Of a stretch of 64,000 nucleotides of DNA, positions 1 to 64,000 are shown piece after piece. The stretch is from assembly GCA_031416315.1 (NCBI GenBank), contig JANOTL010000153.1, forward strand, positions 1 through 64,000. Direction: 5' to 3'. Below the pieces are notes generated by a model, which searched no databases, was not told where the DNA came from, and saw only the letters and a list, made by a program, of their open reading frames with translations. This stretch comes from Pseudomonadota bacterium. Lineage in GTDB: Bacteria; Bdellovibrionota_B; Oligoflexia; Oligoflexales; CAIYRB01. Every line of letters starts with the position of its first letter. The stretch's first letter is position 1. The translations under genes and the position numbers were made by a program.

Positions 1-842
1 TCCTCCGGCAACGCGGTCCGGCGATTCCGAACTATGTCTATCCTGCGTTCGTTCTCGCGTCCGTCGGCGCGGCCGTCTACCTGGGCAAGCTCTTGGGCAG
101 CGTCCGGACTTGGGGCAGCCGGTCATATCTGGTTTCGTTGACCGGGATCAGTGCCACTATCGTGGCTCTGGCGGTCGGTACGCGCCTCGGCCGTCGCGTC
201 CCGCTCGTCCGTAACTTCGAGTACGGATACAACTATTCCAAACCGCTCGATGTCTTTTCAGACCCCAACCTGGTGTCTCCACTGGTTCAATCGTTTTTCG
301 GAGTCGCTCCGATCGCGATCGCAGCATTGCTCGTCGCCGCGTTCTCATGGCGCTCGCGACGCCTATTGTGGACCTGGGTCTGCTTGCTCTGCCTGTTCGG
401 CTCGTGGCAGAACGTCTCATTGGGGCGGCTCAAACGCGAGTTCGATCGAAACGAAGCCGAAATCTACTATGAGCTAGCCGACGCGATCGAGGCGTTGAAG
501 CCCTTCCGGTACGGTGAGCCCGTGGGGATCTTGATCACTGACGCGGAACGTCTCAAGTTGCGAATGCACCACATTCCATGGGTCGTCAGCGTCGTCTCGG
601 CGGACACGTTCGGCGACGGCGCCAGCTCAATGAGAGCAATGCATGCATTTTCCCGGGCTAGCGCGGCTCTCGTTCCGCTTCTCAACGAGGCGGCGGTGCG
701 AGCAACTCCCCTCGACCTTGTTATGACCGACTCGGTGAACACCGTCGCGCGTGCCCACCCCGAGCTCACGATGGTGCTGGAGCAATCCTGGCCTCACGGG
801 AGCCTCTACCTAGTCCGCTTGCTGCGCAACAACCCGATCTAA
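1..842 (+). CDS. Membrane protein, probably 5'-truncated by the window edge; part of the glycan cluster
   Basis: ORF 93..842 with several hydrophobic segments; lies directly upstream of the acyltransferase. Confidence 0.55.
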   Translation, partial: LRQRGPAIPNYVYPAFVLASVGAAVYLGKLLGSVRTWGSRSYLVSLTGISATIVALAVGTRLGRRVPLVRNFEYGYNYSKPLDVFSDPNLVSPLVQSFFGVAPIAIAALLVAAFSWRSRRLLWTWVCLLCLFGSWQNVSLGRLKREFDRNEAEIYYELADAIEALKPFRYGEPVGILITDAERLKLRMHHIPWVVSVVSADTFGDGASSMRAMHAFSRASAALVPLLNEAAVRATPLDLVMTDSVNTVARAHPELTMVLEQSWPHGSLYLVRLLRNNPI

Positions 843-851
843 GGTGAGAAA

Positions 852-1403
852 TTGAGCGCCAGAGACAAGACGATATGGCGTGACTACGTCGTTCATGGCG
901 TCTACTTTAATCTATACGCATGGTTCAAGTATCTTCCGTCGCCGATTGGCGATCTGTTGCGCTACTGGGTCACTCGACCTTTCATGCGCTCCGTTGGCAA
1001 AGTTCGAATCTACGAAGGTGTAACGGTTTGGTACCCGTATCGGGTCTCAATTGGACACGACACGACTTTGAACGAGCATGTCTACATCAGTGGCTATGGA
1101 GACCTTACGATCGGAAACGGTGTCCGAATCGGCCATCGCACGTCAATTTTGACCTCCGATCACGTCATTGATGACGCTTCCGTGCGCATAAAGGACTCCG
1201 GCCTGGTCGCGAAGCCTGTTCGCATCGACGACGACGTGTTCATCGGCTGCAACTGCACGATTCTCGGCGGGGTGCACGTCGGGCGCGGCGCCGTCATCGC
1301 GGCAGGATCGGTCGTGAACCGCGACGTCCCGGACTTCGCGATCGTCGGCGGCGTTCCGGCCCGCGTTCTCAAGTACCGACGCGGCGGTCAACCAACAAGC
1401 TAG
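852..1403 (+). CDS. Hexapeptide-repeat (left-handed beta-helix) sugar O-acyltransferase
   Basis: VRIDDDVFIGCNCTILGGVHVGRGAVIAAGSVV...GGVPAR motif of the LbH/maltose acetyltransferase family. Confidence 0.9.
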   Translation: MSARDKTIWRDYVVHGVYFNLYAWFKYLPSPIGDLLRYWVTRPFMRSVGKVRIYEGVTVWYPYRVSIGHDTTLNEHVYISGYGDLTIGNGVRIGHRTSILTSDHVIDDASVRIKDSGLVAKPVRIDDDVFIGCNCTILGGVHVGRGAVIAAGSVVNRDVPDFAIVGGVPARVLKYRRGGQPTS

Positions 1404-1413
1404 AAAGACGAGT

Positions 1414-3423
1414 ATGTGCGGGATTTTTGGCATTAGTGTTTGCAAATCCGAGAAATCCGACGCGCGGGGTGTCGGTCACATCGTCGACGCGCTCTTCGTC
1501 CTTTCTGAGTCGCGCGGAAAGGAAGCCGCGGGCATCGCCGTCGATTCGGGGCGCAATCTTCGCGTTTTCAAGGAGGCCGTTCCGGCCTCTACGATGATCA
1601 GGTCGCGGGAATACAAGGAATTCTTCGCCGAGGCTTCGGCCTGGCCTGATGATCCAAAGCGCAACCTTGCGGTCATCGGGCATTCGCGCCTCGTCACCAA
1701 CGGCAATTCCGGCATTAGCGACAACAACCAGCCGGTCGTCTCCGGCGGAATCGTCGGCGTCCACAACGGTATTATCGTCAACGACGCCGAGTTGTGGAAG
1801 GCGCATGCCAATTTGAAGCGAAGCTCCGATGTCGACACGGAAGTGCTCCTCGCAATCGTGCGCGAAAAGATCACTTCGGGCACGAACGTTTCGAACGCGG
1901 TCGCCCAAGGATTCGACGAGATCGACGGCGCTGCCTCGGTCGCCCTCCTCTTCGGCGACTACGACGTGCTGCTACTCGCGACGAACAACGGCTCCCATTA
2001 CTATGTCTACGACGATGCGAGCAAGGCCCTGGTCTTCAGCTCTGAGCGACTCATCCTCGAATCCCTCTTCAAACGCGTCAAATCCGTTCGCGACCTTTTC
2101 GCCGACGCAACGATCCGCCAGCTGCGCCCCAACATGGCCTTGATCCAGGACCTCCGTACGGGCTCGATTTCTAGCTTCTCACTCACGGACGAGTCGAGCC
2201 GCCAGGTAGCGATTGCACCCGCGTCTCGCGCGACGATTCGCTCCATCCGCGACGAGTCGGCGAACTCCGAAATCGCTCGCGCCTCGATGCGACGCTGCAC
2301 GGTCTGCATCCTGCCGGAAACTTTTCCGTTCCTGGAGTTCGACGCCAAGGGCGTTTGCTCGCTTTGCCGGACGTACCAAAAAGTCGCGCCACTTGGTCGC
2401 GCGGCTTTGGACGCGCGCGTTGCTCCGCACCGCCGTTCGGACGACCGCCCGGATTGCCTCGTCTCGATCAGCGGCGGCCGAGACAGTTCCTACGGCCTTC
2501 ATTACGTCAAGGAAGAGCTGAAGATGAACCCCGTAGCGTACACCTACGACTGGGGACTCGTCACAGATTTGGCCCGACGCAACATATCGCGCCTATGTGG
2601 GCGCCTCGGCGTCGAGCACATCTTGATCTCCGCCGACATTCGACACAAGCGATCGAACGTCCGCCGCAACATCAATGCATGGCTCAAGCGCCCGGCTCTA
2701 GGAATGATCCCTCTGTTCATGGCGGGGGACAAACAATACTTCTTCCACGGTCACGACCTCGCCAAGAAGACGGGCGCGGACCTAGTCTTCTTCTTCCCGA
2801 ATCGCTTGGAGCGCACGAACTTCAAGTCGGGATTCTGCGGCGTCGACGAAGGCAGCAAATGGTTCTTCAAGATCTCGCTCGCCGAGAAGGCGACGCTCGC
2901 CGCGTATTTTGGCGGTCAAATCCTAAAAAACCCCGCGTTCTTGAACCGCTCTCTCGTCGACACGATTCACGCCTTCTATTCAACTTACTTTCTCCCGAAC
3001 GATCGACTTCTCTTCATGTTCGACTACGTCCCCTGGGACGAAGCGACGATCATGGGGACTTTGCGCCAACACTACGACTGGGAGGCTGCTGCCGACACCG
3101 AATCCACATGGCGCATCGGCGATGGAACCGCCTCGTTCTACAACTACATTTACTACACCGCCGCCGGCTTCACCGAGCACGACACGTTTCGCAGCAATCA
3201 AATTCGTGAAGGGATCATCACGCGCGAGCGCGGCCTGGAGCTGGCGTTGAGAGAGAACCGCCCACGCTTCGATTCGATTCGGCAGTACTCTCAGATCATC
3301 GGCTTCGACTTCGACCATGCCTTGCAGGTCATCAACGCGATGCCAAAGCTCTACATGCGAGAGAACAGGACGCGAACGCTTGTTGCGGCGACCTCAAGCA
3401 GTTCGCAGCTCGAAGCGTTCTAA
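1414..3423 (+). CDS. Class II glutamine amidotransferase domain fused to an N-acetyl-sugar amidotransferase (WbpG/PseA-like PP-loop ATPase)
   Basis: N-terminal MCGIFG, GHSR, HNGII, DTE motifs; C-terminal CTVC..CSLC and PP-loop SGGRDSS. Confidence 0.8.
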   Translation: MCGIFGISVCKSEKSDARGVGHIVDALFVLSESRGKEAAGIAVDSGRNLRVFKEAVPASTMIRSREYKEFFAEASAWPDDPKRNLAVIGHSRLVTNGNSGISDNNQPVVSGGIVGVHNGIIVNDAELWKAHANLKRSSDVDTEVLLAIVREKITSGTNVSNAVAQGFDEIDGAASVALLFGDYDVLLLATNNGSHYYVYDDASKALVFSSERLILESLFKRVKSVRDLFADATIRQLRPNMALIQDLRTGSISSFSLTDESSRQVAIAPASRATIRSIRDESANSEIARASMRRCTVCILPETFPFLEFDAKGVCSLCRTYQKVAPLGRAALDARVAPHRRSDDRPDCLVSISGGRDSSYGLHYVKEELKMNPVAYTYDWGLVTDLARRNISRLCGRLGVEHILISADIRHKRSNVRRNINAWLKRPALGMIPLFMAGDKQYFFHGHDLAKKTGADLVFFFPNRLERTNFKSGFCGVDEGSKWFFKISLAEKATLAAYFGGQILKNPAFLNRSLVDTIHAFYSTYFLPNDRLLFMFDYVPWDEATIMGTLRQHYDWEAAADTESTWRIGDGTASFYNYIYYTAAGFTEHDTFRSNQIREGIITRERGLELALRENRPRFDSIRQYSQIIGFDFDHALQVINAMPKLYMRENRTRTLVAATSSSSQLEAF

Positions 3424-3450
3424 CCGGCCCAGCGCCATGGCGCCTCTAAA

Positions 3451-4719
3451 TCACGAACTGATTTCTCCGAAGAAACTGAAGCCGAGACACCGCTTCATGA
3501 TGAGCGAGAAATAGGCCACCGAGGCCAGCAGTGCCAACGCGGTCGCTACGGCAGCCCCGAGAATTCCTAGCGTCGGCACGAGCAGAAAGTTCAAGGCGAC
3601 GTTCGTTGCTAGGATCAGCACGGCTTGCGCGGTGAACCACCCTGGATGTCCGGAGTGGATAAGGACGCTGTCAAAAGGCACGGTACCCGAGACTGCGCAC
3701 ACGCCGCTCGCAAGAATCAGGAAAGTCATGGTGACCGTCGCATCGACGCCGAAGTCAGGCGCGAACGCGCCGACGCCGTATAGAAAGAGCGCGATGAGCG
3801 CCGCCAGGACGACAGTTCCCGTGTAGAGCATTCGCCATGACCGCCTTGCCATCGACCGTAAGGCGCCGTATTCGCAACCAGCGACGAGCTTGCCAACCTT
3901 CGGGCTGAAGACGTTCTTCGCGACGACGAGCGTCTGATAGAGTCCCTCAGCGAACGTCGACGCCAGGGAATACTGGCCAACCGCCGTATCCGACAAAAAC
4001 AACCCGATCACGAGAACGTCGACTCGGGTGTTTAGCTCCAGGAAGACGCCGCTCAGGAGTCCGCGAAATCCGAAATGAAGATGCTTCCGTCGCCATTCGA
4101 CCGCTTGAGCCGCGATCCGCAGGTCGACGAGGGGCCAGATCGACGCAATGCCTGCGATGAACACCAGCAGCTCGCCTCCGAGCAGGGCGGCGGGAAGCAT
4201 TTCCACCCGACCGATGCCGACGACATAGGCGATCGTCGCAAACATTCCGACATATCGGATGATTTGCAGGCCCGCGAAGAGGCGAAGCCGCGCTTGCCCG
4301 TTGATCGCCGCCATGATGGTCTTGTTCACGGAAAAGAGCAGCAAAGCGGGCGCGACGTATCGAAGCCCGTCCTCGACCATGGGGCTATCCAAGAGCCCTG
4401 CGATCACACCCTTTAGTAGCCAAACCAAGGCCGCTAGTGCCAAACCGAAACCAAGGCAAAGCGGCAGCGCTGCCGAAAAGGCTTCGCGCCGTTCTGCAGG
4501 GTCCTCTGTCTGAGCGACCGCTCTCAAAACCGACTGATGGACACCGCCAACAGCCAGCTGTCCACCAACGATAAAGACCGCTAGGACTTGGTTGAAAACC
4601 CCAAGCGCCTCACGGCCCATCATCCTCGATATGAGGAAGTTTAGAATTAAACCACTAGCACCAACTACGGCGAGACTCGCGTAGTTCCAGGCCAAATCTG
4701 TCTTTGCGCTCGATGTCAA
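3451..4719 (-). CDS. wzx: Oligosaccharide flippase (Wzx/MOP superfamily)
   Basis: Many TM segments; RVDVLVIGLFLSDTAVGQYSLA and NVALNFLLVPTLGILGAAVAT motifs. Confidence 0.85.
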   Translation of the reverse strand: MTSSAKTDLAWNYASLAVVGASGLILNFLISRMMGREALGVFNQVLAVFIVGGQLAVGGVHQSVLRAVAQTEDPAERREAFSAALPLCLGFGLALAALVWLLKGVIAGLLDSPMVEDGLRYVAPALLLFSVNKTIMAAINGQARLRLFAGLQIIRYVGMFATIAYVVGIGRVEMLPAALLGGELLVFIAGIASIWPLVDLRIAAQAVEWRRKHLHFGFRGLLSGVFLELNTRVDVLVIGLFLSDTAVGQYSLASTFAEGLYQTLVVAKNVFSPKVGKLVAGCEYGALRSMARRSWRMLYTGTVVLAALIALFLYGVGAFAPDFGVDATVTMTFLILASGVCAVSGTVPFDSVLIHSGHPGWFTAQAVLILATNVALNFLLVPTLGILGAAVATALALLASVAYFSLIMKRCLGFSFFGEISS

Positions 4720-4739
4720 AGCTACCCATCGCAGAAGAC

Positions 4740-4816
4740 TGGTAGGCCTGAGTGGACTCGAACCACCGACCTCTACCTTATCAGGGTAGCGCTCTAACCA
4801 CCTGAGCTACAGACCT
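4740..4816 (-). tRNA. tRNA-Ile(GAU)
   Basis: Reverse complement AGGTCTGTAGCTCAGGTGGTTAGAGCG-CTACC-CTGATAA-GGTAG-AGGTCGGTGGTTCGAGTCCACTCAGGCCTACCA; cloverleaf, anticodon GAT, encoded CCA. Confidence 0.97.
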
Positions 4817-4840
4817 ATGACTTCAGTCGCGGGACGCTGA

Positions 4841-4869
4841 GTTATAGATAGGGGGCCGTCTCAAGTCAA
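4841..4869 (-). promoter_or_regulatory. sigma70-type promoter of tRNA-Ile
   Basis: TTGACT-N17-TATAAC on the minus strand just upstream of the tRNA. Confidence 0.75.
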
Positions 4870-4958
4870 CCCCCAAAGTCCATCAATCCGGGATGGAAAT
4901 TCGGTCCAGTTAGGGATAGGAATGCCAGTTCGATGTCAACCCAGCAAAGGAATCCCGT

Positions 4959-5858
4959 ATGAACAACGCCGGAGACTCTCTCGACGCTCGTTTGGAGGTG
5001 ATTTCAGGGATTTCGAACGAGCAGTGGCTGTCGAATCTGAGTGACCGAAAGCGCAAGGAGCTGTCTTTCCACGATCGCGATCGTGACCGCGACAAGATCC
5101 AGACGCTCGATACGGACACTTACGAGAAGTTCTACGGCAATAAGAAGTACTACGGCGCCACTGGCGACTCGCGCTCCTATGTCGATCAGTGGATCGCCAC
5201 CAATGCGAAGGGCAAAGTCTTCCTCGACTATGCCTGCGGCAATGGCGCTCGCGCGATCTTCGCGGCGAAAGCCGGCGCTCGTATGGTCATCGGCCTCGAC
5301 ATCAGCTCAGTCTCAGTGGAGAACGCCCGACGCGACGCCGAAGCCGCGGGCGTCAGCGCGAACTGCCGCTTTATCCAGGCCGACGCCGAGAACACGCTCC
5401 TTCCGGCCGATTCGATCGACACGATCCTCTGCTCGGGCATGCTCCACCACCTGGACCTGTCCTTCGCGCTCCCCGAGCTGCGCCGCATCCTCGCTCCGGG
5501 CGGCCGCATCCTCGCTGTCGAGGCTCTCGACTACAATCCGGCGATCAAGATGTATCGCTACATGACGCCTGCCATGCGCACGGACTGGGAAAAAGCCCAC
5601 ATCCTGAGCTTGAAAGACCTGACCTTCGCGAGCCGCTTCTTCGACGTTCGCTCGGTGAACTACTGGCACATCACGTCGATCCTGTCGCCGCACCTGCCGT
5701 TCCTAGCCAAAACCTTCCAGACCCTCGATCGACTGCTGACCAAGGTCCCGCTCGTGAAGTTGATGGCTTGGATGTTCACATTTGAAATGGTGAAGACGAC
5801 GACCGAGAAAGCCTTGGAGCTGCCGGCCGCACCGAAGGCGCCTTCGCTGCCTCACTGA
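4959..5858 (+). CDS. Class I SAM-dependent methyltransferase
   Basis: FLDYACGNG motif I, GLDIS, LHHL, LRRILAPGGR. Confidence 0.9.
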   Translation: MNNAGDSLDARLEVISGISNEQWLSNLSDRKRKELSFHDRDRDRDKIQTLDTDTYEKFYGNKKYYGATGDSRSYVDQWIATNAKGKVFLDYACGNGARAIFAAKAGARMVIGLDISSVSVENARRDAEAAGVSANCRFIQADAENTLLPADSIDTILCSGMLHHLDLSFALPELRRILAPGGRILAVEALDYNPAIKMYRYMTPAMRTDWEKAHILSLKDLTFASRFFDVRSVNYWHITSILSPHLPFLAKTFQTLDRLLTKVPLVKLMAWMFTFEMVKTTTEKALELPAAPKAPSLPH

Positions 5859-5877
5859 TCTCAAGCGTGGGGTTGCG

Positions 5878-6051
5878 TTGAAACACGAGGGCCCGGAAGA
5901 CATTAGAGCGTTCTCGGCCGATCCACTGGCCGTCGGCTACTTCTTCGGAGCCCTCGCTCAGGCTCTGTTCTGCGCTTTGGTCATCGCTGCGATCGTAGCC
6001 GCAGTGTTCCTCGACGTCGAGGCCCGGCCCTTTCGCTATATGGGATTCTAG
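5878..6051 (+). CDS. DltX-like microprotein (57 aa, one TM helix, C-terminal Tyr motif FRYMGF); absent from the ORF track
   Basis: TTG start; MKHEGPEDIRAFSADPLAVGYFFGALAQALFCALVIAAIVAAVFLDVEARPFRYMGF*; fills the gap and ends 4 nt before the ligase ATG. Confidence 0.8.
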   Translation: MKHEGPEDIRAFSADPLAVGYFFGALAQALFCALVIAAIVAAVFLDVEARPFRYMGF

Positions 6052-6055
6052 TCCT

Positions 6056-7552
6056 ATGGAAACGAATCCATTCGAGTGGTTGGAATCGATCGCCGCTGCC
6101 GACCCCGACCGCACCTTGCTCGATCTGGATTCCGGCCGCGTCTCGTATCGAGCCTTTTCGCTTCTTTCGCACGCGCTCGCGAATTCCTTGAGTGCCAAGG
6201 GCGTAGGTCGCGGCGACGCCGTTCCGATCTTCTCCGGCCGCTATGACACCGTTTTAGCTGGAATGTTCGCCTCTTGGCGTCTAGGTGCGACCGCGCTGCC
6301 GATGAACCTGACGCTGACTGGCGCCGCGCGCGCAGCCGTACTGAAGGCCACTCGCTCGGCCGTAGCTCTGGCCGACCTCGAGCTTGCTCCTCGGCTCGGG
6401 ACCGACCACCCTGAGATTCGCGTGGTCGAGCCTTGCGACGTGCCCGCGAATGCTGCGACGAGCTCGAGCCTCGACCTGAACGTCCTGGATGTCGACTGCT
6501 TCTTGAACTTCACCTCCGGCACGACGGGCGTGCCGAAAGGCGTGAGGCTTTCGCCGCGAAAGATCGCCGCGAATGGCGCTGCCGCGGCGCAGTTTCTCGG
6601 CTTGAAGGAAGATACGAGGCTCTTCGTCAACTCGCCGCCCTTCTACATGAGCGGCATCATCCACTTCCTGACGGCTCTGTCCGTCGGCGGCGCGATCATC
6701 AGCCGCCAAGGCTTCTACTTCGGCGCCGACCTTCTGCGCATCCTCGCCGAGACGCGAGCGACGGGCTTCGGCGGCGCCCCGGTGCACCTCAACCGCGTCA
6801 TCGCCGAGCCTTCCGCGCCGAGCGCCGCGCTCTTAAAGGGCCTGTCGTTCTGGATGAGCTCTGGCGATGCGCTGCCAACCGCTAACATCCGCTCTTTCAA
6901 TGCGATGTTCCCCGCCGTTCGGGTCGTCGTCATGTACGGCTTGACCGAGCTGGCGGGGCGGATCTGCGCCATCGACTTGGGCGCTGATCCCGCGGGGATC
7001 GGGTCGGTCGGGAGGCCCCTGCCGAACATGAAAGTATCGATTCTCGATCCGTCGGGACGCGCATGCCGCGTCGAAGAGACGGGCGAGATCCATGTCGAAA
7101 GCCCGTTGCGCATGTCCGGCTACCTCGGGGCCACGGCTTCAGCACCGTCACCGGAAAGCCCCGCCGCCTTTCCGACGGGAGATTTCGGTCACGTCGACGA
7201 AGCCGGGCGGATCTGGCTCGAGGGGCGTCGAGATGACATCTTCAAGTCGGGCGGCGAAAAAGTTAGCCTCCAACTCGTTCGCACCGCGCTGTCCGAATGC
7301 GGCGAGTTCGCGGATTTCGAGGCGATCGCCCTGCCACATGAAGTCATGGGCCACGTGCCGGCGGCAGCCGTCGTGCCAAAGAACCCGTCGACGTTCGAGC
7401 CGCGGCTGAGCTTGCGCATGCTACGATCGAAATTGCCCGCATCTCACGTTCCGAAGAGCCTCAAAGTCGTCGAAAGCGTCCCGCGCACGGGCAGCGGCAA
7501 GGTCCTTCGCTCGGCCGTGTTGGAAATGTTCAAACAGGAGGCTTGCCATTGA
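6056..7552 (+). CDS. Class I adenylate-forming enzyme (acyl/aminoacyl-AMP ligase, DltA-like role)
   Basis: FTSGTTGVPKG, YGLTE, TGDFG, PRTGSGK motifs. Confidence 0.9.
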   Translation: METNPFEWLESIAAADPDRTLLDLDSGRVSYRAFSLLSHALANSLSAKGVGRGDAVPIFSGRYDTVLAGMFASWRLGATALPMNLTLTGAARAAVLKATRSAVALADLELAPRLGTDHPEIRVVEPCDVPANAATSSSLDLNVLDVDCFLNFTSGTTGVPKGVRLSPRKIAANGAAAAQFLGLKEDTRLFVNSPPFYMSGIIHFLTALSVGGAIISRQGFYFGADLLRILAETRATGFGGAPVHLNRVIAEPSAPSAALLKGLSFWMSSGDALPTANIRSFNAMFPAVRVVVMYGLTELAGRICAIDLGADPAGIGSVGRPLPNMKVSILDPSGRACRVEETGEIHVESPLRMSGYLGATASAPSPESPAAFPTGDFGHVDEAGRIWLEGRRDDIFKSGGEKVSLQLVRTALSECGEFADFEAIALPHEVMGHVPAAAVVPKNPSTFEPRLSLRMLRSKLPASHVPKSLKVVESVPRTGSGKVLRSAVLEMFKQEACH

Positions 7553-8991
7553 AAGTCCTAGCACTGGGCGGCAGCGTCCGAGCCGTCAACCCTCGGTCGA
7601 GCGACGCGCTTATGCGCCACATCGCGAAGACTTCCTCCATCGCCGAATTCGCCGAAGCCGTTCGCGCGGACAACGCCGCGCTGGCGGAGCGCGGCATCAC
7701 TCGTCCGATCTTGAGCAACTCCGAGATTCTCTCCGGGATCGCACTCATCGGCGCTAAGGGCCAAGGTGCGTCGGTCGACTACTTTCCCCTCGCCCGCCTC
7801 TTCAACCGCCTGGAAACTCCCGTGCTCCCGGTCAGCGCGAGCGAGCTCGGCCTGGACGACGAGGCCGCTTACGTCGACACGCTGTCGATCAACCCCGCGA
7901 AGCGGGCGCTACTCCTGGAGAAGATCGCGGCGGCGGACGCGATCATCTTGTCGTCGCCGATTTACTTCGGCGATCGCTCGTCGGTCAGCAATAAGGTGCT
8001 GCAAATCGCCCAGGCGGAAGGAAGCCTCAAAGGCAAGCTGGTCGCGACCTTGAGCGTCGGCGCCAAGCGCAACGGCGGTCAAGAAACCACGAACATCTTC
8101 ACCCTGAACGAAGTCGTTCACATGGGCGGGATGATCGTCGGCAACGGGCCGTCGAGCTGCCAGTACGGAGGGACCGCGATCGCGGGCGACGCCGGGACGA
8201 TCCTGAAGGACGAGTGGGGGATGGAGACCGCCTTCGCCACAGGTAAACGCGTCGCGCAAGCAGCCTCCGTCTTGACCACGGCCATCGACCCGAGTCACGA
8301 GACCGCTCCGATCGAAATCATGGCGATCGTGACCATGGACATGCCGCAACGGATCCTTGCCGAGACTTTACGCGCGCATCAGCAAAGCTTGCTGCAAGCG
8401 GGTCATCGCGTGAATCTCTCCGTCGTACAGCTGATCGACGGATACATCGAGCGCTGCCTGGCCTGCAACATTTGCCCGATTCCCGAGCTGATGAAGTCGC
8501 CGAAAGACTACGGCTGCATCATCCAATCGGGTCGCGACATCATGAAGGACGTTCGGGAACAGATGCTCGCCAGCGACGGCATCATCATCGCCGGACTCAA
8601 CCTTCGCGACATGCGCAACGTCGTCTATCGGTATCAAGCGTTCACGGAGCGCACGCGATTCATCCGGCGCAACGACTTCGAGCTGACCAACGTTCCACTG
8701 ACGTCATTTACTCTGGAAGAGGTCGGCGGCGCCGGGAACGACATCTTCGGTCTCAAGGTCATGACGTCATACATTCGCCACAACACGATCGTCTGCCCGC
8801 CGATTTCGGAGATTCTCCACGAGGGTCAAACGATCAAGTCTGCCCTCCCCGAAATGGAGGCCTTCGTGCGCACCGCCGGCGCGATTGCCGCGAAGCGTCG
8901 GGCCGCGGCGCGTTACGCCGTCAGCTACAAAGCCGGCGGCCACGGCGGCTACTCGGACACGCGTCTCGATTCGACGGAGGCGATGCGTTGA
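7549..8991 (+). CDS. Tandem flavodoxin-fold protein (NADPH-dependent FMN reductase / iron-sulfur flavoprotein-like)
   Basis: Domain 1 ADAIILSSPIYFG...RNGGQETT; domain 2 CLACNIC...C; TTGA overlap with AGGAGG RBS. Confidence 0.75.
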   Translation: MKVLALGGSVRAVNPRSSDALMRHIAKTSSIAEFAEAVRADNAALAERGITRPILSNSEILSGIALIGAKGQGASVDYFPLARLFNRLETPVLPVSASELGLDDEAAYVDTLSINPAKRALLLEKIAAADAIILSSPIYFGDRSSVSNKVLQIAQAEGSLKGKLVATLSVGAKRNGGQETTNIFTLNEVVHMGGMIVGNGPSSCQYGGTAIAGDAGTILKDEWGMETAFATGKRVAQAASVLTTAIDPSHETAPIEIMAIVTMDMPQRILAETLRAHQQSLLQAGHRVNLSVVQLIDGYIERCLACNICPIPELMKSPKDYGCIIQSGRDIMKDVREQMLASDGIIIAGLNLRDMRNVVYRYQAFTERTRFIRRNDFELTNVPLTSFTLEEVGGAGNDIFGLKVMTSYIRHNTIVCPPISEILHEGQTIKSALPEMEAFVRTAGAIAAKRRAAARYAVSYKAGGHGGYSDTRLDSTEAMR

Positions 8992-9260
8992 ACAACGCGA
9001 CTGGAGAGGCCGCCATCTCGGCTGTGCTTCTGGATTTCATCCGCGTCGACCTCGTCGATGGCCCGCAAGAAATCGACGCCGAGACCGCGCTCTTCAGTAG
9101 CCGCGTCCTCGACTCCATCAAATTGCTCGACCTAGTCAATTTCATGGAGTCGGAGTTCCGCATGAAAGTGCGCCCGATGGAGATCGTCATGGAAAACTTC
9201 GACTCGGTCGCTCGCATTTGCGGTTACGTCCGACGCACCCAAGAAAGGGGCCAGACATAG
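8988..9260 (+). CDS. Acyl carrier protein (DltC-like, 90 aa)
   Basis: C-terminal part of ORF 8472..9260; VLDSIKLLDLV phosphopantetheine Ser motif, ENFDSV; TTGA overlap with GGAGG RBS. Confidence 0.88.
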   Translation: MNNATGEAAISAVLLDFIRVDLVDGPQEIDAETALFSSRVLDSIKLLDLVNFMESEFRMKVRPMEIVMENFDSVARICGYVRRTQERGQT

Positions 9261-10336
9261 CGGAGTTTGTCGCGGCGCGGCGCTTCGTTGCGGGTTTAGC
9301 AGCCGGCTGGAAGGCCAAAAGTGGGCGCCAGCTCTTCTTGAATGCCCTCGCTTCGCTGGTCGTGCTGGTTGGAATCGAATTCGCGGCGCGGCACCAAGCC
9401 TATTGCTTGCTTCCGGAGGCGATGCTTAGGTATAGCGCTGGCGACGACTACACGTCTGCCGCGTGCAAGGTCTTCCGCGCGCGTCGAGTAAAGGCGCGGG
9501 AGTCTTGTGTCTACGTCCTCGGCGGCTCGGCGATCCGCGAGCTGACCGCCGACGATGCCGCGCTCAGCCGTGCGATTTCTTCCGCCTCGGGGACGAACAG
9601 CCGCGTGTGGAACCTCGCGTCGTCGTCGCAGACCTTGGGCGGCAGCCTTTCGCTCCTCGAGCGCGTGCCGACGTGCGGCCGAGAGCTCTTCGTCGTCGGA
9701 GTCTCGGTTGGCCGCATGGCTTCGCCGCTGAGTGACTTCGAGGCCGAAGTTCTGGGCAATCGAGCTCCTGGAGTCGCGAAAATCTCCTATGACTTCGTCG
9801 CGTCTCGCCTAGATGTCCCGTTCTTTGCCCGTTTCGACGCGTTCGCCGCGACGATGCTGGCGAGGAGGGCCTTCAAGACACACTTGCTTACGAACGCAGG
9901 CGCGGCCGACCGGGGCTACATTCAGCACGTCTACGACACGATGGGAAAACCGACTGAGGCCCTCATAGCCGAGATACGGGCGCGAATCCCGCCCGAATTG
10001 GTGGATGGATATCGCGCGAATCACGTCGCCAATTCCGTCTTCCTCGACTGGCTCGTGGAAGCGGCGCGGCGGCGCGGCGCTGAACTGGCGTTCCTCGAGC
10101 AACCGACGAATCCCCTTTACCACGAGATGATTCGAACGGAGGATGATCGCCACGGGGAGACCATGACGTCGCGCGCGCATGCGGCGGGGGTCCCTTATCT
10201 GCGACTCGAGACCGAAAGCCTTAGTCCGGACGACTTCTACGATCTTTCGCACGTTTTCGAGAGCGGCCGGGCCAAGGTTCAGCCGCTTTTGGTCAACGCG
10301 CTTGCGGCCCTGATCCGCAAAGAGCGCGACCGGTGA
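9218..10336 (+). CDS. Membrane-anchored SGNH/DltD-AlgJ-like acyltransferase (true start may be ATA at 9257)
   Basis: N-terminal TM helix, block I VLGGSA, C-terminal DFYDLSH (DxxH). Confidence 0.7.
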   Translation: MRLRPTHPRKGPDIAEFVAARRFVAGLAAGWKAKSGRQLFLNALASLVVLVGIEFAARHQAYCLLPEAMLRYSAGDDYTSAACKVFRARRVKARESCVYVLGGSAIRELTADDAALSRAISSASGTNSRVWNLASSSQTLGGSLSLLERVPTCGRELFVVGVSVGRMASPLSDFEAEVLGNRAPGVAKISYDFVASRLDVPFFARFDAFAATMLARRAFKTHLLTNAGAADRGYIQHVYDTMGKPTEALIAEIRARIPPELVDGYRANHVANSVFLDWLVEAARRRGAELAFLEQPTNPLYHEMIRTEDDRHGETMTSRAHAAGVPYLRLETESLSPDDFYDLSHVFESGRAKVQPLLVNALAALIRKERDR

Positions 10337-11586
10337 CGGATTTCATCCTCGGCTGGAAGGGCCTCGCGTTCTGGATCGTGATCTTCGCCTGCCGGTGGGC
10401 GCCCCCCCATCGGCGAGAATTTCCATCGGCGCGAATCGCGATCCTCTCCTGCGCGTACGTCGCGTGGTTCGAGCCCGCCTTCACGCTCTTTTGTGCCGTG
10501 ATCGGCGCGATCCTTTGGTTGTTGCGACCGACCGGGGTTCGCCTTTTGTTTTCGCTGGTCGTGCTCCTAGCCGCATCTTTCGCCCTAAAGTATGGAGCAT
10601 GGACGTCGTCCGCTGCCGCGAGCATCGGGATCGCCATTCCAAGCTATGCGATGCCGATCGGGACCAGCTATTTCGTGTTTCGCATGACCTTGTTCATCTT
10701 CGATCGCTACCGCGGCCTCATCCCGCCGGATGGGCGGGAGGGCCGCTGGGCTTTCGCGAACTACGTGTTCTTCGTCCCCGCGTGGGCCGCGGGTCCGATT
10801 GATTCCTTCAACAATCGGATGCAACAGCTTGCATCCGCGTTCGACCCGCATCTGGTCGCAGCTGGGATTCAGCGCGTATTCTGGGGAGTCTTCAAGAAGA
10901 TCGTCATCGTCGAGGGCCTCGCGGCCGTGATGTTCGGACAGATCCTCACGCGCGTCGCCGACGGCCAAACGGATTTGAGCACCCTGCCGTCTTTAGCTCC
11001 TGCCGCATTCGTCGTCTTGGCGTTCGTGGTCGCGTATCTGGATTTGTCCGCATACACCGACATCGCGATCGGGACGGCATTGACGCTTGGAATCCGCTTG
11101 CCTGAGAACTTCCAGCGTCCTTTCGCGCAAAGAAACATCTCTGAGTTCTGGCGAAGCTGGCACATCAGCCTTTCGGCGTGGTGTCGCAGCGTCGTGTACT
11201 TCCCGGTCTTCGGATTCACGAAACGCCCGGTCATCGCGATGTACGCGACAATGCTCACCATGGGGCTGTGGCACGACTTCGGCTGGAACTGGCTAGTCTG
11301 GGGTTGCTATCACGGCAGCGCCTTGGCCCTGTACGCCGTCTGGGATCGATTCAAGCGCCGTCGCCCCTCCCTACGACGTCTCTTCGATTCGCCTCCCGTT
11401 CGCGTCGGCGGCATGATCTCGACCTTCCTGTTCGTCGCGCTTGGATATGCCTTCGTCGCGACGAAGTCGATCGACCGAGCATTCGAGGTCTTTAGGGCCG
11501 CGCCTGTGGGGGTCGTCGAATGCGTTAAGTCCTCGACGTGCAGTTTAGGCGCGCTGCGTCCCAGCCGGTTTCCTGCCGCTCCCTGA
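10333..11586 (+). CDS. MBOAT family O-acyltransferase (DltB/AlgI-like)
   Basis: AGPI, YTDIAIG, PENFQRPF, EFWRSWHISLS, GLWH...WGCYHG motifs. Confidence 0.93.
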   Translation: MTDFILGWKGLAFWIVIFACRWAPPHRREFPSARIAILSCAYVAWFEPAFTLFCAVIGAILWLLRPTGVRLLFSLVVLLAASFALKYGAWTSSAAASIGIAIPSYAMPIGTSYFVFRMTLFIFDRYRGLIPPDGREGRWAFANYVFFVPAWAAGPIDSFNNRMQQLASAFDPHLVAAGIQRVFWGVFKKIVIVEGLAAVMFGQILTRVADGQTDLSTLPSLAPAAFVVLAFVVAYLDLSAYTDIAIGTALTLGIRLPENFQRPFAQRNISEFWRSWHISLSAWCRSVVYFPVFGFTKRPVIAMYATMLTMGLWHDFGWNWLVWGCYHGSALALYAVWDRFKRRRPSLRRLFDSPPVRVGGMISTFLFVALGYAFVATKSIDRAFEVFRAAPVGVVECVKSSTCSLGALRPSRFPAAP

Positions 11587-11770
11587 CGAAAAACAAGGCC
11601 GCCCGAGCCTCACCTATGCGGGTAAGCGCTGCTCGTGCGGCCTTGGAAGATCCTACCCATCCTGTCTCTCGCTACACAGAGGGGAAAGCACCCGACCGCG
11701 GGGAAAGAGGACTGAGACGAGACAGGAATTCTTAAATTAACTGGTGAGACCCGAGAGTCCCGAATCGGGA

Positions 11771-12025
11771 CTATGCGTCTGCTAGAACCGGCAGGCCAAG
11801 CTCCAGACGGTACTGCTTCAACTTACGCTGGAGCGTCCGGATACCAATGCCGAGCACGCGCGCCGCGCGGGTCCGGTTGAAGTTCTGGCGTTTGAGGGTC
11901 TCGAGGATGACCGCCTTCTCAATCTCGGAGAGGGTCAAACCTTGCTCAAACTTGACCTGCGTCTCGAGCGTCTTGGCCGTCTTGCTAAGGACCGCATCGT
12001 GTGCGGCGATACTGGACATCATCAT
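11771..12025 (-). CDS. Small Fis-family HTH protein
   Basis: TLSEIEKAVILETL..FNRTRAARVLGIGIRTLQRKLKQY. Confidence 0.88.
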   Translation of the reverse strand: MMMSSIAAHDAVLSKTAKTLETQVKFEQGLTLSEIEKAVILETLKRQNFNRTRAARVLGIGIRTLQRKLKQYRLELGLPVLADA

Positions 12026-12064
12026 TTTTGACTCCTCCTCCCTTTCGGGTCTCGGGGTCTCTAT

Positions 12065-12080
12065 AGCAATTGAGGTGCCA
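12065..12080 (-). promoter_or_regulatory. sigma54 -24/-12 promoter of the Fis-like gene, with an IHF-like site at 12097-12109
   Basis: TGGCAC-CTCAA-TTGCT on the minus strand. Confidence 0.8.
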
Positions 12081-12269
12081 GCTCGTTACTTCGTCTTTTC
12101 AGTAACTTAACGTTCTCATCTTCTTGCGACCGGTATCGAAACTAAACCGGCTCCCCGCCAGAGTGGTACGAAAAAAGACGACCGCCTCGCACCAGGATCA
12201 GCTTGGGCGAAGGCGGCCGTTGACGAGAGAGACACATGAGCTCGGTAGTGGGCTGTGTCAGAGAAGACC

Positions 12270-13151
12270 TTAGCGGAGGAGAGCCAAGGCGGCTTCCGGC
12301 GCTTGGTTCGCCTGCGAGAGGACGGAGATGCCGGCCTGCTGCAGGATCTTGTTCTGGGTGAACTGGGCCGTCTCGTCGGCGAAGTCGACGTCACGGATGC
12401 GGCTGTTGGCGGACTTCATGTTCTCGATTTGGACGCCGAGGTTGTTCACGGTCGAGCCAAGGCGGCTTTGCTGCGCGCCGATGTAGGCGCGGTTCGAGCT
12501 GATCGAGAGGATCGCCTTGTCGATGACGGTCAGCTTCTCGGCCGCGGTCGAGCGGCTAAAGTCGTCGCCCGGGTTTTCGGGGCCGATCTCGGCGCCTTTG
12601 CCGAGGCCCATCTCCTCGATGTTGACCTTCAGGCTATCGATGCCGATCTGGATCGTGTCGGTGTTCTCGACCGAGCCGTCGCCAGCGCCGACATGGATGG
12701 TGAACAAGCCTTCGGCGCCGGCGGCTTCTTGGCCCTGCAGGAGCGGGGTCGAGTTCCACTCCGTGGTGTTCGCGATGCGCTGCACCTCGTTGACGAGCTG
12801 CACGTACTCACGGTTCGTGAACTCGCGCTCGGTGTTGCCGATCGTGTCGGACGCGGCCTGCGTCGCGAGCTCGCGAAGCCGAACGAGGATGTTCCCGACC
12901 TCGTTCATGCTGCCTTCCGCCGTCTGGACGAGCGAGATGCCGTCCTGGGCGTTGCGTTTGGCCTGGCTCAGAGAGCCCATCTTCGCCTTCATCCCTTCGG
13001 AGATGGCGAGGCCGGCGGCGTCATCGGCGGATTTATTGATGCGATAGCCGCTCGACAGTTTCGCCATGTTCTCGCCCATGGAGGCGGTGGAGTTGGCGAG
13101 GTTACGCTGCGCGTTCACCGAGGCAGTGTTGGTTCTGATCCGAAGGCCCAT
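12270..13151 (-). CDS. fliC: Flagellin
   Basis: LSSGYRINKSADDAAGLAIS N-terminus; SRIRDVDFA...QAN C-terminus. Confidence 0.97.
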   Translation of the reverse strand: MGLRIRTNTASVNAQRNLANSTASMGENMAKLSSGYRINKSADDAAGLAISEGMKAKMGSLSQAKRNAQDGISLVQTAEGSMNEVGNILVRLRELATQAASDTIGNTEREFTNREYVQLVNEVQRIANTTEWNSTPLLQGQEAAGAEGLFTIHVGAGDGSVENTDTIQIGIDSLKVNIEEMGLGKGAEIGPENPGDDFSRSTAAEKLTVIDKAILSISSNRAYIGAQQSRLGSTVNNLGVQIENMKSANSRIRDVDFADETAQFTQNKILQQAGISVLSQANQAPEAALALLR

Positions 13152-13291
13152 GGTTCGTCCGCTCCGTTTTGATTGACGACACTTGCTTTTGTTAGTTCGT
13201 CATAGCGGGTTCAAACGTTAATAAAAAAACGCGCGGGCATTTTAAAGCCACCTCGCACCGAGGCGAGACCAGGGGCATTTTTAAGGGATTT

Positions 13292-14128
13292 TTATGACTG
13301 ACAAAATTCGCAGAAGAACGTCGAGCGGCCGGATAGGCGGGCTAAACTGATCTTTTTCGCGCAATTTGGGCACGGCTCGCCGACCTTGTCGTAGACCTTG
13401 AGCTGCACCACGAAATAACCGGGATTTCCGTCGGAATTTTTGAAATCGCGAAACGACGTGCCGCCCGCTTTGATCGCCTGACGCAGGGTCTTTTGGATCG
13501 CCGCGGCCAGGAGATGGTACTGCTCCGCCGAGACGCGCCCGGCGGCCCGTAAGGGGTGGATCCCAGCCGTGAAGAGCGACTCGCTGGCGTAAATGTTCCC
13601 CACGCCGACGACGACCCGCGCATCCATCAGGAAGGCTTTGACCGGCTGCTTCTTGGCGCGGCTCCTCTCGAAGAGATAGGCGGCGAGCTTTCGGTGCGCC
13701 AGGGGCTCGACGCCCAGACCCTTGAACATCGAGTGCTCTTCGAGCGCCTCGTCCCGCGCCACGCAATCGATGACGCCGAAGCGGCGCGGATCGACGAAGT
13801 GGAGGAATTGCGCTTTCCCCGCCTTCGAGCGGAAGTGGAAGATCGCGTGCGTGTGCAACGCCTGAGGCTCGGCCGAGTCGTGCACCAGCATGTTGCCCGT
13901 CATCCCAAGGTGGAAGACGCCGAGCCCGTTCTTCGTGCGCACGAGCATGTACTTCGAGCGGCGGAACACCTCGTCCACCGTCTCGCCACATAGCGCCGCA
14001 CGCACCCGTGCGATCGGGATGGGCCAGCGTAGATCCTTACGCAGGAATTCTGCGCGCTCGACGGTACCGCCGAGGAGGGCCTTGCGGACGTTACGCGTGA
14101 GACATTCGACTTCGGGCAGCTCGGGCAT
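13292..14128 (-). CDS. mutM: Formamidopyrimidine-DNA glycosylase
   Basis: MPELPEVE start, HLGMTG, GVGNIYASE, C-terminal zinc finger. Confidence 0.97.
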   Translation of the reverse strand: MPELPEVECLTRNVRKALLGGTVERAEFLRKDLRWPIPIARVRAALCGETVDEVFRRSKYMLVRTKNGLGVFHLGMTGNMLVHDSAEPQALHTHAIFHFRSKAGKAQFLHFVDPRRFGVIDCVARDEALEEHSMFKGLGVEPLAHRKLAAYLFERSRAKKQPVKAFLMDARVVVGVGNIYASESLFTAGIHPLRAAGRVSAEQYHLLAAAIQKTLRQAIKAGGTSFRDFKNSDGNPGYFVVQLKVYDKVGEPCPNCAKKISLARLSGRSTFFCEFCQS

Positions 14129-14147
14129 ACGCCCGATCTACCATGGT

Positions 14148-15029
14148 TCAGCGAGTCTGCGGCACCGGAATCGCCTTCAGCACGATGCGCCGATTCTCCG
14201 TCTCGTAGCCAGGCTTCATCGACGCGTCGGCAGGCTCCGCTTCGCCATAGCCGACGGCGACGACGCGTTTCTCGTCGAAGCCGAGCTCGTCGATGAGGAA
14301 CTGACGCACCGTCAGCGCGCGCTGGTAAGACTCGATCTGGTTGGCGCTCGCGGCGCCGTTGTGGTCGGTGTAGCCTTCGATCATGAGGAGGCTCAGGCGC
14401 GCGTCCTTGAAGGGGCGCACGGCCTCACGCAAGGTCTCGACGGCCTCGTTTTTCAGCTCGAAGCTGGAAGGCGTCGCCTTCGGATCGATGAAGATCGAGC
14501 GGTAGGCGAGGTCGACGGTCGGCGTCATCACCTGCTTGCGCACGATCTCCATGCGCTGCGCGACGGCAAGATCGCCGGCCATGACGCCGGGAAAACGCGG
14601 GAAAAACGCGCTGGACATCGGCGTCGCTTGCGACTCGATCATCGCGAGCGTGTAAGTCTCCTGGACGTCGACCGTCTTCAAGCGGCCAGTCTCGACCCAC
14701 AGCGGCGAGGCGCCGTCCTGCGTCATGCCGGCCTGCTTTGGCGAGTGCTTCGCCGCCTCGGCCGGACGGGTGGGGCGGAACGTGCGGAGGATCTGGCCGA
14801 CGATCACCCCCTGCGCGCGGCCGCCGGCGATCACCACCATGGCCTTCGTGGGCTCGGCCTCAGCCCCTTCGGCCGCGACGGCTTTCGTGCCCTTCGCGCC
14901 GAGCTCGAGATAGTTCAGCACGCGGTAGACGTCGGGCTCGTCGGTCTTCTGCCAGCGCTCCCAGGTGGGGCTCGTCGCGGCGACCAAAAGCACGGCCAGG
15001 GCGGCGATCATCGACTTTGCGAGCATCAT
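14148..15029 (-). CDS. Secreted OmpA-family peptidoglycan-binding protein with an FlgT-C-like N-terminal domain
   Basis: Signal peptide; IEGYTD...SYQRA...GYGE...NRRI motifs. Confidence 0.85.
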   Translation of the reverse strand: MMLAKSMIAALAVLLVAATSPTWERWQKTDEPDVYRVLNYLELGAKGTKAVAAEGAEAEPTKAMVVIAGGRAQGVIVGQILRTFRPTRPAEAAKHSPKQAGMTQDGASPLWVETGRLKTVDVQETYTLAMIESQATPMSSAFFPRFPGVMAGDLAVAQRMEIVRKQVMTPTVDLAYRSIFIDPKATPSSFELKNEAVETLREAVRPFKDARLSLLMIEGYTDHNGAASANQIESYQRALTVRQFLIDELGFDEKRVVAVGYGEAEPADASMKPGYETENRRIVLKAIPVPQTR

Positions 15030-15057
15030 GGCGTTCCTCCACGCGATCTCCCCCGTC

Positions 15058-15084
15058 TTGTCGTCACCGCGTGTAAAACATTTA
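15058..15084 (-). promoter_or_regulatory. sigma28-like promoter
   Basis: TAAA-N15-GACGACAA upstream of the OmpA-family gene. Confidence 0.55.
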
Positions 15085-15154
15085 GACAGGCCCTTTCCTT
15101 GCGGGACGCCGGCAAAAATTGCCGGGTTTCCTAAAGGCGGCTATCATTTCGCGA

Positions 15155-16189
15155 ATGAGCCGAGCCTTGCTGGAAACCCTGCTCAGCGGCGACCCGCTGA
15201 GCATCGCCGAAGCCGACGCCTTGTTCGCCGCCATGTTGGACGGCGGCCTCGAGCCTGCGACCATCGCGGCCGCACTCGCTGCCCTGCGCCTACGCGGAGA
15301 GTCGGCGATGATTCTGACGGCCGGCGCGGCCGCCATGCGCGAGCGCGCCATCCGTCCCGACCTGCCGGCGAAGCTCAGGCCCCTGGCCGACAACTGCGGC
15401 ACCGGCGGCGACGGCTCCGGCAGCTTCAACATCTCGACCGCCGCGGCGATCGTCGCCTCGGCATTGGGCCTGCGCGTCGCCAAGCACGGCAATCGCAGCG
15501 TCTCGAGCCGCTGCGGCTCGGCCGACCTCCTGTTCGCGGCCGGCTACCCCGACTCGCTCTCGCCGGCCGCGACCGTCACGCTGCTCGAGCGCACCAATTT
15601 CACCTTCTTTTTCGCGCCGCAATTCCACCCCTCGATGAAGCACGTCATGCCCGTGCGCAAGGCGCTGGGCGTGCGCACCGTCTTCAACCTGCTCGGCCCC
15701 CTTGCGAATCCCCTTGCCCCCGAGGTGCAGCTCGTCGGCGTCGGCGTGAAGGCGGCGCTCGAGCCCATGGCCGGCGCGCTCGCGGCGCTCGGCAGCAAAT
15801 CCGCGCTCGTCGTCCACGGCCGCGACGGCACCGACGAGATCAGCGCCACGACGGCGACCGACGCCGTGCGCGTCGACGGCGGCTTGCTCAAGGCGATGAC
15901 GATCGAGCCGAAGATGCTGGGCCTCACGACGGTGCCGGCGGATCTCGCCGGCGGCGATCCGACCGAGAATCTGAAGACCCTCGGCAATCTCCTCGCCGGG
16001 AAGCTCCCGGGCCTGGCCGACGCCGTCGCGCTCAACGCCGGCGCGCTGCTTTGGATCGCGGGCCGCGAGCTCACCCTCGAGGCTGGCCTCGCCATCGCCC
16101 GCGCCGCCATCGAAGGCGGAAGAGCGCGTGCTCACTTCGAGGCATGGCTCACGGCGGCGCAGTCCCTCGCGAAGAGCACGACGGCGTGA
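15155..16189 (+). CDS. trpD: Anthranilate phosphoribosyltransferase
   Basis: CGTGGDGSGSFNIST, KHGNRSVSSRCGSAD. Confidence 0.96.
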   Translation: MSRALLETLLSGDPLSIAEADALFAAMLDGGLEPATIAAALAALRLRGESAMILTAGAAAMRERAIRPDLPAKLRPLADNCGTGGDGSGSFNISTAAAIVASALGLRVAKHGNRSVSSRCGSADLLFAAGYPDSLSPAATVTLLERTNFTFFFAPQFHPSMKHVMPVRKALGVRTVFNLLGPLANPLAPEVQLVGVGVKAALEPMAGALAALGSKSALVVHGRDGTDEISATTATDAVRVDGGLLKAMTIEPKMLGLTTVPADLAGGDPTENLKTLGNLLAGKLPGLADAVALNAGALLWIAGRELTLEAGLAIARAAIEGGRARAHFEAWLTAAQSLAKSTTA

Positions 16190-16983
16190 GCGACGTACTG
16201 CGAGAGATCCTCGCGACGAAAAAGACCGAGGTCGAGGCCGCGAAGCAGCGCGTCTCCCTCGACGAGATCAAAGCGCGCGCGGCGGCGACCTCGGCAAAGC
16301 GCCCAGCCCGCGACTTCTTCGCCGCGCTCGCACGCGAGAAGACCGCGATCATCGCCGAGTGTAAGCAGAAGTCGCCGAGCAAGGGCGTCTTGGTCCCCAA
16401 TTACGATCCCGTCGCGCTCGCCCGGGCGTACGAAGCCGGCGGCGCCGTCGCCATCTCGGTCCTCACCGACGGCCCTTATTTCGGCGGCGACCTCTCGCAC
16501 CTCGTCGCCGTCAGCGCCGCGGTCGGCATCCCGGTTCTACGCAAGGACTTCGTGGTCGACGCGTATCAGATCTACGAAGCCCGCGCGCATGGTGCCGACA
16601 CCTTCCTCCTTCTCGCCGGCCCTCTCGGCACGGCTGAGCTGGAGTCTTTCACGATGATCGGTCGCAGCCTCGGCATGGAGCCTCTCATCGAGAGCCATTC
16701 CGCCGAAGAGCTTGCCCTCGCGTGCGCCACCACCGGCCGCATCCTCGGCATAAATAACCGCGATTTGAGGAGCTTCCGCGTCGATCTCGACGTCTCGCGC
16801 GCGCTCCTTCGCCAGGCTTTCCCGAGCCCCGAGCGTCTGGTCGTTTGCGAGTCGGGCATCAAGACGCGCTCTGACGTTGAGATGATGGCTTCCGTCGGGT
16901 ATAAAGCGTTCCTAATCGGCGAATCTCTCGCGACAAGTTCTGATCCCACCGCCGCCCTGCGCCTGCTTCTGGGCGCCAGCTGA
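16186..16983 (+). CDS. trpC: Indole-3-glycerol phosphate synthase
   Basis: IIAECKQKSPSKG, LRKDF, GINNRDL, ESGI; GTGA overlap with trpD. Confidence 0.96.
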   Translation: MSDVLREILATKKTEVEAAKQRVSLDEIKARAAATSAKRPARDFFAALAREKTAIIAECKQKSPSKGVLVPNYDPVALARAYEAGGAVAISVLTDGPYFGGDLSHLVAVSAAVGIPVLRKDFVVDAYQIYEARAHGADTFLLLAGPLGTAELESFTMIGRSLGMEPLIESHSAEELALACATTGRILGINNRDLRSFRVDLDVSRALLRQAFPSPERLVVCESGIKTRSDVEMMASVGYKAFLIGESLATSSDPTAALRLLLGAS

Positions 16984-16994
16984 GGGTCAACTAA

Positions 16995-18041
16995 GTGACT
17001 ACCAACGACAATCGACGCGACCTCTACCGTGAGGCCGGCGTTGACGTCGAAAAAGGTGACGCGCTCGTCGATTGGCTGCAGTCCAGCGGGCAAGCCTCGG
17101 CGCCGGATCGTCGCTACGGCGCCACCGTCTCGGGAATCGGAGGTTTTGCGGGCCTTTTCCGGCCGAACTTCGCCGGCATGAAGGATCCGCTCCTGGTCAG
17201 CGGTACCGACGGCGTCGGCACCAAGGTCCTCTTGGGCTTGGAAACGGGCCATCTCGAAGGTTTGGGCCAGGACCTCGTCGCCATGTGCGTGAACGACCTC
17301 TACACGGTCGGCGCTCGTCCGCTCTTCTTTCTCGACTATTTCGCGACCGGCAAGCTGAGCGATCCACAGTTCAAAGCTGTGCTCACGGGGATCCGCCAGG
17401 GCTGCCAGCTCGCCGCCTGCGCTCTACTCGGCGGTGAAACCGCAGAACTTCCGGGGCTTTACGCTCACGGGCACTTCGACCTCGCCGGCTTCGTCGTCGG
17501 CGTCGTCGACGGCGCGCGCAAGCTCGGCCCAGAGCGCGTTGAAGTGGGCGACCGGCTCTACGGCCTACCGTCGAGCGGCTTCCACAGCAACGGCTACTCA
17601 CTGATCCGGCGCTTCCTCGCCGAAGCGAAACCTGCGCCGGGGGACGAGCTGATCCAACGGCTCCTCGTGCCGACGAAGATCTATGCCGAGATACCTGCCC
17701 TGGTCGACGACGTCGGCGAGGACGTTCTGCACGCGATCGCGCACATCACCGGCGGCGGCATCTCGGGCAACTTGCCCCGCGTTCTTCCCGCCGGCACGGT
17801 CGCCGTGATCGACGAGAAGGCCGTCCCGACGCCCCCGTGGATGCGCGACTTCCTCGCCGCGAACGGCACGACGCCGCGCGCGCAGGAAGGCGTTTTCAAC
17901 CTCGGCGTCGGCATGATCGCGGCCGTCGCGGAAGCGGGCGCTGCGCGCTTCGAGGCCGCGGCGAAGAAGCTCGGGCTAGCCCCGGCGCTCCTCGGCCGTC
18001 TCGAGGCCGGCCACGGCGAGGCGATCGTTCGATTCCACTGA
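16995..18041 (+). CDS. purM: Phosphoribosylformylglycinamidine cyclo-ligase
   Basis: YREAGVD, TDGVGTK, GGETAE, SSGFHSNG, HITGGG. Confidence 0.97.
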   Translation: MTTNDNRRDLYREAGVDVEKGDALVDWLQSSGQASAPDRRYGATVSGIGGFAGLFRPNFAGMKDPLLVSGTDGVGTKVLLGLETGHLEGLGQDLVAMCVNDLYTVGARPLFFLDYFATGKLSDPQFKAVLTGIRQGCQLAACALLGGETAELPGLYAHGHFDLAGFVVGVVDGARKLGPERVEVGDRLYGLPSSGFHSNGYSLIRRFLAEAKPAPGDELIQRLLVPTKIYAEIPALVDDVGEDVLHAIAHITGGGISGNLPRVLPAGTVAVIDEKAVPTPPWMRDFLAANGTTPRAQEGVFNLGVGMIAAVAEAGAARFEAAAKKLGLAPALLGRLEAGHGEAIVRFH

Positions 18042-18062
18042 ACGCACCTTAGGAGGCAGTCC

Positions 18063-19064
18063 ATGACGCAGGCGCAATCTCGGCCCAAGCACATTCTCAG
18101 CGCCCAGCAGTTCGACCGCCCGTACCTGGACTATCTGTACGAGCTGATCAATACGATCCGCATGTTCGACAAGTCCAAGGACGGACTCCTTTATCTCCAG
18201 AGCCTCCTCTCCCACAAGCGGGCGATGCTCTACTTCACGCAGCCGTCGACACGGACGTTCATGTCGTTTCAGTCGGCCTGCTACATCCTCGGCATCAAGC
18301 CGTCAGAGATTCGCGACAGCTCGACCTCGTCGGAGCGCAAAGGCGAATCGATCGAAGACTCGCTGCAGACCTTCGCCAGCTACGTCGACTTGATCATCAT
18401 GCGCTCGCCGGTCGCTGGCCTCTGCAACCGCATCGCGACACTCCTCGACGAGACCGAGCGTCCGGTCCCGGTCATCAACGCGGGCTCTGGCCCTGACGAG
18501 CACCCGACACAGGCTCTCCTCGACATCTACACCCTGCAACGCAGCTTCAAAAGCGCCGACGGCATCGAGGGCAAGACGATCTGCATGGTCGGCGACCTCA
18601 AACGCGGCCGTACCGTGCGCTCGCTGTCGCGCTTACTCACGAACTATCCCGGCGTGAAGCTCCTCTTCACCTCGCCGGAGCAGTTTCGCATCAACGACGA
18701 CCTGCGCAGTATGCTTTTGCAGAAGAACGTCGCCTTCGAGGAAACGAAGGACTTCGAGAACGCCATCGCGGCCGCCGACGCGATCTACATGACCCGCATC
18801 CAAGATGAGTACGACACCGCCACCGGCGACTCCGCGAAAGTCGACACGAGCCGCTACTGTCTCCGCTACGAGCACCTCGAGCGCCTGAAAAAAGAGTGCG
18901 TGATCATGCATCCGCTCCCGCGCCGCAACGAGCTCGACCCCGCCATCGACAAAGACCCCCGCGCTCGCTACTGGCGCCAAGAGCGCAACGGCATGTGGAC
19001 GCGCGTCGCCTTGATGACGCAGATCTTCGGCGTCGACCACAACATCGTTCTCCCGAAACTTTGA
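18063..19064 (+). CDS. pyrB: Aspartate carbamoyltransferase
   Basis: PSTRT, HPTQALLD, GDLK.GRTV.S, MHPLPR. Confidence 0.95.
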   Translation: MTQAQSRPKHILSAQQFDRPYLDYLYELINTIRMFDKSKDGLLYLQSLLSHKRAMLYFTQPSTRTFMSFQSACYILGIKPSEIRDSSTSSERKGESIEDSLQTFASYVDLIIMRSPVAGLCNRIATLLDETERPVPVINAGSGPDEHPTQALLDIYTLQRSFKSADGIEGKTICMVGDLKRGRTVRSLSRLLTNYPGVKLLFTSPEQFRINDDLRSMLLQKNVAFEETKDFENAIAAADAIYMTRIQDEYDTATGDSAKVDTSRYCLRYEHLERLKKECVIMHPLPRRNELDPAIDKDPRARYWRQERNGMWTRVALMTQIFGVDHNIVLPKL

Positions 19065-19068
19065 GACC

Positions 19069-19941
19069 ATGACCACGACCACGCTCAAGCTCGCCGCCAT
19101 CTCGATGACCAGCACGTCGAATAAGGACGTGAACGTCGAAACCGCCTTGAACATGATCCGCGAAGCCGCCGAAAAGGGCGCCGAGTGGGTGCAGATTCCG
19201 GAGATGTTCGCCTTCCACGGCCCTTACGACCAAGTCCACGCGATGGCGGAGCTCGAGGGCGGCCCGGTCTACGGCATGCTGTCGGACATCGCAAAGCAGC
19301 TGAAAATCGTGCTGATCGCGGGCACGATGGGCGAACGCGCCGACAACGACGTCATGGCGACTGCCTTGCGCACGAATTCGAAAGGCGACACCAAAGTCTA
19401 CAACACCGCCTACGTCTTCAATCGTAGCGGCGAGCGGATCGCAAAGTACCGCAAGGCGCACCTTTTCAGCTTGGACGACAAGGTCGCCGGCGCCCTCTAC
19501 AACGAGAGCGAAGGCTACCTGCCCGGCGACAAGGCCGTGACGACGGAGATCGACGGCTGGAAGGTCGGTCTCTCGATCTGCTACGACCTGCGTTTCCCGC
19601 GGTTCTACGACATGCTGGAAAAGGGCGGCGCGCCCGAGATCCTTCTGGTCCCTTCGGCCTTCACGAAGGGCACGGGAATGCACCATTGGGAGCTGCTTCT
19701 CCGCGCCCGCGCCGTCGAGCGCCAGGCCTTCGTCTTCGCCGCCAACCAGGTCGGGCTGCACGGACCCGGCAAGGAATCGTTCGGCCACTCCATGATCGTC
19801 GACCCTTGGGGCAAGGTCCTCGCGTCCACCGGCGAGCTGCCGGGAATCGCGTACGCCACGATCGAACGCACGGCGCTCGAGGAAGCGCGCGGGAAGCTGC
19901 CGGCCCTGAAGAACCGCAGGCCCGAACTCTACGGCAGTTGA
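19069..19941 (+). CDS. Carbon-nitrogen hydrolase (Nit1-like amidase)
   Basis: PE, YRK.HLF, ICYDLRFP, RARAVE motifs. Confidence 0.9.
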   Translation: MTTTTLKLAAISMTSTSNKDVNVETALNMIREAAEKGAEWVQIPEMFAFHGPYDQVHAMAELEGGPVYGMLSDIAKQLKIVLIAGTMGERADNDVMATALRTNSKGDTKVYNTAYVFNRSGERIAKYRKAHLFSLDDKVAGALYNESEGYLPGDKAVTTEIDGWKVGLSICYDLRFPRFYDMLEKGGAPEILLVPSAFTKGTGMHHWELLLRARAVERQAFVFAANQVGLHGPGKESFGHSMIVDPWGKVLASTGELPGIAYATIERTALEEARGKLPALKNRRPELYGS

Positions 19942-19973
19942 TTCCGGTCGTTCGCTGCACTACATTGTAGGGC

Positions 19974-20258
19974 ATGTACTTTGAGTGGGACGCGGCAAAA
20001 GCTGCGGGAAATCTGAAAAAACACGGCATCTCGTTCGAGATGGCGGCGACGGTCTTCGACGACCCCCTGCATCTGTCCATCCGGGACGGCACGGCTTCCG
20101 GCGAAGAGCGTTGGGTCTCGGTTGGCCTCGCCGCCGATCGAAAGACTTTGGTTGTAGTTCACGCCTTTCGGTCGAGTATTGGCGGTGAATCAGTGCGGAT
20201 CATTTCGGCGCGCCTGGCGACGAAGCGAGAAAAGAGACAGTATGAAAAAGGAATATGA
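19974..20258 (+). CDS. brnT: BrnT-family toxin
   Basis: FEWDAAKAAGNLKKHGISFE...RIISARLATKRE. Confidence 0.92.
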   Translation: MYFEWDAAKAAGNLKKHGISFEMAATVFDDPLHLSIRDGTASGEERWVSVGLAADRKTLVVVHAFRSSIGGESVRIISARLATKREKRQYEKGI

Positions 20259-20466
20259 CTTCGCAGAAGGTGTTCGCGGCCGCTTCCACCGCCCGAAGCG
20301 CGTCCAGAAAACATTGCGCTTGGACGAGGATGTCTTGAAGTTCTTTCAAGACATGGCAAAGACGGCAGGGATCCCCTACCAGACGCTGATCAACCTCACG
20401 TTGCGAAAATTCGCGGTCGAGGACGGCGAAATCGTCGTCGGCAGCAAAAGAACCCGACGCGCCTGA
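20242..20466 (+). CDS. brnA: BrnA-family antitoxin
   Basis: MKKEYDF...TLRLDEDVL.FF...PYQTLIN; overlaps brnT. Confidence 0.9.
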   Translation: MKKEYDFAEGVRGRFHRPKRVQKTLRLDEDVLKFFQDMAKTAGIPYQTLINLTLRKFAVEDGEIVVGSKRTRRA

Positions 20467-20502
20467 GCGGCGCTGCGCGCGGGCGGTTATTTTTATGTTT
20501 AA

Positions 20503-20515
20503 TATCAACGTGTTG
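20503..20515 (+). promoter_or_regulatory. IHF-like binding site
   Basis: TATCAA-CGTG-TTG matches WATCAA-N4-TTR, with an AT tract upstream. Confidence 0.5.
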
Positions 20516-20582
20516 CTTGGTCCCTAAATCTCTCCGCGCATCCTCCGATCCATAGGACTGAACCCTTTCGGAAGGAACCCGG

Positions 20583-20876
20583 ATGTCCGCAGAACCGATG
20601 CGCGCACGCATGGATTTGCTCGAGCGCACCGTCATGGAGCTCGGCAGCGAGCTCTACGCGATGCGCAGCGCGCAGGAGAAGAATCGCGCGGGCCACGACC
20701 AGTTTCTCAGCATCCTCAAAGGGCTGAAGCAGCTGCTCGACGAGAAAGGCCTGATCACGCACGAGGATTTCGACGCCGCCGTCGAGCTCGGCGAAGCGAT
20801 CGAACGCTTCAACACGCAGAACGAGACCGCGCAGATCCATGCGCAGCACGAGAAAGCGAAGAAAGCAGGTCATTGA
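20583..20876 (+). CDS. Hypothetical coiled-coil protein
   Basis: AAGGA RBS, host-like codon usage, helical heptad pattern. Confidence 0.7.
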   Translation: MSAEPMRARMDLLERTVMELGSELYAMRSAQEKNRAGHDQFLSILKGLKQLLDEKGLITHEDFDAAVELGEAIERFNTQNETAQIHAQHEKAKKAGH

Positions 20877-20877
20877 C

Positions 20878-22143
20878 GTGAAGACCTACGTTCCCGCCCT
20901 CCTGGCGCTCCTCCTCGCCGCGGCCCCAGCGGCCGCGCAGAACGAGTTCGGCCCGCCGGACAATAACAATGCCGGTGCCAACAACGCGGGCGGCAACAAC
21001 GCCGGCAACAACGCAGGCAACAACGAAGGCGGCAACAACAACGCAGGCGGGAACAACAACGCAGGCGGGAACGACAACGCAGGCGTGAACAACAACGCAG
21101 GCGGGAACAACAACGCAGGCGGGAACTACAACGCTGGCGGGAACAACAACGCGGGCGGGAACAACAACGCAGGCGGCGAAAACGGCGCCTTCGAAGACGA
21201 CGCCATGGAAAACGACAACGGCGGCGGCAACCAAGAAGCGCCGGTGAACAACGCGCCGCCCGAGGAAGAGCCGCCGATCAACAACGTTCCGATGAACGTC
21301 CCCGTCAACAACGTGCCCGCCAACGTCCCAGCTAACGTCCCGGCTAACGTGCCGCCGACCGAAGAACAGCCCCCTGCGAACACGCCGCCGCCGACCGATC
21401 TGCCGCCGTTCGAAGGCAAGCTGGACTACACCTACCAATTTGATCATCGCGGCACGCCGTCTTTCCACACGTACAAACTCCACTGGGATTCGCCCGAGGG
21501 CAACCTCCAGTACATCGAGATCCTCGTCACCGAAACCCAGGAAGTCCTGCAGAAGATCGCGATTCCGCAAGACAAGGTGAAGCTCGTCATCCGCGATCTC
21601 GCGACCAAAAAGGACCGCATGCGGGAGAAGATCCTGGATGCGATGGATTACAACTTCGACAAGTTCTCCGACCTCCGCCTTCTCGCTGGCTGGCCCTACA
21701 AGGCCGGCGCGAAGAAATATCTGGTCTGGATCTTCGACGAGGCGTCGAACCGTTACGTTCTGAACGAGGAGATCTCCGGCCTCCCCGCGCCCTTGCCGAA
21801 CGTCAAGACGGGCCGCATCGAGTCGACGACCCTTCTCGGCTACGCCGGCTGGGAATACGAGAAGCGTACGTATTCGATCAATAAGAAGCTGAAGCTCCGC
21901 GTTCAGTCGGTCGTAACGCAGAAAATCCGCGAGACCAAGCCCAACGCCTACACCCGCGAAGTGCGCCTGCGCATCAACGGCGACTTGCAGCGCGTCTGCC
22001 GCCTGCGCGTGCCGGCCGAGGGCGTTCCCGAGCGTCTCTCCGGCAACAAAGAGCTTTGTCGCAAGTACATGACGAAGGAAACGCCCACGACCGGAGAGAG
22101 GGTCGAGGGCGCCGTGAAGTCACCTTGGAAGATGAAGAAATAG
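20878..22143 (+). CDS. Secreted protein with Asn/Gly and NVPA repeats and a globular C-terminal domain
   Basis: Signal peptide ending AAA-Q; (N)NNAGG repeats; DYNFDKFSDL calcium-loop-like motif. Confidence 0.8.
   Translation: MKTYVPALLALLLAAAPAAAQNEFGPPDNNNAGANNAGGNNAGNNAGNNEGGNNNAGGNNNAGGNDNAGVNNNAGGNNNAGGNYNAGGNNNAGGNNNAGGENGAFEDDAMENDNGGGNQEAPVNNAPPEEEPPINNVPMNVPVNNVPANVPANVPANVPPTEEQPPANTPPPTDLPPFEGKLDYTYQFDHRGTPSFHTYKLHWDSPEGNLQYIEILVTETQEVLQKIAIPQDKVKLVIRDLATKKDRMREKILDAMDYNFDKFSDLRLLAGWPYKAGAKKYLVWIFDEASNRYVLNEEISGLPAPLPNVKTGRIESTTLLGYAGWEYEKRTYSINKKLKLRVQSVVTQKIRETKPNAYTREVRLRINGDLQRVCRLRVPAEGVPERLSGNKELCRKYMTKETPTTGERVEGAVKSPWKMKK
20962..21177 (+). repeat. Coding tandem repeat, ~18-nt unit AACAACAACGCAGGCGGG (NNNAGG)
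   Basis: About a dozen imperfect copies read directly from the sequence. Confidence 0.9.
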
Positions 22144-22144
22144 T

Positions 22145-23815
22145 TCAGGGCGTCGTGTAGGGAGCGCTGATCTCGAAGCGATACGTCGCGTCGCCGATCA
22201 TGTAGGACACCGACACGCGTTGGAGCGCCGAAACGGCGATCGACTCGTCGAGCGTACCGCTGAGATGAGCGGCATCGCCATCGATCGCCTCAAGCTCAGC
22301 GTAGGCGTAGGTTCCAGTCCGGTTAGAGGCGTTGATCTCGACGTTCGACACGATTTTCTTGAGGGCCGTGGTGTCGGTGACCGACGCGTATTCCGTGCCG
22401 TTCCAGATGTTCCAACCGACCGTTGCCCCCGTGAGCTTCTGGTCGGACGAGACCGCGAACGCGATCGTCGGCATGTAGACGCGCGCGTGGCCGCTCGCGT
22501 CGAGAGGCGCCATGGAGGCGACGTCATAGCGGGCAATCTCGACACCATCGTAATTGACCTTCCAAACTCCGGCGGGAAGGTCGCCGACGAAGGTGCCGAA
22601 AGTTAGCGAGTAGAATGGCTTGGCGTCGTCGTCGAGGTACTTGTTCGCGTAAAATCCATAGCTGCCACAAGACGAGGTTCCGCCGCCGCTGGGGTAAACG
22701 GTCGCGTCGGCGTTGGAGATCTCTGCCTTGCTGTTGTCGACGCTACCAACCGTGACCACGGCTGACGGCACCAAGCTCAAGAGCTTTTGCGCCGGGCCGC
22801 AGATGCCGTCGAAATCGAAGGGCATGTCGACGCCGGATTTCGATCCGAGCTCGAGGCTGACGCCATTGTAGGCAAGAGTCTCGGGGCCGACTTCTGCGGC
22901 GAGAACGGCCGCCATGTCGGCGTCGCGCTGCATCCAATTGAACGAAGCGTCGAGCTCGAGCGTGCCGTTCATATACACGTTTTTCAAACCTTTCAAGGCG
23001 CCGGAGCTACGCGCGAGGCCGTCAATCGCGCCGGCGGCCAGCGAGAAAGACTTTTCGGCGGTCTGCTCGGTCTGCACGACGTCATCTGTGCCTGCGACGA
23101 TCTTGCCGAGCTCGACATTGCCGAGGAGCGTCTGCGAGTCGAAAGCGATGAGGTTGCCGGCGGCAGCCGTCGGCATGCCGATGAAACGGAAGCTCGCCGC
23201 CTCGGCGGTCTTGTCGCCGGTGGCACTGGGCTTATACGCCACGAACATCGTCATCGTGCCCAAGGTGCGGAGCTCGGTGACCCGTTTGGCCATCTCAGTC
23301 TGGTAATCGGCCTCTGTGATGCCGCTTTCGATTTGTTGGACGTAACGATCGATCATGGCGACCGGCTTGCCTTCGGTTTCGACGAGGATCGTCGCGACAG
23401 CGCGGTTGTCGCGCGCCGCGGCCGCGACCGCCATATGCGCCTCGAGCTGGTCGGCGAGGTCGTGGCCACGCGCGACGCTTCCCGTGAAGTGACCGTCAGC
23501 GTCGACGACGAGCTTTTTCGGCTCGCCGGACTGGCGGCCGCCGCGCAGCGTGAACTGCATGACGCCGTGGGTCGCGTCAGCAAGTGCGCCGGCGCTCAAT
23601 GTTCCGCCAACGGTGACGCTCGTCTCGGCCGTGGCGACGACGCTGGCCGCTGGTGGCGTTTTAGTTCCGCCACCGCCCGTCGCCGCCGGTGGCGAGGTGG
23701 TGGTGTCCGAGGGAGTCTCTTCCTCCTCCACCGGCTCACCGCAGGCGGTCAGACCGAGGAGAGCCAGCGGCACCAACATGGCGACGAATCGTTTCGAGCA
23801 ATTGGTACGGATCAT
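22145..23815 (-). CDS. Hypothetical lipoprotein
   Basis: Lipobox LTAC, 556-aa ORF, GGGGAG RBS. Confidence 0.75.
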   Translation of the reverse strand: MIRTNCSKRFVAMLVPLALLGLTACGEPVEEEETPSDTTTSPPAATGGGGTKTPPAASVVATAETSVTVGGTLSAGALADATHGVMQFTLRGGRQSGEPKKLVVDADGHFTGSVARGHDLADQLEAHMAVAAAARDNRAVATILVETEGKPVAMIDRYVQQIESGITEADYQTEMAKRVTELRTLGTMTMFVAYKPSATGDKTAEAASFRFIGMPTAAAGNLIAFDSQTLLGNVELGKIVAGTDDVVQTEQTAEKSFSLAAGAIDGLARSSGALKGLKNVYMNGTLELDASFNWMQRDADMAAVLAAEVGPETLAYNGVSLELGSKSGVDMPFDFDGICGPAQKLLSLVPSAVVTVGSVDNSKAEISNADATVYPSGGGTSSCGSYGFYANKYLDDDAKPFYSLTFGTFVGDLPAGVWKVNYDGVEIARYDVASMAPLDASGHARVYMPTIAFAVSSDQKLTGATVGWNIWNGTEYASVTDTTALKKIVSNVEINASNRTGTYAYAELEAIDGDAAHLSGTLDESIAVSALQRVSVSYMIGDATYRFEISAPYTTP

Positions 23816-23912
23816 CGAACGGATCTCCCCTAGGCTTATAGTCTCAAGCCATATCGAGAGGACTCATCCGAAGTCTTAGGCCATTCTTGTTGAGTCCAGT
23901 GAAATCAGCAGA

Positions 23913-25493
23913 TTACGGCCCGCTACCGCCACGCTCGCCACCGCGCTTGTCGAGACCGTACTTCTCGACCTTCATGATCAGGCCGGCGCGGCTGATGCCG
24001 AGCTCTTTCGCGAGCCGCGACTTATTCCATCGCGTTCTCTCGAGGCCTTCCTTGATCATCTCTTTCTCGAGCTCTTCGAGCGCGTCCTTCAGACGACCGT
24101 TAACGCGGTAGCCCGGGTACTTGTTCTTGGCGTTCTCGATGATGTGGCTGGAGAGGCACTCGGGGGAGACGACGGCGTCGGAGCCCGCGAGGACGCAGAG
24201 TCGTTCGATCTCGTTCTCGAGCTCGCGGACGTTGCCCGGCCAGTCGTGGTTCACGAGGCGCTCGAGCGTGCCCTTGTCGAGCTCCTTCTTCGGCGCGCCG
24301 CTTTCCTTGCCGTACTTCGTCAGGAAGTGCTCGGCAAGGATCGGGATGTCTTCCTTGCGGTCGCGCAGCGGCGGGACCGTGAGGTTGATGACCTTCAGGC
24401 GGTAATAGAGGTCTTCGCGGAAAATACCCTCTTTCACGGCGCGCTGAAGCTCGCGGTTCGTCGCCGCGAGGATGCGCACGTTGACGCGCTTCATCACCGT
24501 CGCGCCGACCGGCGTGAACGTGCCTTCTTGCAGAACGCGGAGCATCTTCACCTGCATCGACATCGACGTTTCGCCGATCTCGTCGAGGAAGAGCGTGCCG
24601 CCGTCGGCCTCTTCGAAGAGACCCTTCTTGTCTTTGATCGCGCCGGTGAACGACCCCTTCATGTGGCCGAAGAGCTCGCTCTCGAGGAGGTTCTCATTGA
24701 AGGCGCCGCAGTTGATGACGACGAACTTCCTGTCCTTGCGCCGGCTATTGTAGTGCAGCGCTTTGGCGATCAGCTCTTTACCGGTACCGTTCTCGCCGTT
24801 GATGAGGACGGTCGCCTCGGAGTCGCAGACGCGGTCTAGGAGGCGGTAGAGGTCCTGCATCGGCGCTGCCTTGCCGATCATGCGGTCGAAGCCGTAGCGA
24901 ACGCCCAGCTCTTTCGAAAGCTCGGTGACCTTGTCGGACTCGTCGGAGACGCGCTTCTGCGAGACGATGATCTCCTCGACGACCATCTCGATCAGCTCGG
25001 TGAGGTACGAGATGTCCTTGTCGCTCAAGATCGGCAGCGCGTCGATGTGCGAAATCAGCTCGGCCTCGGATCCCGGGAAGGTCCGCTCGAGGAAGGACTT
25101 GATCCGCGACTTCTGCTCGGCGACGCTGTCGGCGACGAGGAAGCCGTCCCCGAACACGCAGCCCATGTACTTGCCTTCGACGCGGATCGGCACCGTGATC
25201 GTCGAGAAGCCGGCGTGGCAACGCGAGACCTTGGCGTCCTTCGTGCGCGTGCCTTCGACCGTCGTCTGGCGCGCTGTGCCGCGGCAGGCCTCGAAGCCCT
25301 TGTTGTTGCCCGTCACCGCTCGGCAGATCGGGTTCAAAGGATTGAAGAACTTCCCGTCGGGAACGCCGCGGAGCAGTCCCTTGGTATCCGTAAAGTTGAT
25401 CTGGATCTGCCACCACCTGCCGACCAGCTCGCGCAGGCGCCGAATGACGTGCAGCTTATCGAAATCGCTCCAACGAACTTTGTCCGTCGACAT
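23913..25493 (-). CDS. sigma54-dependent enhancer-binding protein with an N-terminal PocR sensor domain
   Basis: PocR Cys pattern (C..C..CHAG); GENGTGKE, GSFTGA, FLDE, WPGNVREL, Fis HTH. Confidence 0.92.
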   Translation of the reverse strand: MSTDKVRWSDFDKLHVIRRLRELVGRWWQIQINFTDTKGLLRGVPDGKFFNPLNPICRAVTGNNKGFEACRGTARQTTVEGTRTKDAKVSRCHAGFSTITVPIRVEGKYMGCVFGDGFLVADSVAEQKSRIKSFLERTFPGSEAELISHIDALPILSDKDISYLTELIEMVVEEIIVSQKRVSDESDKVTELSKELGVRYGFDRMIGKAAPMQDLYRLLDRVCDSEATVLINGENGTGKELIAKALHYNSRRKDRKFVVINCGAFNENLLESELFGHMKGSFTGAIKDKKGLFEEADGGTLFLDEIGETSMSMQVKMLRVLQEGTFTPVGATVMKRVNVRILAATNRELQRAVKEGIFREDLYYRLKVINLTVPPLRDRKEDIPILAEHFLTKYGKESGAPKKELDKGTLERLVNHDWPGNVRELENEIERLCVLAGSDAVVSPECLSSHIIENAKNKYPGYRVNGRLKDALEELEKEMIKEGLERTRWNKSRLAKELGISRAGLIMKVEKYGLDKRGGERGGSGP

Positions 25494-25530
25494 GTCACTC
25501 TCCTGACGCAGGGGATGCCTTCAAGGCCCC

Positions 25531-25558
25531 TCTTCGGCAGGAATGACGACTTTCTTTA
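25531..25558 (-). promoter_or_regulatory. sigma28-like promoter
   Basis: TAAA-N16-GCCGAAGA upstream of the PocR regulator. Confidence 0.6.
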
Positions 25559-25634
25559 CACCCCAAAAGGACCGTCTAAACGGCCGGATATCGAAACGGC
25601 TGACTGAAAGCTAGGCAGTCCGTCTACTTACGGT

Positions 25635-26264
25635 TCAGTTACTGTCCGTAATCTTGACAGTTTTGGGCAACGTGAAAGCGTCGGCTTTTACCTTGTTGCG
25701 CGACGGAGTCTTGAAGTCGTGCGCGAGGTAGTCCGTGCTCTTCATCGTCAGCTTCAAAAAGCTGATGTACGAGTCCTTCTGGCTCAGGTGCAGCTCGACG
25801 CCGGTGACGTCGCCCTCGGTCTTCGGGGTCAGCTCTACCTTCACGAGGTCGCCGTCCTGCTCCGCCTTCTTCAGCTCGTAACGCTTGAGCAAGGAGTCGA
25901 AGTTGAGGACCAGGTCGACGATTTGCTTCAGGTCGTAGGACTGTGGGCCCGTCGGCGAGTAGCGCACGGCGGAGTTCGAGCCGGGGTTGTACTCGAAGAA
26001 GCTCTTGCCGTCGAAGACGAGGTACTGCTGCACCGGCTTCTCCAGCATCCACTTGAAGCTCGAGGGCTTCGAGAAGATGGCGCGGCCCTCGCGCCTAGAT
26101 GTCTTGTCCCGCAGCTTCGAGTACTTGGTCTGCACAAAGTCGACGCTCATTGAGTCGGTCGCTTTCATCTTGCTTTGGATCACGCGCAGCTCGTCGACCG
26201 ACAACTCCTTCGCCGACGCCGTGCCCCAAGCCAACGCCAAAATGATCGCCAGGACCGACTTCAT
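25635..26264 (-). CDS. lolA: Outer-membrane lipoprotein carrier LolA family
   Basis: Signal peptide; DFVQ...G..FSKP.FKW...P..Q.LV.DG pattern; FTLP C-terminus. Confidence 0.85.
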   Translation of the reverse strand: MKSVLAIILALAWGTASAKELSVDELRVIQSKMKATDSMSVDFVQTKYSKLRDKTSRREGRAIFSKPSSFKWMLEKPVQQYLVFDGKSFFEYNPGSNSAVRYSPTGPQSYDLKQIVDLVLNFDSLLKRYELKKAEQDGDLVKVELTPKTEGDVTGVELHLSQKDSYISFLKLTMKSTDYLAHDFKTPSRNKVKADAFTLPKTVKITDSN

Positions 26265-26791
26265 CCTTCGCCCTTCCCTCGCAAAATGACCGTCTTCAAA
26301 AGCTCGAGCGCCTTCTCCGACGCCTGCTCGCGGATGCTATCACGATCGCCGATGAGGGCCAGCTGAGCGCTTTGGGTCCCGCCAGGCCCCGATGCGGCGA
26401 CGAAGACCGTCCCGACCGGTTTCGCGGCCGTACCGCCGTCCGGGCCCGCGATTCCGGTCACGGCGACGCCGAATGTGGCGCCGACCCGCGTGCGCGCCCC
26501 TTCGGCCATGGCGCCCGCGACCTCGGCGCTGACGGCCCCGCGGCGCGCGATCAAGTCGGCGGCGACTCCAAGGAGATTTTCTTTGACGGCGTTGGCGTAG
26601 GCAGAGACCCCGCCGACGTAGACGTCGGAGCTCCCGGCAGCGCGCGTCAAGAGAAAGGCGAGGATTCCCCCGGTGCAGCTCTCCGCCGTCGCGACGGTCG
26701 CGCCGCGCTGGCGCAGAGCCTCCTGCACCTCGCGGATCAAAGTCCGAAAGTGATCGAAGCCCTTCAGGTTTCCGGGTGCCTCAGGCATCAT
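26261..26791 (-). CDS. pncC: CinA C-terminal domain / NMN deamidase
   Basis: ATAESCTGG, GAVS, TGIAGP.GG, KPVGTV. Confidence 0.9.
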   Translation of the reverse strand: MMPEAPGNLKGFDHFRTLIREVQEALRQRGATVATAESCTGGILAFLLTRAAGSSDVYVGGVSAYANAVKENLLGVAADLIARRGAVSAEVAGAMAEGARTRVGATFGVAVTGIAGPDGGTAAKPVGTVFVAASGPGGTQSAQLALIGDRDSIREQASEKALELLKTVILRGKGEG

Positions 26792-26821
26792 AGCTACTAC
26801 CCGCTATCAGGAGCCCTCTCG

Positions 26822-28510
26822 ATGAGCCACGACTGGTATAAATTCTATCCCGCCGGCGTCCAGCGCGAGATCGACACGTCCGTGTTCAAAAGCATCGCGC
26901 AGGCCCTCGAGACGGCCGTCCAGAAGCACTCCGACCGCATCGCCTTGACCTGCATGGGCGCCGACCTCACCTACCGGCAGTTCGACCGGCTCGCGAGCCA
27001 GTTCGCGTCCTACCTCCAGCATACGCTGGGACTGAGGAAAGGGGACCGGCTCGCGATCATGGTCCCGAACGTGCTGCAGTTTCCGATCGTTTTCTTCGCC
27101 GCGCAAAAAATCGGCGTCGTCTGCGTCAACACCAACCCGCTCTACACCCCTCGGGAGATGCGCCACCAGTTCAAGGACAGCGGCGCGAAGGCGATCGTGA
27201 TCGTGGACCTCTTCGTCCACAATCTCGAGCAGATCATCAAGGAAACCGACATCAAGCACATCGTCGTCACCGGACTCGGGGACTCCCTGCCTGCCTGGAA
27301 GGGCCTCATGGTCGGCACGGTCCTGAAGATCAAGGGTATGATCCCGAAGCACGGCCTCACGGTCACCGGCTTCAAGGCAGCCCTCGCCGAAGGCGCGAAA
27401 AAGCCCGTAGACAAGGTCGACGTCGGCCCGGACGACATCGCCGTCCTGCAGTACACGGGCGGCACGACCGGCGTCTCCAAAGGCGCGATGCTGCTCCAGC
27501 GCAACATCCTGGCCAACATGCTCCAGATCAAGAACGTCGCGCACGTCCTGATCAAAGAAGGCGAAGAAACCGTGCTTACGGCGCTGCCGCTGTACCACAT
27601 CTTCGCGCTCGCGGTGAACTTCCTCGCCTTCGTCGCCATGGGCCAGCGCATGGTTCTCGTGCCGAAGCCGGTCCCCGTCGACAACCTGCTCAAGATCTTC
27701 AAGAAGTACGACATCACCGTGATGACCGGCGTCAACACGCTGTTCAACGCGCTCGCGAATCACGCGGGATTCAAGGCCAACCCGCCGCGCACCTTGAAGA
27801 TCGCGCTCGGCGGCGGCATGGCCGTCCAAGAGGCTGTGAACAAGCAGTGGCAGAAGCTCACGGGTCAGCCGATCGTCGAAGGCTTCGGCCTCACCGAGTC
27901 CTCGCCGGTGACCCACGTCAATCCCTTGAACGAAAATATGCGCATCGGCTTCGTCGGCATCCCTGTCGCCTCGACCGACGCGAAGGTCGTCGACCCTGAA
28001 GGCAAAGAGGTGCCGATCGGCGAGCCAGGCGAGCTCATCATCAAGGGTCCGCAGGTGATGGCTGGCTACTGGCAGCGCCCTGAAGAGACCGCAAATACCA
28101 TAAAGAACGGCTGGCTCTGGACGGGCGACATCGCGCGTCGCGACCACGACGGCTTCTTTCAGATCGTCGACCGCAAAAAGGACATGATCCTGGTGTCGGG
28201 ATTCAACGTCTTCCCGAACGAGGTCGAGGAAGTCCTCGTCTCGCATCCGAAGGTGCTTGAAGCTGCCGTCATCGGGATCCCCGACGAGCAGTCGGGCGAG
28301 GCGGTCAAGGCCTTCATCGTCGCTAAGGATCCCTCGTTGACCGTCGAAGAGCTGCGCAAGCACTGTACGGAGCAGCTGACGGGCTATAAGCGCCCGCGCC
28401 ACTTCGAGATGCGCAAAGACCTGCCGAAGTCAAACATCGGCAAGATCCTACGTCGCGAGCTCCGAGACGCCCCTGCCGCCAACTCGGCGGCGCAGCATAA
28501 GACATCCTGA
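26822..28510 (+). CDS. fadD: Long-chain fatty acid-CoA ligase
   Basis: QYTGGTTGVSKGAML, GFGLTE, TGDIA, PKSNIGKILRR. Confidence 0.93.
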   Translation: MSHDWYKFYPAGVQREIDTSVFKSIAQALETAVQKHSDRIALTCMGADLTYRQFDRLASQFASYLQHTLGLRKGDRLAIMVPNVLQFPIVFFAAQKIGVVCVNTNPLYTPREMRHQFKDSGAKAIVIVDLFVHNLEQIIKETDIKHIVVTGLGDSLPAWKGLMVGTVLKIKGMIPKHGLTVTGFKAALAEGAKKPVDKVDVGPDDIAVLQYTGGTTGVSKGAMLLQRNILANMLQIKNVAHVLIKEGEETVLTALPLYHIFALAVNFLAFVAMGQRMVLVPKPVPVDNLLKIFKKYDITVMTGVNTLFNALANHAGFKANPPRTLKIALGGGMAVQEAVNKQWQKLTGQPIVEGFGLTESSPVTHVNPLNENMRIGFVGIPVASTDAKVVDPEGKEVPIGEPGELIIKGPQVMAGYWQRPEETANTIKNGWLWTGDIARRDHDGFFQIVDRKKDMILVSGFNVFPNEVEEVLVSHPKVLEAAVIGIPDEQSGEAVKAFIVAKDPSLTVEELRKHCTEQLTGYKRPRHFEMRKDLPKSNIGKILRRELRDAPAANSAAQHKTS

Positions 28511-28514
28511 CTTT

Positions 28515-29555
28515 ATGATCGCCTCGGCCTCGAAACACTGCGGCACATGCCACCGCGAATATCGTGCCGAGAGTGATTTCCTCACCAATACGAGCCGCTG
28601 GCGTGTCTGCGCCACCGGTCATCTCTGGTTCAACTGCAGCTGCAGCTCGACCTTGATGATTCCGAAGGGGAAGTACGGCTGGTACTCGCCCGAGCACTTC
28701 CTGTCCGAAGATGCGCGAAGCATCTTCAACAAGCTCGGGAACCTGAAGGACATGCCGCACATCCCGAGCATCGTCATGGAAATCCAGGTGATGCTGCAGG
28801 ATCCCGAAGCGACGCCCAAGGCCCTCGCGGCGGCGATGCGCCAGGAGCCGCTCCTTGCCACGCAGCTATTGCAGATCGCCGAGAATATGCGGCGCGCGCG
28901 CAATCCGACGAACACACCGCTGCGCGCGCTCGATCACGCGATCGTCTACGTCGGCCGCAAGGTCATGAGCGATCTGGTCCTGTCCTCTTCGCTGCGCGCC
29001 CTGCCCCTTCCGGCGAGCGGCTTTCGCGCTCAGGAATTCTGGGACGAAAGCTACCTCACCGGCGCCATCGCCGAATTTCTCGCGGCGCGCTTGAAGCTAA
29101 CGCTCGCCGTGGACGAGATCTACCTTTCAGGAAGTCTCTGCAACATCGGCAAGCTCGTACTCGCCTTCTGTTTCCCGCCGCTCGCGACGAAGATCGCGCA
29201 CGACACGCACGACCGAAAGATCCAAATGACGTGGCGCATGGCGGAGCGCGCCTATCAGTTTCCGGACCACGGAATTCTGGGCGAAATCGCGGCGACCTTC
29301 TGGGGCTTGCCCGAGTTCGTCATGCAGGCCTCGCGCCGCCATCACGATCTGCCGGGCACGAATTACCGTGCGCTCGAAACGGTGAGCGTCGTCGCCCTAG
29401 CGAACCAACTTTGCCACTATGTGCTCTCGAACCCGCATCGCATCGAAGAAGACGTGATGATGGCGCACGCGACGCGCTACGGTCTCGACGAAAAGAAGCT
29501 CGAGGCTCTAGTGGGCGAGCTCGTCGGTGTCCGGCAGGCGATCCTCGGGCATTAG
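28515..29555 (+). CDS. HDOD-domain protein with an N-terminal Cys/His-rich (zinc-ribbon-like) domain
   Basis: CGTC...CATGH...CSC; HDOD pattern with LCNIGK and WGLP...HH. Confidence 0.8.
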   Translation: MIASASKHCGTCHREYRAESDFLTNTSRWRVCATGHLWFNCSCSSTLMIPKGKYGWYSPEHFLSEDARSIFNKLGNLKDMPHIPSIVMEIQVMLQDPEATPKALAAAMRQEPLLATQLLQIAENMRRARNPTNTPLRALDHAIVYVGRKVMSDLVLSSSLRALPLPASGFRAQEFWDESYLTGAIAEFLAARLKLTLAVDEIYLSGSLCNIGKLVLAFCFPPLATKIAHDTHDRKIQMTWRMAERAYQFPDHGILGEIAATFWGLPEFVMQASRRHHDLPGTNYRALETVSVVALANQLCHYVLSNPHRIEEDVMMAHATRYGLDEKKLEALVGELVGVRQAILGH

Positions 29556-30205
29556 TCGACGACCAGCTCGATCGTCTGCTCTTCGCCGTTGCGCATGAAC
29601 GTAAACTCGGCGCGCGGCTCGTTGCGCATGCCTTGCAACATGCGGATCGCCATGCCGACGTCGGAGAGGCGGTTGCCGTTGATGGCCGTGATCAGGTCGC
29701 CGTTCTTGAACCCGACGCGATCGTAAACGCTGTCGGCGTCGATGTCCCAGAGGCGAAAGCCCGTGAGCGTGCCTTGAACGTAGTAGGGGACCGCTGCGGC
29801 TTGCATCAGCACCTTGCTCAGCTGCGTTTTCGTCACCAGATCGCGATAGGCCGCGGTCATCTTTACTTTGTTGCCGTCGGCTTTCTCGATGCCGCCTTCG
29901 GCGACGGGCGCCGCGAAGCGGCTCGGGACGAAGCTCTCGCCGACGCGCACCTTCGACTCTTTACCCTTGATGAGGAGGTCGACGAAATCGCGATTGACGC
30001 GCGTCAGCTTGGTGTCGGGGTCGAGGTGCTCGCCGACGCGGATCGCTTTGGTTCCGGGGCTGCCGTCGATCTTCACGAGCGCGATGCCCTGGCCCTCGGA
30101 GCCGGAGGCGATGACGCCCAGGATCTCGATACCTTTGGCGCCGGTTTCGATGGCGAGGGCCGGAGAGGAGAACGGGAGGAAGAGGAGAAGGAGCAGGAAT
30201 TTCAC
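29552..30205 (-). CDS. GspC-like protein with a PDZ domain
   Basis: GVI...IALV HR domain; GFKNGDLITAING PDZ. Confidence 0.75.
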   Translation of the reverse strand: MKFLLLLLFLPFSSPALAIETGAKGIEILGVIASGSEGQGIALVKIDGSPGTKAIRVGEHLDPDTKLTRVNRDFVDLLIKGKESKVRVGESFVPSRFAAPVAEGGIEKADGNKVKMTAAYRDLVTKTQLSKVLMQAAAVPYYVQGTLTGFRLWDIDADSVYDRVGFKNGDLITAINGNRLSDVGMAIRMLQGMRNEPRAEFTFMRNGEEQTIELVVD

Positions 30206-30257
30206 GGGGGATGACCGCCACAGCAGGGGAACGTCCGCAGATCTCGCGGGGCGCATT

Positions 30258-30273
30258 TGCAAGGAGCGCGCCC
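30258..30273 (-). promoter_or_regulatory. Possible sigma54 promoter
   Basis: GGGCGC-GCTCC-TTGCA (GG-N10-GC) upstream of the gspC-like gene. Confidence 0.4.
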
Positions 30274-30422
30274 GGGTTTTCCTTCCGTAAGACCATGAAT
30301 CCACGGGATATCCGCGAGCTTCGCGGCGACTCCGCCAATCCCGATCGTCGAATGTTTGGACAGTCTTCGCGTGCTAGAATCGAGGGAGCCTTCCTACCTT
30401 CTTCCTCACTCCCACGGACCCC

Positions 30423-30977
30423 ATGCGTTTTCGCGTCAAATCTGCGGCTCTCGCCGTGGGCTTGCTCGTCGCGGCACAGGCGCGCGCCGTCACGTTTCGT
30501 GCGGAGACGACGGCCGGCCTCATGCAGCAGCCGACGAGCCACTACTACCACCTGATTTATGGCGGCCTCTTCGAGATCTCCGCGGAGAAGGACGTCGCCA
30601 TCGGCCGCGTTTCCTACGTCGAGCGCCCCGCCTTCAAGAAGTCAGGCTTCGTCGATCAAGACCGCGGCATCTTCGCTATGATCGGCCGCAAGCTCGGCAA
30701 AGCGGCGACGCACGGCGTCTATCCGTTCTTCGGCGTAGGCCAGGTCAGCGGCTACGTCCGCTCGGATCCGGCTGCCGCGGGAATCACCGAGCGCGAGACG
30801 CGCACGTTCGCCCTTCCCGGGCTCGTCGCGGCTTTGGAGTATCAGGCGCGGTTCGGACCCGTGGCCATCGGCGGCGGCCATCAGACTTTCGTCGGCTACG
30901 TGGATGCGGACGAGCTGCGCGCTTTCGTCGCCTGGCCTTACAACTTCTACCAGGTGCATGCGGGGGTGGAGTTCTGA
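30423..30977 (+). CDS. Small outer-membrane beta-barrel protein
   Basis: Signal peptide, alternating beta strands, C-terminal Phe (AGVEF). Confidence 0.7.
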   Translation: MRFRVKSAALAVGLLVAAQARAVTFRAETTAGLMQQPTSHYYHLIYGGLFEISAEKDVAIGRVSYVERPAFKKSGFVDQDRGIFAMIGRKLGKAATHGVYPFFGVGQVSGYVRSDPAAAGITERETRTFALPGLVAALEYQARFGPVAIGGGHQTFVGYVDADELRAFVAWPYNFYQVHAGVEF

Positions 30978-31474
30978 GCCGCGCTCTGCAACACTTCACC
31001 CTCGCGCTCGCGCTCGCGCTCGCGCTCGTTTGCGATCCAGCCTGGGCGGTCGACAAGCGCTACACGCTCACGGCTCAAGGCAAAGCTCTCGCTCCGAACG
31101 CCGGCGGCCAAGACGCCTATTCGTTGAAGCTCGCCACGAATGACTGGGAGGTCGGCGGCTTCGCGAATCGCTATATCACCGCCGCGGGGCGTCCCCTCAT
31201 CGGCGGCACATATTCCCTGCGTTTTCCGGTGTGCGACGACTCCTGCTTCTGGCAATTCTTTGCGCAGGTCGGCGCCGGGCTGTCGACCGGCGGCCCCCTC
31301 CTCGACCTCACCTGGGGCACGAATCTCCCGCTGATTCCTTTGTGGCTCCCGTTCCGCGCCCCGCCTTACCTGCCTCAGCTTCGCCTCGATTTCACCACCC
31401 AGATCATCTTCATTCAGTGGCGCGCCGTCACCTGGAGCTATCCATTATGGGTTGGCGTCAGCTTCCCCTTCTAA
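30974..31474 (+). CDS. Small outer-membrane beta-barrel protein
   Basis: Signal peptide AWA-V, C-terminal VGVSFPF; start inferred from a CTGA overlap. Confidence 0.65.
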   Translation: MSRALQHFTLALALALALVCDPAWAVDKRYTLTAQGKALAPNAGGQDAYSLKLATNDWEVGGFANRYITAAGRPLIGGTYSLRFPVCDDSCFWQFFAQVGAGLSTGGPLLDLTWGTNLPLIPLWLPFRAPPYLPQLRLDFTTQIIFIQWRAVTWSYPLWVGVSFPF

Positions 31475-32217
31475 GCGTCTTCTTCGTCTTCCTTTCCACG
31501 CAAGCCTTCGCCTATCCGACGCCTGTCGACTTCGACGGGAGCCTCCTGCGTTGGCAGATCGACGAGACCTCCGGGCCGATCACGTATGAAGTTCTCGCCG
31601 ACGACGATGCCTACCTTTCCCAATATGGAGACATTGTCGACGACGCCGCGTTGATGTGGTCGGAAATTCCGACGAGCTACTTTCGCTACGCACGCGCCGA
31701 CGAAAGCAAGCCCGCGCAGGTCACAGTAAATTTGCGCTCTTCGATCGAGGGCGGAGCCTACTCCGCCGGCTACGCCATTTTCGACGAATACGCCGACATC
31801 GTCCCGCTGCACTGCTCAATCTTCGTCGTCATCGACGAGTACGTCACGCATGCGAGCATGGAGAAGACGATCCTCCACGAGCTCGGCCACTGCCTCGGCC
31901 TCGGCCACACCCTGATTCCGCAGGCAATCATGAGCTACCGCCTCGAGGAGAACGGCTACGCTTTGGACGTCGACGATCGCGCCGCCGTCACGCACCTCTA
32001 CCCCGTCGACGGCAGCGAGCCGGAGCTGCCGCCGGGATGCGCGATCGGCGCGAAGCCGCGCGACGCATCGAGTCTCCCGCTCCTCCTGCTGCTCGTCTTG
32101 CCGCTGATTCTCGGCGCAAGGTCGAGACGGCGCTACAAGTTGGCCTTGAGCGGCTCCGAGGTGTCGGACCACTCGGAAGCGTTGCCAGCCCGGTCGAACA
32201 AGCGAATGCGACCGTAA
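31447..32217 (+). CDS. Matrixin-like zinc metalloprotease with a C-terminal GC-TM-basic sorting-like signal
   Basis: HELGHCLGLGH, Met-turn AIMSY; PPGCA...LLLLLVLPLIL..RRR. Confidence 0.85.
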   Translation: MGWRQLPLLSVFFVFLSTQAFAYPTPVDFDGSLLRWQIDETSGPITYEVLADDDAYLSQYGDIVDDAALMWSEIPTSYFRYARADESKPAQVTVNLRSSIEGGAYSAGYAIFDEYADIVPLHCSIFVVIDEYVTHASMEKTILHELGHCLGLGHTLIPQAIMSYRLEENGYALDVDDRAAVTHLYPVDGSEPELPPGCAIGAKPRDASSLPLLLLLVLPLILGARSRRRYKLALSGSEVSDHSEALPARSNKRMRP

Positions 32218-33539
32218 TATGAAGTTTTGCCGCTAGCCGGATGATTGTCCGTCTTGGCCGACGTGGTCGTGCTCAGGATGTCGCCGCCGCCGACGCTGGT
32301 GCCGACCTCGAACTCGAAGTTGCGGAAGCCGGACGGACCGATATCGGAGCCGGCGTCCCATTCCCAGCGCGCGACCTGCGAGACAGGCGTCGCGCCGGAG
32401 CCGCGCGGCGGGTTCGGCTTCGGCGGCGCTTCGATGTCGGCGTTGAAGGCGATGCCGTAATTCGTCGCGGCCGTCGCGCCGACGGCGTTCTTCGCGATGA
32501 TGCAGACGTAATTCACGCCGTTCTGCAGCGGCTGCACGATGACGCTCGTGCCTGTGTTGTCGGCGTAGACCGCGGTCGAAGCCGCGCAGGTCGGGTCGGT
32601 CGCGTCGATACGCACTTCGTAGACGTCGGCGCCCTCGGCGCGCTCCCAGCGCACTTTGGTCGCGATGCCGTACACGCGGGCCGGATCGACCGGATCGATC
32701 ATGACGAACTCGCTCGGCGGCGCCGTCGCGGGTTCGACCGGCGGCTCTGGATCTGAAGGATTGACCGGACCGGCGGGATTCGGCGACGTCCCGGGTCCCG
32801 GCGCGACGCCCGGAGCGGGCGCGGGCGGTGGCACGACGGTTTTGACCAGCTCTTCGGTGGTGACTTCTTCCGGCTCGACGATCGGCGTCGCCTGGTTGAG
32901 GCGCACCACCTGATAGACGCCGGAAGAGCTCGACTTGAAGGTCAAGGTCGAGCCACTCACCGCGAATTTCTTCGCCGAGATCAGGCCGAGCTTGTTGGAC
33001 TCGCTTTCCTCGACGTTCTTGAGGAAAAGGACCGCGATCGCGCTGGTCGAGACGTCTTGCAGCGCGGCGGCTGCCGGCGGGGGAATCGGCAAGGTGATGG
33101 AGAACGGACGCTCGGTGTCGTAGTCGAAGGTCCAGCTCACCACGACGGCGGGGCCGTAGGCCTCGATGATCGTGCCCGTACCGAAGCCGAGCTTCGTCAG
33201 ATTTTTGCGGCTGGCGATCGAACGGCCTTCTTCCAGAGCGATGTCGTAGTCGACGTCGAACGAAAAAGGCAGAAAGGCGAGCTGAGCGCCCGCGATCGCG
33301 CTGCTCGGCGCGGCTTTGATGATCTGCGTGTTCGCGCTCGTCGTCTTGAGCAACGCCTGCACGACGCCGCGGTTCTCGCTCTTCACGGCGGCGTTGGTTT
33401 CGACCGCCTCGAGCGCGGGATCGATCTCGCCCGAGCGCCGGTCCTCGGACTGCATCTTGCCGCAGCCGAAAGGGATGAGCCCGGCCACGACGAGCGCGAC
33501 GGAGACAAGACGCAAGCTGCGAACCTTCATAGGCATCAC
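32133..33539 (-). CDS. Lipoprotein with a Pro-rich linker and FN3-like domains
   Basis: Lipobox PFGC; W...Y and DRAGNASEWS FN3-type patterns. Confidence 0.7.
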   Translation of the reverse strand: MMPMKVRSLRLVSVALVVAGLIPFGCGKMQSEDRRSGEIDPALEAVETNAAVKSENRGVVQALLKTTSANTQIIKAAPSSAIAGAQLAFLPFSFDVDYDIALEEGRSIASRKNLTKLGFGTGTIIEAYGPAVVVSWTFDYDTERPFSITLPIPPPAAAALQDVSTSAIAVLFLKNVEESESNKLGLISAKKFAVSGSTLTFKSSSSGVYQVVRLNQATPIVEPEEVTTEELVKTVVPPPAPAPGVAPGPGTSPNPAGPVNPSDPEPPVEPATAPPSEFVMIDPVDPARVYGIATKVRWERAEGADVYEVRIDATDPTCAASTAVYADNTGTSVIVQPLQNGVNYVCIIAKNAVGATAATNYGIAFNADIEAPPKPNPPRGSGATPVSQVARWEWDAGSDIGPSGFRNFEFEVGTSVGGGDILSTTTSAKTDNHPASGKTSYYGRIRLFDRAGNASEWSDTSEPLKANL

Positions 33540-33543
33540 GAAC

Positions 33544-33570
33544 TTATCGGCCGCCCCGCACGAAAACTGA
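33544..33570 (-). promoter_or_regulatory. sigma28 promoter, probably giving a leaderless transcript
   Basis: TCAG-N15-GCCGATAA (consensus -10), 4-7 nt from the start codons. Confidence 0.7.
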
Positions 33571-33597
33571 AGAGGGGCAAAACGATGAAGAGTGTCG

Positions 33598-34641
33598 CTA
33601 GCTTATGGCAAGCATTCGGTCGATCGCCCGCTTGGCGCGGACCCGGATTTCGGCAGGGACCTCGACGACGTAGCGCATTTTCTCGAGGCAGTCGCGCGTG
33701 TCTTCCAAGGTGATCTGGGCCATGTGCGGGCAGCGGATGCTGCACAGGCGCAAGACGTCCTTGTCGCGATTCTCCGCGATCACGTTGTCCGCCATCGCAC
33801 ACTCCGTGAGGAGGAGGTAGCGGCTCGCTTTCACGTCGCGCACGTATTTGATCATCGCGGAGGTGCTGCCCGAGTAGTCCGAGGCCTCGACGACCTCCGG
33901 GCTACATTCGGGATGCGCGAGGACGACGACGTCCGGAAACTGCGCGCGCACACGCTTGATGTCGTCGACGGTGAATTTTTCGTGGACCTCGCACTTGCCT
34001 TTCCAGCCGATGAAGACCTTCTCGAGGCCCTTTTCTTCGGTGAAGGCTTTGGCCGGATTGCGCTCGGCGACGATGACGGTCGTCCCCGTCTCGCGTGCGA
34101 CGTTCTTCGCCAGATATTCGTCCGGGATGAAAATGACGCGGTCGGTCTTCAGCGAGGCGACGACCTTCGCCGCGTTGCCAGAGGTGCAGCAGACGTCGGT
34201 CTCCGCTTTCACGTCCGCGTACGTGTTGATGTAGGTCACGACCGGAACGCCGGGGTAACGGCGCTTCAACTCGCGCACGTCCTCCGCCGTGATCGACGAG
34301 GCGAGGGAGCAGCCGGCGCGGTTCGACGGGATCAGCACCGTCTTGTCGGGGCAGATCACCTTCGCCGTCTCCGCCATGAACTCGACGCCGCAGAAGACGA
34401 TCACCGGGTTGGTGGTGGCCGCGGCCTTCCGGCAGAGCTCCAAGGAGTCGCCGTTGAAGTCGGCGACGCCGTGGTACAGCGCCGGCTCCATGTAGTTGTG
34501 GCCGAGGATGATCGCGTTGCGCGCCTTCTTCAGGACGGCGATCTCGTCGACCAGACGGGCCTTTTCGCGGATCTCGAAGTCAGGGACCAGGCCCTCGAGC
34601 TTCTTGGACAGGAAATCGTAGGTTTGGGCGGCGACCGTCAT
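33598..34641 (-). CDS. nadA: Quinolinate synthase
   Basis: ILGHNY, GDSL, FCGV.FMAETAK, AGCSLA, HPEC, CPHM. Confidence 0.96.
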   Translation of the reverse strand: MTVAAQTYDFLSKKLEGLVPDFEIREKARLVDEIAVLKKARNAIILGHNYMEPALYHGVADFNGDSLELCRKAAATTNPVIVFCGVEFMAETAKVICPDKTVLIPSNRAGCSLASSITAEDVRELKRRYPGVPVVTYINTYADVKAETDVCCTSGNAAKVVASLKTDRVIFIPDEYLAKNVARETGTTVIVAERNPAKAFTEEKGLEKVFIGWKGKCEVHEKFTVDDIKRVRAQFPDVVVLAHPECSPEVVEASDYSGSTSAMIKYVRDVKASRYLLLTECAMADNVIAENRDKDVLRLCSIRCPHMAQITLEDTRDCLEKMRYVVEVPAEIRVRAKRAIDRMLAIS

Positions 34642-34658
34642 GGCCCCCCTTCTAAACG

Positions 34659-34686
34659 AAAACGGCGGGCCTGCAAAGGCCCGCCG
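34659..34686 (-). terminator. Intrinsic terminator after flagellin
   Basis: 10-bp GC stem CGGCGGGCCT/AGGCCCGCCG followed by a U tract on the minus strand. Confidence 0.75.
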
Positions 34687-34726
34687 CACAAGCAAATAGT
34701 CTTCGAGTCTTAGGATCGGGTCGAGC

Positions 34727-35659
34727 TCAGCCGCGGAGCAGGGCGAGGACGGCCTCGGGCGCCGCGTTGGCTTGGGCCAGGACCGAGATGCCGGCCTGCT
34801 GCAGGATGCGGTTCTGGGTGAATTTCGCCGTCTCGGCGGCGTAGTCCACGTCGCGGATGCGGCTTTGAGCGGCCTGAAGGTTCTCGTTCGAGATCTCGAT
34901 GTTGTTGATCGTGCTGTTGAGGCGCGATTGCACCGAGCCGAGGGTCGCGCGGTAGCTCGAGATGGCGTTTTGCGCCGTGTCGAGGACCGAGAAGAGCTCG
35001 CCGGTGTCGCCACTGCCGAGCTCGGAGGCGGTGAGGCCTTCGCCGCCGCCGTCCGGGAGGATGGAGAAGTCGTCGCCCGTGATGTCCGTGATCGCTTCGC
35101 CCAAGGCGCTCAGCTCGGTCAGCTCGATCTTGATGATGTCCGGGTCCATGTCGGCGTCGATCTCGGGCGCGTCGCCGGCCATGTCCTTGCCGCGGTTGGA
35201 GGCGCCGACGAAGATCTGGATCGGGTTGTCGCCGTCGCCGCCCTGCAGCACTTTCGAGCCGTTGAACTCGGTCGACTCGACGATGCGGGCGACTTCCTGG
35301 CGAAGCTGGACGAACTCTTTGTCGAGGAAGCTGCGCTCGCGCTCGCCGAGGGTGTCCGACGCGGCCTGGGTGGCCAGCTCGCGCATGCGGATCACGATGT
35401 TGGTGACTTCGTTCAGGCCGCCTTCGGCCACCTGGATGTACGAGATGCCGTCGCTGGCGTTTCTCTTGGCGACGCCTAAGCCCGCCGTCGTGGCGCGAAT
35501 GCGCTCCGACACGGCGAGACCGGCGGCGTCGTCGGCCGATTTGTTGATCCGCAAGCCGGAAGACAACTTCTCGAGCGACTCGCCCATGCCCTTGCCCGAT
35601 TCGCCCAAACGGCGCTGGGCATTGATCGAAGCGACGTTTGTCTTGATACGGAGACCCAT
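34727..35659 (-). CDS. fliC: Flagellin
   Basis: LSSGLRINKSADDAAGLAVS; SRIRDVDYA. Confidence 0.97.
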   Translation of the reverse strand: MGLRIKTNVASINAQRRLGESGKGMGESLEKLSSGLRINKSADDAAGLAVSERIRATTAGLGVAKRNASDGISYIQVAEGGLNEVTNIVIRMRELATQAASDTLGERERSFLDKEFVQLRQEVARIVESTEFNGSKVLQGGDGDNPIQIFVGASNRGKDMAGDAPEIDADMDPDIIKIELTELSALGEAITDITGDDFSILPDGGGEGLTASELGSGDTGELFSVLDTAQNAISSYRATLGSVQSRLNSTINNIEISNENLQAAQSRIRDVDYAAETAKFTQNRILQQAGISVLAQANAAPEAVLALLRG

Positions 35660-35750
35660 GACATATCCTCCCTGATTATGCGCGGCAATCCCTTGCTGCG
35701 CTAAACCAAACTATGTTTATTCGACGCCTGTTCGTTGACTAGGGGCCGGA

Positions 35751-36626
35751 CTAGCGCAGGAGCTGGAGGGCCATCTCCGGCATCTGGTTCGCCTGCGACA
35801 AGACCGCGGTCGACGAGCTGCTCATGATGCGGGCCTGCGTGAGCGTCGCCGTCTCGGCGGCGAAATCGACGTCCTTGATGCGGCTCATCGCGGCCGTTTG
35901 GCTCTCGATCGACGTGCCCAGGTTGCTGATCGCAGAGCCGAGGCGGTTCTGGATGGCTCCCAAGGTCGCGCGCTCGCCGGCGATCCTGTTCAGGCTGTCG
36001 TCGATCGTCGTGAGCTTCGACGCGATGTCCTCACGGGACGGGCCGTCTTCGCCGTCGACGCCGCCGATTTCGGCTTCTTTGCCGAAACCGAGAGTCTCGG
36101 TCGTGAACTTCAAGCCCTCGAGGTTGATTTTGAGGGTGTCGATGTTCTCTTCGGGGGAGGTGCCGCGCGTGCCGACCTGGATCACGAACTCCGACATCTC
36201 ATTTTCGGGGTCGAAGATCTTATTGCCGTTGAATTCGGTCGACTTGGCGATCCGGTCCATCTCGTCGACGAGCTGCGTGTACTCGTTGTTGAGGTAGCCG
36301 CGCTCTTTTTCACCGAGCGTGTCGGTGGAGGACTGAACGGTGAGCTCGCGCATCCGGATCAGGATGTTCGACATCTCGTTCATGCTGCCTTCAGCCACCT
36401 GGACGAGGGACACGGCGTCGTTGGCGTTGCGCTTGGCGACGTTGAGGCCCCGGACCTGCCCGCGCAGGTTCTCGGTGATGGCGAGACCGGCGGCGTCGTC
36501 GGCCGACTTGTTGATGCGGTAGCCCGAGGAGAGTTTCTCCAGGGAGTTCGACATCTGTGCCTGGTTATTCTCGGTATGACGCTGGGCGGTCAGGCTGGCA
36601 ACGTTCGTGCGGATTCGCATTCCCAT
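35751..36626 (-). CDS. fliC: Flagellin
   Basis: MGMRIRTN start after AGGGAGG; LSSGYRINKSADDAAGLAI; SRIKDVDFA. Confidence 0.97.
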   Translation of the reverse strand: MGMRIRTNVASLTAQRHTENNQAQMSNSLEKLSSGYRINKSADDAAGLAITENLRGQVRGLNVAKRNANDAVSLVQVAEGSMNEMSNILIRMRELTVQSSTDTLGEKERGYLNNEYTQLVDEMDRIAKSTEFNGNKIFDPENEMSEFVIQVGTRGTSPEENIDTLKINLEGLKFTTETLGFGKEAEIGGVDGEDGPSREDIASKLTTIDDSLNRIAGERATLGAIQNRLGSAISNLGTSIESQTAAMSRIKDVDFAAETATLTQARIMSSSSTAVLSQANQMPEMALQLLR

Positions 36627-36712
36627 GACAATTCCTCCCTGATAAAGCTCACTCAACGGCGGCATCCAAGCCCCCGTCATCTGCAAGCTCCACCCTGGAA
36701 CTTGCAAAGCTA

Positions 36713-36739
36713 CCAACGGCTTATTTGCCGAAAACTTGA
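36713..36739 (-). promoter_or_regulatory. sigma28 promoter of flagellin
   Basis: TCAAGTTT-N11-GCCGTTGG. Confidence 0.7.
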
Positions 36740-36801
36740 ATCTCCGTTTGCGAATTGCCAAAAAATGGCAGGTTCGCGAGCGAGGTCGGGGTCATGAACG
36801 A

Positions 36802-38114
36802 ATGTTGTCTGATTTCCAAAACTTACAAAAAGATATGGATGCGAAAAAAAGCCTCTTTCGCGGGCAATTTCGAGGGCTTGTGGTTGCGGTATCCGGAGGC
36901 CCTGATTCCATTGCGCTTTTTCACCTCCTTTGGCGTCTTTCCAAGGGGGGCAAAGAATTTGCGATCGCGGTCGCACATATCGCGTTTGGACTTCGCGGCG
37001 ACGATTCGGAATCTGATTTCCGGTTCGTCGAAGCCCTGGCGGCGGAGCACCGGGTGCCCTTCTTTTCGCTGCGTGCCGAGCCCCCGCCGAAGGAAGGGAT
37101 TCAGCTGTGGGCGCGCCGGGTTCGGCGCCGTTTCTTCGCCTCGCTGCATCGTGACGGCTGGGCCGTGGCGCTGGCACATCACGAAGACGACGTCGCTGAG
37201 ACGGCGTTGATGCGCCTGGCGCGGGGCGCATCGCCCGGTCGGCTGGACGGGATGCGCGTTTGGGACGAGCCTTATTGGCGACCGCTGCTCCGCTGGCGCA
37301 AAGCCGAGCTTTTGGCCTTTCTCACGGCGGAAAAGCTGCCTTTTCGCACGGACCAGTCCAACGCCGGCCGCGACTACGCTCGCAACGTCGTGCGGCACGA
37401 TGTGCTGCCGGTGCTCGAGGCCCTTTACCCTGGAGCGACCGAGCGCGTGGCGGCGACCGCTCGGGAAGCGAGGGTGCTGGGCGAATGGCTGCGAGACGGC
37501 GGAGACGGCGTTAGCGGAGTCCGGAGCGGCGCTCCTGGGCTTTTTCCGGGACGCAAGCCCGGAGCGGGCGCAAATGGCGCTCGGCGCGTGGCTCACGGCC
37601 CGCCTCCCTTCTGGCGCACAGCTCTCCCGGCAACTCCTCTCGGCCGCGACGGCACGCCTGATCGACCTTTCCGCAGGCGAGCCCCCCCCAGGGACCGTTT
37701 CGATCCTCGCGTTGCCGGAGGGCCGCTCGCTGCAGCTCGCAGAGGGGCGACTCATCGTGGCGTTTGGCACTTCGCCAAAAACCAAGAGAAGAAACCAATA
37801 CGCTAGCTACTTGGCGCATGGCGACTATTCGACCGTCTTTCTCACGCCTGGCTCTAACGCCCTTCTAAGGCGTGACGGACGATGCTTTCTTATCGCGCTC
37901 AGTCCCGAGGCCCCAGGCCCGGCACGCGTGACCGTGGGCGCGACGCGTGGCCGCACGCACAAAGGCTTGTTTCAACGGTTGAACGTTCGTGACGGATCGC
38001 GCGAGGAATATGTGACGATCGAGTATAATGGAGACTTGATCGGACTCTTCGACGGGAAGCGCCCCCTCGAGCATCCCCATCTCTCACTCCAGTTCTTTAC
38101 CCGGGAGCCCCTGC

Positions 38115-38122
<8 letters not shown>
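36802..38122 (+). CDS. tilS: tRNA(Ile)-lysidine synthetase with an apparent frameshift near 37489
   Basis: AVSGGPDS, AHHEDD.AET, RPLL, DQSN, RNVVR in ORF 36736..37806; plausible C-terminus continues in ORF 37400..38122 up to ftsH. Confidence 0.85.
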
Positions 38123-40084
<1,962 letters not shown>

Positions 40085-40088
<4 letters not shown>

Positions 40089-40921
40089 CCCTTTCTGCTC
40101 CTCAAGTTTCGCAGTCGAGAGATCGAGTCTGGGTCATGGCGGTGCTCAATCTGACGCCAGACTCGTTCTCCGACGGCGGCCGGTTTCTGGAACCCTCCGC
40201 TGCGCTAGCGCACGCTAAATCCTTGCTCCAAGACGGCGCCGACGTCCTAGACCTCGGCGCCGAGTCCACCCGCCCCGGCTCCACCCCCGTTTCCCTGTCC
40301 GAAGAAAGAAATCGTCTCCTCCCGGTGCTCGCGATCTTGCGAGACCAGCTCCCCCGGGCGATCCTGAGCGTCGACACTCGCAAACCGGAGTTGATGCTCG
40401 AGGCCGCCGCCGCCGGCGCCCATATCGTGAACGACGTCGAAGCGCGCCGCGATCCGCACCTCCTCCGCCAGCTCTTGGCCATGAATCCCGAACTCCAGTA
40501 CGTAGCGATGCACATGCACGGCACTCCCGAAACGATGCAAAAAAATCCGCTCGCCGGCGCCGCCGCCGTCGGCGCGGTCGCGGCGTTTTTCGCCGAAGAG
40601 CACGCGCGTCTCGTCGCCGCCGGCTTCGCGCCGGAGCGGATCTGGCTCGACCCGGGCGTGGGCTTCGGCAAGGACGATGCCGGCAACGCGCATCTGCTAC
40701 GGGCGACTGCGCGTTTCGCGCAGCAGTACAACGTCGCCGTAGGCATTTCTCGAAAAGGCTTCCTCGGCCGCGCCCTCGACCTGCCGACACCTCGAGAAAG
40801 AGATACGGCGAGCAAAACCCTGGAATTCGGCCTAGCCTGCGCCGGCGCCCGCATGCTCCGCACGCACGAGCCCAAACGCCTCCGCCGCCTGCTCGATGCC
40901 GCCGGCATGGGGGGCCGCTGA
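40085..40921 (+). CDS. folP: Dihydropteroate synthase
   Basis: LNLTPDSFSDGG, GAESTRPG, DPGVGFGK, SRK, LRTHE. Confidence 0.95.
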
Positions 40922-41751
40922 TGCTTGAAATCTTCGGTCAGTTCGGCGGCTGGGCGATCGTCGACATCCTGCTGATCGCCTTCATCATCTATCACCTGCT
41001 TCTGCTGATCCGCGGCACGCGCGCAGCGCAGATGCTCACCGGCATCCTGATCGTCGTCGCCGCCTACCTCCTGTCCTCGATCGTGCCGCTGACGACCTTG
41101 AACTGGGTGATGAACAAGTTCTACTCGTCGTTCATCATCATCATCATCATCCTGTTCCAGGACGACATCCGCCACGTGCTGTCGCGCATGGGGAAAAAGT
41201 CGTTCATTCCGGGAACGGACAACCTCTCGTCCTCGCAAATTCTCGACGAGATCTCGCGTGCCGCCGCGGTGCTCGCGTCGAAGCGCATCGGCGCCCTCGT
41301 CGTCCTCGAGCGCAACATCATCCTCTCTCGCTACGTCGAGGTCGGGGTCCTCCTCGACGCCCGCGTCTCGAAGGAGATCATCGTGTCCGTCTTCCACCCG
41401 AGCTCGCCCATCCACGACGGCGCCTGCATCATCCAGCGCGGCCGCATCGCCGCCGCCGGCTGCTTCCTGCCGCTGACGCGCGACGAGAACCTGGACCCGA
41501 ACTACGGCACGCGCCACCGCGCCGCCATCGGCATCTCGCAGGAGACAGACGCCATCGTCGTCCTCGTGTCCGAGGAGGGTGCCTCGATCTCGCTCGTCGT
41601 CGACGGCAAGGTCTCGCGCAAGATGGACCCGAAAGACCTGCGCAAATCGCTCAACGAGCTGCTCACCGAGGAAGAGGAGGAGGCGAGCGGCCAGCCGCCG
41701 AAATCCAGCTCCGACTGGCTCAAGCTTTTCCGTCCCGGAGGTAAGGGATGA
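40921..41751 (+). CDS. cdaA: Diadenylate cyclase CdaA
   Basis: Three N-terminal TM helices; HDGA and GTRHRAA motifs; VSEE. Confidence 0.95.
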   Translation: MLEIFGQFGGWAIVDILLIAFIIYHLLLLIRGTRAAQMLTGILIVVAAYLLSSIVPLTTLNWVMNKFYSSFIIIIIILFQDDIRHVLSRMGKKSFIPGTDNLSSSQILDEISRAAAVLASKRIGALVVLERNIILSRYVEVGVLLDARVSKEIIVSVFHPSSPIHDGACIIQRGRIAAAGCFLPLTRDENLDPNYGTRHRAAIGISQETDAIVVLVSEEGASISLVVDGKVSRKMDPKDLRKSLNELLTEEEEEASGQPPKSSSDWLKLFRPGGKG

Positions 41752-42686
41752 AGGGCACGAGCGTCGTCTCCGCGGTGTTCCGCAACTTGCCGTACAAGCT
41801 CTCGGCCGTCGTGCTCGCGTGCCTCTTTTGGTACATCGTGCAAGGCGAGGAGATCCTCGAGATCAACCGCCGCATCGCGGTGAACATCAAAGTCCCCGAA
41901 GGCTTCCTGCTGAAAGGCCCGGAGATCCGCTTCAAGGACGCGACGCTGCGCGGCTCGCGCGTCCTCCTCGCCGACTTTTCGACGCGCCCCCTCGAGGCGA
42001 CCCTGAAGATTCAGGAAGGCAAAAGCGGCCAGCTCCGCTTCCGGATCGACAAGGAATACATCAAGGGCTGGGACAACCGGATCAAGCTCACCGTGCACGA
42101 TCCGTATTTGACCGTGTTCGTCGACGAGAAGATGAACAAGAAGGTGCTCGTCAAAGAGTTCCTGAAGGGCGCCCCTTCCGACGGCTACAACATCGAGAAG
42201 ATCAGCATCAAGCCGAACACGGTGACCATCACCGGCTTGAAGAGCGACATCGCCAAGATCGAGGAAGTGCAAACCGAGCCGATCGACATCTCCGACCTCC
42301 AGGGGTCGAAGACCTTCGAGGCCAAGCTCGTCGCCAAGGACATCCCCGAGAGCGGCCTGTCGATCGACAAGGTTTCGGTCAGCCTCCTCGTCGGCGAGAA
42401 GAAGGTGAACAAGCGCTTCGGCTCGGTCCCCGTCGAGGTCGTCGGCAGCGAGTTCCTGACCGCCGTGAAGCCCCGCTACGTCTCGATCGTCATTCAGGGC
42501 ACGCCCGGGGTCCTGAACTTCGTGAAGCGGAGTGACCTCGAGGCCTTCGTCGAGGCCCGGGAGCTCGAGCCCGGGAAGAAACATAGCCGCGCGATCCAGG
42601 TGAAGATCCCGCCGGAGACGGTCCTGATCGAGACCTTCCCACAAACTGCGACGGTCGAGATTTACAACCAGAAGCGCCTGAATTAG
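41748..42686 (+). CDS. cdaR: YbbR-domain CdaA regulator
   Basis: N-terminal TM helix, P..VTITG YbbR repeats, position between cdaA and glmM. Confidence 0.88.
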   Translation: MKGTSVVSAVFRNLPYKLSAVVLACLFWYIVQGEEILEINRRIAVNIKVPEGFLLKGPEIRFKDATLRGSRVLLADFSTRPLEATLKIQEGKSGQLRFRIDKEYIKGWDNRIKLTVHDPYLTVFVDEKMNKKVLVKEFLKGAPSDGYNIEKISIKPNTVTITGLKSDIAKIEEVQTEPIDISDLQGSKTFEAKLVAKDIPESGLSIDKVSVSLLVGEKKVNKRFGSVPVEVVGSEFLTAVKPRYVSIVIQGTPGVLNFVKRSDLEAFVEARELEPGKKHSRAIQVKIPPETVLIETFPQTATVEIYNQKRLN

Positions 42687-42713
42687 GTTCGCAGGCCTAG
42701 AAGAGGCGCCCTG

Positions 42714-44087
42714 ATGAAGAAGCTATTCGGTACCGACGGCATCCGCGGCCTAGCCAACGTCTACCCCATGTCGCCTGACCTCGTGTTGCGACTGGGCCAG
42801 GCGATCGGCGTCTTTTTCAAAGAAAAGCTGGCCCACCCGCGCATTCTGATCGGCAAGGACACGCGCCGTTCCGGCTACATGCTGGAGCAGGCTCTGGCCT
42901 CCGGCATCTGCAGCGTCGGCGTCGACGCCTACTTCCTCGGGCCGCTCCCGACCCCGGGCATCGCCTATCTGACGCGCGGCATGCGCGCCTCGGCGGGCAT
43001 CGTCATCTCCGCATCGCACAATCCGTTCGAGGACAACGGCATCAAGATCTTCAGCGCCACCGGCTACAAGCTCCCCGACGAGTCGGAGGAGAAGCTCGAG
43101 GCCCTGATCGCCAGCGAGACCTTGGCGCACTCCCTCCCGACCGGCACCAAGATCGGCCGCGCCAAGCGCATCGACGACGCCATCGGCCAGTATGCCGTCT
43201 TCCTCAAAGAGCAGTTCCCCAAGCATTTGACGCTCGACGGCCTGCGAATCGTCCTCGACTGCGCCCACGGCGCTGCATACAAGGTCGCGCCAAAGGTCTT
43301 CACCGAGCTCGGCGCGGACGTCTTTTTGATCGGCGTCGAGCCCAACGGCTCCAACATCAACGACCAATGCGGCGCCCTGCACCCGGGCCGCTTGATCGAG
43401 GACGTGAAGCTCTATAAGGCCGACCTCGGCATCGCCCTCGACGGCGACGCCGACCGCCTCGTGGTCGTCGACCACAAGGGCGAGATCGTCGACGGCGACG
43501 AGATCCTCGCGATCTGCGGCACCCGGATGATGAAGCAGGGCCGCCTGAAGAAGGCGACCCTCGTCTCCACCGTCATGAGCAACATGGGCCTCGACCTCGC
43601 CATGGAGCGCGCCGGCGGCAAGCTCGTTCGGGCGAAGGTCGGCGATCGCTACGTCATGGAGGAAATGCTGAAAGGCGACTTCAACCTCGGCGGCGAGCAG
43701 TCCGGCCACCTGATCTTCCGCGACAGCGCCACGACCGGCGACGGCATCCTCGCCGCCCTCCACGTCCTGACGATCATGATCGAGGAAGGGAAGCCCGTCG
43801 CGGAGCTGAAGAAGTGCATGACGCGCCTGCCGCAGGTCCTGAAGAACATCTCCGTGAAATCGAAAGTGCCGCTCGAGCAGCTCCCCGACCTCCAGGAAGC
43901 CATCGCCAAGCTGGAGGCCAAGCTCGGCAAGGAGGGCCGCATCCTCTTCCGTTACTCCGGCACCGAGAACGTCGCGCGCGTGATGATCGAAGGCCCGGAC
44001 GCCGACACGATCGACGAGATGGCCGAAGGCCTTTGCGCGGTCGCCACGAAGGCGATCGCCAAACATCAGGGCGGGACGCGCCCATGA
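42714..44087 (+). CDS. glmM: Phosphoglucosamine mutase
   Basis: FGTDGIRG, SASHNP, DGDADR, GGEQSGH. Confidence 0.97.
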   Translation: MKKLFGTDGIRGLANVYPMSPDLVLRLGQAIGVFFKEKLAHPRILIGKDTRRSGYMLEQALASGICSVGVDAYFLGPLPTPGIAYLTRGMRASAGIVISASHNPFEDNGIKIFSATGYKLPDESEEKLEALIASETLAHSLPTGTKIGRAKRIDDAIGQYAVFLKEQFPKHLTLDGLRIVLDCAHGAAYKVAPKVFTELGADVFLIGVEPNGSNINDQCGALHPGRLIEDVKLYKADLGIALDGDADRLVVVDHKGEIVDGDEILAICGTRMMKQGRLKKATLVSTVMSNMGLDLAMERAGGKLVRAKVGDRYVMEEMLKGDFNLGGEQSGHLIFRDSATTGDGILAALHVLTIMIEEGKPVAELKKCMTRLPQVLKNISVKSKVPLEQLPDLQEAIAKLEAKLGKEGRILFRYSGTENVARVMIEGPDADTIDEMAEGLCAVATKAIAKHQGGTRP

Positions 44088-44839
44088 TCCGACTCGGAAT
44101 CAACGTCGACCATGTGGCGACCGTCCGGCAAGCCCGCGGCGAGACCTACCCCGATCCCGTACAGGCGGCCGTTTTTGCCGAGCTCGGCGGCGCCGACAAC
44201 ATCACCTGCCACCTCCGCGAGGACCGCCGCCACGTCAACGACCGCGACGTCCGCCTCCTGCGCGAGACCATCAAAGTTCCCCTGAACTTCGAGATGGCGA
44301 TCACGGAAGAGATGCTCGCCTTCGCCGTCGAGCTCAAACCGCACGCCGTCACGCTCGTTCCGGAAAAGCGCGAGGAGAGAACCACCGAGGGCGGCCTCGA
44401 CCTGACGCGGGCCCAGGACGAGAAGCGCCGCGCCATCTCCCGCCTGAAAGACCGCGGCATCGTCGTCTCGCTCTTCGTCGAGCCCGACGCCAAGGCCGTC
44501 GAGCTCGCCGCCACTCTCGGCGCCGATGCCGTCGAGTTTCATACCGGCACTTTCTGCAAGAAGGTCGACGCCGCCGCCAAAACTCAGGACAAGCTCGCGT
44601 TGACCCGGGAGCTTGCCAAGGCGGCGAAGCTCGCCGCCCAGGCGAAGCTCCAGGTCCATTTCGGCCACGGCCTCCATTACGCCAACGCCTCTTGGCTGCA
44701 GTTGATCCCCGAGGCCGAGGAAGCCAACATCGGCCACGCCGTCGTCGGCCGCGCCCTCTTCGTCGGCCTCGAGAAGGCCGTGCGCGAGATGAAAGGCCTC
44801 TTGACCGACCCGGCGCAAAAGCCTTGGCAGAGCTTGTGA
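44084..44839 (+). CDS. pdxJ: Pyridoxine 5'-phosphate synthase
   Basis: LGINVDHVATVRQAR, HLREDRRH, TTEGG, GHGL, NIGH. Confidence 0.96.
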   Translation: MIRLGINVDHVATVRQARGETYPDPVQAAVFAELGGADNITCHLREDRRHVNDRDVRLLRETIKVPLNFEMAITEEMLAFAVELKPHAVTLVPEKREERTTEGGLDLTRAQDEKRRAISRLKDRGIVVSLFVEPDAKAVELAATLGADAVEFHTGTFCKKVDAAAKTQDKLALTRELAKAAKLAAQAKLQVHFGHGLHYANASWLQLIPEAEEANIGHAVVGRALFVGLEKAVREMKGLLTDPAQKPWQSL

Positions 44840-45285
44840 GCGGGGAGGGGTGGTCGGAGGCTTTCGACGCCGAGGGCCTGCCTCGGCTCGCGGCGCGGAT
44901 CGCCGCTTCGCTGAGCGCCGCGTCGCCGCCCTTCTGCCTTTGGCTGATCGGGGACCTCGGCGCGGGCAAGACGACGCTCACGGGTCACATTTTCCGCGCG
45001 CTCGGCCTCGACGCGCGCATGCCCGTCACCTCGCCGACGTACACCTACGTGAACGAGTACAAGGTCGGCGATCATTGGTACGCTCACCTCGACCTCTACC
45101 GGGCGGGAGCTGCCTTCTCGCTCGAAGACCTCGGCCTGGTCGACGCCCGCCGCTACGCCGGTTTTTTCGTCGAGTGGCCAGGCGCCGTACCGCCCAGTCC
45201 GGCGATCACGCCGACCCATGAGCTGCATCTGATGTTCGGCGAGCAGGTGGATGACACGCGGCGGGCCGTTTTCTCGAAAAAATAG
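44836..45285 (+). CDS. tsaE: t6A biosynthesis ATPase TsaE
   Basis: GDLGAGKTT, VTSPTY, HLDLYR, VEW. Confidence 0.93.
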   Translation: MSGEGWSEAFDAEGLPRLAARIAASLSAASPPFCLWLIGDLGAGKTTLTGHIFRALGLDARMPVTSPTYTYVNEYKVGDHWYAHLDLYRAGAAFSLEDLGLVDARRYAGFFVEWPGAVPPSPAITPTHELHLMFGEQVDDTRRAVFSKK

Positions 45286-45290
45286 GCAAA

Positions 45291-45316
45291 GAAAAACCCC
45301 GGAGGTGGGCCCGGGG
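45291..45316 (-). terminator. Intrinsic terminator downstream of the LysM gene
   Basis: CCCCGG..CCGGGG stem followed by a U tract on the minus strand. Confidence 0.6.
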
Positions 45317-45383
45317 ATTGTAGCGAATTCTAAGGGACACTAGGGAGATGGACACGAGGCACTAGGATTGGGACACAGGGCAC

Positions 45384-46490
45384 TTAGTGCGCGGTCTTCT
45401 TCTTGGCGCCGACTGGCGCCTTCTTGGACTTGCTGCTCGTCTTCTTGCCCTTGAAGGCCGGGGCCTTCTTCTTCTTGGCCGGAGCCGGCTCGCCGTCATC
45501 GGCGACTTGTGCTTCTTCGACCGGGGCGGCTTCGACGGCCGCGGTGGCCTTAGGCGCGTTCGGGTTGAGAACGGAGAGGACCATACCGACTTCGATACGG
45601 TTCGGATCGGTGAGCTTGTCTTTGTTGCGGGTGTAGATGGCGCGCCAGGCGCCGGCGTTGCCGTAAATTTGCTGCGCGATACCCGAGAGGGTGTCGCCGT
45701 GCTTGACGGTGACCGACTGCTCGGCGCCGACAGAATTGGCGGCGAAGCTCTTCGAGGCGTCGTTCAACGCGTCGAACTGGAGCTCGTCGCCCGGGTAGAT
45801 CACGTAAGGAGCTTGAACGTTGTTCAGATTCGCGACCTTGTTCCAGAAACCACTCGAACCGTAGATCTTCTGTGCGATGTTCGCGAGGGTGTCACCCGCG
45901 ATCACGATGTAAGAGCCGCCAGTACCTTTTTGGGTCGCACCCATGGGGGTGTTGTTGGCCCAGTTCGCGTTGCCGGCTTTTTTCGAGTGGGTCGTCGTCG
46001 CGTCCGGCGCGATCGCGGTCACTTGGGGCGGCTCGACCGAGGTGGTGTCTTCGGCGACGACCTGGGTCATATCGCCGACGGGAGCATCCGTCAGGGTCTG
46101 GTCCGCTTCGCCTTCGTCGCTTTGCTCGGCGGGAAGCGCGGGAGCCTCGCCGTCCGTGCTGGCCTGATCGTCGCCGCTGGCGGCCTCGCCTTCTTCTGGC
46201 GGAGGCGCAGCCTCGTTCTCGCCGTCACCCGTGGCCGGCGCCTCGTCGGACGGAGGGGCCATGTCGCCTTCGATCGCTTTCGCGTCGTCAGAGACCTCGC
46301 CCGCTTCCCCGTCGACCGGTGCCGCCGCTTCGCCCGCTTCGCCCGCATCGCCTTCGGCTTTTACGGGTTCTTCTTGGCTCTGGTCGTCGGAGCATCCTCC
46401 GAGACCGAGGCCGAGGAAGAGCGAGAAGGTCCAAGCCTTCCAGCGTCCTCCCAATGCCTTACTCAAAAATGGACAGTAAGCCCTCGTCAT
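45384..46490 (-). CDS. Lipoprotein with an acidic linker, two LysM domains and a Lys-rich tail
   Basis: Lipobox LGGC; GDTLANIA..IYG and GDTLSGIA..IYG; AGGAGG RBS. Confidence 0.88.
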   Translation of the reverse strand: MTRAYCPFLSKALGGRWKAWTFSLFLGLGLGGCSDDQSQEEPVKAEGDAGEAGEAAAPVDGEAGEVSDDAKAIEGDMAPPSDEAPATGDGENEAAPPPEEGEAASGDDQASTDGEAPALPAEQSDEGEADQTLTDAPVGDMTQVVAEDTTSVEPPQVTAIAPDATTTHSKKAGNANWANNTPMGATQKGTGGSYIVIAGDTLANIAQKIYGSSGFWNKVANLNNVQAPYVIYPGDELQFDALNDASKSFAANSVGAEQSVTVKHGDTLSGIAQQIYGNAGAWRAIYTRNKDKLTDPNRIEVGMVLSVLNPNAPKATAAVEAAPVEEAQVADDGEPAPAKKKKAPAFKGKKTSSKSKKAPVGAKKKTAH

Positions 46491-46546
46491 CAACGTGTCC
46501 CTCCTAGTGCGCGAAATCATTCTCGCGAAAATACCGACTGCTCGTT

Positions 46547-46573
46547 CTTTCGGCCGCCGCGCGACGAACCTTA
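46547..46573 (-). promoter_or_regulatory. sigma28-like promoter of the LysM gene
   Basis: TAAG-N15-GCCGAAAG. Confidence 0.65.
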
Positions 46574-46665
46574 AGCCCGCGTAACTCGGTAGATTCTTCC
46601 TAGGCGCTAGACCTAGGCGCGAGAGGCCTTCCCTTGGGATCCTTGCGGATGCGCCAAAGTCGCCC

Positions 46666-46694
46666 TTGCTCTGGCCTGTCCCCTTGGATATACA
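46666..46694 (+). promoter_or_regulatory. sigma70-type promoter of tRNA-Arg
   Basis: TTGCTC-N17-TATACA. Confidence 0.55.
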
Positions 46695-46714
46695 GGCCGA
46701 GCCTTTTTCTGCAC

Positions 46715-46791
46715 GCACCTGTGGCTCAGCTGGATAGAGCACCAGACTACGAATCTGGGGGTCGGAGGTTCGAATCCTTCCAGGTGCGCCA
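46715..46791 (+). tRNA. tRNA-Arg(ACG)
   Basis: GCACCTGTGGCTCAGCTGGATAGAGCA-CCAGA-CTACGAA-TCTGG-GGGTCGGAGGTTCGAATCCTTCCAGGTGCGCCA. Confidence 0.97.
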
Positions 46792-46825
46792 TTCCTTTCC
46801 CACAGGGAAAGGAATCCTCCATCAA

Positions 46826-46871
46826 CTCATGCTATCGACTTCTTCAAACCTCGCCCTTCGGCGAGGTTTTT
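46826..46871 (+). repeat. Copy 1 of a ~46-bp direct repeat containing a terminator hairpin
   Basis: CTCATGCTATCGAC..AAACCTCGCC-CTTC-GGCGAGGTTTT; second copy at 48041. Confidence 0.7.
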
Positions 46872-46986
46872 AATTTGCCGACTCCGGCACTGTTTGACGC
46901 CTCGCTGGCGAGATACCCAGGATCTCGGCCGCCGCGGACCTGTCGCCGTTGGCTTTGATCCGCTGTGCGCTATGCCCCAAAGCAAC

Positions 46987-47946
46987 TTAAAGCTGAACCA
47001 CGACGTTCCCGCTCTTGTGCCCCGTTTCGGCGTGGTGGTGCGCGCGAACTATTTCGGCAAAGGGGTAAGTGCGATCGATCACCGGGCGAAAGGCACCTGT
47101 ATCGGCAAGGCCGGCGAGAAATTCCAAGTCATCGCGGCGCTCGGGTACCATGCCGGACAGTGCTCTTCCTCCCGTACTTAAGCCCCGCAGCATTTCTACA
47201 AGAGTGGCGGAAACCATTAAAAATTTTCCGCTGGGGGAGAGAAAGGGGCGGGCCTGCGCCCAGGTGATGGACTCTACGGTGTTAAAAATCAGATCGTAAC
47301 GGGTCGCTCCGACTAACCCCGGGCCGGTTGCCGAGTCAATGACGTGGCTGGCGCCCAACGACCGCACAAGACCGTGCGTGGCGCCACGGCATACGGCGGT
47401 AACTTCGGCGCCGAAGTGTTTGGCTAGTTGGACCGCCGCCGTGCCTACCGCTCCCGAGGCACCAATGACTAGCACCCGGTGCCCGCGCTGAATTTGACCC
47501 TTATCGCGAAGATAGTACAAGGCGGTGGTGCCGCCAAACGAGAGCGCGGCTGCCTCGGGGTAGCTAAGGCATTCGGGCTTGATAATGACCGCCGCGTTTT
47601 CGGGCAGGACGCGGTACTCCGCATGGCATCGCATTGCGGCTCCAGTAAAAGCGATTACGGAGTCTCCGATGCGGAAGCGCTTTACGTTTGCCCCGATCGC
47701 GATCACTTCACCCGAAAGCTGGGTCCCTAAAATACGCGCCCGCGGACCGGCAAACCCTAACGCAAGGCGAGCAATCGTTCTCAGGCCAGGCGGAATAATA
47801 AAGGCCCGCACGCGCCAGTCGGCCGCCGCCACGGTCGTGGCCACGATGCGCACTAGCAGTTCGCCCTTGCTTGCAACGGGCATAGGCACCTCAACAAGCT
47901 GTACCACCTCGGGCGGCCCATACCTTTCGCAAACAGCAGCTTTCAT
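46987..47946 (-). CDS. NAD(P)-dependent MDR-family oxidoreductase (quinone reductase-like)
   Basis: MKAAVCERYGPPEV, GASGAVGTAAVQLAK, VIDRTYPF, GNVVV. Confidence 0.9.
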   Translation of the reverse strand: MKAAVCERYGPPEVVQLVEVPMPVASKGELLVRIVATTVAAADWRVRAFIIPPGLRTIARLALGFAGPRARILGTQLSGEVIAIGANVKRFRIGDSVIAFTGAAMRCHAEYRVLPENAAVIIKPECLSYPEAAALSFGGTTALYYLRDKGQIQRGHRVLVIGASGAVGTAAVQLAKHFGAEVTAVCRGATHGLVRSLGASHVIDSATGPGLVGATRYDLIFNTVESITWAQARPFLSPSGKFLMVSATLVEMLRGLSTGGRALSGMVPERRDDLEFLAGLADTGAFRPVIDRTYPFAEIVRAHHHAETGHKSGNVVVQL

Positions 47947-48040
47947 CGTCACATTGTAACCTCCCAAAAGGGGCCCATCCGCGGCGTCCCGCGGAGACGA
48001 ATATAAGTCATGGAAGAGTTGCATGACGTGACAAACGAAC

Positions 48041-48087
48041 CTCATGCTTTCGACCCGCCAAAACCTCGCCCTCCTCGGCGAGGTTTT
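48041..48087 (+). repeat. Copy 2 of the direct repeat with hairpin
   Basis: CTCATGCTTTCGAC..AAACCTCGCC-CTCCTC-GGCGAGGTTTT. Confidence 0.7.
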
Positions 48088-48274
48088 GCATTTCCATCCT
48101 CGCAGATGGGCCAAAAACCGGCCCCGGTCCGGAAATTAGGCCACGCTTGACCCCGCCCGCCCGGAAATCACGGCGCAATCCAAGTCAACAAGCCGGTCCC
48201 TTGTTTGCAATTGCCCGCCCAGCAAGCCTCCTCGGGTTTGCTGCCCCCACCCCTTCCCTGCGAGGCCCCTACCC

Positions 48275-48763
48275 ATGCGTCACATCACGACCCTCCTGCT
48301 GACCGTCGCCGTCCTCTCCTCCTGTCAGCAGCCCTCCAACGCCGCGACCGTCGCTAACGCCGATGCTGCCGTCGAACCGAGCTCGGTTGCGATGACTCAG
48401 CCCCTGAACGGCATCATGCTCCGCGGCCCTGCGCTCGCCATGAACGGCGTGGTCGCCTCTGGCCGTGGCCTCTCGTTCGCCTTCGACACCAACAACTGGA
48501 ACGCAGGTAACAACTACCTCGTTACCGTGAGCCAAGAGCTCACGGCGGCCTCGTCGCAGCGCGCGCGCCTTTCGCTCTCCTGCGGCACGAAAGTCCTCGG
48601 CGAAGCCGCGGTGCCGGCACGGCAGTCGCGGACCTCGCTCCAAGTCCTCGTCGCGGCAGGCAGCTGTGGCGACGCGAAGATCAGTTACGGCTTGGACGGC
48701 GTTGCCCCGGATGCGATCGGCGAGCTCGTCCTCACGATCCTCGAGGTCAGCGCGCCGCTCTAA
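48275..48763 (+). CDS. Hypothetical lipoprotein (possible sigma54-like site at 48194-48209)
   Basis: Lipobox LSSC, GAGG RBS. Confidence 0.7.
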   Translation: MRHITTLLLTVAVLSSCQQPSNAATVANADAAVEPSSVAMTQPLNGIMLRGPALAMNGVVASGRGLSFAFDTNNWNAGNNYLVTVSQELTAASSQRARLSLSCGTKVLGEAAVPARQSRTSLQVLVAAGSCGDAKISYGLDGVAPDAIGELVLTILEVSAPL

Positions 48764-48769
48764 ATGCGG

Positions 48770-49471
48770 CTAGTCTCTCTGCGTCAAGAGCCGCAACACA
48801 TACCAGAACATCATCGCTACGGAGGCGAACAGCGACAGCGCGGCGCCAACGTAGCGACTCTCGTCGTAGTGATGAATCACGTTCGACGTGTCATAGAGGA
48901 TCGACGCACCGGCTAGGGCAACCATGGCGACCGAGAAATAGAAGCCTAGGTCGTAGCCAAAGATGAACGAGCCGACGATCGCCGCGAGGGCGATGCAGCC
49001 GCCCCAAATCATCACGCCCCGGAGGAACGAGAAGTCTTTCCGAAGGCCCCAGGCGATGCACGTCAAAACGCCAAAGCCGATGAGCGTGACGTACGCCGCC
49101 TTCTCGATGACGCCGCCTCCGGCCGCAGACTGCGCCATGTAGAGCATCGGCACGAAGATGATGGCGTCGAGGACGACATATGCGGCCAGAGCCAGATACT
49201 GAACGGCCTGAGATTCTGCCGTATGCGCGAATCGCGTCGCGAGCCAGCCGATCAGGACGAAGCCGCCCATCACGAGACCCCAGTGCGTGCTCAAGAGAGC
49301 TTGCGCGACGGTCTCCGCGAGGCCGCTCTGGAAGAGATACATCTCGATTCCGGTGAACGCGATGATCGCGCCGAGGAGATGCAAATAAGTCCGCGTCACG
49401 AAGGTCGCACGCGCATTGCCCGCGGTGATCGGCATGGCGCCGCGGCGGGTCGACTGGTCGTATGAGCTCAT
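48770..49471 (-). CDS. Bax inhibitor-1/YccA family membrane protein
   Basis: FVTRTY, KDFSFL, ILYDTSNV, AALSLF; about seven TM helices. Confidence 0.9.
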   Translation of the reverse strand: MSSYDQSTRRGAMPITAGNARATFVTRTYLHLLGAIIAFTGIEMYLFQSGLAETVAQALLSTHWGLVMGGFVLIGWLATRFAHTAESQAVQYLALAAYVVLDAIIFVPMLYMAQSAAGGGVIEKAAYVTLIGFGVLTCIAWGLRKDFSFLRGVMIWGGCIALAAIVGSFIFGYDLGFYFSVAMVALAGASILYDTSNVIHHYDESRYVGAALSLFASVAMMFWYVLRLLTQRD

Positions 49472-49544
49472 GCGGGGCACTCCAATTTGCAACCTGCGAT
49501 AATCATAGCAGTTCACCAGGACGTTCTGGGCACAATAGCGCCTC

Positions 49545-49697
49545 TAGCTAGTCTCTGGCGCGAAACGCGCCAGAGACTATCCTGAGGAGCAAAGCGACGA
49601 AGGATCTCGGCGATAACCAACTGATTCGATTGACGCGGTGAGATCCTTCGCTGCGCTCAGGATATTCTCTGGCGCGTTTCGCGCCAGAGACTAGCTA
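49545..49697. repeat. Nested palindromic REP/MITE-like element
   Basis: ~41-bp terminal inverted arms with one mismatch, each with an internal hairpin; inner CGAAGGATCTC/GAGATCCTTCG stem. Confidence 0.85.
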
Positions 49698-49777
49698 AAA
49701 GCAACTAGTCTTCGACACCGCCGAATCGCTCGATGCCCGACGACTGAATTCCCCGGGAATACGTGGGAAAAGTAGGT

Positions 49778-49804
49778 TCAGACAATGAGGCTTTCTGCCG
49801 AAAA
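49778..49804 (+). promoter_or_regulatory. sigma28-like promoter, probably leaderless
   Basis: TCAG-N15-GCCGAAAA, 7 nt before ATG 49812; no SD visible. Confidence 0.6.
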
Positions 49805-49811
49805 GTGAGCC

Positions 49812-51491
49812 ATGAGCTTGCCCACATTTTCGATCGCCGCTTTTGTCGCCTTCGGTGCCTTCGGCTGCAACTCCAGCTCGTCGAGCTCGAGCGGGTCGGC
49901 GCCTCCGTCCGCGCCGGCTCCCGAAGAAGAGATCGTCGTCGCGACGCCGTCGGCTCAGGTGGCAGGCTCCTACCTGACCGTCGCCTGCTCTGCGGACACG
50001 AGCGCCAGCGTATTGAAAGACGAGGCGGCTGCGGCCGACGTTACGGCCTGCCTTCTCAAGACCGCCGACGGTGCGCCGGCCGTCCTCGCCTCGGTCTCGA
50101 TCGAAGTGGTGAAAAAAGACGGGACGCGCTTCACTCCGGCCGTCGTGGCGAAGGAGATCGAAAGCCCATGGCATGCTGCCGTGCGGCTCGACCCGGCCGA
50201 TCGCGCTGAGACCGACCGATTCGAGATCGTGTATGCCGAGCCTGGAAAACCAGTCGCGGCGACGGCGACCTCGAACTTCACTTTCGACTGGAAAAACGAT
50301 CCGGCCTTCGCGATCGTCCTCGTCGCCATCGACGAGCAGCTCGCCCTGGCCCGGCCACCCCGCGCCCTGCCCTTTGACGCCGAGGGGCTCATCGCGACCG
50401 CCACCGCCTTCGGCACGCCCTTTCATTTCGCCTTCGTGACCGAAGAGCTCTACACCGGCAACTTTGGGGGAATCGAGGGCGCCGACGCGATCTGCACGGC
50501 AGCCGGTGCTCGCTTTGCGACCAACCGCACCTGGTTCGCGGCCCTCAGCACGGCAAGTGTCAACGCACGCGACCGTCAACCCATTGACCACCCGGTGACG
50601 AACTTCGTGGGCGGGCTGCCATATTTCGAAGGCTCATTCTTCGAGCAGCCGCTCGAGGACAACCTCACATTCACGCAGCTTGGCTATGACGTGCGTTGGT
50701 CCATTGCCGGCGTCACCCCGCCCCGGATCAACGGCCTCGTCTGGACGGGGAGCGACGACAAGGGTCGCTTCAACGGCTCGAGCTGCTCCGACTGGAGCTC
50801 CGACGATGCCACGACCTCGGGTACGGTTGGTCTGATGGACTCTATCGAAAAAAAGCAGAGCTGGGTCTCGCGTAAAGCGCAAAACTGCAGCAGTCGCGCG
50901 CGACTTCTGTGCGTCAGCAGCGTTGCCGCCACGCCGATCGCAGTCCCAAAAATGCCGGACGGAACCGACCCCGCGCCTTCCCGAAAGCTTCGGAGCTGCG
51001 CCAAGACAGACCCGCGCGACACAGTGCCGCCTCCGACCGACGAGGCGATCGTCCCAGGGATCCGCGCCGTCGGCACTATCGACGGCGAGAACGCCCGCAT
51101 CTTCTGCCCGGAGCTCCCCGGATCCTCGCATTTGCGCACCGCGACCTTCGGCGCGCATTCCGGCTACTCGATCACTTGTTCCGCCGTCGATCCTCCGAGA
51201 CAACTCGATCTCTCTTTCTTCGGATTCGAGGTCGGCAAACTGTTCTACGTCCAGGCGCCCTGGGAAGGTAGCGCCTCGAACGTCAGCGCTCACCTACGTC
51301 TTGGCGAGAAAGAGTTCCTACACGCACCAGGTCCCATCGCGCGCGACCGGCTCGACCGCTTGAGCGGCATCATCTACGGGATCACAGACGGCCGCGTGCG
51401 CGGTTGCGTCGAAGGTTTTTTTCGCAAGTCCGATACGACCTCGGCGGGCTTCTTTCGCGCGGTATTCGACCTCGGGGCTCCGAACCCGTAA
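49812..51491 (+). CDS. Lipoprotein with a DUF1554/endostatin-like domain
   Basis: Lipobox AFGC; FVT..YTGNFGGIEGADAIC, VWTGS, CSDWSS, LLCV. Confidence 0.75.
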   Translation: MSLPTFSIAAFVAFGAFGCNSSSSSSSGSAPPSAPAPEEEIVVATPSAQVAGSYLTVACSADTSASVLKDEAAAADVTACLLKTADGAPAVLASVSIEVVKKDGTRFTPAVVAKEIESPWHAAVRLDPADRAETDRFEIVYAEPGKPVAATATSNFTFDWKNDPAFAIVLVAIDEQLALARPPRALPFDAEGLIATATAFGTPFHFAFVTEELYTGNFGGIEGADAICTAAGARFATNRTWFAALSTASVNARDRQPIDHPVTNFVGGLPYFEGSFFEQPLEDNLTFTQLGYDVRWSIAGVTPPRINGLVWTGSDDKGRFNGSSCSDWSSDDATTSGTVGLMDSIEKKQSWVSRKAQNCSSRARLLCVSSVAATPIAVPKMPDGTDPAPSRKLRSCAKTDPRDTVPPPTDEAIVPGIRAVGTIDGENARIFCPELPGSSHLRTATFGAHSGYSITCSAVDPPRQLDLSFFGFEVGKLFYVQAPWEGSASNVSAHLRLGEKEFLHAPGPIARDRLDRLSGIIYGITDGRVRGCVEGFFRKSDTTSAGFFRAVFDLGAPNP

Positions 51492-51500
51492 GCTCAGCCG

Positions 51501-52346
51501 ATGTTCTACAAGACCATTACCCCACCTCCGGCCCTCGAGCCCTTCGTCGACTGCTTCTGGATCCTCGCGGCGGAAACAGCGGAAGGTAGCGCCGAAGCCG
51601 AGCCCGAGATCGTCCTCCCCGACGGCAAGACGGAGCTGATCGTTCACTTCGGCGACGACTTTCTGAAGCTCGAGGGCGAGGCTTACGTGCGCCAGGCGCG
51701 CGTCTTGATGTCGGGGCAGCTTACGGAACGCATCCTACTGCGTCCCACCGGGACAATCGGCGTGGTCGCCGCGCGTTTCAAAGCCGCTGGCGCCGCGCGC
51801 TTCTTCCACATTCCGTTCGAAGAGATCGTCGACCAAGTCATCGACTTCTCCCGCTACGAGAAGGCGACCTCGACCGCCATCTACGATGAAGTCGCGCGCG
51901 CCGCATCACATGAAGACAGATTGGCCGCAATGCAAACGCTGCTCGAGCGTCTTCTCAGCGTCGAATCGCAAGAAGACGTCTTTGTCCGTCAAGCGTGCCA
52001 GTACATCACGAAGTCCGAAGGCGAGTACTCGGTGCAGGAGCTGGTCAAGCTCATCGGCTTCAGCGAGCGCCAGCTCGAACGCAAATTCAAGAAGCAGGTC
52101 GGCATCACGCCGAAAATCCTGTCGCGCATCATGCGCTTTCAGAAGTTCCTCGCGATGACGAAGACCTCGAACACCCTCACGCTCTCGGACGCGGCGCTCG
52201 CCTGCGGCTACTACGACCAGTCGCACTTCATCCGCGACTTCACGCGCTTCTCGGGCGTCACCCCGATGCACTATTTGAACTCGTCCCACGCGATGTCGGA
52301 TGCCTTTGTCGGAAACGTACAATCGCCGAAAACGCCCTCGCGATAA
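51501..52346 (+). CDS. AraC-family transcriptional regulator
   Basis: VDCFW..LPDG N-terminal domain; SERQLERKF, GYYDQSHFIRDF. Confidence 0.93.
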   Translation: MFYKTITPPPALEPFVDCFWILAAETAEGSAEAEPEIVLPDGKTELIVHFGDDFLKLEGEAYVRQARVLMSGQLTERILLRPTGTIGVVAARFKAAGAARFFHIPFEEIVDQVIDFSRYEKATSTAIYDEVARAASHEDRLAAMQTLLERLLSVESQEDVFVRQACQYITKSEGEYSVQELVKLIGFSERQLERKFKKQVGITPKILSRIMRFQKFLAMTKTSNTLTLSDAALACGYYDQSHFIRDFTRFSGVTPMHYLNSSHAMSDAFVGNVQSPKTPSR

Positions 52347-52413
52347 CTTGGTTTCAGAGGCGGATGTAACCGCTTCGAAGGCTCTCAAACCCAAGTTATT
52401 CCAAGGAAATCAC

Positions 52414-52845
52414 ATGTATCAGATTGCCGTTCAAGACGTCTCCGCCCAGGCCGCCCTCGTCGTCAAAGGCAAAGTCCCTGTCGAGAACGCCGGCGAGGCC
52501 ATCGGCGGCGGCATCGGCGCCGTCGGCGCCTTTCTCGGCGCCCTCGCGCAGGAGCCCGTCGGCGCGCCCTTTACCCGTACCCTGAGCTTCGAGAACGGCG
52601 TCCTCGAGTTCGAGACCGGATTCCCCGTCGCCACCGCGACGAAAGGTCAAGGCGAGGTCATCGCGACCGAGCTCCCGAAGGGCCAGGTGGCGACGACGGT
52701 TCACGACGGCGACCAAGCCACGAGCGAAAACGCTTACAAAGCGATCCACGCGTGGATGGCGAGCAATGACAAAGCGCCCGCCGGCGCTCCTTGGGAGGTC
52801 TATCTGACTGAGACTTCTATGCAGATCTATTTTCCGATCCGATGA
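52414..52845 (+). CDS. GyrI-like small-molecule-binding protein
   Basis: ELPKGQVATTVHDG, AY.AI.AW, PWEVYL; AAGGA RBS. Confidence 0.85.
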   Translation: MYQIAVQDVSAQAALVVKGKVPVENAGEAIGGGIGAVGAFLGALAQEPVGAPFTRTLSFENGVLEFETGFPVATATKGQGEVIATELPKGQVATTVHDGDQATSENAYKAIHAWMASNDKAPAGAPWEVYLTETSMQIYFPIR

Positions 52846-52922
52846 CCCGATCGCCGGCTCAGGAATCACCCGCCCCCCCCGGCCGGGCGATTCCTGATAT
52901 GCTCGCATCATCGTCAACAGAA

Positions 52923-54155
52923 ATGGATGGGGCCACTTTGCGAAGGACTTTCTTGAGTCTTGCCGTCGGCGTCTCGACGGCCGGCGCCGCGATCATCGGA
53001 GTCACGGCCTGTAAAAACCGCGCCAACGCCGAGGAATCGACGCTCCGCAGTGAGGCCGCGCCGCCCGCAGCGGCAAGCTGCGAGCCGGTCGTCGCCGCCG
53101 ACGGAAAGGCCGTTTCCTCCACCTCCCTCAGCGCGTTGATCGCGCGGGCGAAGAACCCGGCCTGCAAAGCCCGTTTTCTCCAGCTGCCGCTCGTCCGTCA
53201 GACCAAAGGGTTTACGTGCGGCGCCGCGTCCCTGAAGTCGATCCTCTTCTATTTCGGGGATTTCATCGCGGAGACGGAGCTTCAGCGCATCCTTCGTTCG
53301 CACAAGGAAAACGGCACCTCGTTCAAGCGCATCATCCGTCTGGTGAGTGCTTTGAACGACAAGGCCTCACGCGAAAAGATCGCCGGGATGTACGGTTTCG
53401 ACTCGAAAGTCGACCTCAGCGAGCTCGAGCTCGTTCTGAACGACCCGGCAGTGCTAGCCGCGATCAAGGCGAAGGCTGGATCGAACGCGACGTTCGCGTC
53501 CGTCGTAAAGGGGATCGAGGCCTTGCGCACGGACGCACTGGACATCGATTCGATGGGCAGCCTCTCGACCGGGCTTGGCCTGACCGAAGGCGCCGAGCCG
53601 GTCGACTCCGGCCACCGCGTTCAGCCGCGCCTTCCAGTCGAGGCGGAGCCCCATCAGAACACGTACTCGACGAAGCTCTTTTTCGAGCCTCGACCATACG
53701 ATCCCAGCGGCCCCCGGCCCGAGGGTTGCCCCGCCGAGGCTCCCCCGGCCGTGGCGGGAAGCGTCGGGAAGACGCGGGCGATGACGCTCGGCGACTTGAC
53801 CCAGGCCATCGACGAGGGCAGCCCGGTTCTGGCGTTGACGCAGGCGTGGTCCTTCACCAACGACAAAGACTACGATTTGGCGGAATACTCGAAGTCCTGG
53901 TACTCAGGGCACTACGTCGTCGTGATCGGCTACGACGAAAAAAACATCTACTACATGGATCCGTACGACATGGGCCATTACGCCTTCCTTCCGAAGGCGG
54001 AGTGGGAGCGCCGTTGGCATGACTACGACGGCCTCCTGGCCGCTGACGGCACGACGCGCTGCCCTGGAGGGACCGAGCTCGAGCACTTCGGCCTCGTCAT
54101 CTCCCGCTCCGGCGGCCCGGCATACCGCCCCGACCTCATCACGAAGATGTACTGA
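52923..54155 (+). CDS. C39-family cysteine peptidase, Tat/lipoprotein signal, large internal insertion
   Basis: LRRTFL..VTAC; Q....TCGAASL; GHYVVVIGYD...MDP. Confidence 0.8.
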   Translation: MDGATLRRTFLSLAVGVSTAGAAIIGVTACKNRANAEESTLRSEAAPPAAASCEPVVAADGKAVSSTSLSALIARAKNPACKARFLQLPLVRQTKGFTCGAASLKSILFYFGDFIAETELQRILRSHKENGTSFKRIIRLVSALNDKASREKIAGMYGFDSKVDLSELELVLNDPAVLAAIKAKAGSNATFASVVKGIEALRTDALDIDSMGSLSTGLGLTEGAEPVDSGHRVQPRLPVEAEPHQNTYSTKLFFEPRPYDPSGPRPEGCPAEAPPAVAGSVGKTRAMTLGDLTQAIDEGSPVLALTQAWSFTNDKDYDLAEYSKSWYSGHYVVVIGYDEKNIYYMDPYDMGHYAFLPKAEWERRWHDYDGLLAADGTTRCPGGTELEHFGLVISRSGGPAYRPDLITKMY

Positions 54156-54226
54156 GCCTCCCTGCGATCCGGCCGCGCGAAAACGCTCAAAACGTTCTAG
54201 ACTGCGGCAAGACCAGGAGAGTTTTC

Positions 54227-54865
54227 ATGAAGAAAATCGATGTCACCCGCACCATCAGCGCCGTTATCCGCGAGGTCGTGAGCCGCGAGCACGAGGGTAA
54301 GCCCGTGCAGGTCGTGATCGCCACCCGTACGTTCGAGACGACCGGCGAGGACCTGTGGGATGCGCTCACCAACGAAGAGCGCATCCCGCGCTGGTTCCTG
54401 CCCATCTCCGGCGACCTGCGCGTCGGCGGTCGTTATCAGTTTCTAGGCAATGCCGGCGGCACGATCACGCGCTGTGAGCCGCAGCGCTACGTCTCCGTCA
54501 CCTGGGAGTTCGGCGGCTCGGTCAGCTGGGTCAGCGTCCGCCTCACGCCCGACAAGAAGGGCACCTGCCTCGAGCTCGAGCACATCCAGCCGGGCGGCAA
54601 CGAGCGCTGGGAGCAATTCGGCCCGGGCGCGGTCGGCGTGGGTTGGGACCTCGGCCTGATGGGCCTCGGCGAGCACCTGGCGACCAAGGCGATGGTGAAG
54701 AAGGAAGACGCCGTCGCCTGGTCGGCCTCGGAAGAGGGCAAGGATTTCGTGCGGCGCAGCAGCGAGGACTGGTGTCGAGCGGCAATCGCGGCCGGCGCGC
54801 CTGCGACGCGAGCGAAGGCGGCCGCGGCGCGGACGACGGCTGCTTACAATGCGGAAAAGCGCTGA
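54227..54865 (+). CDS. SRPBCC/AHSA1-family protein
   Basis: DLWDALT..RIPRWF.P.SGDLR.GGRYQ; LELEH; GVGWDL. Confidence 0.88.
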   Translation: MKKIDVTRTISAVIREVVSREHEGKPVQVVIATRTFETTGEDLWDALTNEERIPRWFLPISGDLRVGGRYQFLGNAGGTITRCEPQRYVSVTWEFGGSVSWVSVRLTPDKKGTCLELEHIQPGGNERWEQFGPGAVGVGWDLGLMGLGEHLATKAMVKKEDAVAWSASEEGKDFVRRSSEDWCRAAIAAGAPATRAKAAAARTTAAYNAEKR

Positions 54866-54900
54866 TCTACGATCGGCAGCTCACCGCATCACAGCTTCGA

Positions 54901-56322
54901 TTACGGGCAAGTGCCTGGCTGGTCCGCGCCGCCTTGCCCTTGGCATTCAGCGCCGTTGGCGCACTGGATGTTCGCGAGCCCGCCGCAAGCGCCGCCCGAG
55001 GCGCCCCATTCCGGCTGCGTTCCCGCGGCCTGGCAGGTTCCCGGCTCATCGCCCGCGCCCGCGCCGACGCACTGCGAGCCTTCGCCGCACGTAAAGCCGA
55101 CGAAGCCGCCGCACGGTCCGCCGCGCTCGCCCCAGTTCGGCTGGCCGTTGTTCTTCTCGCAGCGGCCCGGCTGATCCGCGGGTCCCGAGCCGCGGCAAAG
55201 GAGCCCCGCGTTGCAGGGAAAACCGACGAAGCCGCCGCAGAAGCCGCCTTCCTCACCGTACTGCGGCTGGTTCGCTAGCTTCTGGCAGCTGCCCGGTTGG
55301 TCGGCGAGACCTTGGCCCGCGCAGGTGAGGCCGGATTTGCACGCGATGCCGGCGAAGCCGCCGCATGCGCCGCCTTCGACGACGCCTTCGTCCGCCGCGC
55401 TCGCCGCGAATCCGGCGACCTTCTTCACGCACTTGCCCGGCTTGTCGGCGGGACCCGCGCCCTTGCACTGGAGCCCGGCCTTGCAGGAAATGCCGGCGAA
55501 ACCGCCGCAGGAGCCGCCCTCGACGCCCCACTTGTCCGCGCCGCCGTTCGTCGCGCCGCCGCCGGCGGTCGCGCCGCCCGTCGCCTTCAAGCACTTGCCC
55601 GGCTTGTCGGCGGGGCCGGAGCCCACGCATTTCAGGCCCGATTTACAGGCAAATCCGGCGAAGCCGCCGCAGCTGCCGTTCTCTTCGCCCCAGGTCGGAC
55701 CCGCGGGAGTCGCGGGCGCGGTCGAACCGCCGCCGGTGCTGCCGCCGGTCTTTTGCACGCACTTTCCGGGTTTGTCGGCCGGCCCGGCGCCGACGCAGGC
55801 GAGCCCGGTCTTGCAGGTGAAGCCGGCGAAACCGCCGCAGCTCCCGCCTTCCTCGCCCCAAGTCGAGCCGCTCGTCGGCGGCGGCGAGGTCGAGCCCGCG
55901 GTCGAGCCGGCGTTCGGGTCGTCGACGCACTTGCCGCCGGAGTCGCCGAGGCCGCCGCCGGACTGCTTGCACTTCAAGCCGGTGTTACACTTGATCGCGC
56001 CGAAGCCGCCGCAAAACTCGCCCTTCTTTGCCCCGGGGCCATCCTCGGCCGCGGGGCCGCCAGCGCCGCCGGCGACCGCATTCGGATTTTTCACGCATTT
56101 GCCGCCGGCGTCGCCGAGGCCGCCGCCGGACTGCTTGCACTTCAAGCCGTCGGCGCACTTGATGCCGCCGAAGCCGCCGCAGAATTCGCCCTCGCCCGCG
56201 TTGGCGCCGCCGGCCTCGACGCCGTCTTCGCTGCGCAGGCGCGCGCTATCGGCGGATTTACAGGCGAACGTCGTCACGACGGACGCCAATGCAGCGGCGA
56301 GGAAAAGCGTTGCGGCTCTCAA
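54901..56322 (-). CDS. Lipoprotein with nine 4-Cys repeats (CGGFAG..C..GL.C......GKC)
   Basis: TTG start 6 nt after AAGGAG; lipobox TFAC; repeats visible in the translation. Confidence 0.85.
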   Translation of the reverse strand: MRAATLFLAAALASVVTTFACKSADSARLRSEDGVEAGGANAGEGEFCGGFGGIKCADGLKCKQSGGGLGDAGGKCVKNPNAVAGGAGGPAAEDGPGAKKGEFCGGFGAIKCNTGLKCKQSGGGLGDSGGKCVDDPNAGSTAGSTSPPPTSGSTWGEEGGSCGGFAGFTCKTGLACVGAGPADKPGKCVQKTGGSTGGGSTAPATPAGPTWGEENGSCGGFAGFACKSGLKCVGSGPADKPGKCLKATGGATAGGGATNGGADKWGVEGGSCGGFAGISCKAGLQCKGAGPADKPGKCVKKVAGFAASAADEGVVEGGACGGFAGIACKSGLTCAGQGLADQPGSCQKLANQPQYGEEGGFCGGFVGFPCNAGLLCRGSGPADQPGRCEKNNGQPNWGERGGPCGGFVGFTCGEGSQCVGAGAGDEPGTCQAAGTQPEWGASGGACGGLANIQCANGAECQGQGGADQPGTCP

Positions 56323-56425
56323 GGGACACTCCTTCGATGCGGGCGGATCTCGCACCATTTTGCGGTGCCCCGGCCTGAATTTCAAATGATTTACATTCCG
56401 AGAGGCGCCACGTAACGTAGCGTTC

Positions 56426-56926
56426 ATGCGTGGAGACCTCGTGACCGAGCCGAAGCCGAAGAAGCAGCCGCCGCCCCCAGCTCTCGAGCTGCGAGACGTA
56501 CCGGTGAAAGGCCGCGGCGTATTCGCCGTACGCGACTTCGCCAAAGGCGAGGAAGTTCTGCAGTTCGTCGGCGACACGAAGGACGTGAAGGAATTCGCGG
56601 ACCTCACGTACGCGCTCCAGATTGGACCGACGACCTACCTAGGCCCGTCCGGACGGATCGACGATTACGTGAATCACTCCTGCGATCCGAACACGGGCGT
56701 GCGCGATCCCGACGGCCGCGTCGTGCTCTTCGCGCTGGAGGCGATCGCCAAAGGCGACGAGATCACCTTCGACTATTCGACGACGCAGGCGGGTCAGCAC
56801 TGGCCGATCAGCTGCGCATGCGGCTCCGCCAACTGCCGCGGCACCATCGGTGACTTCGCCGATTTGCCGCAGGAGCGGCAGCGCTACTTCCGGGATCGCG
56901 GCGCGCTCCTCGACTACCTTAAGTAG
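56426..56926 (+). CDS. SET-domain lysine methyltransferase with a post-SET motif
   Basis: KGRGVFA, NHSCDPN, EITFDY, CACGSANCRG. Confidence 0.92.
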   Translation: MRGDLVTEPKPKKQPPPPALELRDVPVKGRGVFAVRDFAKGEEVLQFVGDTKDVKEFADLTYALQIGPTTYLGPSGRIDDYVNHSCDPNTGVRDPDGRVVLFALEAIAKGDEITFDYSTTQAGQHWPISCACGSANCRGTIGDFADLPQERQRYFRDRGALLDYLK

Positions 56927-57788
56927 TTTTCAGCTTGACCTCGTAAAGGTCGATCCGCCGATCGTTCCAATTCTTCACGGTCCCGTGGGTTCGCGCTTGC
57001 TCCAAGAGCGCGAGGTCGATCTCCTCGACGAGCACCGCTTCGACGTTCGCCGACGCCTCGCCGGCGACGCCATCGCGCGCGAACCCGTGATCGGACGGCG
57101 TCAGCACCGCTGACCGAGCATAGTGGACGTCCATGTCGACGACACCACGCAGATTGCCGACGACGCCCGCCGTCACGACGTAGATCTGGTTCTCGATGCA
57201 ACGCGCTTGCGCGCAGTAGCGCACCCGGAGGAAGCCCCGGCGATCGTCGGTGCAAAACGGCACGAAAATGAGCCTCGCGCCGCGCTCCACTTGCAGCCGT
57301 GCCAGCTCGGGAAACTCGACATCGTAACAGACTTGGGTCGCCACCTTGCCGAAGGTCGTGTCGAACACGTTGACCGCATGGCCCGGAGCGATGCCCCACG
57401 TCGCGCGCTCGCTGGGCGTCACGTGGATCTTCGGCTGCGTTTCGTGGCGACCGTCCGGGTGAAAGAAATAGGAGACGTTGCGCACGGCGCCGTCCGCCTC
57501 AGTCGTGAAATGCGAGCCGCCGATGATGTGCATTTTGAGCCGCAGCGCTTCGGCACGGAAGAAGGCGAGGTAGCGCTCGGTGTACTGATGCAGGATTCGC
57601 GGCGCTTCCTGCGGTTTGGCGTCCGGATGCAGCGCGAGGAGCTGACACGTCAGCATCTCGGGAAACACCGCGAACTGGGCGCCGTAGCCGGCCGCGCTTT
57701 CAAGGAGGGCGCGACAGGTCCGCGCGAACTCTTCAAAGCTGCCGAGCGGGCGCATTTCGTATTGTAAAGCAGCGACACGACAGCGCAT
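56919..57788 (-). CDS. Carbon-nitrogen hydrolase family protein
   Basis: FPE, QPKIHVTP, CYDVEFPE, RVRYCAQARCIENQ. Confidence 0.9.
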   Translation of the reverse strand: MRCRVAALQYEMRPLGSFEEFARTCRALLESAAGYGAQFAVFPEMLTCQLLALHPDAKPQEAPRILHQYTERYLAFFRAEALRLKMHIIGGSHFTTEADGAVRNVSYFFHPDGRHETQPKIHVTPSERATWGIAPGHAVNVFDTTFGKVATQVCYDVEFPELARLQVERGARLIFVPFCTDDRRGFLRVRYCAQARCIENQIYVVTAGVVGNLRGVVDMDVHYARSAVLTPSDHGFARDGVAGEASANVEAVLVEEIDLALLEQARTHGTVKNWNDRRIDLYEVKLKTT

Positions 57789-57800
57789 TTCAACACCCTG

Positions 57801-57835
57801 CAAATTTGGATTGTGCAAAATTCAATTGTGTGCGA
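57801..57835 (+). promoter_or_regulatory. Putative OhrR operator
   Basis: AT-rich imperfect inverted repeat (GCAAAATT-C-AATTGTGT) upstream of ohrR-ohr. Confidence 0.5.
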
Positions 57836-57859
57836 TCTTTCTGGTGTCGGAGGTGCTTC

Positions 57860-58309
57860 GTGAATCCGCGAGAGCTACTGAAAATCGAGAACCAATTCTG
57901 TTTCGCGGCTTACGCCGTCTCGCGGGCGGTGATGCAGGCTTACGAGCCCCTCCTCGCCGATCTTGATCTGACGTACCCACAATACCTTGCGATGCTGGTT
58001 TTGTGGGAGCGCGACGACATCACGCTGAAAGACCTAGGCGATAAGCTCCGCCTGGACTCTGGGACCCTGACCCCCCTTTTGAAGCGTCTCGAAGGCAAAG
58101 GCCTCCTGACCCGCAGCCGGTCGAAGACCGATGAGCGCGCCTTGGAGATCGTCCTCACCGCCGCCGGAAAGAGGCTGCGCCAAAAAGCTCTAAAAGTGCC
58201 GGAAAATCTGGTTTGCCGGCTCAACACCCCGCTCGTGCGCGTCATCAAGCTACGCGACGACCTCAACGAACTGCTCCGTGCCATGGAGCAACAAGGAGAT
58301 ACCGTATGA
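57860..58309 (+). CDS. ohrR: MarR-family organic hydroperoxide sensor
   Basis: NQFCFAAY, LTYPQYL.MLVLWE, LDSGTLTPLLKRLE. Confidence 0.92.
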   Translation: MNPRELLKIENQFCFAAYAVSRAVMQAYEPLLADLDLTYPQYLAMLVLWERDDITLKDLGDKLRLDSGTLTPLLKRLEGKGLLTRSRSKTDERALEIVLTAAGKRLRQKALKVPENLVCRLNTPLVRVIKLRDDLNELLRAMEQQGDTV

Positions 58310-58719
58310 AAGCTCTCTATACTGCGTCAGTTCATATCGATGGCGGCCGCGACGGTAAAGTCCACTCCTCGGACGACATGCTCAACCTGTCCCTCGGGAT
58401 GGCGAAAGAGCTCGGCGGCGGCGGCAAAGGCGCCAACCCTGAGCAGTTCTTCGCCGCGGGCTACGGCGCCTGCTTCGAGTCGGCCGTCCGCCACGTCGCC
58501 CGCACCAAGAAAATCGCGGTGACCAAATCTTCGGTCGACGCGGAGGTCGACCTCCATAATCGCGAAGAAGGCGGCTTCAACCTGGCCGTGCGCCTGAAGG
58601 TGAGCCTCCCCGAGCTCGACCGCGCGACGGCCCAAGCACTCCTCGACGCCGCGCACCAGGTCTGTCCGTACTCCAACGCAACGCGCGGCAACATCCCGGT
58701 CGAGATCACCCTCGTCTGA
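58306..58719 (+). CDS. ohr: Organic hydroperoxide resistance protein
   Basis: GGRDG, NPEQFFAAGYGACF, VCPYSNATRGN. Confidence 0.96.
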   Translation: MKALYTASVHIDGGRDGKVHSSDDMLNLSLGMAKELGGGGKGANPEQFFAAGYGACFESAVRHVARTKKIAVTKSSVDAEVDLHNREEGGFNLAVRLKVSLPELDRATAQALLDAAHQVCPYSNATRGNIPVEITLV

Positions 58720-58979
58720 GTCCCGCGTGCCGCGGCGCGTCGGTCGAGGCGGCCTTCGGCGAGCTGAAGCCGGGCCGTCTCGACGCCGACGTCGCCACCG
58801 CTGAAATGCAGCGCTGATCAGGAGCGCACTTTTTGCGCCGCGACCTCGATCATGCTCACCACGGCGGCGACATCCTTCGCCGACGCGCAGCGGAACTCGA
58901 TCCAGTCAGCCGCCGAGCCTTTCGCTTTGAGCTTCACTTGCGTTCTCCGCTATCATCGTCGCACGCGATGGGAGCGTCG

Positions 58980-60287
58980 ATGAACAAGACCAGGGTGCTA
59001 GTCGTAGCACGTCTTTGCAACCCCGAATGGTCGAGCGTCCCGTTCGTCGGCTGGAACCACGCGCGCGCGCTAAGAGACGTCGCCGACGTTCACCTGGTGA
59101 CCCATTGGGAGAATCGTGAGGCGATCGACCGCAGCGACTGGCCGAAAGCAACGGTCACTTACGTCGAGCGTACCCGCTTCGACGACCTCTTCTACTGGTT
59201 CCTGCGCAACGTATTCAAGCATCAGTTCGGCAAGGTCTCGCTCACAGCGTTCTCCCTGCCGTTTTACTGGCTCTTCGAGCGCATGGTGTGGAAGGCGTTT
59301 GCCGCTCGCCTGAAAGCCAAAGAGTTCGACGTCGTCCACCGCTTGACGCCGATGAGTCCCGTCACTGCCGGCTCGCTGGCAAAACGTTGTGAACGGACCG
59401 GCGTGCCCTTCATCCTCGGCCCGATCAACGGCGGCCTTCCGTGGCCAGCGGGCTATCCCAGCGCCGCCGAGAAAGAGCGCGAGTGGCTCTCGTCGCTGCG
59501 CTTTCTCTATGGTCTTCTGCCGTTCGTCGGCTCGACCCGTCGCGCGGCGCGCGCTCTGGTCGTCGCGTCGCGCAATACGTGGTCGCAAATCCCGGGGCGC
59601 ATGCGCGCCAAGCTCTTCTACGTCCCCGAGAACGCGATCTTCGCCGCACAAGTCGAGCCGGAGCGCCAAACCGCGGCGCAATCGCCGCTACGCGTCGTCT
59701 TTTTGGGCCGTCTGGTTCCGTATAAATGTTGCGATCTCGTCATCAAAGCCTGCGTCCCCCTCCTGAAAAGCGGCAAAGTCCTGCTCGACGTGATCGGCTG
59801 GGGCTCCGAGCGACCCGTGCTCGAAGCGCTCGCGAAGGAGCTCGGCGTCACCGACACCGTGCGCTTCACCGGCGAGTTGCAGCACGCCTCGGCCCTTGCC
59901 CGACTCAGCGAGAACGCGGTTTTCGCTTTCCCCTCGATCCGGGAGTTCGGCGGCGCGGTCGTCGTCGAAGCCATGGCGCGCGGCGTCGTCCCGCTCGTCA
60001 TCGACTACGGCGGGCCGGGCGAGATGGTCGTCCCGGGCACGGGCTATCTTTTGCCGCTGTCGAACGAGCACGAAACGACCCGGCAGATGACGGAGATCTT
60101 GACCAAGATCGCCGCGCAGCCCGCCGCGCTGCTGCCGATGGCCGCGCGCGCGCGCAAGCACGTGCTTTCAGAATGGACCTGGGAAGCGAAAGCGCAAAAG
60201 AGCTTGGCCATCTATGATTTTGTCCTCGGTCGCGCGCCGCGTCCCGCGCTGGTGCCTCCGACCGGACTGAAAGGCTCGACACCATGA
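58980..60287 (+). CDS. Glycosyltransferase family 4
   Basis: GRLVPYK, FPSIREFGGAVVVEAMA, DYGGPGE. Confidence 0.9.
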   Translation: MNKTRVLVVARLCNPEWSSVPFVGWNHARALRDVADVHLVTHWENREAIDRSDWPKATVTYVERTRFDDLFYWFLRNVFKHQFGKVSLTAFSLPFYWLFERMVWKAFAARLKAKEFDVVHRLTPMSPVTAGSLAKRCERTGVPFILGPINGGLPWPAGYPSAAEKEREWLSSLRFLYGLLPFVGSTRRAARALVVASRNTWSQIPGRMRAKLFYVPENAIFAAQVEPERQTAAQSPLRVVFLGRLVPYKCCDLVIKACVPLLKSGKVLLDVIGWGSERPVLEALAKELGVTDTVRFTGELQHASALARLSENAVFAFPSIREFGGAVVVEAMARGVVPLVIDYGGPGEMVVPGTGYLLPLSNEHETTRQMTEILTKIAAQPAALLPMAARARKHVLSEWTWEAKAQKSLAIYDFVLGRAPRPALVPPTGLKGSTP

Positions 60288-60758
60288 GATCAGACGCCCG
60301 TCCCGTCTTCGTCCTTGGCAGCAACCGCATCCCGTTTGTGAAGAGTCAGACGAGCTATGCCGAAGTCGAGCGGAAGGACCTTCTCGTCGCGGCGCTCGAC
60401 GGTCTCGTCGACCGTTTCGGCTTGCAGGGAAAATTGATCGGCGACACGGCGCTCGGCGCCGTCATCAACAGCGTTCGTGACTTCAATTTGGCGCGCGAAG
60501 CGCTGCTCTCGACGAAGCTCCACCCGGAGTCACCGGCGTATAACGTTCAGCGCGCCTGCGGTACGGGCCTAGAGACGACCTGGCAGATCGGCCTGAAGCT
60601 CCACGCCGGCGCCATTTCCGTCGGCATCGCTGGCGGCGTCGATACAAACAGCGACGTACCGCTCGAGCTGTCGAAACGCGCGCGCGACGTGCTCATGGCG
60701 CTGAATCGCGCGAAGACCTTGCCCGACAAAGCCAAATCTCTGCTGAAGATGTCGCTCG
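60284..60758 (+). pseudogene. Acetyl-CoA C-acyltransferase (FadI-like thiolase), C-terminally truncated
   Basis: RIPF, NLARE, RACGTG active-site Cys, IAGGVD; similarity ends after KSLLKMSL. Confidence 0.8.
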
Positions 60759-60900
60759 GCGCGCGTCTTCGCCATCGACATGACGCGCTGCCCACGGTGC
60801 GGCGCAGCACTCGCGCCCGAAGATTGCGAACTCGTCACCGCGCCGTTTATCGTCCAGGCGGTGCTCCATGCGCTCGAACTCTATGGACGCGCGCCGGTGT
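60759..60900 (+). mobile_element. C-terminal remnant of an IS91/ISCR-family transposase
   Basis: ARVFAIDMTRCPRCG...VQAVLHALEL..RAP resembles the RVFxID..CPxCG...IL.HL..RAP tail of IS91-family transposases. Confidence 0.55.
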
Positions 60901-61165
60901 TCCTTTGCACGCTATTCCAGACCGAAATTCTTACGTTCGTCGGGACGGATGTTCTCGCGCTCCGTTGATCGGACCCGCAAGTAATTTAGTGACGAGCTCA
61001 CTCCGACGCTTGGTTGCCTTGGGCCGCTTCTGCGCAACAACGCGTCATTGAACTGATGGAAATGGTACCTCAAACGCATTGACACATTCCGCTGTACTAT
61101 GAGAAAAGTTGACACTGCCCGAAATATGTTTTGCCTATTTGATCCAACACAAAGAGTTGAACAAG

Positions 61166-61603
61166 ATGTGTAGTCAAACTATTTGTCTGACGATTTTCCT
61201 GGTGACAATAATGGGCTGCAAAACATCGAGTAACAATTCCTTTAGCAAAGACATTATTGGAGATGGCACAACTGCCATTTGCAACGATGGCGATGGTTTC
61301 GAGTTTACCAATGATCTCGAAATTAAATTCAAACAGGCATCTACCAAGAAAGTATGTGCGTTAAAAAAAGGCGAATATTTTTGCCTTTATTTTTCAAATT
61401 CGGCTGTTTGTGATCATCTCAACCCAGGCACGACGACGTTTCTTGGTACGCGTCAATCAGAATATTTCTTAACACTAAACGGTAAAACCACTGCTGAATT
61501 TGAATTTAGCTCAGATAAAATCAGATATGTATGCGGTGGGGGCTATACAACTTGCGATTTAGACTTGTCTGGCCTGGTACCAAAGGTTGTGCTCAGGCCG
61601 TAA
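61166..61603 (+). CDS. AT-rich Cys-containing hypothetical lipoprotein (foreign)
   Basis: Lipobox IMGC; visibly lower GC than the flanks. Confidence 0.65.
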   Translation: MCSQTICLTIFLVTIMGCKTSSNNSFSKDIIGDGTTAICNDGDGFEFTNDLEIKFKQASTKKVCALKKGEYFCLYFSNSAVCDHLNPGTTTFLGTRQSEYFLTLNGKTTAEFEFSSDKIRYVCGGGYTTCDLDLSGLVPKVVLRP

Positions 61604-61645
61604 CTCGAAGTGCGGCGGCTCCCAGTCGACCGTCATGGCCGACGG

Positions 61646-61864
61646 TCAACGGCTGGCGGGCGTATTAGTCGTGTTGATCGCCGCGGCATCAAGCGCTGAG
61701 AGGTCGTCGATGCCGGTGTACTGCAGAAACTTTGTGCCGGTCGTCCGCGCGTTGCCGTCCGTGAAAACGACTCCCGCTCGCGTCAAAAGAGGCATGCCGT
61801 TGACCTCGGCAGAATTGTCCTGAGCAAAGGTCGCTCCTCCCTCTGCCTTGATGTGCGTAAGCAT
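61646..61864 (-). pseudogene. Possible DarT (DUF4433) ADP-ribosyltransferase remnant
   Basis: VVFTDGNA..T.F...DLSALD...I resembles the DarT core; no intact ORF. Confidence 0.35.
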
Positions 61865-62067
61865 CAGCCCGCGCGCGTCTCGACGCGCCGACTTCCGTGC
61901 GGAAGCGTGACGGTGGGCGCGGCCTGATCGCGGAGTTGCGCCGCATTCGCGGCGCCGTCGTGGCGAGCGTCGACTATGCCCCCCGCAAACCGTTGAGCAG
62001 AGCCCTTGGTCGCTTCGGCAATAGCGTCACCACGTAGCTACGTAAGCGCTCTACGTTCCCAGCTTGA

Positions 62068-63615
62068 TTACGCCGGGAGGAGCGCTTCGAAATCATCGGC
62101 CGTGACGCAGTCTGGCAGCCGCTCAATGACCCGGGTCAGGTAGCTCACCGGCTCGACGCCGTTAGCCTTGGCGGTGAGGAGGAGGCTGTAGATATTGGCG
62201 CTCGCCTGCGCGCCGGCCTCGGTGCACATGAAGAGCCAATTTTTTCTTCCGAGGGCGAATGGCCGGAAGGAGTTTTCCGCGAGGTTATTGTCGAGCTCGA
62301 TGGCGCCGTGCTCGAGGTAGTTGCGGATGTGCGGCAACTCTTCGTCGGCGTAGCGCAGCGCCGCGAAGTACGGCGAGGAGCTGGCGACTGCCTGCCGCTC
62401 GTCGGCGACGAGCTGGGCAAGGTCGTCGAAGAGATGTTCGGCCCCTTGCTCGAGCCTATAGGCAAGTCGCGTTTCTGGCGCGAACGGTCGGCAAACATCT
62501 TCGATCTCGTAAAGCGCTTTGACCATCTTCACGATCTTCGCGGCCGGGTGCGCGGCGCGCTGGTCTTTCGCGGTCGTGGCGATCACGTCCTTGAATTTGC
62601 GCACGACGTGCGCCATGCAGCCGACGCGCGTGCGCGGTGAGGTGTCGCCGAACAGGAGATCGTAGGAAGCAAAGCCGTCGATCTGCACAAACCCCTCGTA
62701 GGAGCCGAGCAGCTTCTGCGCTACCTCTTTTTTTCGCGACAGGTCGAATTCGAAGACGACAAGCGGCTTCGGCCCCCAGCGCGAGATTTGCCACATGTAA
62801 GCCTGGTGCGACGTGCGCGCGCCGTCTTTAGTGAGCACGCGCACCGGAGTCTCGTCGGCGTTTACGACGGGACCGTCCAGAATGCGCTCGTGGATGAGGC
62901 CAATCAGCGGCTTCACCGCCTCGCCCAGCCTGATTACCCAATCGGCCATCACCTGACGCGTCAGATGCACTCCGGATCGGCTGTAGATTTGTTCTTGGCG
63001 ATAGAGCGGTAGATGATCGCAGTATTTCGCCGCGACAATCTGCGCCAAGAGCGACGGAGCTGCGTAACTTTGCGGGATGAGCGCCGGCAGCGGCGGCTTT
63101 CTGATGGGAGCACCCTTGCAGGTGTCGCAGCCGTATTTCGGGAAGCGGTGCTCGACCACCTCGAACTTCGCCGGGGTTTATTTCAGCTCCAGCTTGACGT
63201 CATAGCCCATGGGAGAAAGCGACGAGCCGTTGGTGGCGCAGGTTTTCTCGGCGTCATCGACATCATGTTCCACGACCGTGCGCGGGAGATGGTCGGGGAT
63301 CGCCGGTTTTTTCTTTTTCCGCTTCTTGGGATTATCCGCCGGCTGCTCGTCGTCGTCGACCAAAGTCTCGACCTTTGGGTCGAGGGTCATCTCAGCTTCG
63401 TCGAACATCTCGCGCAACGCGGCGGACGACACGATGTCCGGACGCGCGGCACGGAGAGCTATCAGGTACTGCTGCTTGATGAAGGCGATCTGCTGCTTGT
63501 AGTACGCGTGCGTCTTTTCGAGCTCGCCCACGAGGTCCTCGCAGACGGCTTTGGCCTCCGGCGTGAGGCTCGCCGGGATTTCGTAGGATTTGAGTTTGAG
63601 CGCTCGTTGCTGCAT
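62068..63615 (-). pseudogene. tnpC: IS66 transposase TnpC with an in-frame TAA at 63178-63180
   Basis: HLPR, KYCDHLPLYRQ, ADET, DG, CMAH..RKF, DNN.AE...GRKNWLF; the two ORFs are in the same frame. Confidence 0.9.
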
Positions 63616-63648
63616 CGGAGAAAAACTTAGCAGAGTCGCGCGCACCAA

Positions 63649-64000
63649 TCACGCAAATCTCTTCGGCTTCGTCGGCGCGTGCGCGACGCCCTCGAAGATA
63701 TTGAGACCATCGAGAAATCTGCCGAGGTCTCGCCACGACAGCGTGCGCGTCGCCTGGCTGCGCGGGCTTTGGACCTTGAACAGGTCACGCTCGAGCCGCA
63801 TTTGCCAGAGCGCCACTCCGGTGCCGCGCCAGTAGAGGATCTTCGCCTTCTTCTTGTCGATCGAGACGAACACGAACCAGTGTCCTGCCCGCATCTCACC
63901 GGGCAGCTCCAGATCGACGATGGCGGCGAGCCCGAGGGCCTGCTTTCTGAAATCCACTGCCTTGCCGTAGTAGAAGACCTTCTTTGGCCGGCTACGATAA
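63649..64000 (-). CDS. tnpB: IS66 accessory protein TnpB, 5'-partial
   Basis: VDFRK...GL, KILYW.GTG..LW..RLE; frame open to the window edge. Confidence 0.9.
   Translation of the reverse strand, partial: YRSRPKKVFYYGKAVDFRKQALGLAAIVDLELPGEMRAGHWFVFVSIDKKKAKILYWRGTGVALWQMRLERDLFKVQSPRSQATRTLSWRDLGRFLDGLNIFEGVAHAPTKPKRFA

Follow-up and report, generated by a model that had tools for sequence, protein, structure and literature searches.

A Dlt-like acyl relay with a predicted FMN/iron-sulfur flavoprotein in a diderm bacterium: possible export of a non-alanine acyl group

The DltXABCD pathway of teichoic-acid D-alanylation is described, and the FXYXXF motif defined, in PMC12148441. According to the same source, MBOAT-SGNH pathways other than Dlt have neither a carrier protein nor a DltX-like microprotein, and in PatA/PatB and related O-acetyltransferases the donor is acetyl-CoA and the tyrosine motif is fused to the MBOAT (PMC12148441). 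Dlt operons are also reported from the Gram-negative genera Dickeya and Pectobacterium in PMC5541007. The Dlt-like operon that the initial annotation assigned to a diderm is indeed present in the DNA analysed here, but given these reports is not in itself new. What sets it apart is the type of its ligase and the presence of an additional, predicted redox protein.

The operon lies in a stretch of 64,000 nucleotides (the window). Seven open reading frames on the + strand were confirmed at 4959..11586 with the coordinates first given to them, and all five Dlt-like functional parts are among their products. The tight coupling noted initially was also found again, with overlaps of TTGA between the ligase and flavoprotein genes (7549-7552) and between the flavoprotein and carrier genes (8988-8991), of ATAG between the carrier and SGNH genes (9257-9260), and of GTGA between the SGNH and MBOAT genes (10333-10336). 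The ATAG overlap requires an ATA start, the alternative being an in-frame TTG at 9218. A gap of 19 nt separates the methyltransferase gene from that of the microprotein, and 4 nt the latter from the ligase gene. This spacing suggests that the seven genes are co-transcribed, with the methyltransferase gene probably the first of the transcript. A promoter and terminator scan was uninformative (no consensus promoter and three terminator-like sites, fewer than the shuffle mean). Since LolA is encoded within the window and LpxC in the host genome, the host is a diderm, as had been proposed, and teichoic acid, the acceptor in the DltXABCD pathway, cannot be assumed here.

The locus resembles DltXABCD in that a ligase, a phosphopantetheine carrier, a tail-less MBOAT, a free FXYXXF microprotein and a putative SGNH-type transferase are combined in one operon, but the gene order is different, and ligase, MBOAT, carrier and SGNH protein fall short of the Dlt families. 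The DltX-like membrane microprotein (57 aa; 5878..6051, + strand) has one hydrophobic helix and ends in FRYMGF, of which F52, R53, Y54 and F57 are invariant in 16 aligned homologs; Tyr54 is predicted to be the acyl shuttle. The ending is not a matter of chance, because only seven of the 103,396 stop-to-stop frames of at least 30 aa in the host genome terminate in F-x-Y-x-x-F, and four of these seven are tail-fused MBOATs. The same four are the host's other MBOATs, and the fifth, accompanied by the microprotein, is the only one without a tail. This DltB-like MBOAT (417 aa; 10333..11586, + strand; PF03062, 84.8 bits) has its catalytic His314 invariant in 13 homologs and, as a profile, finds the DltB structures 8jem and 6bug as its best matches in the PDB (E 1e-50), but reaches 137 bits against the DltB equivalog TIGR04091, where the cut-off is 375. 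The acyl carrier protein (90 aa; 8988..9260, + strand), with Ser43 in an L-D-S-I motif, passes PP-binding (PF00550) at 21.7 bits against a cut-off of 20.8 but reaches 17.8 bits with the DltC model, where the cut-off is 68, and is thus not DltC proper. The locus shares an MBOAT-SGNH pair, a Tyr motif and a diderm host with PatA/PatB, but has a separate peptide, a ligase and a carrier where systems of the PatAB/AlgIJ type have a motif fused to the MBOAT and no carrier.

The putative acyltransferase of the SGNH/DltD-like type (9257..10336, + strand; about 359 aa, depending on the start codon) is membrane-anchored, with one N-terminal hydrophobic helix, and carries G-G-S91 and D329-x-x-H332, invariant in 15 aligned homologs, from which a Ser91-Asp329-His332 triad is predicted. 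It matched no family in Pfam, the DltD model included, or in NCBIfam, and its profile gave only weak matches in the PDB (E ≥0.6), among them the 6vjp/6wn9 acetyltransferase over the DxxH region. Its neighbours in the ESM Atlas (0.96-0.97) include DUF1574 clusters and a cluster in which 20% of the members carry DltD, which we take as a lead only; a single-sequence AlphaFold model was unusable (pLDDT 36.6).

The ligase (498 aa; 6056..7552, + strand; AMP-binding, 197 bits) represents a distinct subfamily. The initial annotation considered it closer to acyl-CoA ligases than to DltA, and this is upheld by a comparison with 105 NCBIfam families, in which DltA is outside the best 25, and by best matches that are acyl-CoA ligases; FadD5 scores 145 bits where DltA 3e7w scores 82. 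The pocket is formed by S199, H203, S269-G270 and G301-R302, and Met198 occupies the position of the amine-binding Asp, which is an Asp in LgrA and the role of which (D235/D197) is treated in PMC11253843. No ligase of this subfamily was found among the 130 other genomes of the phylum searched, nor did a plasmid collection yield a match at E 1e-40; a second ligase type gave two uninformative matches there, at 32-33% identity.

Inserted between ligase and carrier, and without counterpart in DltXABCD, is a tandem flavodoxin-fold protein (480 aa; 7549..8991, + strand; FMN_red, 57.9 bits). Its N-terminal half has WrbA-type FMN motifs (S9, R11, N57; P137-x-Y-F-G-D; G-A-K-R-N-G-G-Q-E-T) and its C-terminal half four invariant cysteines (303, 306, 309 and 323) that are predicted to form a [4Fe-4S] site, such that the protein would bind FMN and the cluster and be redox-active. 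In an AlphaFold model (pLDDT 94.7), residues 1-246 match PnpB (4la4, Z 18.4) and residues 254-476 match 1sqs (Z 16.0) in a fold search, which points to a domain duplication; BLASTP between the two halves detected no similarity. The flavodoxin fold, the FMN-binding motifs and the four-Cys cluster motif are reminiscent of the WrbA/Isf family, whose catalytic relatives include RosB (5mji) and a flavone reductase (7d38). However, Isf has a compact single domain with CX2CX2CX5-7C (PMC3164229), whereas here two domains are fused, with FMN motifs in the first and the Cys motif, CX2CX2CX13C, only in the second; the last spacer is X11 in 94 of 155 loci and ranges from 7 to 22. Identity to solved chains is at most 25%. 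The family comprises at least 590 proteins. A full-length member was not found in the 40 relatives searched, and the plasmid collection gave no match to the family.

The gene neighbourhoods of this family were surveyed in 160 loci from two sets of confirmed matches, the best 80 of 179 in one and the best 80 of 232 in the other, with context HMMs built from the same 160 loci that they classify. The flavoprotein co-occurs with MBOAT-carrier modules, as the initial annotation would predict, in 25 of these best loci, all 25 with the same G-R-pocket ligase; a frame ending in FRYxxF is present in 22 of the 25 compared with one of 56 enolase/ATP-grasp loci. Cultured bacteria with the module include Marinomonas sp. 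MED121 (L071) and the type strain recorded for L039. The flavoprotein is nevertheless not specific to the Dlt-like module. Among 77 dereplicated loci with at least 3 kb of flank on each side, an acid-activating enzyme is nearby in 69, namely an AMP-ligase in 31 (18 with MBOAT, seven AAC(3)-like, six other), an enolase-superfamily enzyme with an ATP-grasp ligase in 37, never together with the AMP-ligase, and ATP-grasp only in one. Three unrelated activators are represented in the 160 best loci, a G-R-type ligase (38), an oxalyl-CoA-synthetase-like ligase (14) and an ATP-grasp ligase (56). Both enolase and ligase occur in L129. L001, the locus most closely related to the present one, has its enolase and ATP-grasp genes on the opposite strand at a distance of 4.4-5.5 kb. 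A tree of 131 flavoproteins implies at least six changes of context, with cross-context pairs 47-60% identical. A Scalindua-type cluster pairs the flavoprotein with a Tam-like methyltransferase. In L050 the adjacent upstream gene is CysH-like, and in L011 the adjacent downstream gene encodes an APS kinase; at two of 160 these are too few to argue for a sulfonate and serve as a lead only.

Because the flavoprotein pairs with different activators and has switched context at least six times, its product is most likely a small acid in free form, which the various activators then load, and not a modified carrier-bound group. We cautiously favour, as somewhat probable, a relay of the Dlt type by which an acyl group other than alanine is exported and attached to a surface glycan, with the flavoprotein making the free acid. 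The flavoprotein would produce a small polar, probably doubly anionic acid in the cytoplasm, our best guess being a redox step on a C=C or carbonyl group. The ligase, judged by its family, would adenylate this acid and load it onto Ser43 of the carrier. By analogy with Dlt and from the conservation of catalytic residues, the acyl group would then pass by way of MBOAT His314 to microprotein Tyr54 and on to the periplasmic SGNH Ser91. In other loci the product may be delivered in the cytoplasm by one of two routes. One would use ligase and carrier together with a transferase of the AAC(3)-like or hexapeptide type, the other an ATP-grasp ligase together with a racemase or dehydratase of the enolase superfamily. 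A methylmalonyl-CoA-epimerase-like gene, present within 4 kb in six of 53 ligase loci, may do on the carrier what the enolase does in the second route. We infer all of these chemical steps, and substrate, product and acceptor are predictions.

In the last step, the SGNH protein may esterify a polysaccharide that is lipid-linked or at the surface; the one made by the neighbouring Wzx cluster is the most likely candidate. Two points count against this: the Wzx/MOP flippase gene (3451..4719, - strand; PF13440 and PF01943) and a tRNA-Ile (4740-4816), on the strand opposite to the operon, lie between it and the upstream sugar genes, and the sugar cluster is truncated by the contig start. A gene of this cluster, outside the operon (1414..3423, + strand), encodes a fusion of a GlmS-type glutaminase with a WbuX-type amidotransferase and is a likely functional neighbour; its product is 54% identical over 650 columns to that of the second gene downstream from the flavoprotein gene in L064 and has strong relatives in L043, L058 and L120. 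A flagellin gene is located at 12270-13151. Flagellin glycosylation happens in the cytoplasm, and as the relay ends in the periplasm we judge flagellin unlikely as acceptor. The searches did not turn up an organism whose glycan structure has been solved and could give the acid a name.

The methyltransferase (class I SAM-dependent, 299 aa, soluble; 4959..5858, + strand; Methyltransf_25, 73 bits) had been tentatively suggested as a second tailoring enzyme. As a conserved part of the system this fails, since a full-length relative is present in one of 160 flavoprotein loci (L147; 107 bits, 30% identity) and all other matches are at or below 34 bits; conservation rules it out as a core enzyme. Unrelated methyltransferases are common in the flavoprotein loci, where they may still have a non-orthologous role.

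The most serious alternative is close to the initial proposal of tailoring on the carrier: the ligase would load a common acid and the flavoprotein would modify it there or, in ATP-grasp loci, after attachment to a nucleotide-sugar. The genes for flavoprotein and carrier are often contiguous, modules that have this ligase pocket but no flavoprotein could export the acid unmodified, and the presence of enolase in the 56 ATP-grasp loci but within 5 kb in none of 52 ligase loci (MBOAT, AAC(3) or other) would fit alpha-carbon chemistry on the thioester. However, a single family would need to act on an acyl-carrier in some loci and on a carrier-free substrate in others, across at least six switches and with no context-specific residues; the 12 best context-separating columns track clade, not context, in the 11 switch-pair sequences inspected. 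Tailoring on the carrier is further weakened by the 56 of 160 loci with ATP-grasp and enolase, none with a carrier within 5 kb, and by three of four independently found G-R-ligase modules (G410, G260, G945) for which the search of the genome gave no full-length flavoprotein; we consider this alternative unlikely. An aldehyde dehydrogenase beside the G945 module passes no family cut-off. The three flavoprotein-free modules imply that the flavoprotein is optional, so that the acid must have a further source or the flavoprotein plays an accessory part. They would also suit a flavoprotein that is a passenger of glycan loci, with a sugar-nucleotide or general Isf/WrbA-type redox function, while the relay exports an ordinary metabolite. 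Amino-sugar and amidotransferase genes are often near it, and five of the 77 well-flanked loci have it stand-alone, with none of the partners; against this, almost every locus has it right next to an acid-activating gene or the enolase, and in the window its gene overlaps those of both ligase and carrier, which leaves the passenger role improbable. A true Dlt system for D-alanine or some other alpha-amino acid, of the kind proposed to act on the LPS of Dickeya, has in its favour the same architecture, an MBOAT whose sole NCBIfam match is DltB, and a precedent in amino-acid adenylation domains that lack the Asp, e.g. McyG (PMC11253843), but is very hard to reconcile with Met198, the ranking of DltA below acyl-CoA ligases and DltB and DltC scores far under cut-off.

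Returning to the favoured reading of a free acid exported by a Dlt-type relay, a wider version, which we offer tentatively and rate at somewhat short of an even chance, is that the flavoprotein is an undescribed enzyme for an unrecognised small acid on surface glycans, e.g. a substituted dicarboxylate or a sulfonate-bearing acid, in over a dozen phyla of bacteria and also in some archaea. Its delivery would involve three unrelated chemistries of activation and transferases that are cytoplasmic as well as trans-membrane, and the operon would be self-contained, its six genes covering both the synthesis of the acid and its export via a DltX-type tyrosine shuttle. In the literature searched we found no link between Dlt-like modules and the flavoprotein-enolase cassette. 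As modules of this type, with carrier, microprotein and a ligase other than DltA, occur in many diderm lineages, the Dlt relay appears to be of general use as a platform for the export of unusual acyl groups. The flavoprotein connects it to a common, uncharacterised cassette of glycan loci (flavoprotein, enolase, ATP-grasp). Since ligase, carrier and flavoprotein are soluble, the mass on a loaded carrier would name the acid and give a function to the whole flavoprotein family.

The seven ORFs that the initial annotation had placed at 4959-11586 were all found there, all on the plus strand. HMM searches bore out its family assignments for the methyltransferase, AMP-binding ligase, flavoprotein (FMN_red), carrier (PP-binding) and MBOAT, all above Pfam cut-offs; the SGNH-type gene had no match in the family libraries searched, and its product has G-G-S91 and D329-x-x-H332 kept in 15 homologs. 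Four 4-nt overlaps join the genes in series from the ligase to the MBOAT (that of carrier and SGNH requires an ATA start, the alternative being an in-frame TTG at 9218), and the microprotein is flanked by 19- and 4-nt gaps. This 57-aa ORF ends in FRYMGF; the acyl shuttle motif is defined as FXYXXF in excerpts of PMC12148441. Seven of 103,396 stop-to-stop frames in the host genome end in the motif: the 57-aa peptide, two others and four MBOATs with fused tails (contigs C55, C67, C109 and C160), leaving the MBOAT of the window as the one tail-less member among five. It keeps His314, and its profile matches DltB structures at E 1e-50. Together with the FRYMGF peptide, these features point to a Dlt-like mode of action; conserved residues and gene linkage give good support to a relay mechanism of this kind, which would very probably operate here. 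Non-Dlt MBOAT-SGNH pathways, as described in the same excerpts, are without a carrier or DltX-like microprotein and have the motif on the MBOAT tail (PMC12148441); in contrast, the window system has a carrier and a separate microprotein, and its MBOAT is tail-less.

The ligase had been read as something other than DltA, and this view held: DltA was not among the 25 best of the 105 NCBIfam families matched. Met198 occupies the position of an Asp in the LgrA alignment, which in DltA is the amine-binding residue, with exceptions such as McyG (PMC11253843, in part). Both observations argue that the system is not a Dlt member. S199, H203, S269-G270 and G301-R302 are common to the ligase subfamily (invariant in 27), hereafter the G-R type. 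The loop that follows the Y-G-x-T-E motif contains R302 in the window ligase and K330 and R331 in VinN (PMC11253843, in part); this tentative parallel hints that the substrate may carry a second anionic group.

Of 8000 candidates that were scored, at least 590 are related to the flavoprotein (E 0.001 or better). AlphaFold predicts its structure with confidence (pLDDT 94.7); flavodoxin-fold chains match each half, and identity to solved chains is never above 25%. WrbA-type FMN motifs are retained in the N-terminal half and four invariant Cys in the C-terminal half; binding of FMN and [4Fe-4S] is predicted. The Isf cluster motif is quoted as CX2CX2CX5-7C (PMC3164229, in part).

We surveyed 160 flavoprotein loci (the best 80 of 179 from genomes and the best 80 of at least 232 from metagenomes) by clustering neighbouring ORFs, checking representatives against Pfam and NCBIfam, and scoring all ORFs with HMMs from these clusters. 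The co-occurrence proposed earlier was found, with ligase plus tail-less MBOAT at 25 loci. The commonest context was an enolase-superfamily enzyme plus an ATP-grasp ligase (56; fused in L104:4765-6906); others were ligase plus AAC(3)-like transferase (12; fused in L118:11538-14300 and L141:5105-7810), ligase with other or incomplete context (15), enolase only (10), ATP-grasp only (6), Tam-like methyltransferase (9), carrier only (2), both ligase and enolase/ATP-grasp contexts (1) and no partner (24). Dereplication at 85% identity left 137 loci, and removal of 60 with less than 3 kb on a side left 77: enolase plus ATP-grasp 37, ligase-MBOAT 18, ligase-AAC(3) 7, ligase-other 6, enolase only 2, ATP-grasp only 1, Tam-like 1 and no partner 5. 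Ligase and enolase/ATP-grasp contexts were found together in none of these 77 within the distance limits; in L042 and L070 a ligase does occur, but 6.7 kb off. An FRYxxF frame is present in 22 of 25 MBOAT loci but in 1 of 56 enolase/ATP-grasp loci. All 25 MBOAT loci, labelled as Bdellovibrionales, Leptospirales, Desulfovibrionaceae, Desulfobacterales, Ignavibacteriaceae, Gemmatimonadaceae, and alpha- and gammaproteobacteria, carry the G-R-type ligase; 14 other loci have a second type, with oxalyl-CoA synthetases as best PDB matches (L141 as test case).

Some loci show further arrangements. In a Scalindua-containing cluster (L002, L004, L082-L088) the flavoprotein is followed by the Tam-like methyltransferase, and the surroundings hold neither a ligase nor an ATP-grasp gene. 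At L111:656-10484 it lies amid an NRPS module, a ligase-carrier fusion and a MaoC-type dehydratase-ligase fusion; at L160:1425-3819 flavoprotein and enolase precede a protein of the window's SGNH family, at the contig end. Sulfur-related genes adjoin it in one locus each, at L050:9063-9881 (CysH-like reductase), L011:11384-12097 (APS kinase) and L094:11400-12668 (metallo-beta-lactamase-rhodanese fusion). Genome G131 has two copies, one in a ligase-carrier locus (L008) and the other in an enolase/ATP-grasp locus (L052/L175).

A FastTree of 131 flavoproteins, rooted at the midpoint, shows 6 changes of the label ligase versus enolase/ATP-grasp, against a mean of 37.9 and a minimum of 31 in shuffles, so context is largely inherited, yet repeatedly switched. 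The sister of the window flavoprotein (support 0.97, 47% identity) is from an enolase/ATP-grasp locus, L001, although the partner genes there are on the opposite strand at a distance of 4.4-5.5 kb. Other flavoproteins nest within the opposite context: that of L011 (enolase) among ligase loci, with 57-59% identity, and those of L141 and L076 (ligase) among enolase loci, with 56-60%. In these switch pairs, the 12 most discriminating columns tracked clade, not context.

In the reverse direction, the ligase profile was searched in six samples (131, 401, 301, 371, 285 and 371 genomes); four G-R-type ligases were found outside the centre genomes (454-530 bits), with just 3 to 12 candidates scored per genome, so that misses are possible. 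The next matches scored at most 357 bits, and the six retrieved were of other types. MBOAT and carrier stand beside all four and an FRYxGF peptide beside three. One of these genomes (G1816) has the flavoprotein; it was not found genome-wide in G410, G260 or G945. The modules of these three count against a fixed role: the flavoprotein is a frequent yet optional supplier, or a modifier. The flavoprotein-free module of G945 (L172:3831-12319) has two short SGNH-like candidates, an unassigned protein of 570 aa and a divergent aldehyde dehydrogenase; a scripted frame search of the locus found no FxYxxF peptide.

Three activators of unrelated families are supplied by the flavoprotein, and one of these works where no carrier is present; the simplest reading is that the flavoprotein makes a free acid. 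Making the acyl donor in this form would be its most likely role, and the explanation as a whole, a Dlt-type relay exporting a non-alanine acyl group, is on balance probable. Tailoring of the acyl group on the carrier is less likely, and that the flavoprotein is a passenger is improbable.

The methyltransferase, earlier suggested as a further part of the module, does not belong to its core, since a full-length relative occurs in 1 of 160 flavoprotein loci (30% identity). Upstream is a sugar cluster of hexapeptide acyltransferase, GlmS-type glutaminase fused to WbuX-type amidotransferase (1414-3423) and Wzx, incomplete because the window begins at the contig start. Wzx and tRNA-Ile (4740-4816, minus strand, divergent from the first gene of the operon) are opposite in strand to the operon. 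The adjacent glycan is favoured as the putative acceptor because close relatives of the GlmS-WbuX fusion follow flavoprotein-enolase genes in four loci (L043, L058, L064 and L120; 54% identity to L064). The window further holds three flagellin genes (12270-13151, 34727-35659 and 35751-36761), one just beyond the operon after a Fis-like gene, a tRNA-Arg (46715-46791, plus strand) and an IS66-family transposase (62068-63159).

The host is a diderm, as proposed, with LolA in the window and LpxC in the genome. This setting is not what is new, as Dlt genes are reported in Gram-negative Dickeya and Pectobacterium (PMC5541007, in part). Our literature search found no paper on the ligase-flavoprotein-MBOAT module or on the flavoprotein; supplementary surveys of Dlt mechanism work might include such modules. 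In conclusion, the operon is a real and new version of a Dlt-type relay.

Follow-up and report, generated by a model that had tools for sequence, protein, structure and literature searches.

In the window, the 64,000-nucleotide stretch of DNA analyzed here, the gap before a ligase gene holds a small open reading frame whose product is probably a DltX-like acyl shuttle, one of a conserved one-helix family, that would be supplied in trans to an MBOAT lacking a C-terminal tail of its own. The gene (5878..6051, + strand) runs from a TTG start to a TAG stop and encodes 57 amino acids with one predicted hydrophobic helix and the C-terminal sequence FRYMGF. The codons of its F-x-Y-x-x-F tail (F52-R-Y54-M-G-F57) lie at 6031..6048 (+), and Tyr54, encoded at 6037-6039 (+), is predicted from the accessible part of PMC12148441 to be the acyl acceptor. 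According to that part, DltX has a six-residue F-x-Y-x-x-F motif, the Tyr of which receives the acyl group in a relay of His, Tyr, and Ser. A sequence-only reading of this DNA had drawn attention to the frame, its hydrophobic helix, and its FRYMGF ending, all of which we found as stated, and its background on the motif in DltX and in AlgI/PatA-type MBOATs agrees with what is accessible of PMC12148441.

The frame begins 19 nt past the stop of a SAM methyltransferase gene (4959..5858, +) that heads the gene run and ends 4 nt ahead of the ATG of the ligase gene (at 6056), so that it occupies 174 of the 197 nt between the two. Its best 21-residue hydrophobic window comprises residues 25 to 45, its 19-residue hydropathy maximum is 2.77, and an acidic N-terminal stretch precedes the helix; G24 and Q28 are common to many relatives. 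The GC content at codon positions 1, 2, and 3 (0.67, 0.42, and 0.72) is close to that of the neighboring genes, whose third positions lie at 0.75 to 0.81, and this is the sole coding signal that comes from the window's own copy. The true start of the gene is unsure because the TTG codon is preceded only by a GTGGGG run, a weak ribosome site. We found no sigma-70 promoter-like site between positions 4700 and 12300 of the window and no Pfam or NCBIfam family that the frame matches.

That a short frame which starts with TTG and belongs to no Pfam or NCBIfam family is merely a chance opening in an intergenic gap is almost certainly wrong. It is refuted by the rarity of the tail, by a control with 59 alternative patterns, by the presence of the gene at 73 of 78 loci, by a test on the Tyr, and by 332 profile matches. 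In the 6.36-Mb host genome, only 8 of 191,694 stop-ended six-frame segments end in F-x-Y-x-x-F, namely, four MBOAT tails, the microprotein frame, one DUF5989-like microprotein, and two unrelated segments. Furthermore, a profile made from 67 relatives, with the window microprotein itself left out, and run on 103,396 segments of the genome ranked the window microprotein first with an E value of 3.4e-6, the runner-up having an E value of 5.1. When the six tail columns were removed from the profile, the microprotein still came first but not significantly (E 0.98), showing that most of the profile signal resides in the tail. The microprotein frame is confirmed as real, far beyond chance.

A word-indexed search with the 57-residue microprotein returned no candidates, and we therefore approached the family via the neighborhood of the MBOAT gene. 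An alignment of 27 MBOATs was used to fetch 160 loci, comprising the best 80 of 587 genome stretches and the best 80 of 573 metagenome stretches, and 78 of these loci were well flanked, having ≥6 kb of sequence upstream and ≥1 kb downstream. A small gene was scored if it was a separate frame on the same strand with a hydrophobic helix and the strict tail F-x-Y-x-x-F. The sequence-only reading had named a conserved small frame at homologous loci as a check; such a gene was present at 91 of these best 160 loci overall and at 61 of the 78 well-flanked loci, and the number rose to 73 of the 78 when the tail was relaxed to [FLM]-x-Y-x-x-[FLY]. As a control, two Phe and one Tyr were placed within the last six residues in the 59 remaining ways; these patterns gave 0 loci on the small-gene strand and, on the opposite strand, 0.12 on average. 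At the same 78 well-flanked loci, the ligase was matched 72 times, the carrier 64 times, the SGNH protein 63 times, and the flavoprotein 48 times, and the small gene occurred together with ligase, carrier, and SGNH matches at 55. The five misses consist of L157, which has fused tails, L149, which has a variant ending FRYMKI, and three loci (L061, L072, and L079) where we found no small gene beside a tail-less MBOAT.

The place of the small gene varies, lying 1.5 to 6.5 kb upstream of the MBOAT end at 52 of the 73 loci, just upstream of the MBOAT at 8, just downstream at 12, and further down at 1. The 66 genome loci that carry it (among the best 80 of 587) represent 12 named groups, and because 45 of the 66 are from Actinomycetota, the locus counts are not independent. 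All of the genome loci used come from metagenome-assembled genomes. A full profile scan for the family yielded 332 proteins with an E value of ≤0.001; the best 150 of these 332 are 29 to 103 residues long, all have Tyr fourth from the end, and 107 have the strict tail. Seven loci (L068, L075, L078, L141, L153, L154, and L160) form a sister group in which the small gene directly follows the MBOAT gene and in which two ligase genes are often present. Their tails end in Leu or Tyr (e.g., FRYMDL and FRYARY), and the terminal Phe is therefore not strict. L021 and L121 have two microprotein genes each. Several Thermoleophilia loci (L004, L015, L026, and others) pair, in each cassette, a single MBOAT and a single microprotein with two to five SGNH paralogues, which suggests that one shuttle serves several acceptors.

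Since the members were picked by their motif, the invariance of the Tyr in the family alignment and in the profile matches is partly circular, and patterns that leave the Tyr position free provide the noncircular test. With position 3 left free, Tyr was found in 78 of 78 distinct helix-bearing F....F tails, and 92 of the 93 tails that fit a second Tyr-free pattern have it as well. Among 59 distinct FRYVGF genes, in which the tail is spelled in 18 different ways in the DNA, base differences at codon positions 1, 2, and 3 numbered 15,323, 8,587, and 24,592, which is a coding signature for the family. We preferred these unfiltered counts to the pN/pS comparison (0.095/0.40), which comes from only 910 pairs at ≥75% identity and is biased low.

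These tails bear on the idea that the microprotein is a scaffold or assembly subunit for the MBOAT and the SGNH protein, with a Tyr that binds its partners and carries no acyl group. The accessible parts of two papers lend this some substance, one also describing DltX as binding both partners (PMC12148441) and the other describing binding of the DltX tail to DltD (PMC13653941). However, the Tyr sits invariably where DltX and PatA have their acylated Tyr, with no swap to Phe in any of the 78 tails, and the MBOAT itself lacks a tail that could accept the acyl group. We consider a pure scaffold unlikely and the shuttle the better account.

The partner MBOAT (10333..11586, +) is 417 amino acids long, matches PF03062 at 84.8 bits, and has a catalytic residue, His314, that is invariant in the 27 aligned MBOATs. 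Its sequence ends in RFPAAP and has no C-terminal motif, as the sequence-only reading had noted. No tail is present in any of the 30 best MBOAT matches, the window's own included. In a set of 120 matches, the 56 with a tail have a median length of 480 residues and the 64 without have a median of 413.5. Of the five MBOATs in the host genome, only that of the operon lacks a fused tail. As controls, we took ten loci with fused-tail MBOATs, four from the host genome and six of 146 plasmid matches, and found a separate small gene or a carrier match at none of the ten. The Tyr tail is thus either fused to the MBOAT or carried on a separate gene, and at one locus (L002) a fused MBOAT is found together with a tail-less MBOAT that has its own small gene. 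The earlier proposal that the motif is supplied in trans gains support from the small gene at 73 of 78 tail-less loci, its absence at 10 of 10 fused loci, and the Tyr in 78 of 78 tails. One of the host's fused tails, that of the MBOAT at G000:C55:9477-11111 (+), is identical to the window microprotein in 8 of the last 14 residues, and the two have in common L-D-x-E-A-x-P-F-x-Y-x-x-F, which extends beyond the motif alone; this likeness may be due to chance or may reflect shared ancestry.

In a maximum-likelihood tree of 114 MBOATs, built quickly and left unrooted with SH-aLRT as the only support measure, the window MBOAT belongs to a group of 67 tail-less rows (support, 91), and a small gene was found for 50 of the 67. 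The window MBOAT sits on a long end branch (1.5), so that its exact place is unsure; the rows closest to it come from Actinomycetota, Bdellovibrionota, and one Christensenellaceae genome. Six DltB proteins form a separate branch (support, 100), apart from the window MBOAT; two regions fetched around below-cutoff DltX matches (L185 and L186) contain no MBOAT and contribute no rows. The 29 fused rows make up one side of a low-support branch (66) within a group of 34 (99), and the other five rows of this group are tail-less, a small gene accompanying two of them. Being unrooted, the tree gives no order for fusion versus splitting of the tail.

A further 130 genomes from the host's class, many of them incomplete, gave no sign of the cassette. 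The only other match to the family profile in the 131 class genomes (G035) lies inside a 571-residue frame and was rejected as a microprotein. The absence of the cassette from the 130 genomes suggests a patchy module, one that was probably acquired. GC content, considered as a possible mark of foreign DNA, does not set the cassette apart (0.57 to 0.64 in the 1- to 12-kb part of the window versus 0.59 to 0.69 in the 12- to 24-kb part). A tRNA-Ile(GAT) gene (4740-4816, −) between a flippase gene and the head of the cassette is a possible integration site. The charge distribution around the helix is atypical. In a count that used relatives trimmed to the last 48 residues or fewer, Lys and Arg were richer before the helix in 40 of 68 family members and richer after it in 4, one of which is the window microprotein, with one Lys/Arg before the helix and two after. 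As a result, a tail-out orientation of the microprotein is not supported by the positive-inside rule.

It might be argued from this charge distribution, from the TTG start with its weak ribosome site, from the word search that gave no close relative, and from the absence of the cassette in 130 other class genomes that the family is real but that the window copy is untranslated or decaying. Either case is very unlikely, however, as the helix, G24, Q28, and the tail are intact, the codon-position GC content is like that of the neighbors, and all five partner genes are open and have kept their catalytic residues. A functional shuttle gene remains the preferred reading.

The genes downstream of the microprotein gene mostly have overlapping stops and starts. 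The first, at 6056..7552 (+), encodes an AMP-forming ligase of the acyl-CoA-ligase type that is predicted to load the carrier and whose closest solved relatives are the acyl-CoA ligases FadD5, feruloyl-CoA synthetase, and MenE. In DltA, an Asp in the A4 motif binds the alpha-amino group of the substrate. Where six of six DltA proteins read APFSFDL, the window ligase reads PPFYMSG, and among its 67 close relatives the eight most frequent forms (64 rows) likewise have no Asp at the DltA Asp position. The cargo is, on sequence grounds, probably a carboxylic acid and not an alpha-amino acid. The next gene (7543..8991, +), between those of the ligase and the carrier, encodes a two-domain flavodoxin-fold (FMN_red) protein with a CxxCxxC motif, possibly a redox tailoring step. 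Full-length two-domain relatives of it occur at L052, L057, L121, and L122, with shorter forms at Thermoleophilia loci. The methyltransferase upstream is probably not a core part, since its relatives are weak (best E 2e-9) and occur at only 17 of the best 160 loci.

The acyl carrier protein gene (8988..9260, +) starts with a TTG codon that overlaps the flavoprotein stop. Its product matches PF00550 above the cutoff and scores 17.9 bits against the DltC model (cutoff, 68), and its Asp-Ser43 is invariant in 83 of 83 aligned sequences. The SGNH protein gene follows at 9218..10336 (+) and encodes 372 amino acids with an N-terminal hydrophobic helix and the residues S104, D342, and H345; in 60 aligned sequences, D342 and H345 are invariant and S104 is conserved in at least 90%. 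Its start codon is unsure. The first common start, TTG at 9218, would give a 43-nt overlap with the carrier gene, and an in-frame ATA at 9257, which overlaps the carrier TAG and follows a purine-rich run, is a possible rare start. Pfam gave no match for the window's own SGNH protein, and PDB sequence searches with the protein or its profile gave nothing significant; 42 of 60 relatives match Lipase_GDSL_2 and 2 of 60 match DltD. We modeled the protein with an alignment-based fold (pLDDT 83.8), discarding a single-sequence fold (pLDDT 34.3). The top Foldseek matches of the model are DltD (E 2.8e-4, TM 0.40). With VIA-align, DltD gave a Z score of 13.2 and an rmsd of 5.1 over 266 aligned residues, the longest alignment among the top rows but tied with other SGNH folds (Z 13 to 14).

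The same five-part layout, together with this closeness of the SGNH model to DltD and with DltB as the best NCBIfam match of the MBOAT (137 bits; cutoff, 375), could instead indicate a genuine Dlt system that has diverged strongly and decorates an envelope polymer of a Gram-negative cell with D-alanine or another alpha-amino acid, as in Dickeya; some Gram-negative bacteria do have dlt genes, according to the accessible parts of PMC5541007 and PMC3544676. We give this only a slim chance, because the ligase lacks the Asp of six of six DltA proteins and matches acyl-CoA ligases, the six DltB proteins form their own, fully supported branch away from the window MBOAT, and the DltX profile PF12459 is matched by none of 68 microproteins. 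On these three grounds D-alanine was rejected as the cargo. That the cargo is likely not D-alanine refines the DltX-like interpretation offered by the sequence-only reading.

Upstream of the cassette lie genes for a WbuX-like N-acetyl-sugar amidotransferase with a glutaminase domain (1414-3423), a Wzx-type flippase (3451-4719, opposite strand), and a hexapeptide acetyltransferase; the amidotransferase and flippase genes belong to a surface-glycan cluster that is truncated where the contig begins. In a scan of 57 chosen flank proteins, surface-glycan genes likewise flank L052, L057, and L122, and we found none at L031, L047, L054, L058, and L067. The host is a diderm, as LpxC and BamA score above their profile cutoffs, which makes teichoic acid an unlikely acceptor, but its genome does have one weak PF04464 match (24.6 bits).

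From the genes, their co-occurrence, and their conserved residues, all of which are observed, we infer the transfer steps, the helix orientation, the cargo, and the acceptor as follows. The ligase would adenylate a carboxylic acid, perhaps altered by the flavoprotein, and load it onto Ser43 of the carrier. The MBOAT, via His314, would then transfer the acyl group from the carrier to Tyr54 of the microprotein at the outer face of the inner membrane, and the tail would hand it from Tyr54 to Ser104 of the SGNH protein. Finally, the SGNH protein would esterify an envelope glycan, likely the product of the adjacent flippase and amidotransferase genes.

If this is true, the operon points to a new branch of envelope-acylation systems and to further acyl modifications of bacterial surfaces, although the surprise is limited by the fact that the acyl-shuttle chemistry itself is already known. 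As a tentative proposal, to which we give somewhat less than an even chance, there may be a third, widespread, carrier-fed class with a separate microprotein in at least a dozen bacterial groups, and not in Firmicutes alone, one that puts ligase-chosen and possibly flavoprotein-tailored non-amino-acid acyl groups on surface glycans; in this proposal, the separate form may be ancestral to the fused tail of PatA and AlgI, and carbamoyl groups may be a further cargo of the Tyr tail. The key part of such a system is easily overlooked because the gene is only about 45 to 90 codons long, and a simple annotation rule is to search for a small gene wherever an MBOAT is tail-less. The F-x-Y-x-x-F motif was reportedly defined by Schultz et al. 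in 2023 (Nat Microbiol 8:1318). We found no published description of the microprotein family in the open literature, a scope that does not include Schultz et al. 2023 and its supplements.

The comparison with known systems brings out both likenesses and differences. DUF5989 proteins (PF19451) are likewise small and hydrophobic, with an F-x-Y-x-x-F end, and the host genome has one, yet that copy follows a carbamoyltransferase gene and not an MBOAT gene. This second separate microprotein (L001:7789-7959, −, on contig G000:C137) ends in FVYSLF, scores 26.8 bits against the DUF5989 profile (cutoff, 27), and is encoded directly after the carbamoyltransferase gene (7977-9779), with an SGNH protein gene upstream (11104-12363) and no MBOAT found on the contig. 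Its Tyr tail may shuttle carbamoyl as well, and there may be a link to SxtK of saxitoxin clusters. Membership of the window microprotein in DUF5989 was rejected, as PF19451 is matched by 0 of 68 aligned microproteins.

The dlt genes of Dickeya and Pectobacterium likewise show a Dlt layout in an outer-membrane bacterium, according to the accessible parts of PMC5541007 and PMC3544676. DltX is placed in Firmicutes in what is accessible of the literature (PMC3783018, PMC5541007, PMC3544676, PMC13721041) and the shuttle is treated as a Gram-positive feature in the accessible part of PMC13653941. The dlt genes of Dickeya and Pectobacterium are annotated as encoding D-alanine enzymes, and the window ligase lacks the Asp of the six DltA proteins compared here.

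PatA/AlgI-type MBOAT-SGNH systems, of which the host genome has four MBOATs, have the same relay residues (MBOAT His, Tyr tail, and SGNH Ser). There, however, the tail is part of the MBOAT and sits on two additional helices, while here it is on a separate gene and the MBOAT is ~65 residues shorter. The cassette also has a carrier and a ligase. In its accessible part, PMC12148441 (2025), from the group that defined the Tyr-shuttle mechanism, states that MBOAT/SGNH pathways other than Dlt have neither a carrier nor a DltX-like microprotein, a generalization to which the operon and its dozens of relatives with a carrier, a microprotein, and a different ligase are an exception.

The closest parallel is with DltX, likewise a separate one-helix gene product ending in F-x-Y-x-x-F. 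The microprotein gene lies directly upstream of the ligase gene as dltX does of dltA, and the DltX partners are matched here by a ligase, a carrier, a tail-less MBOAT, and an SGNH protein of predicted DltD fold. The distance from the helix end to the Tyr is also alike, with a median of 9 in the microprotein family and 10 in five DltX proteins. In contrast, the tail is usually F-R-Y in the family and F-I-Y in DltX, the cassette has a ligase of the acyl-CoA type and an extra flavoprotein in a host with LpxC and BamA, and the match of the MBOAT to DltB (TIGR04091) stays far below the cutoff. None of the 68 microproteins matches PF12459 (E ≤ 0.05) or consistently matches any named NCBIfam family; the host genome gave no PF12459 match at an E value of ≤1, whereas B. 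subtilis and L. lactis, used as control genomes, do give matches. In a profile comparison with the five DltX proteins, only the helix and the tail align (probability, 41%; 24 columns). The earlier description of the microprotein as DltX-like therefore holds for its build, that is, helix, tail, and partners, and fails for membership in the DltX family, so that the best reading is of a protein that would work like DltX without being DltX by family.
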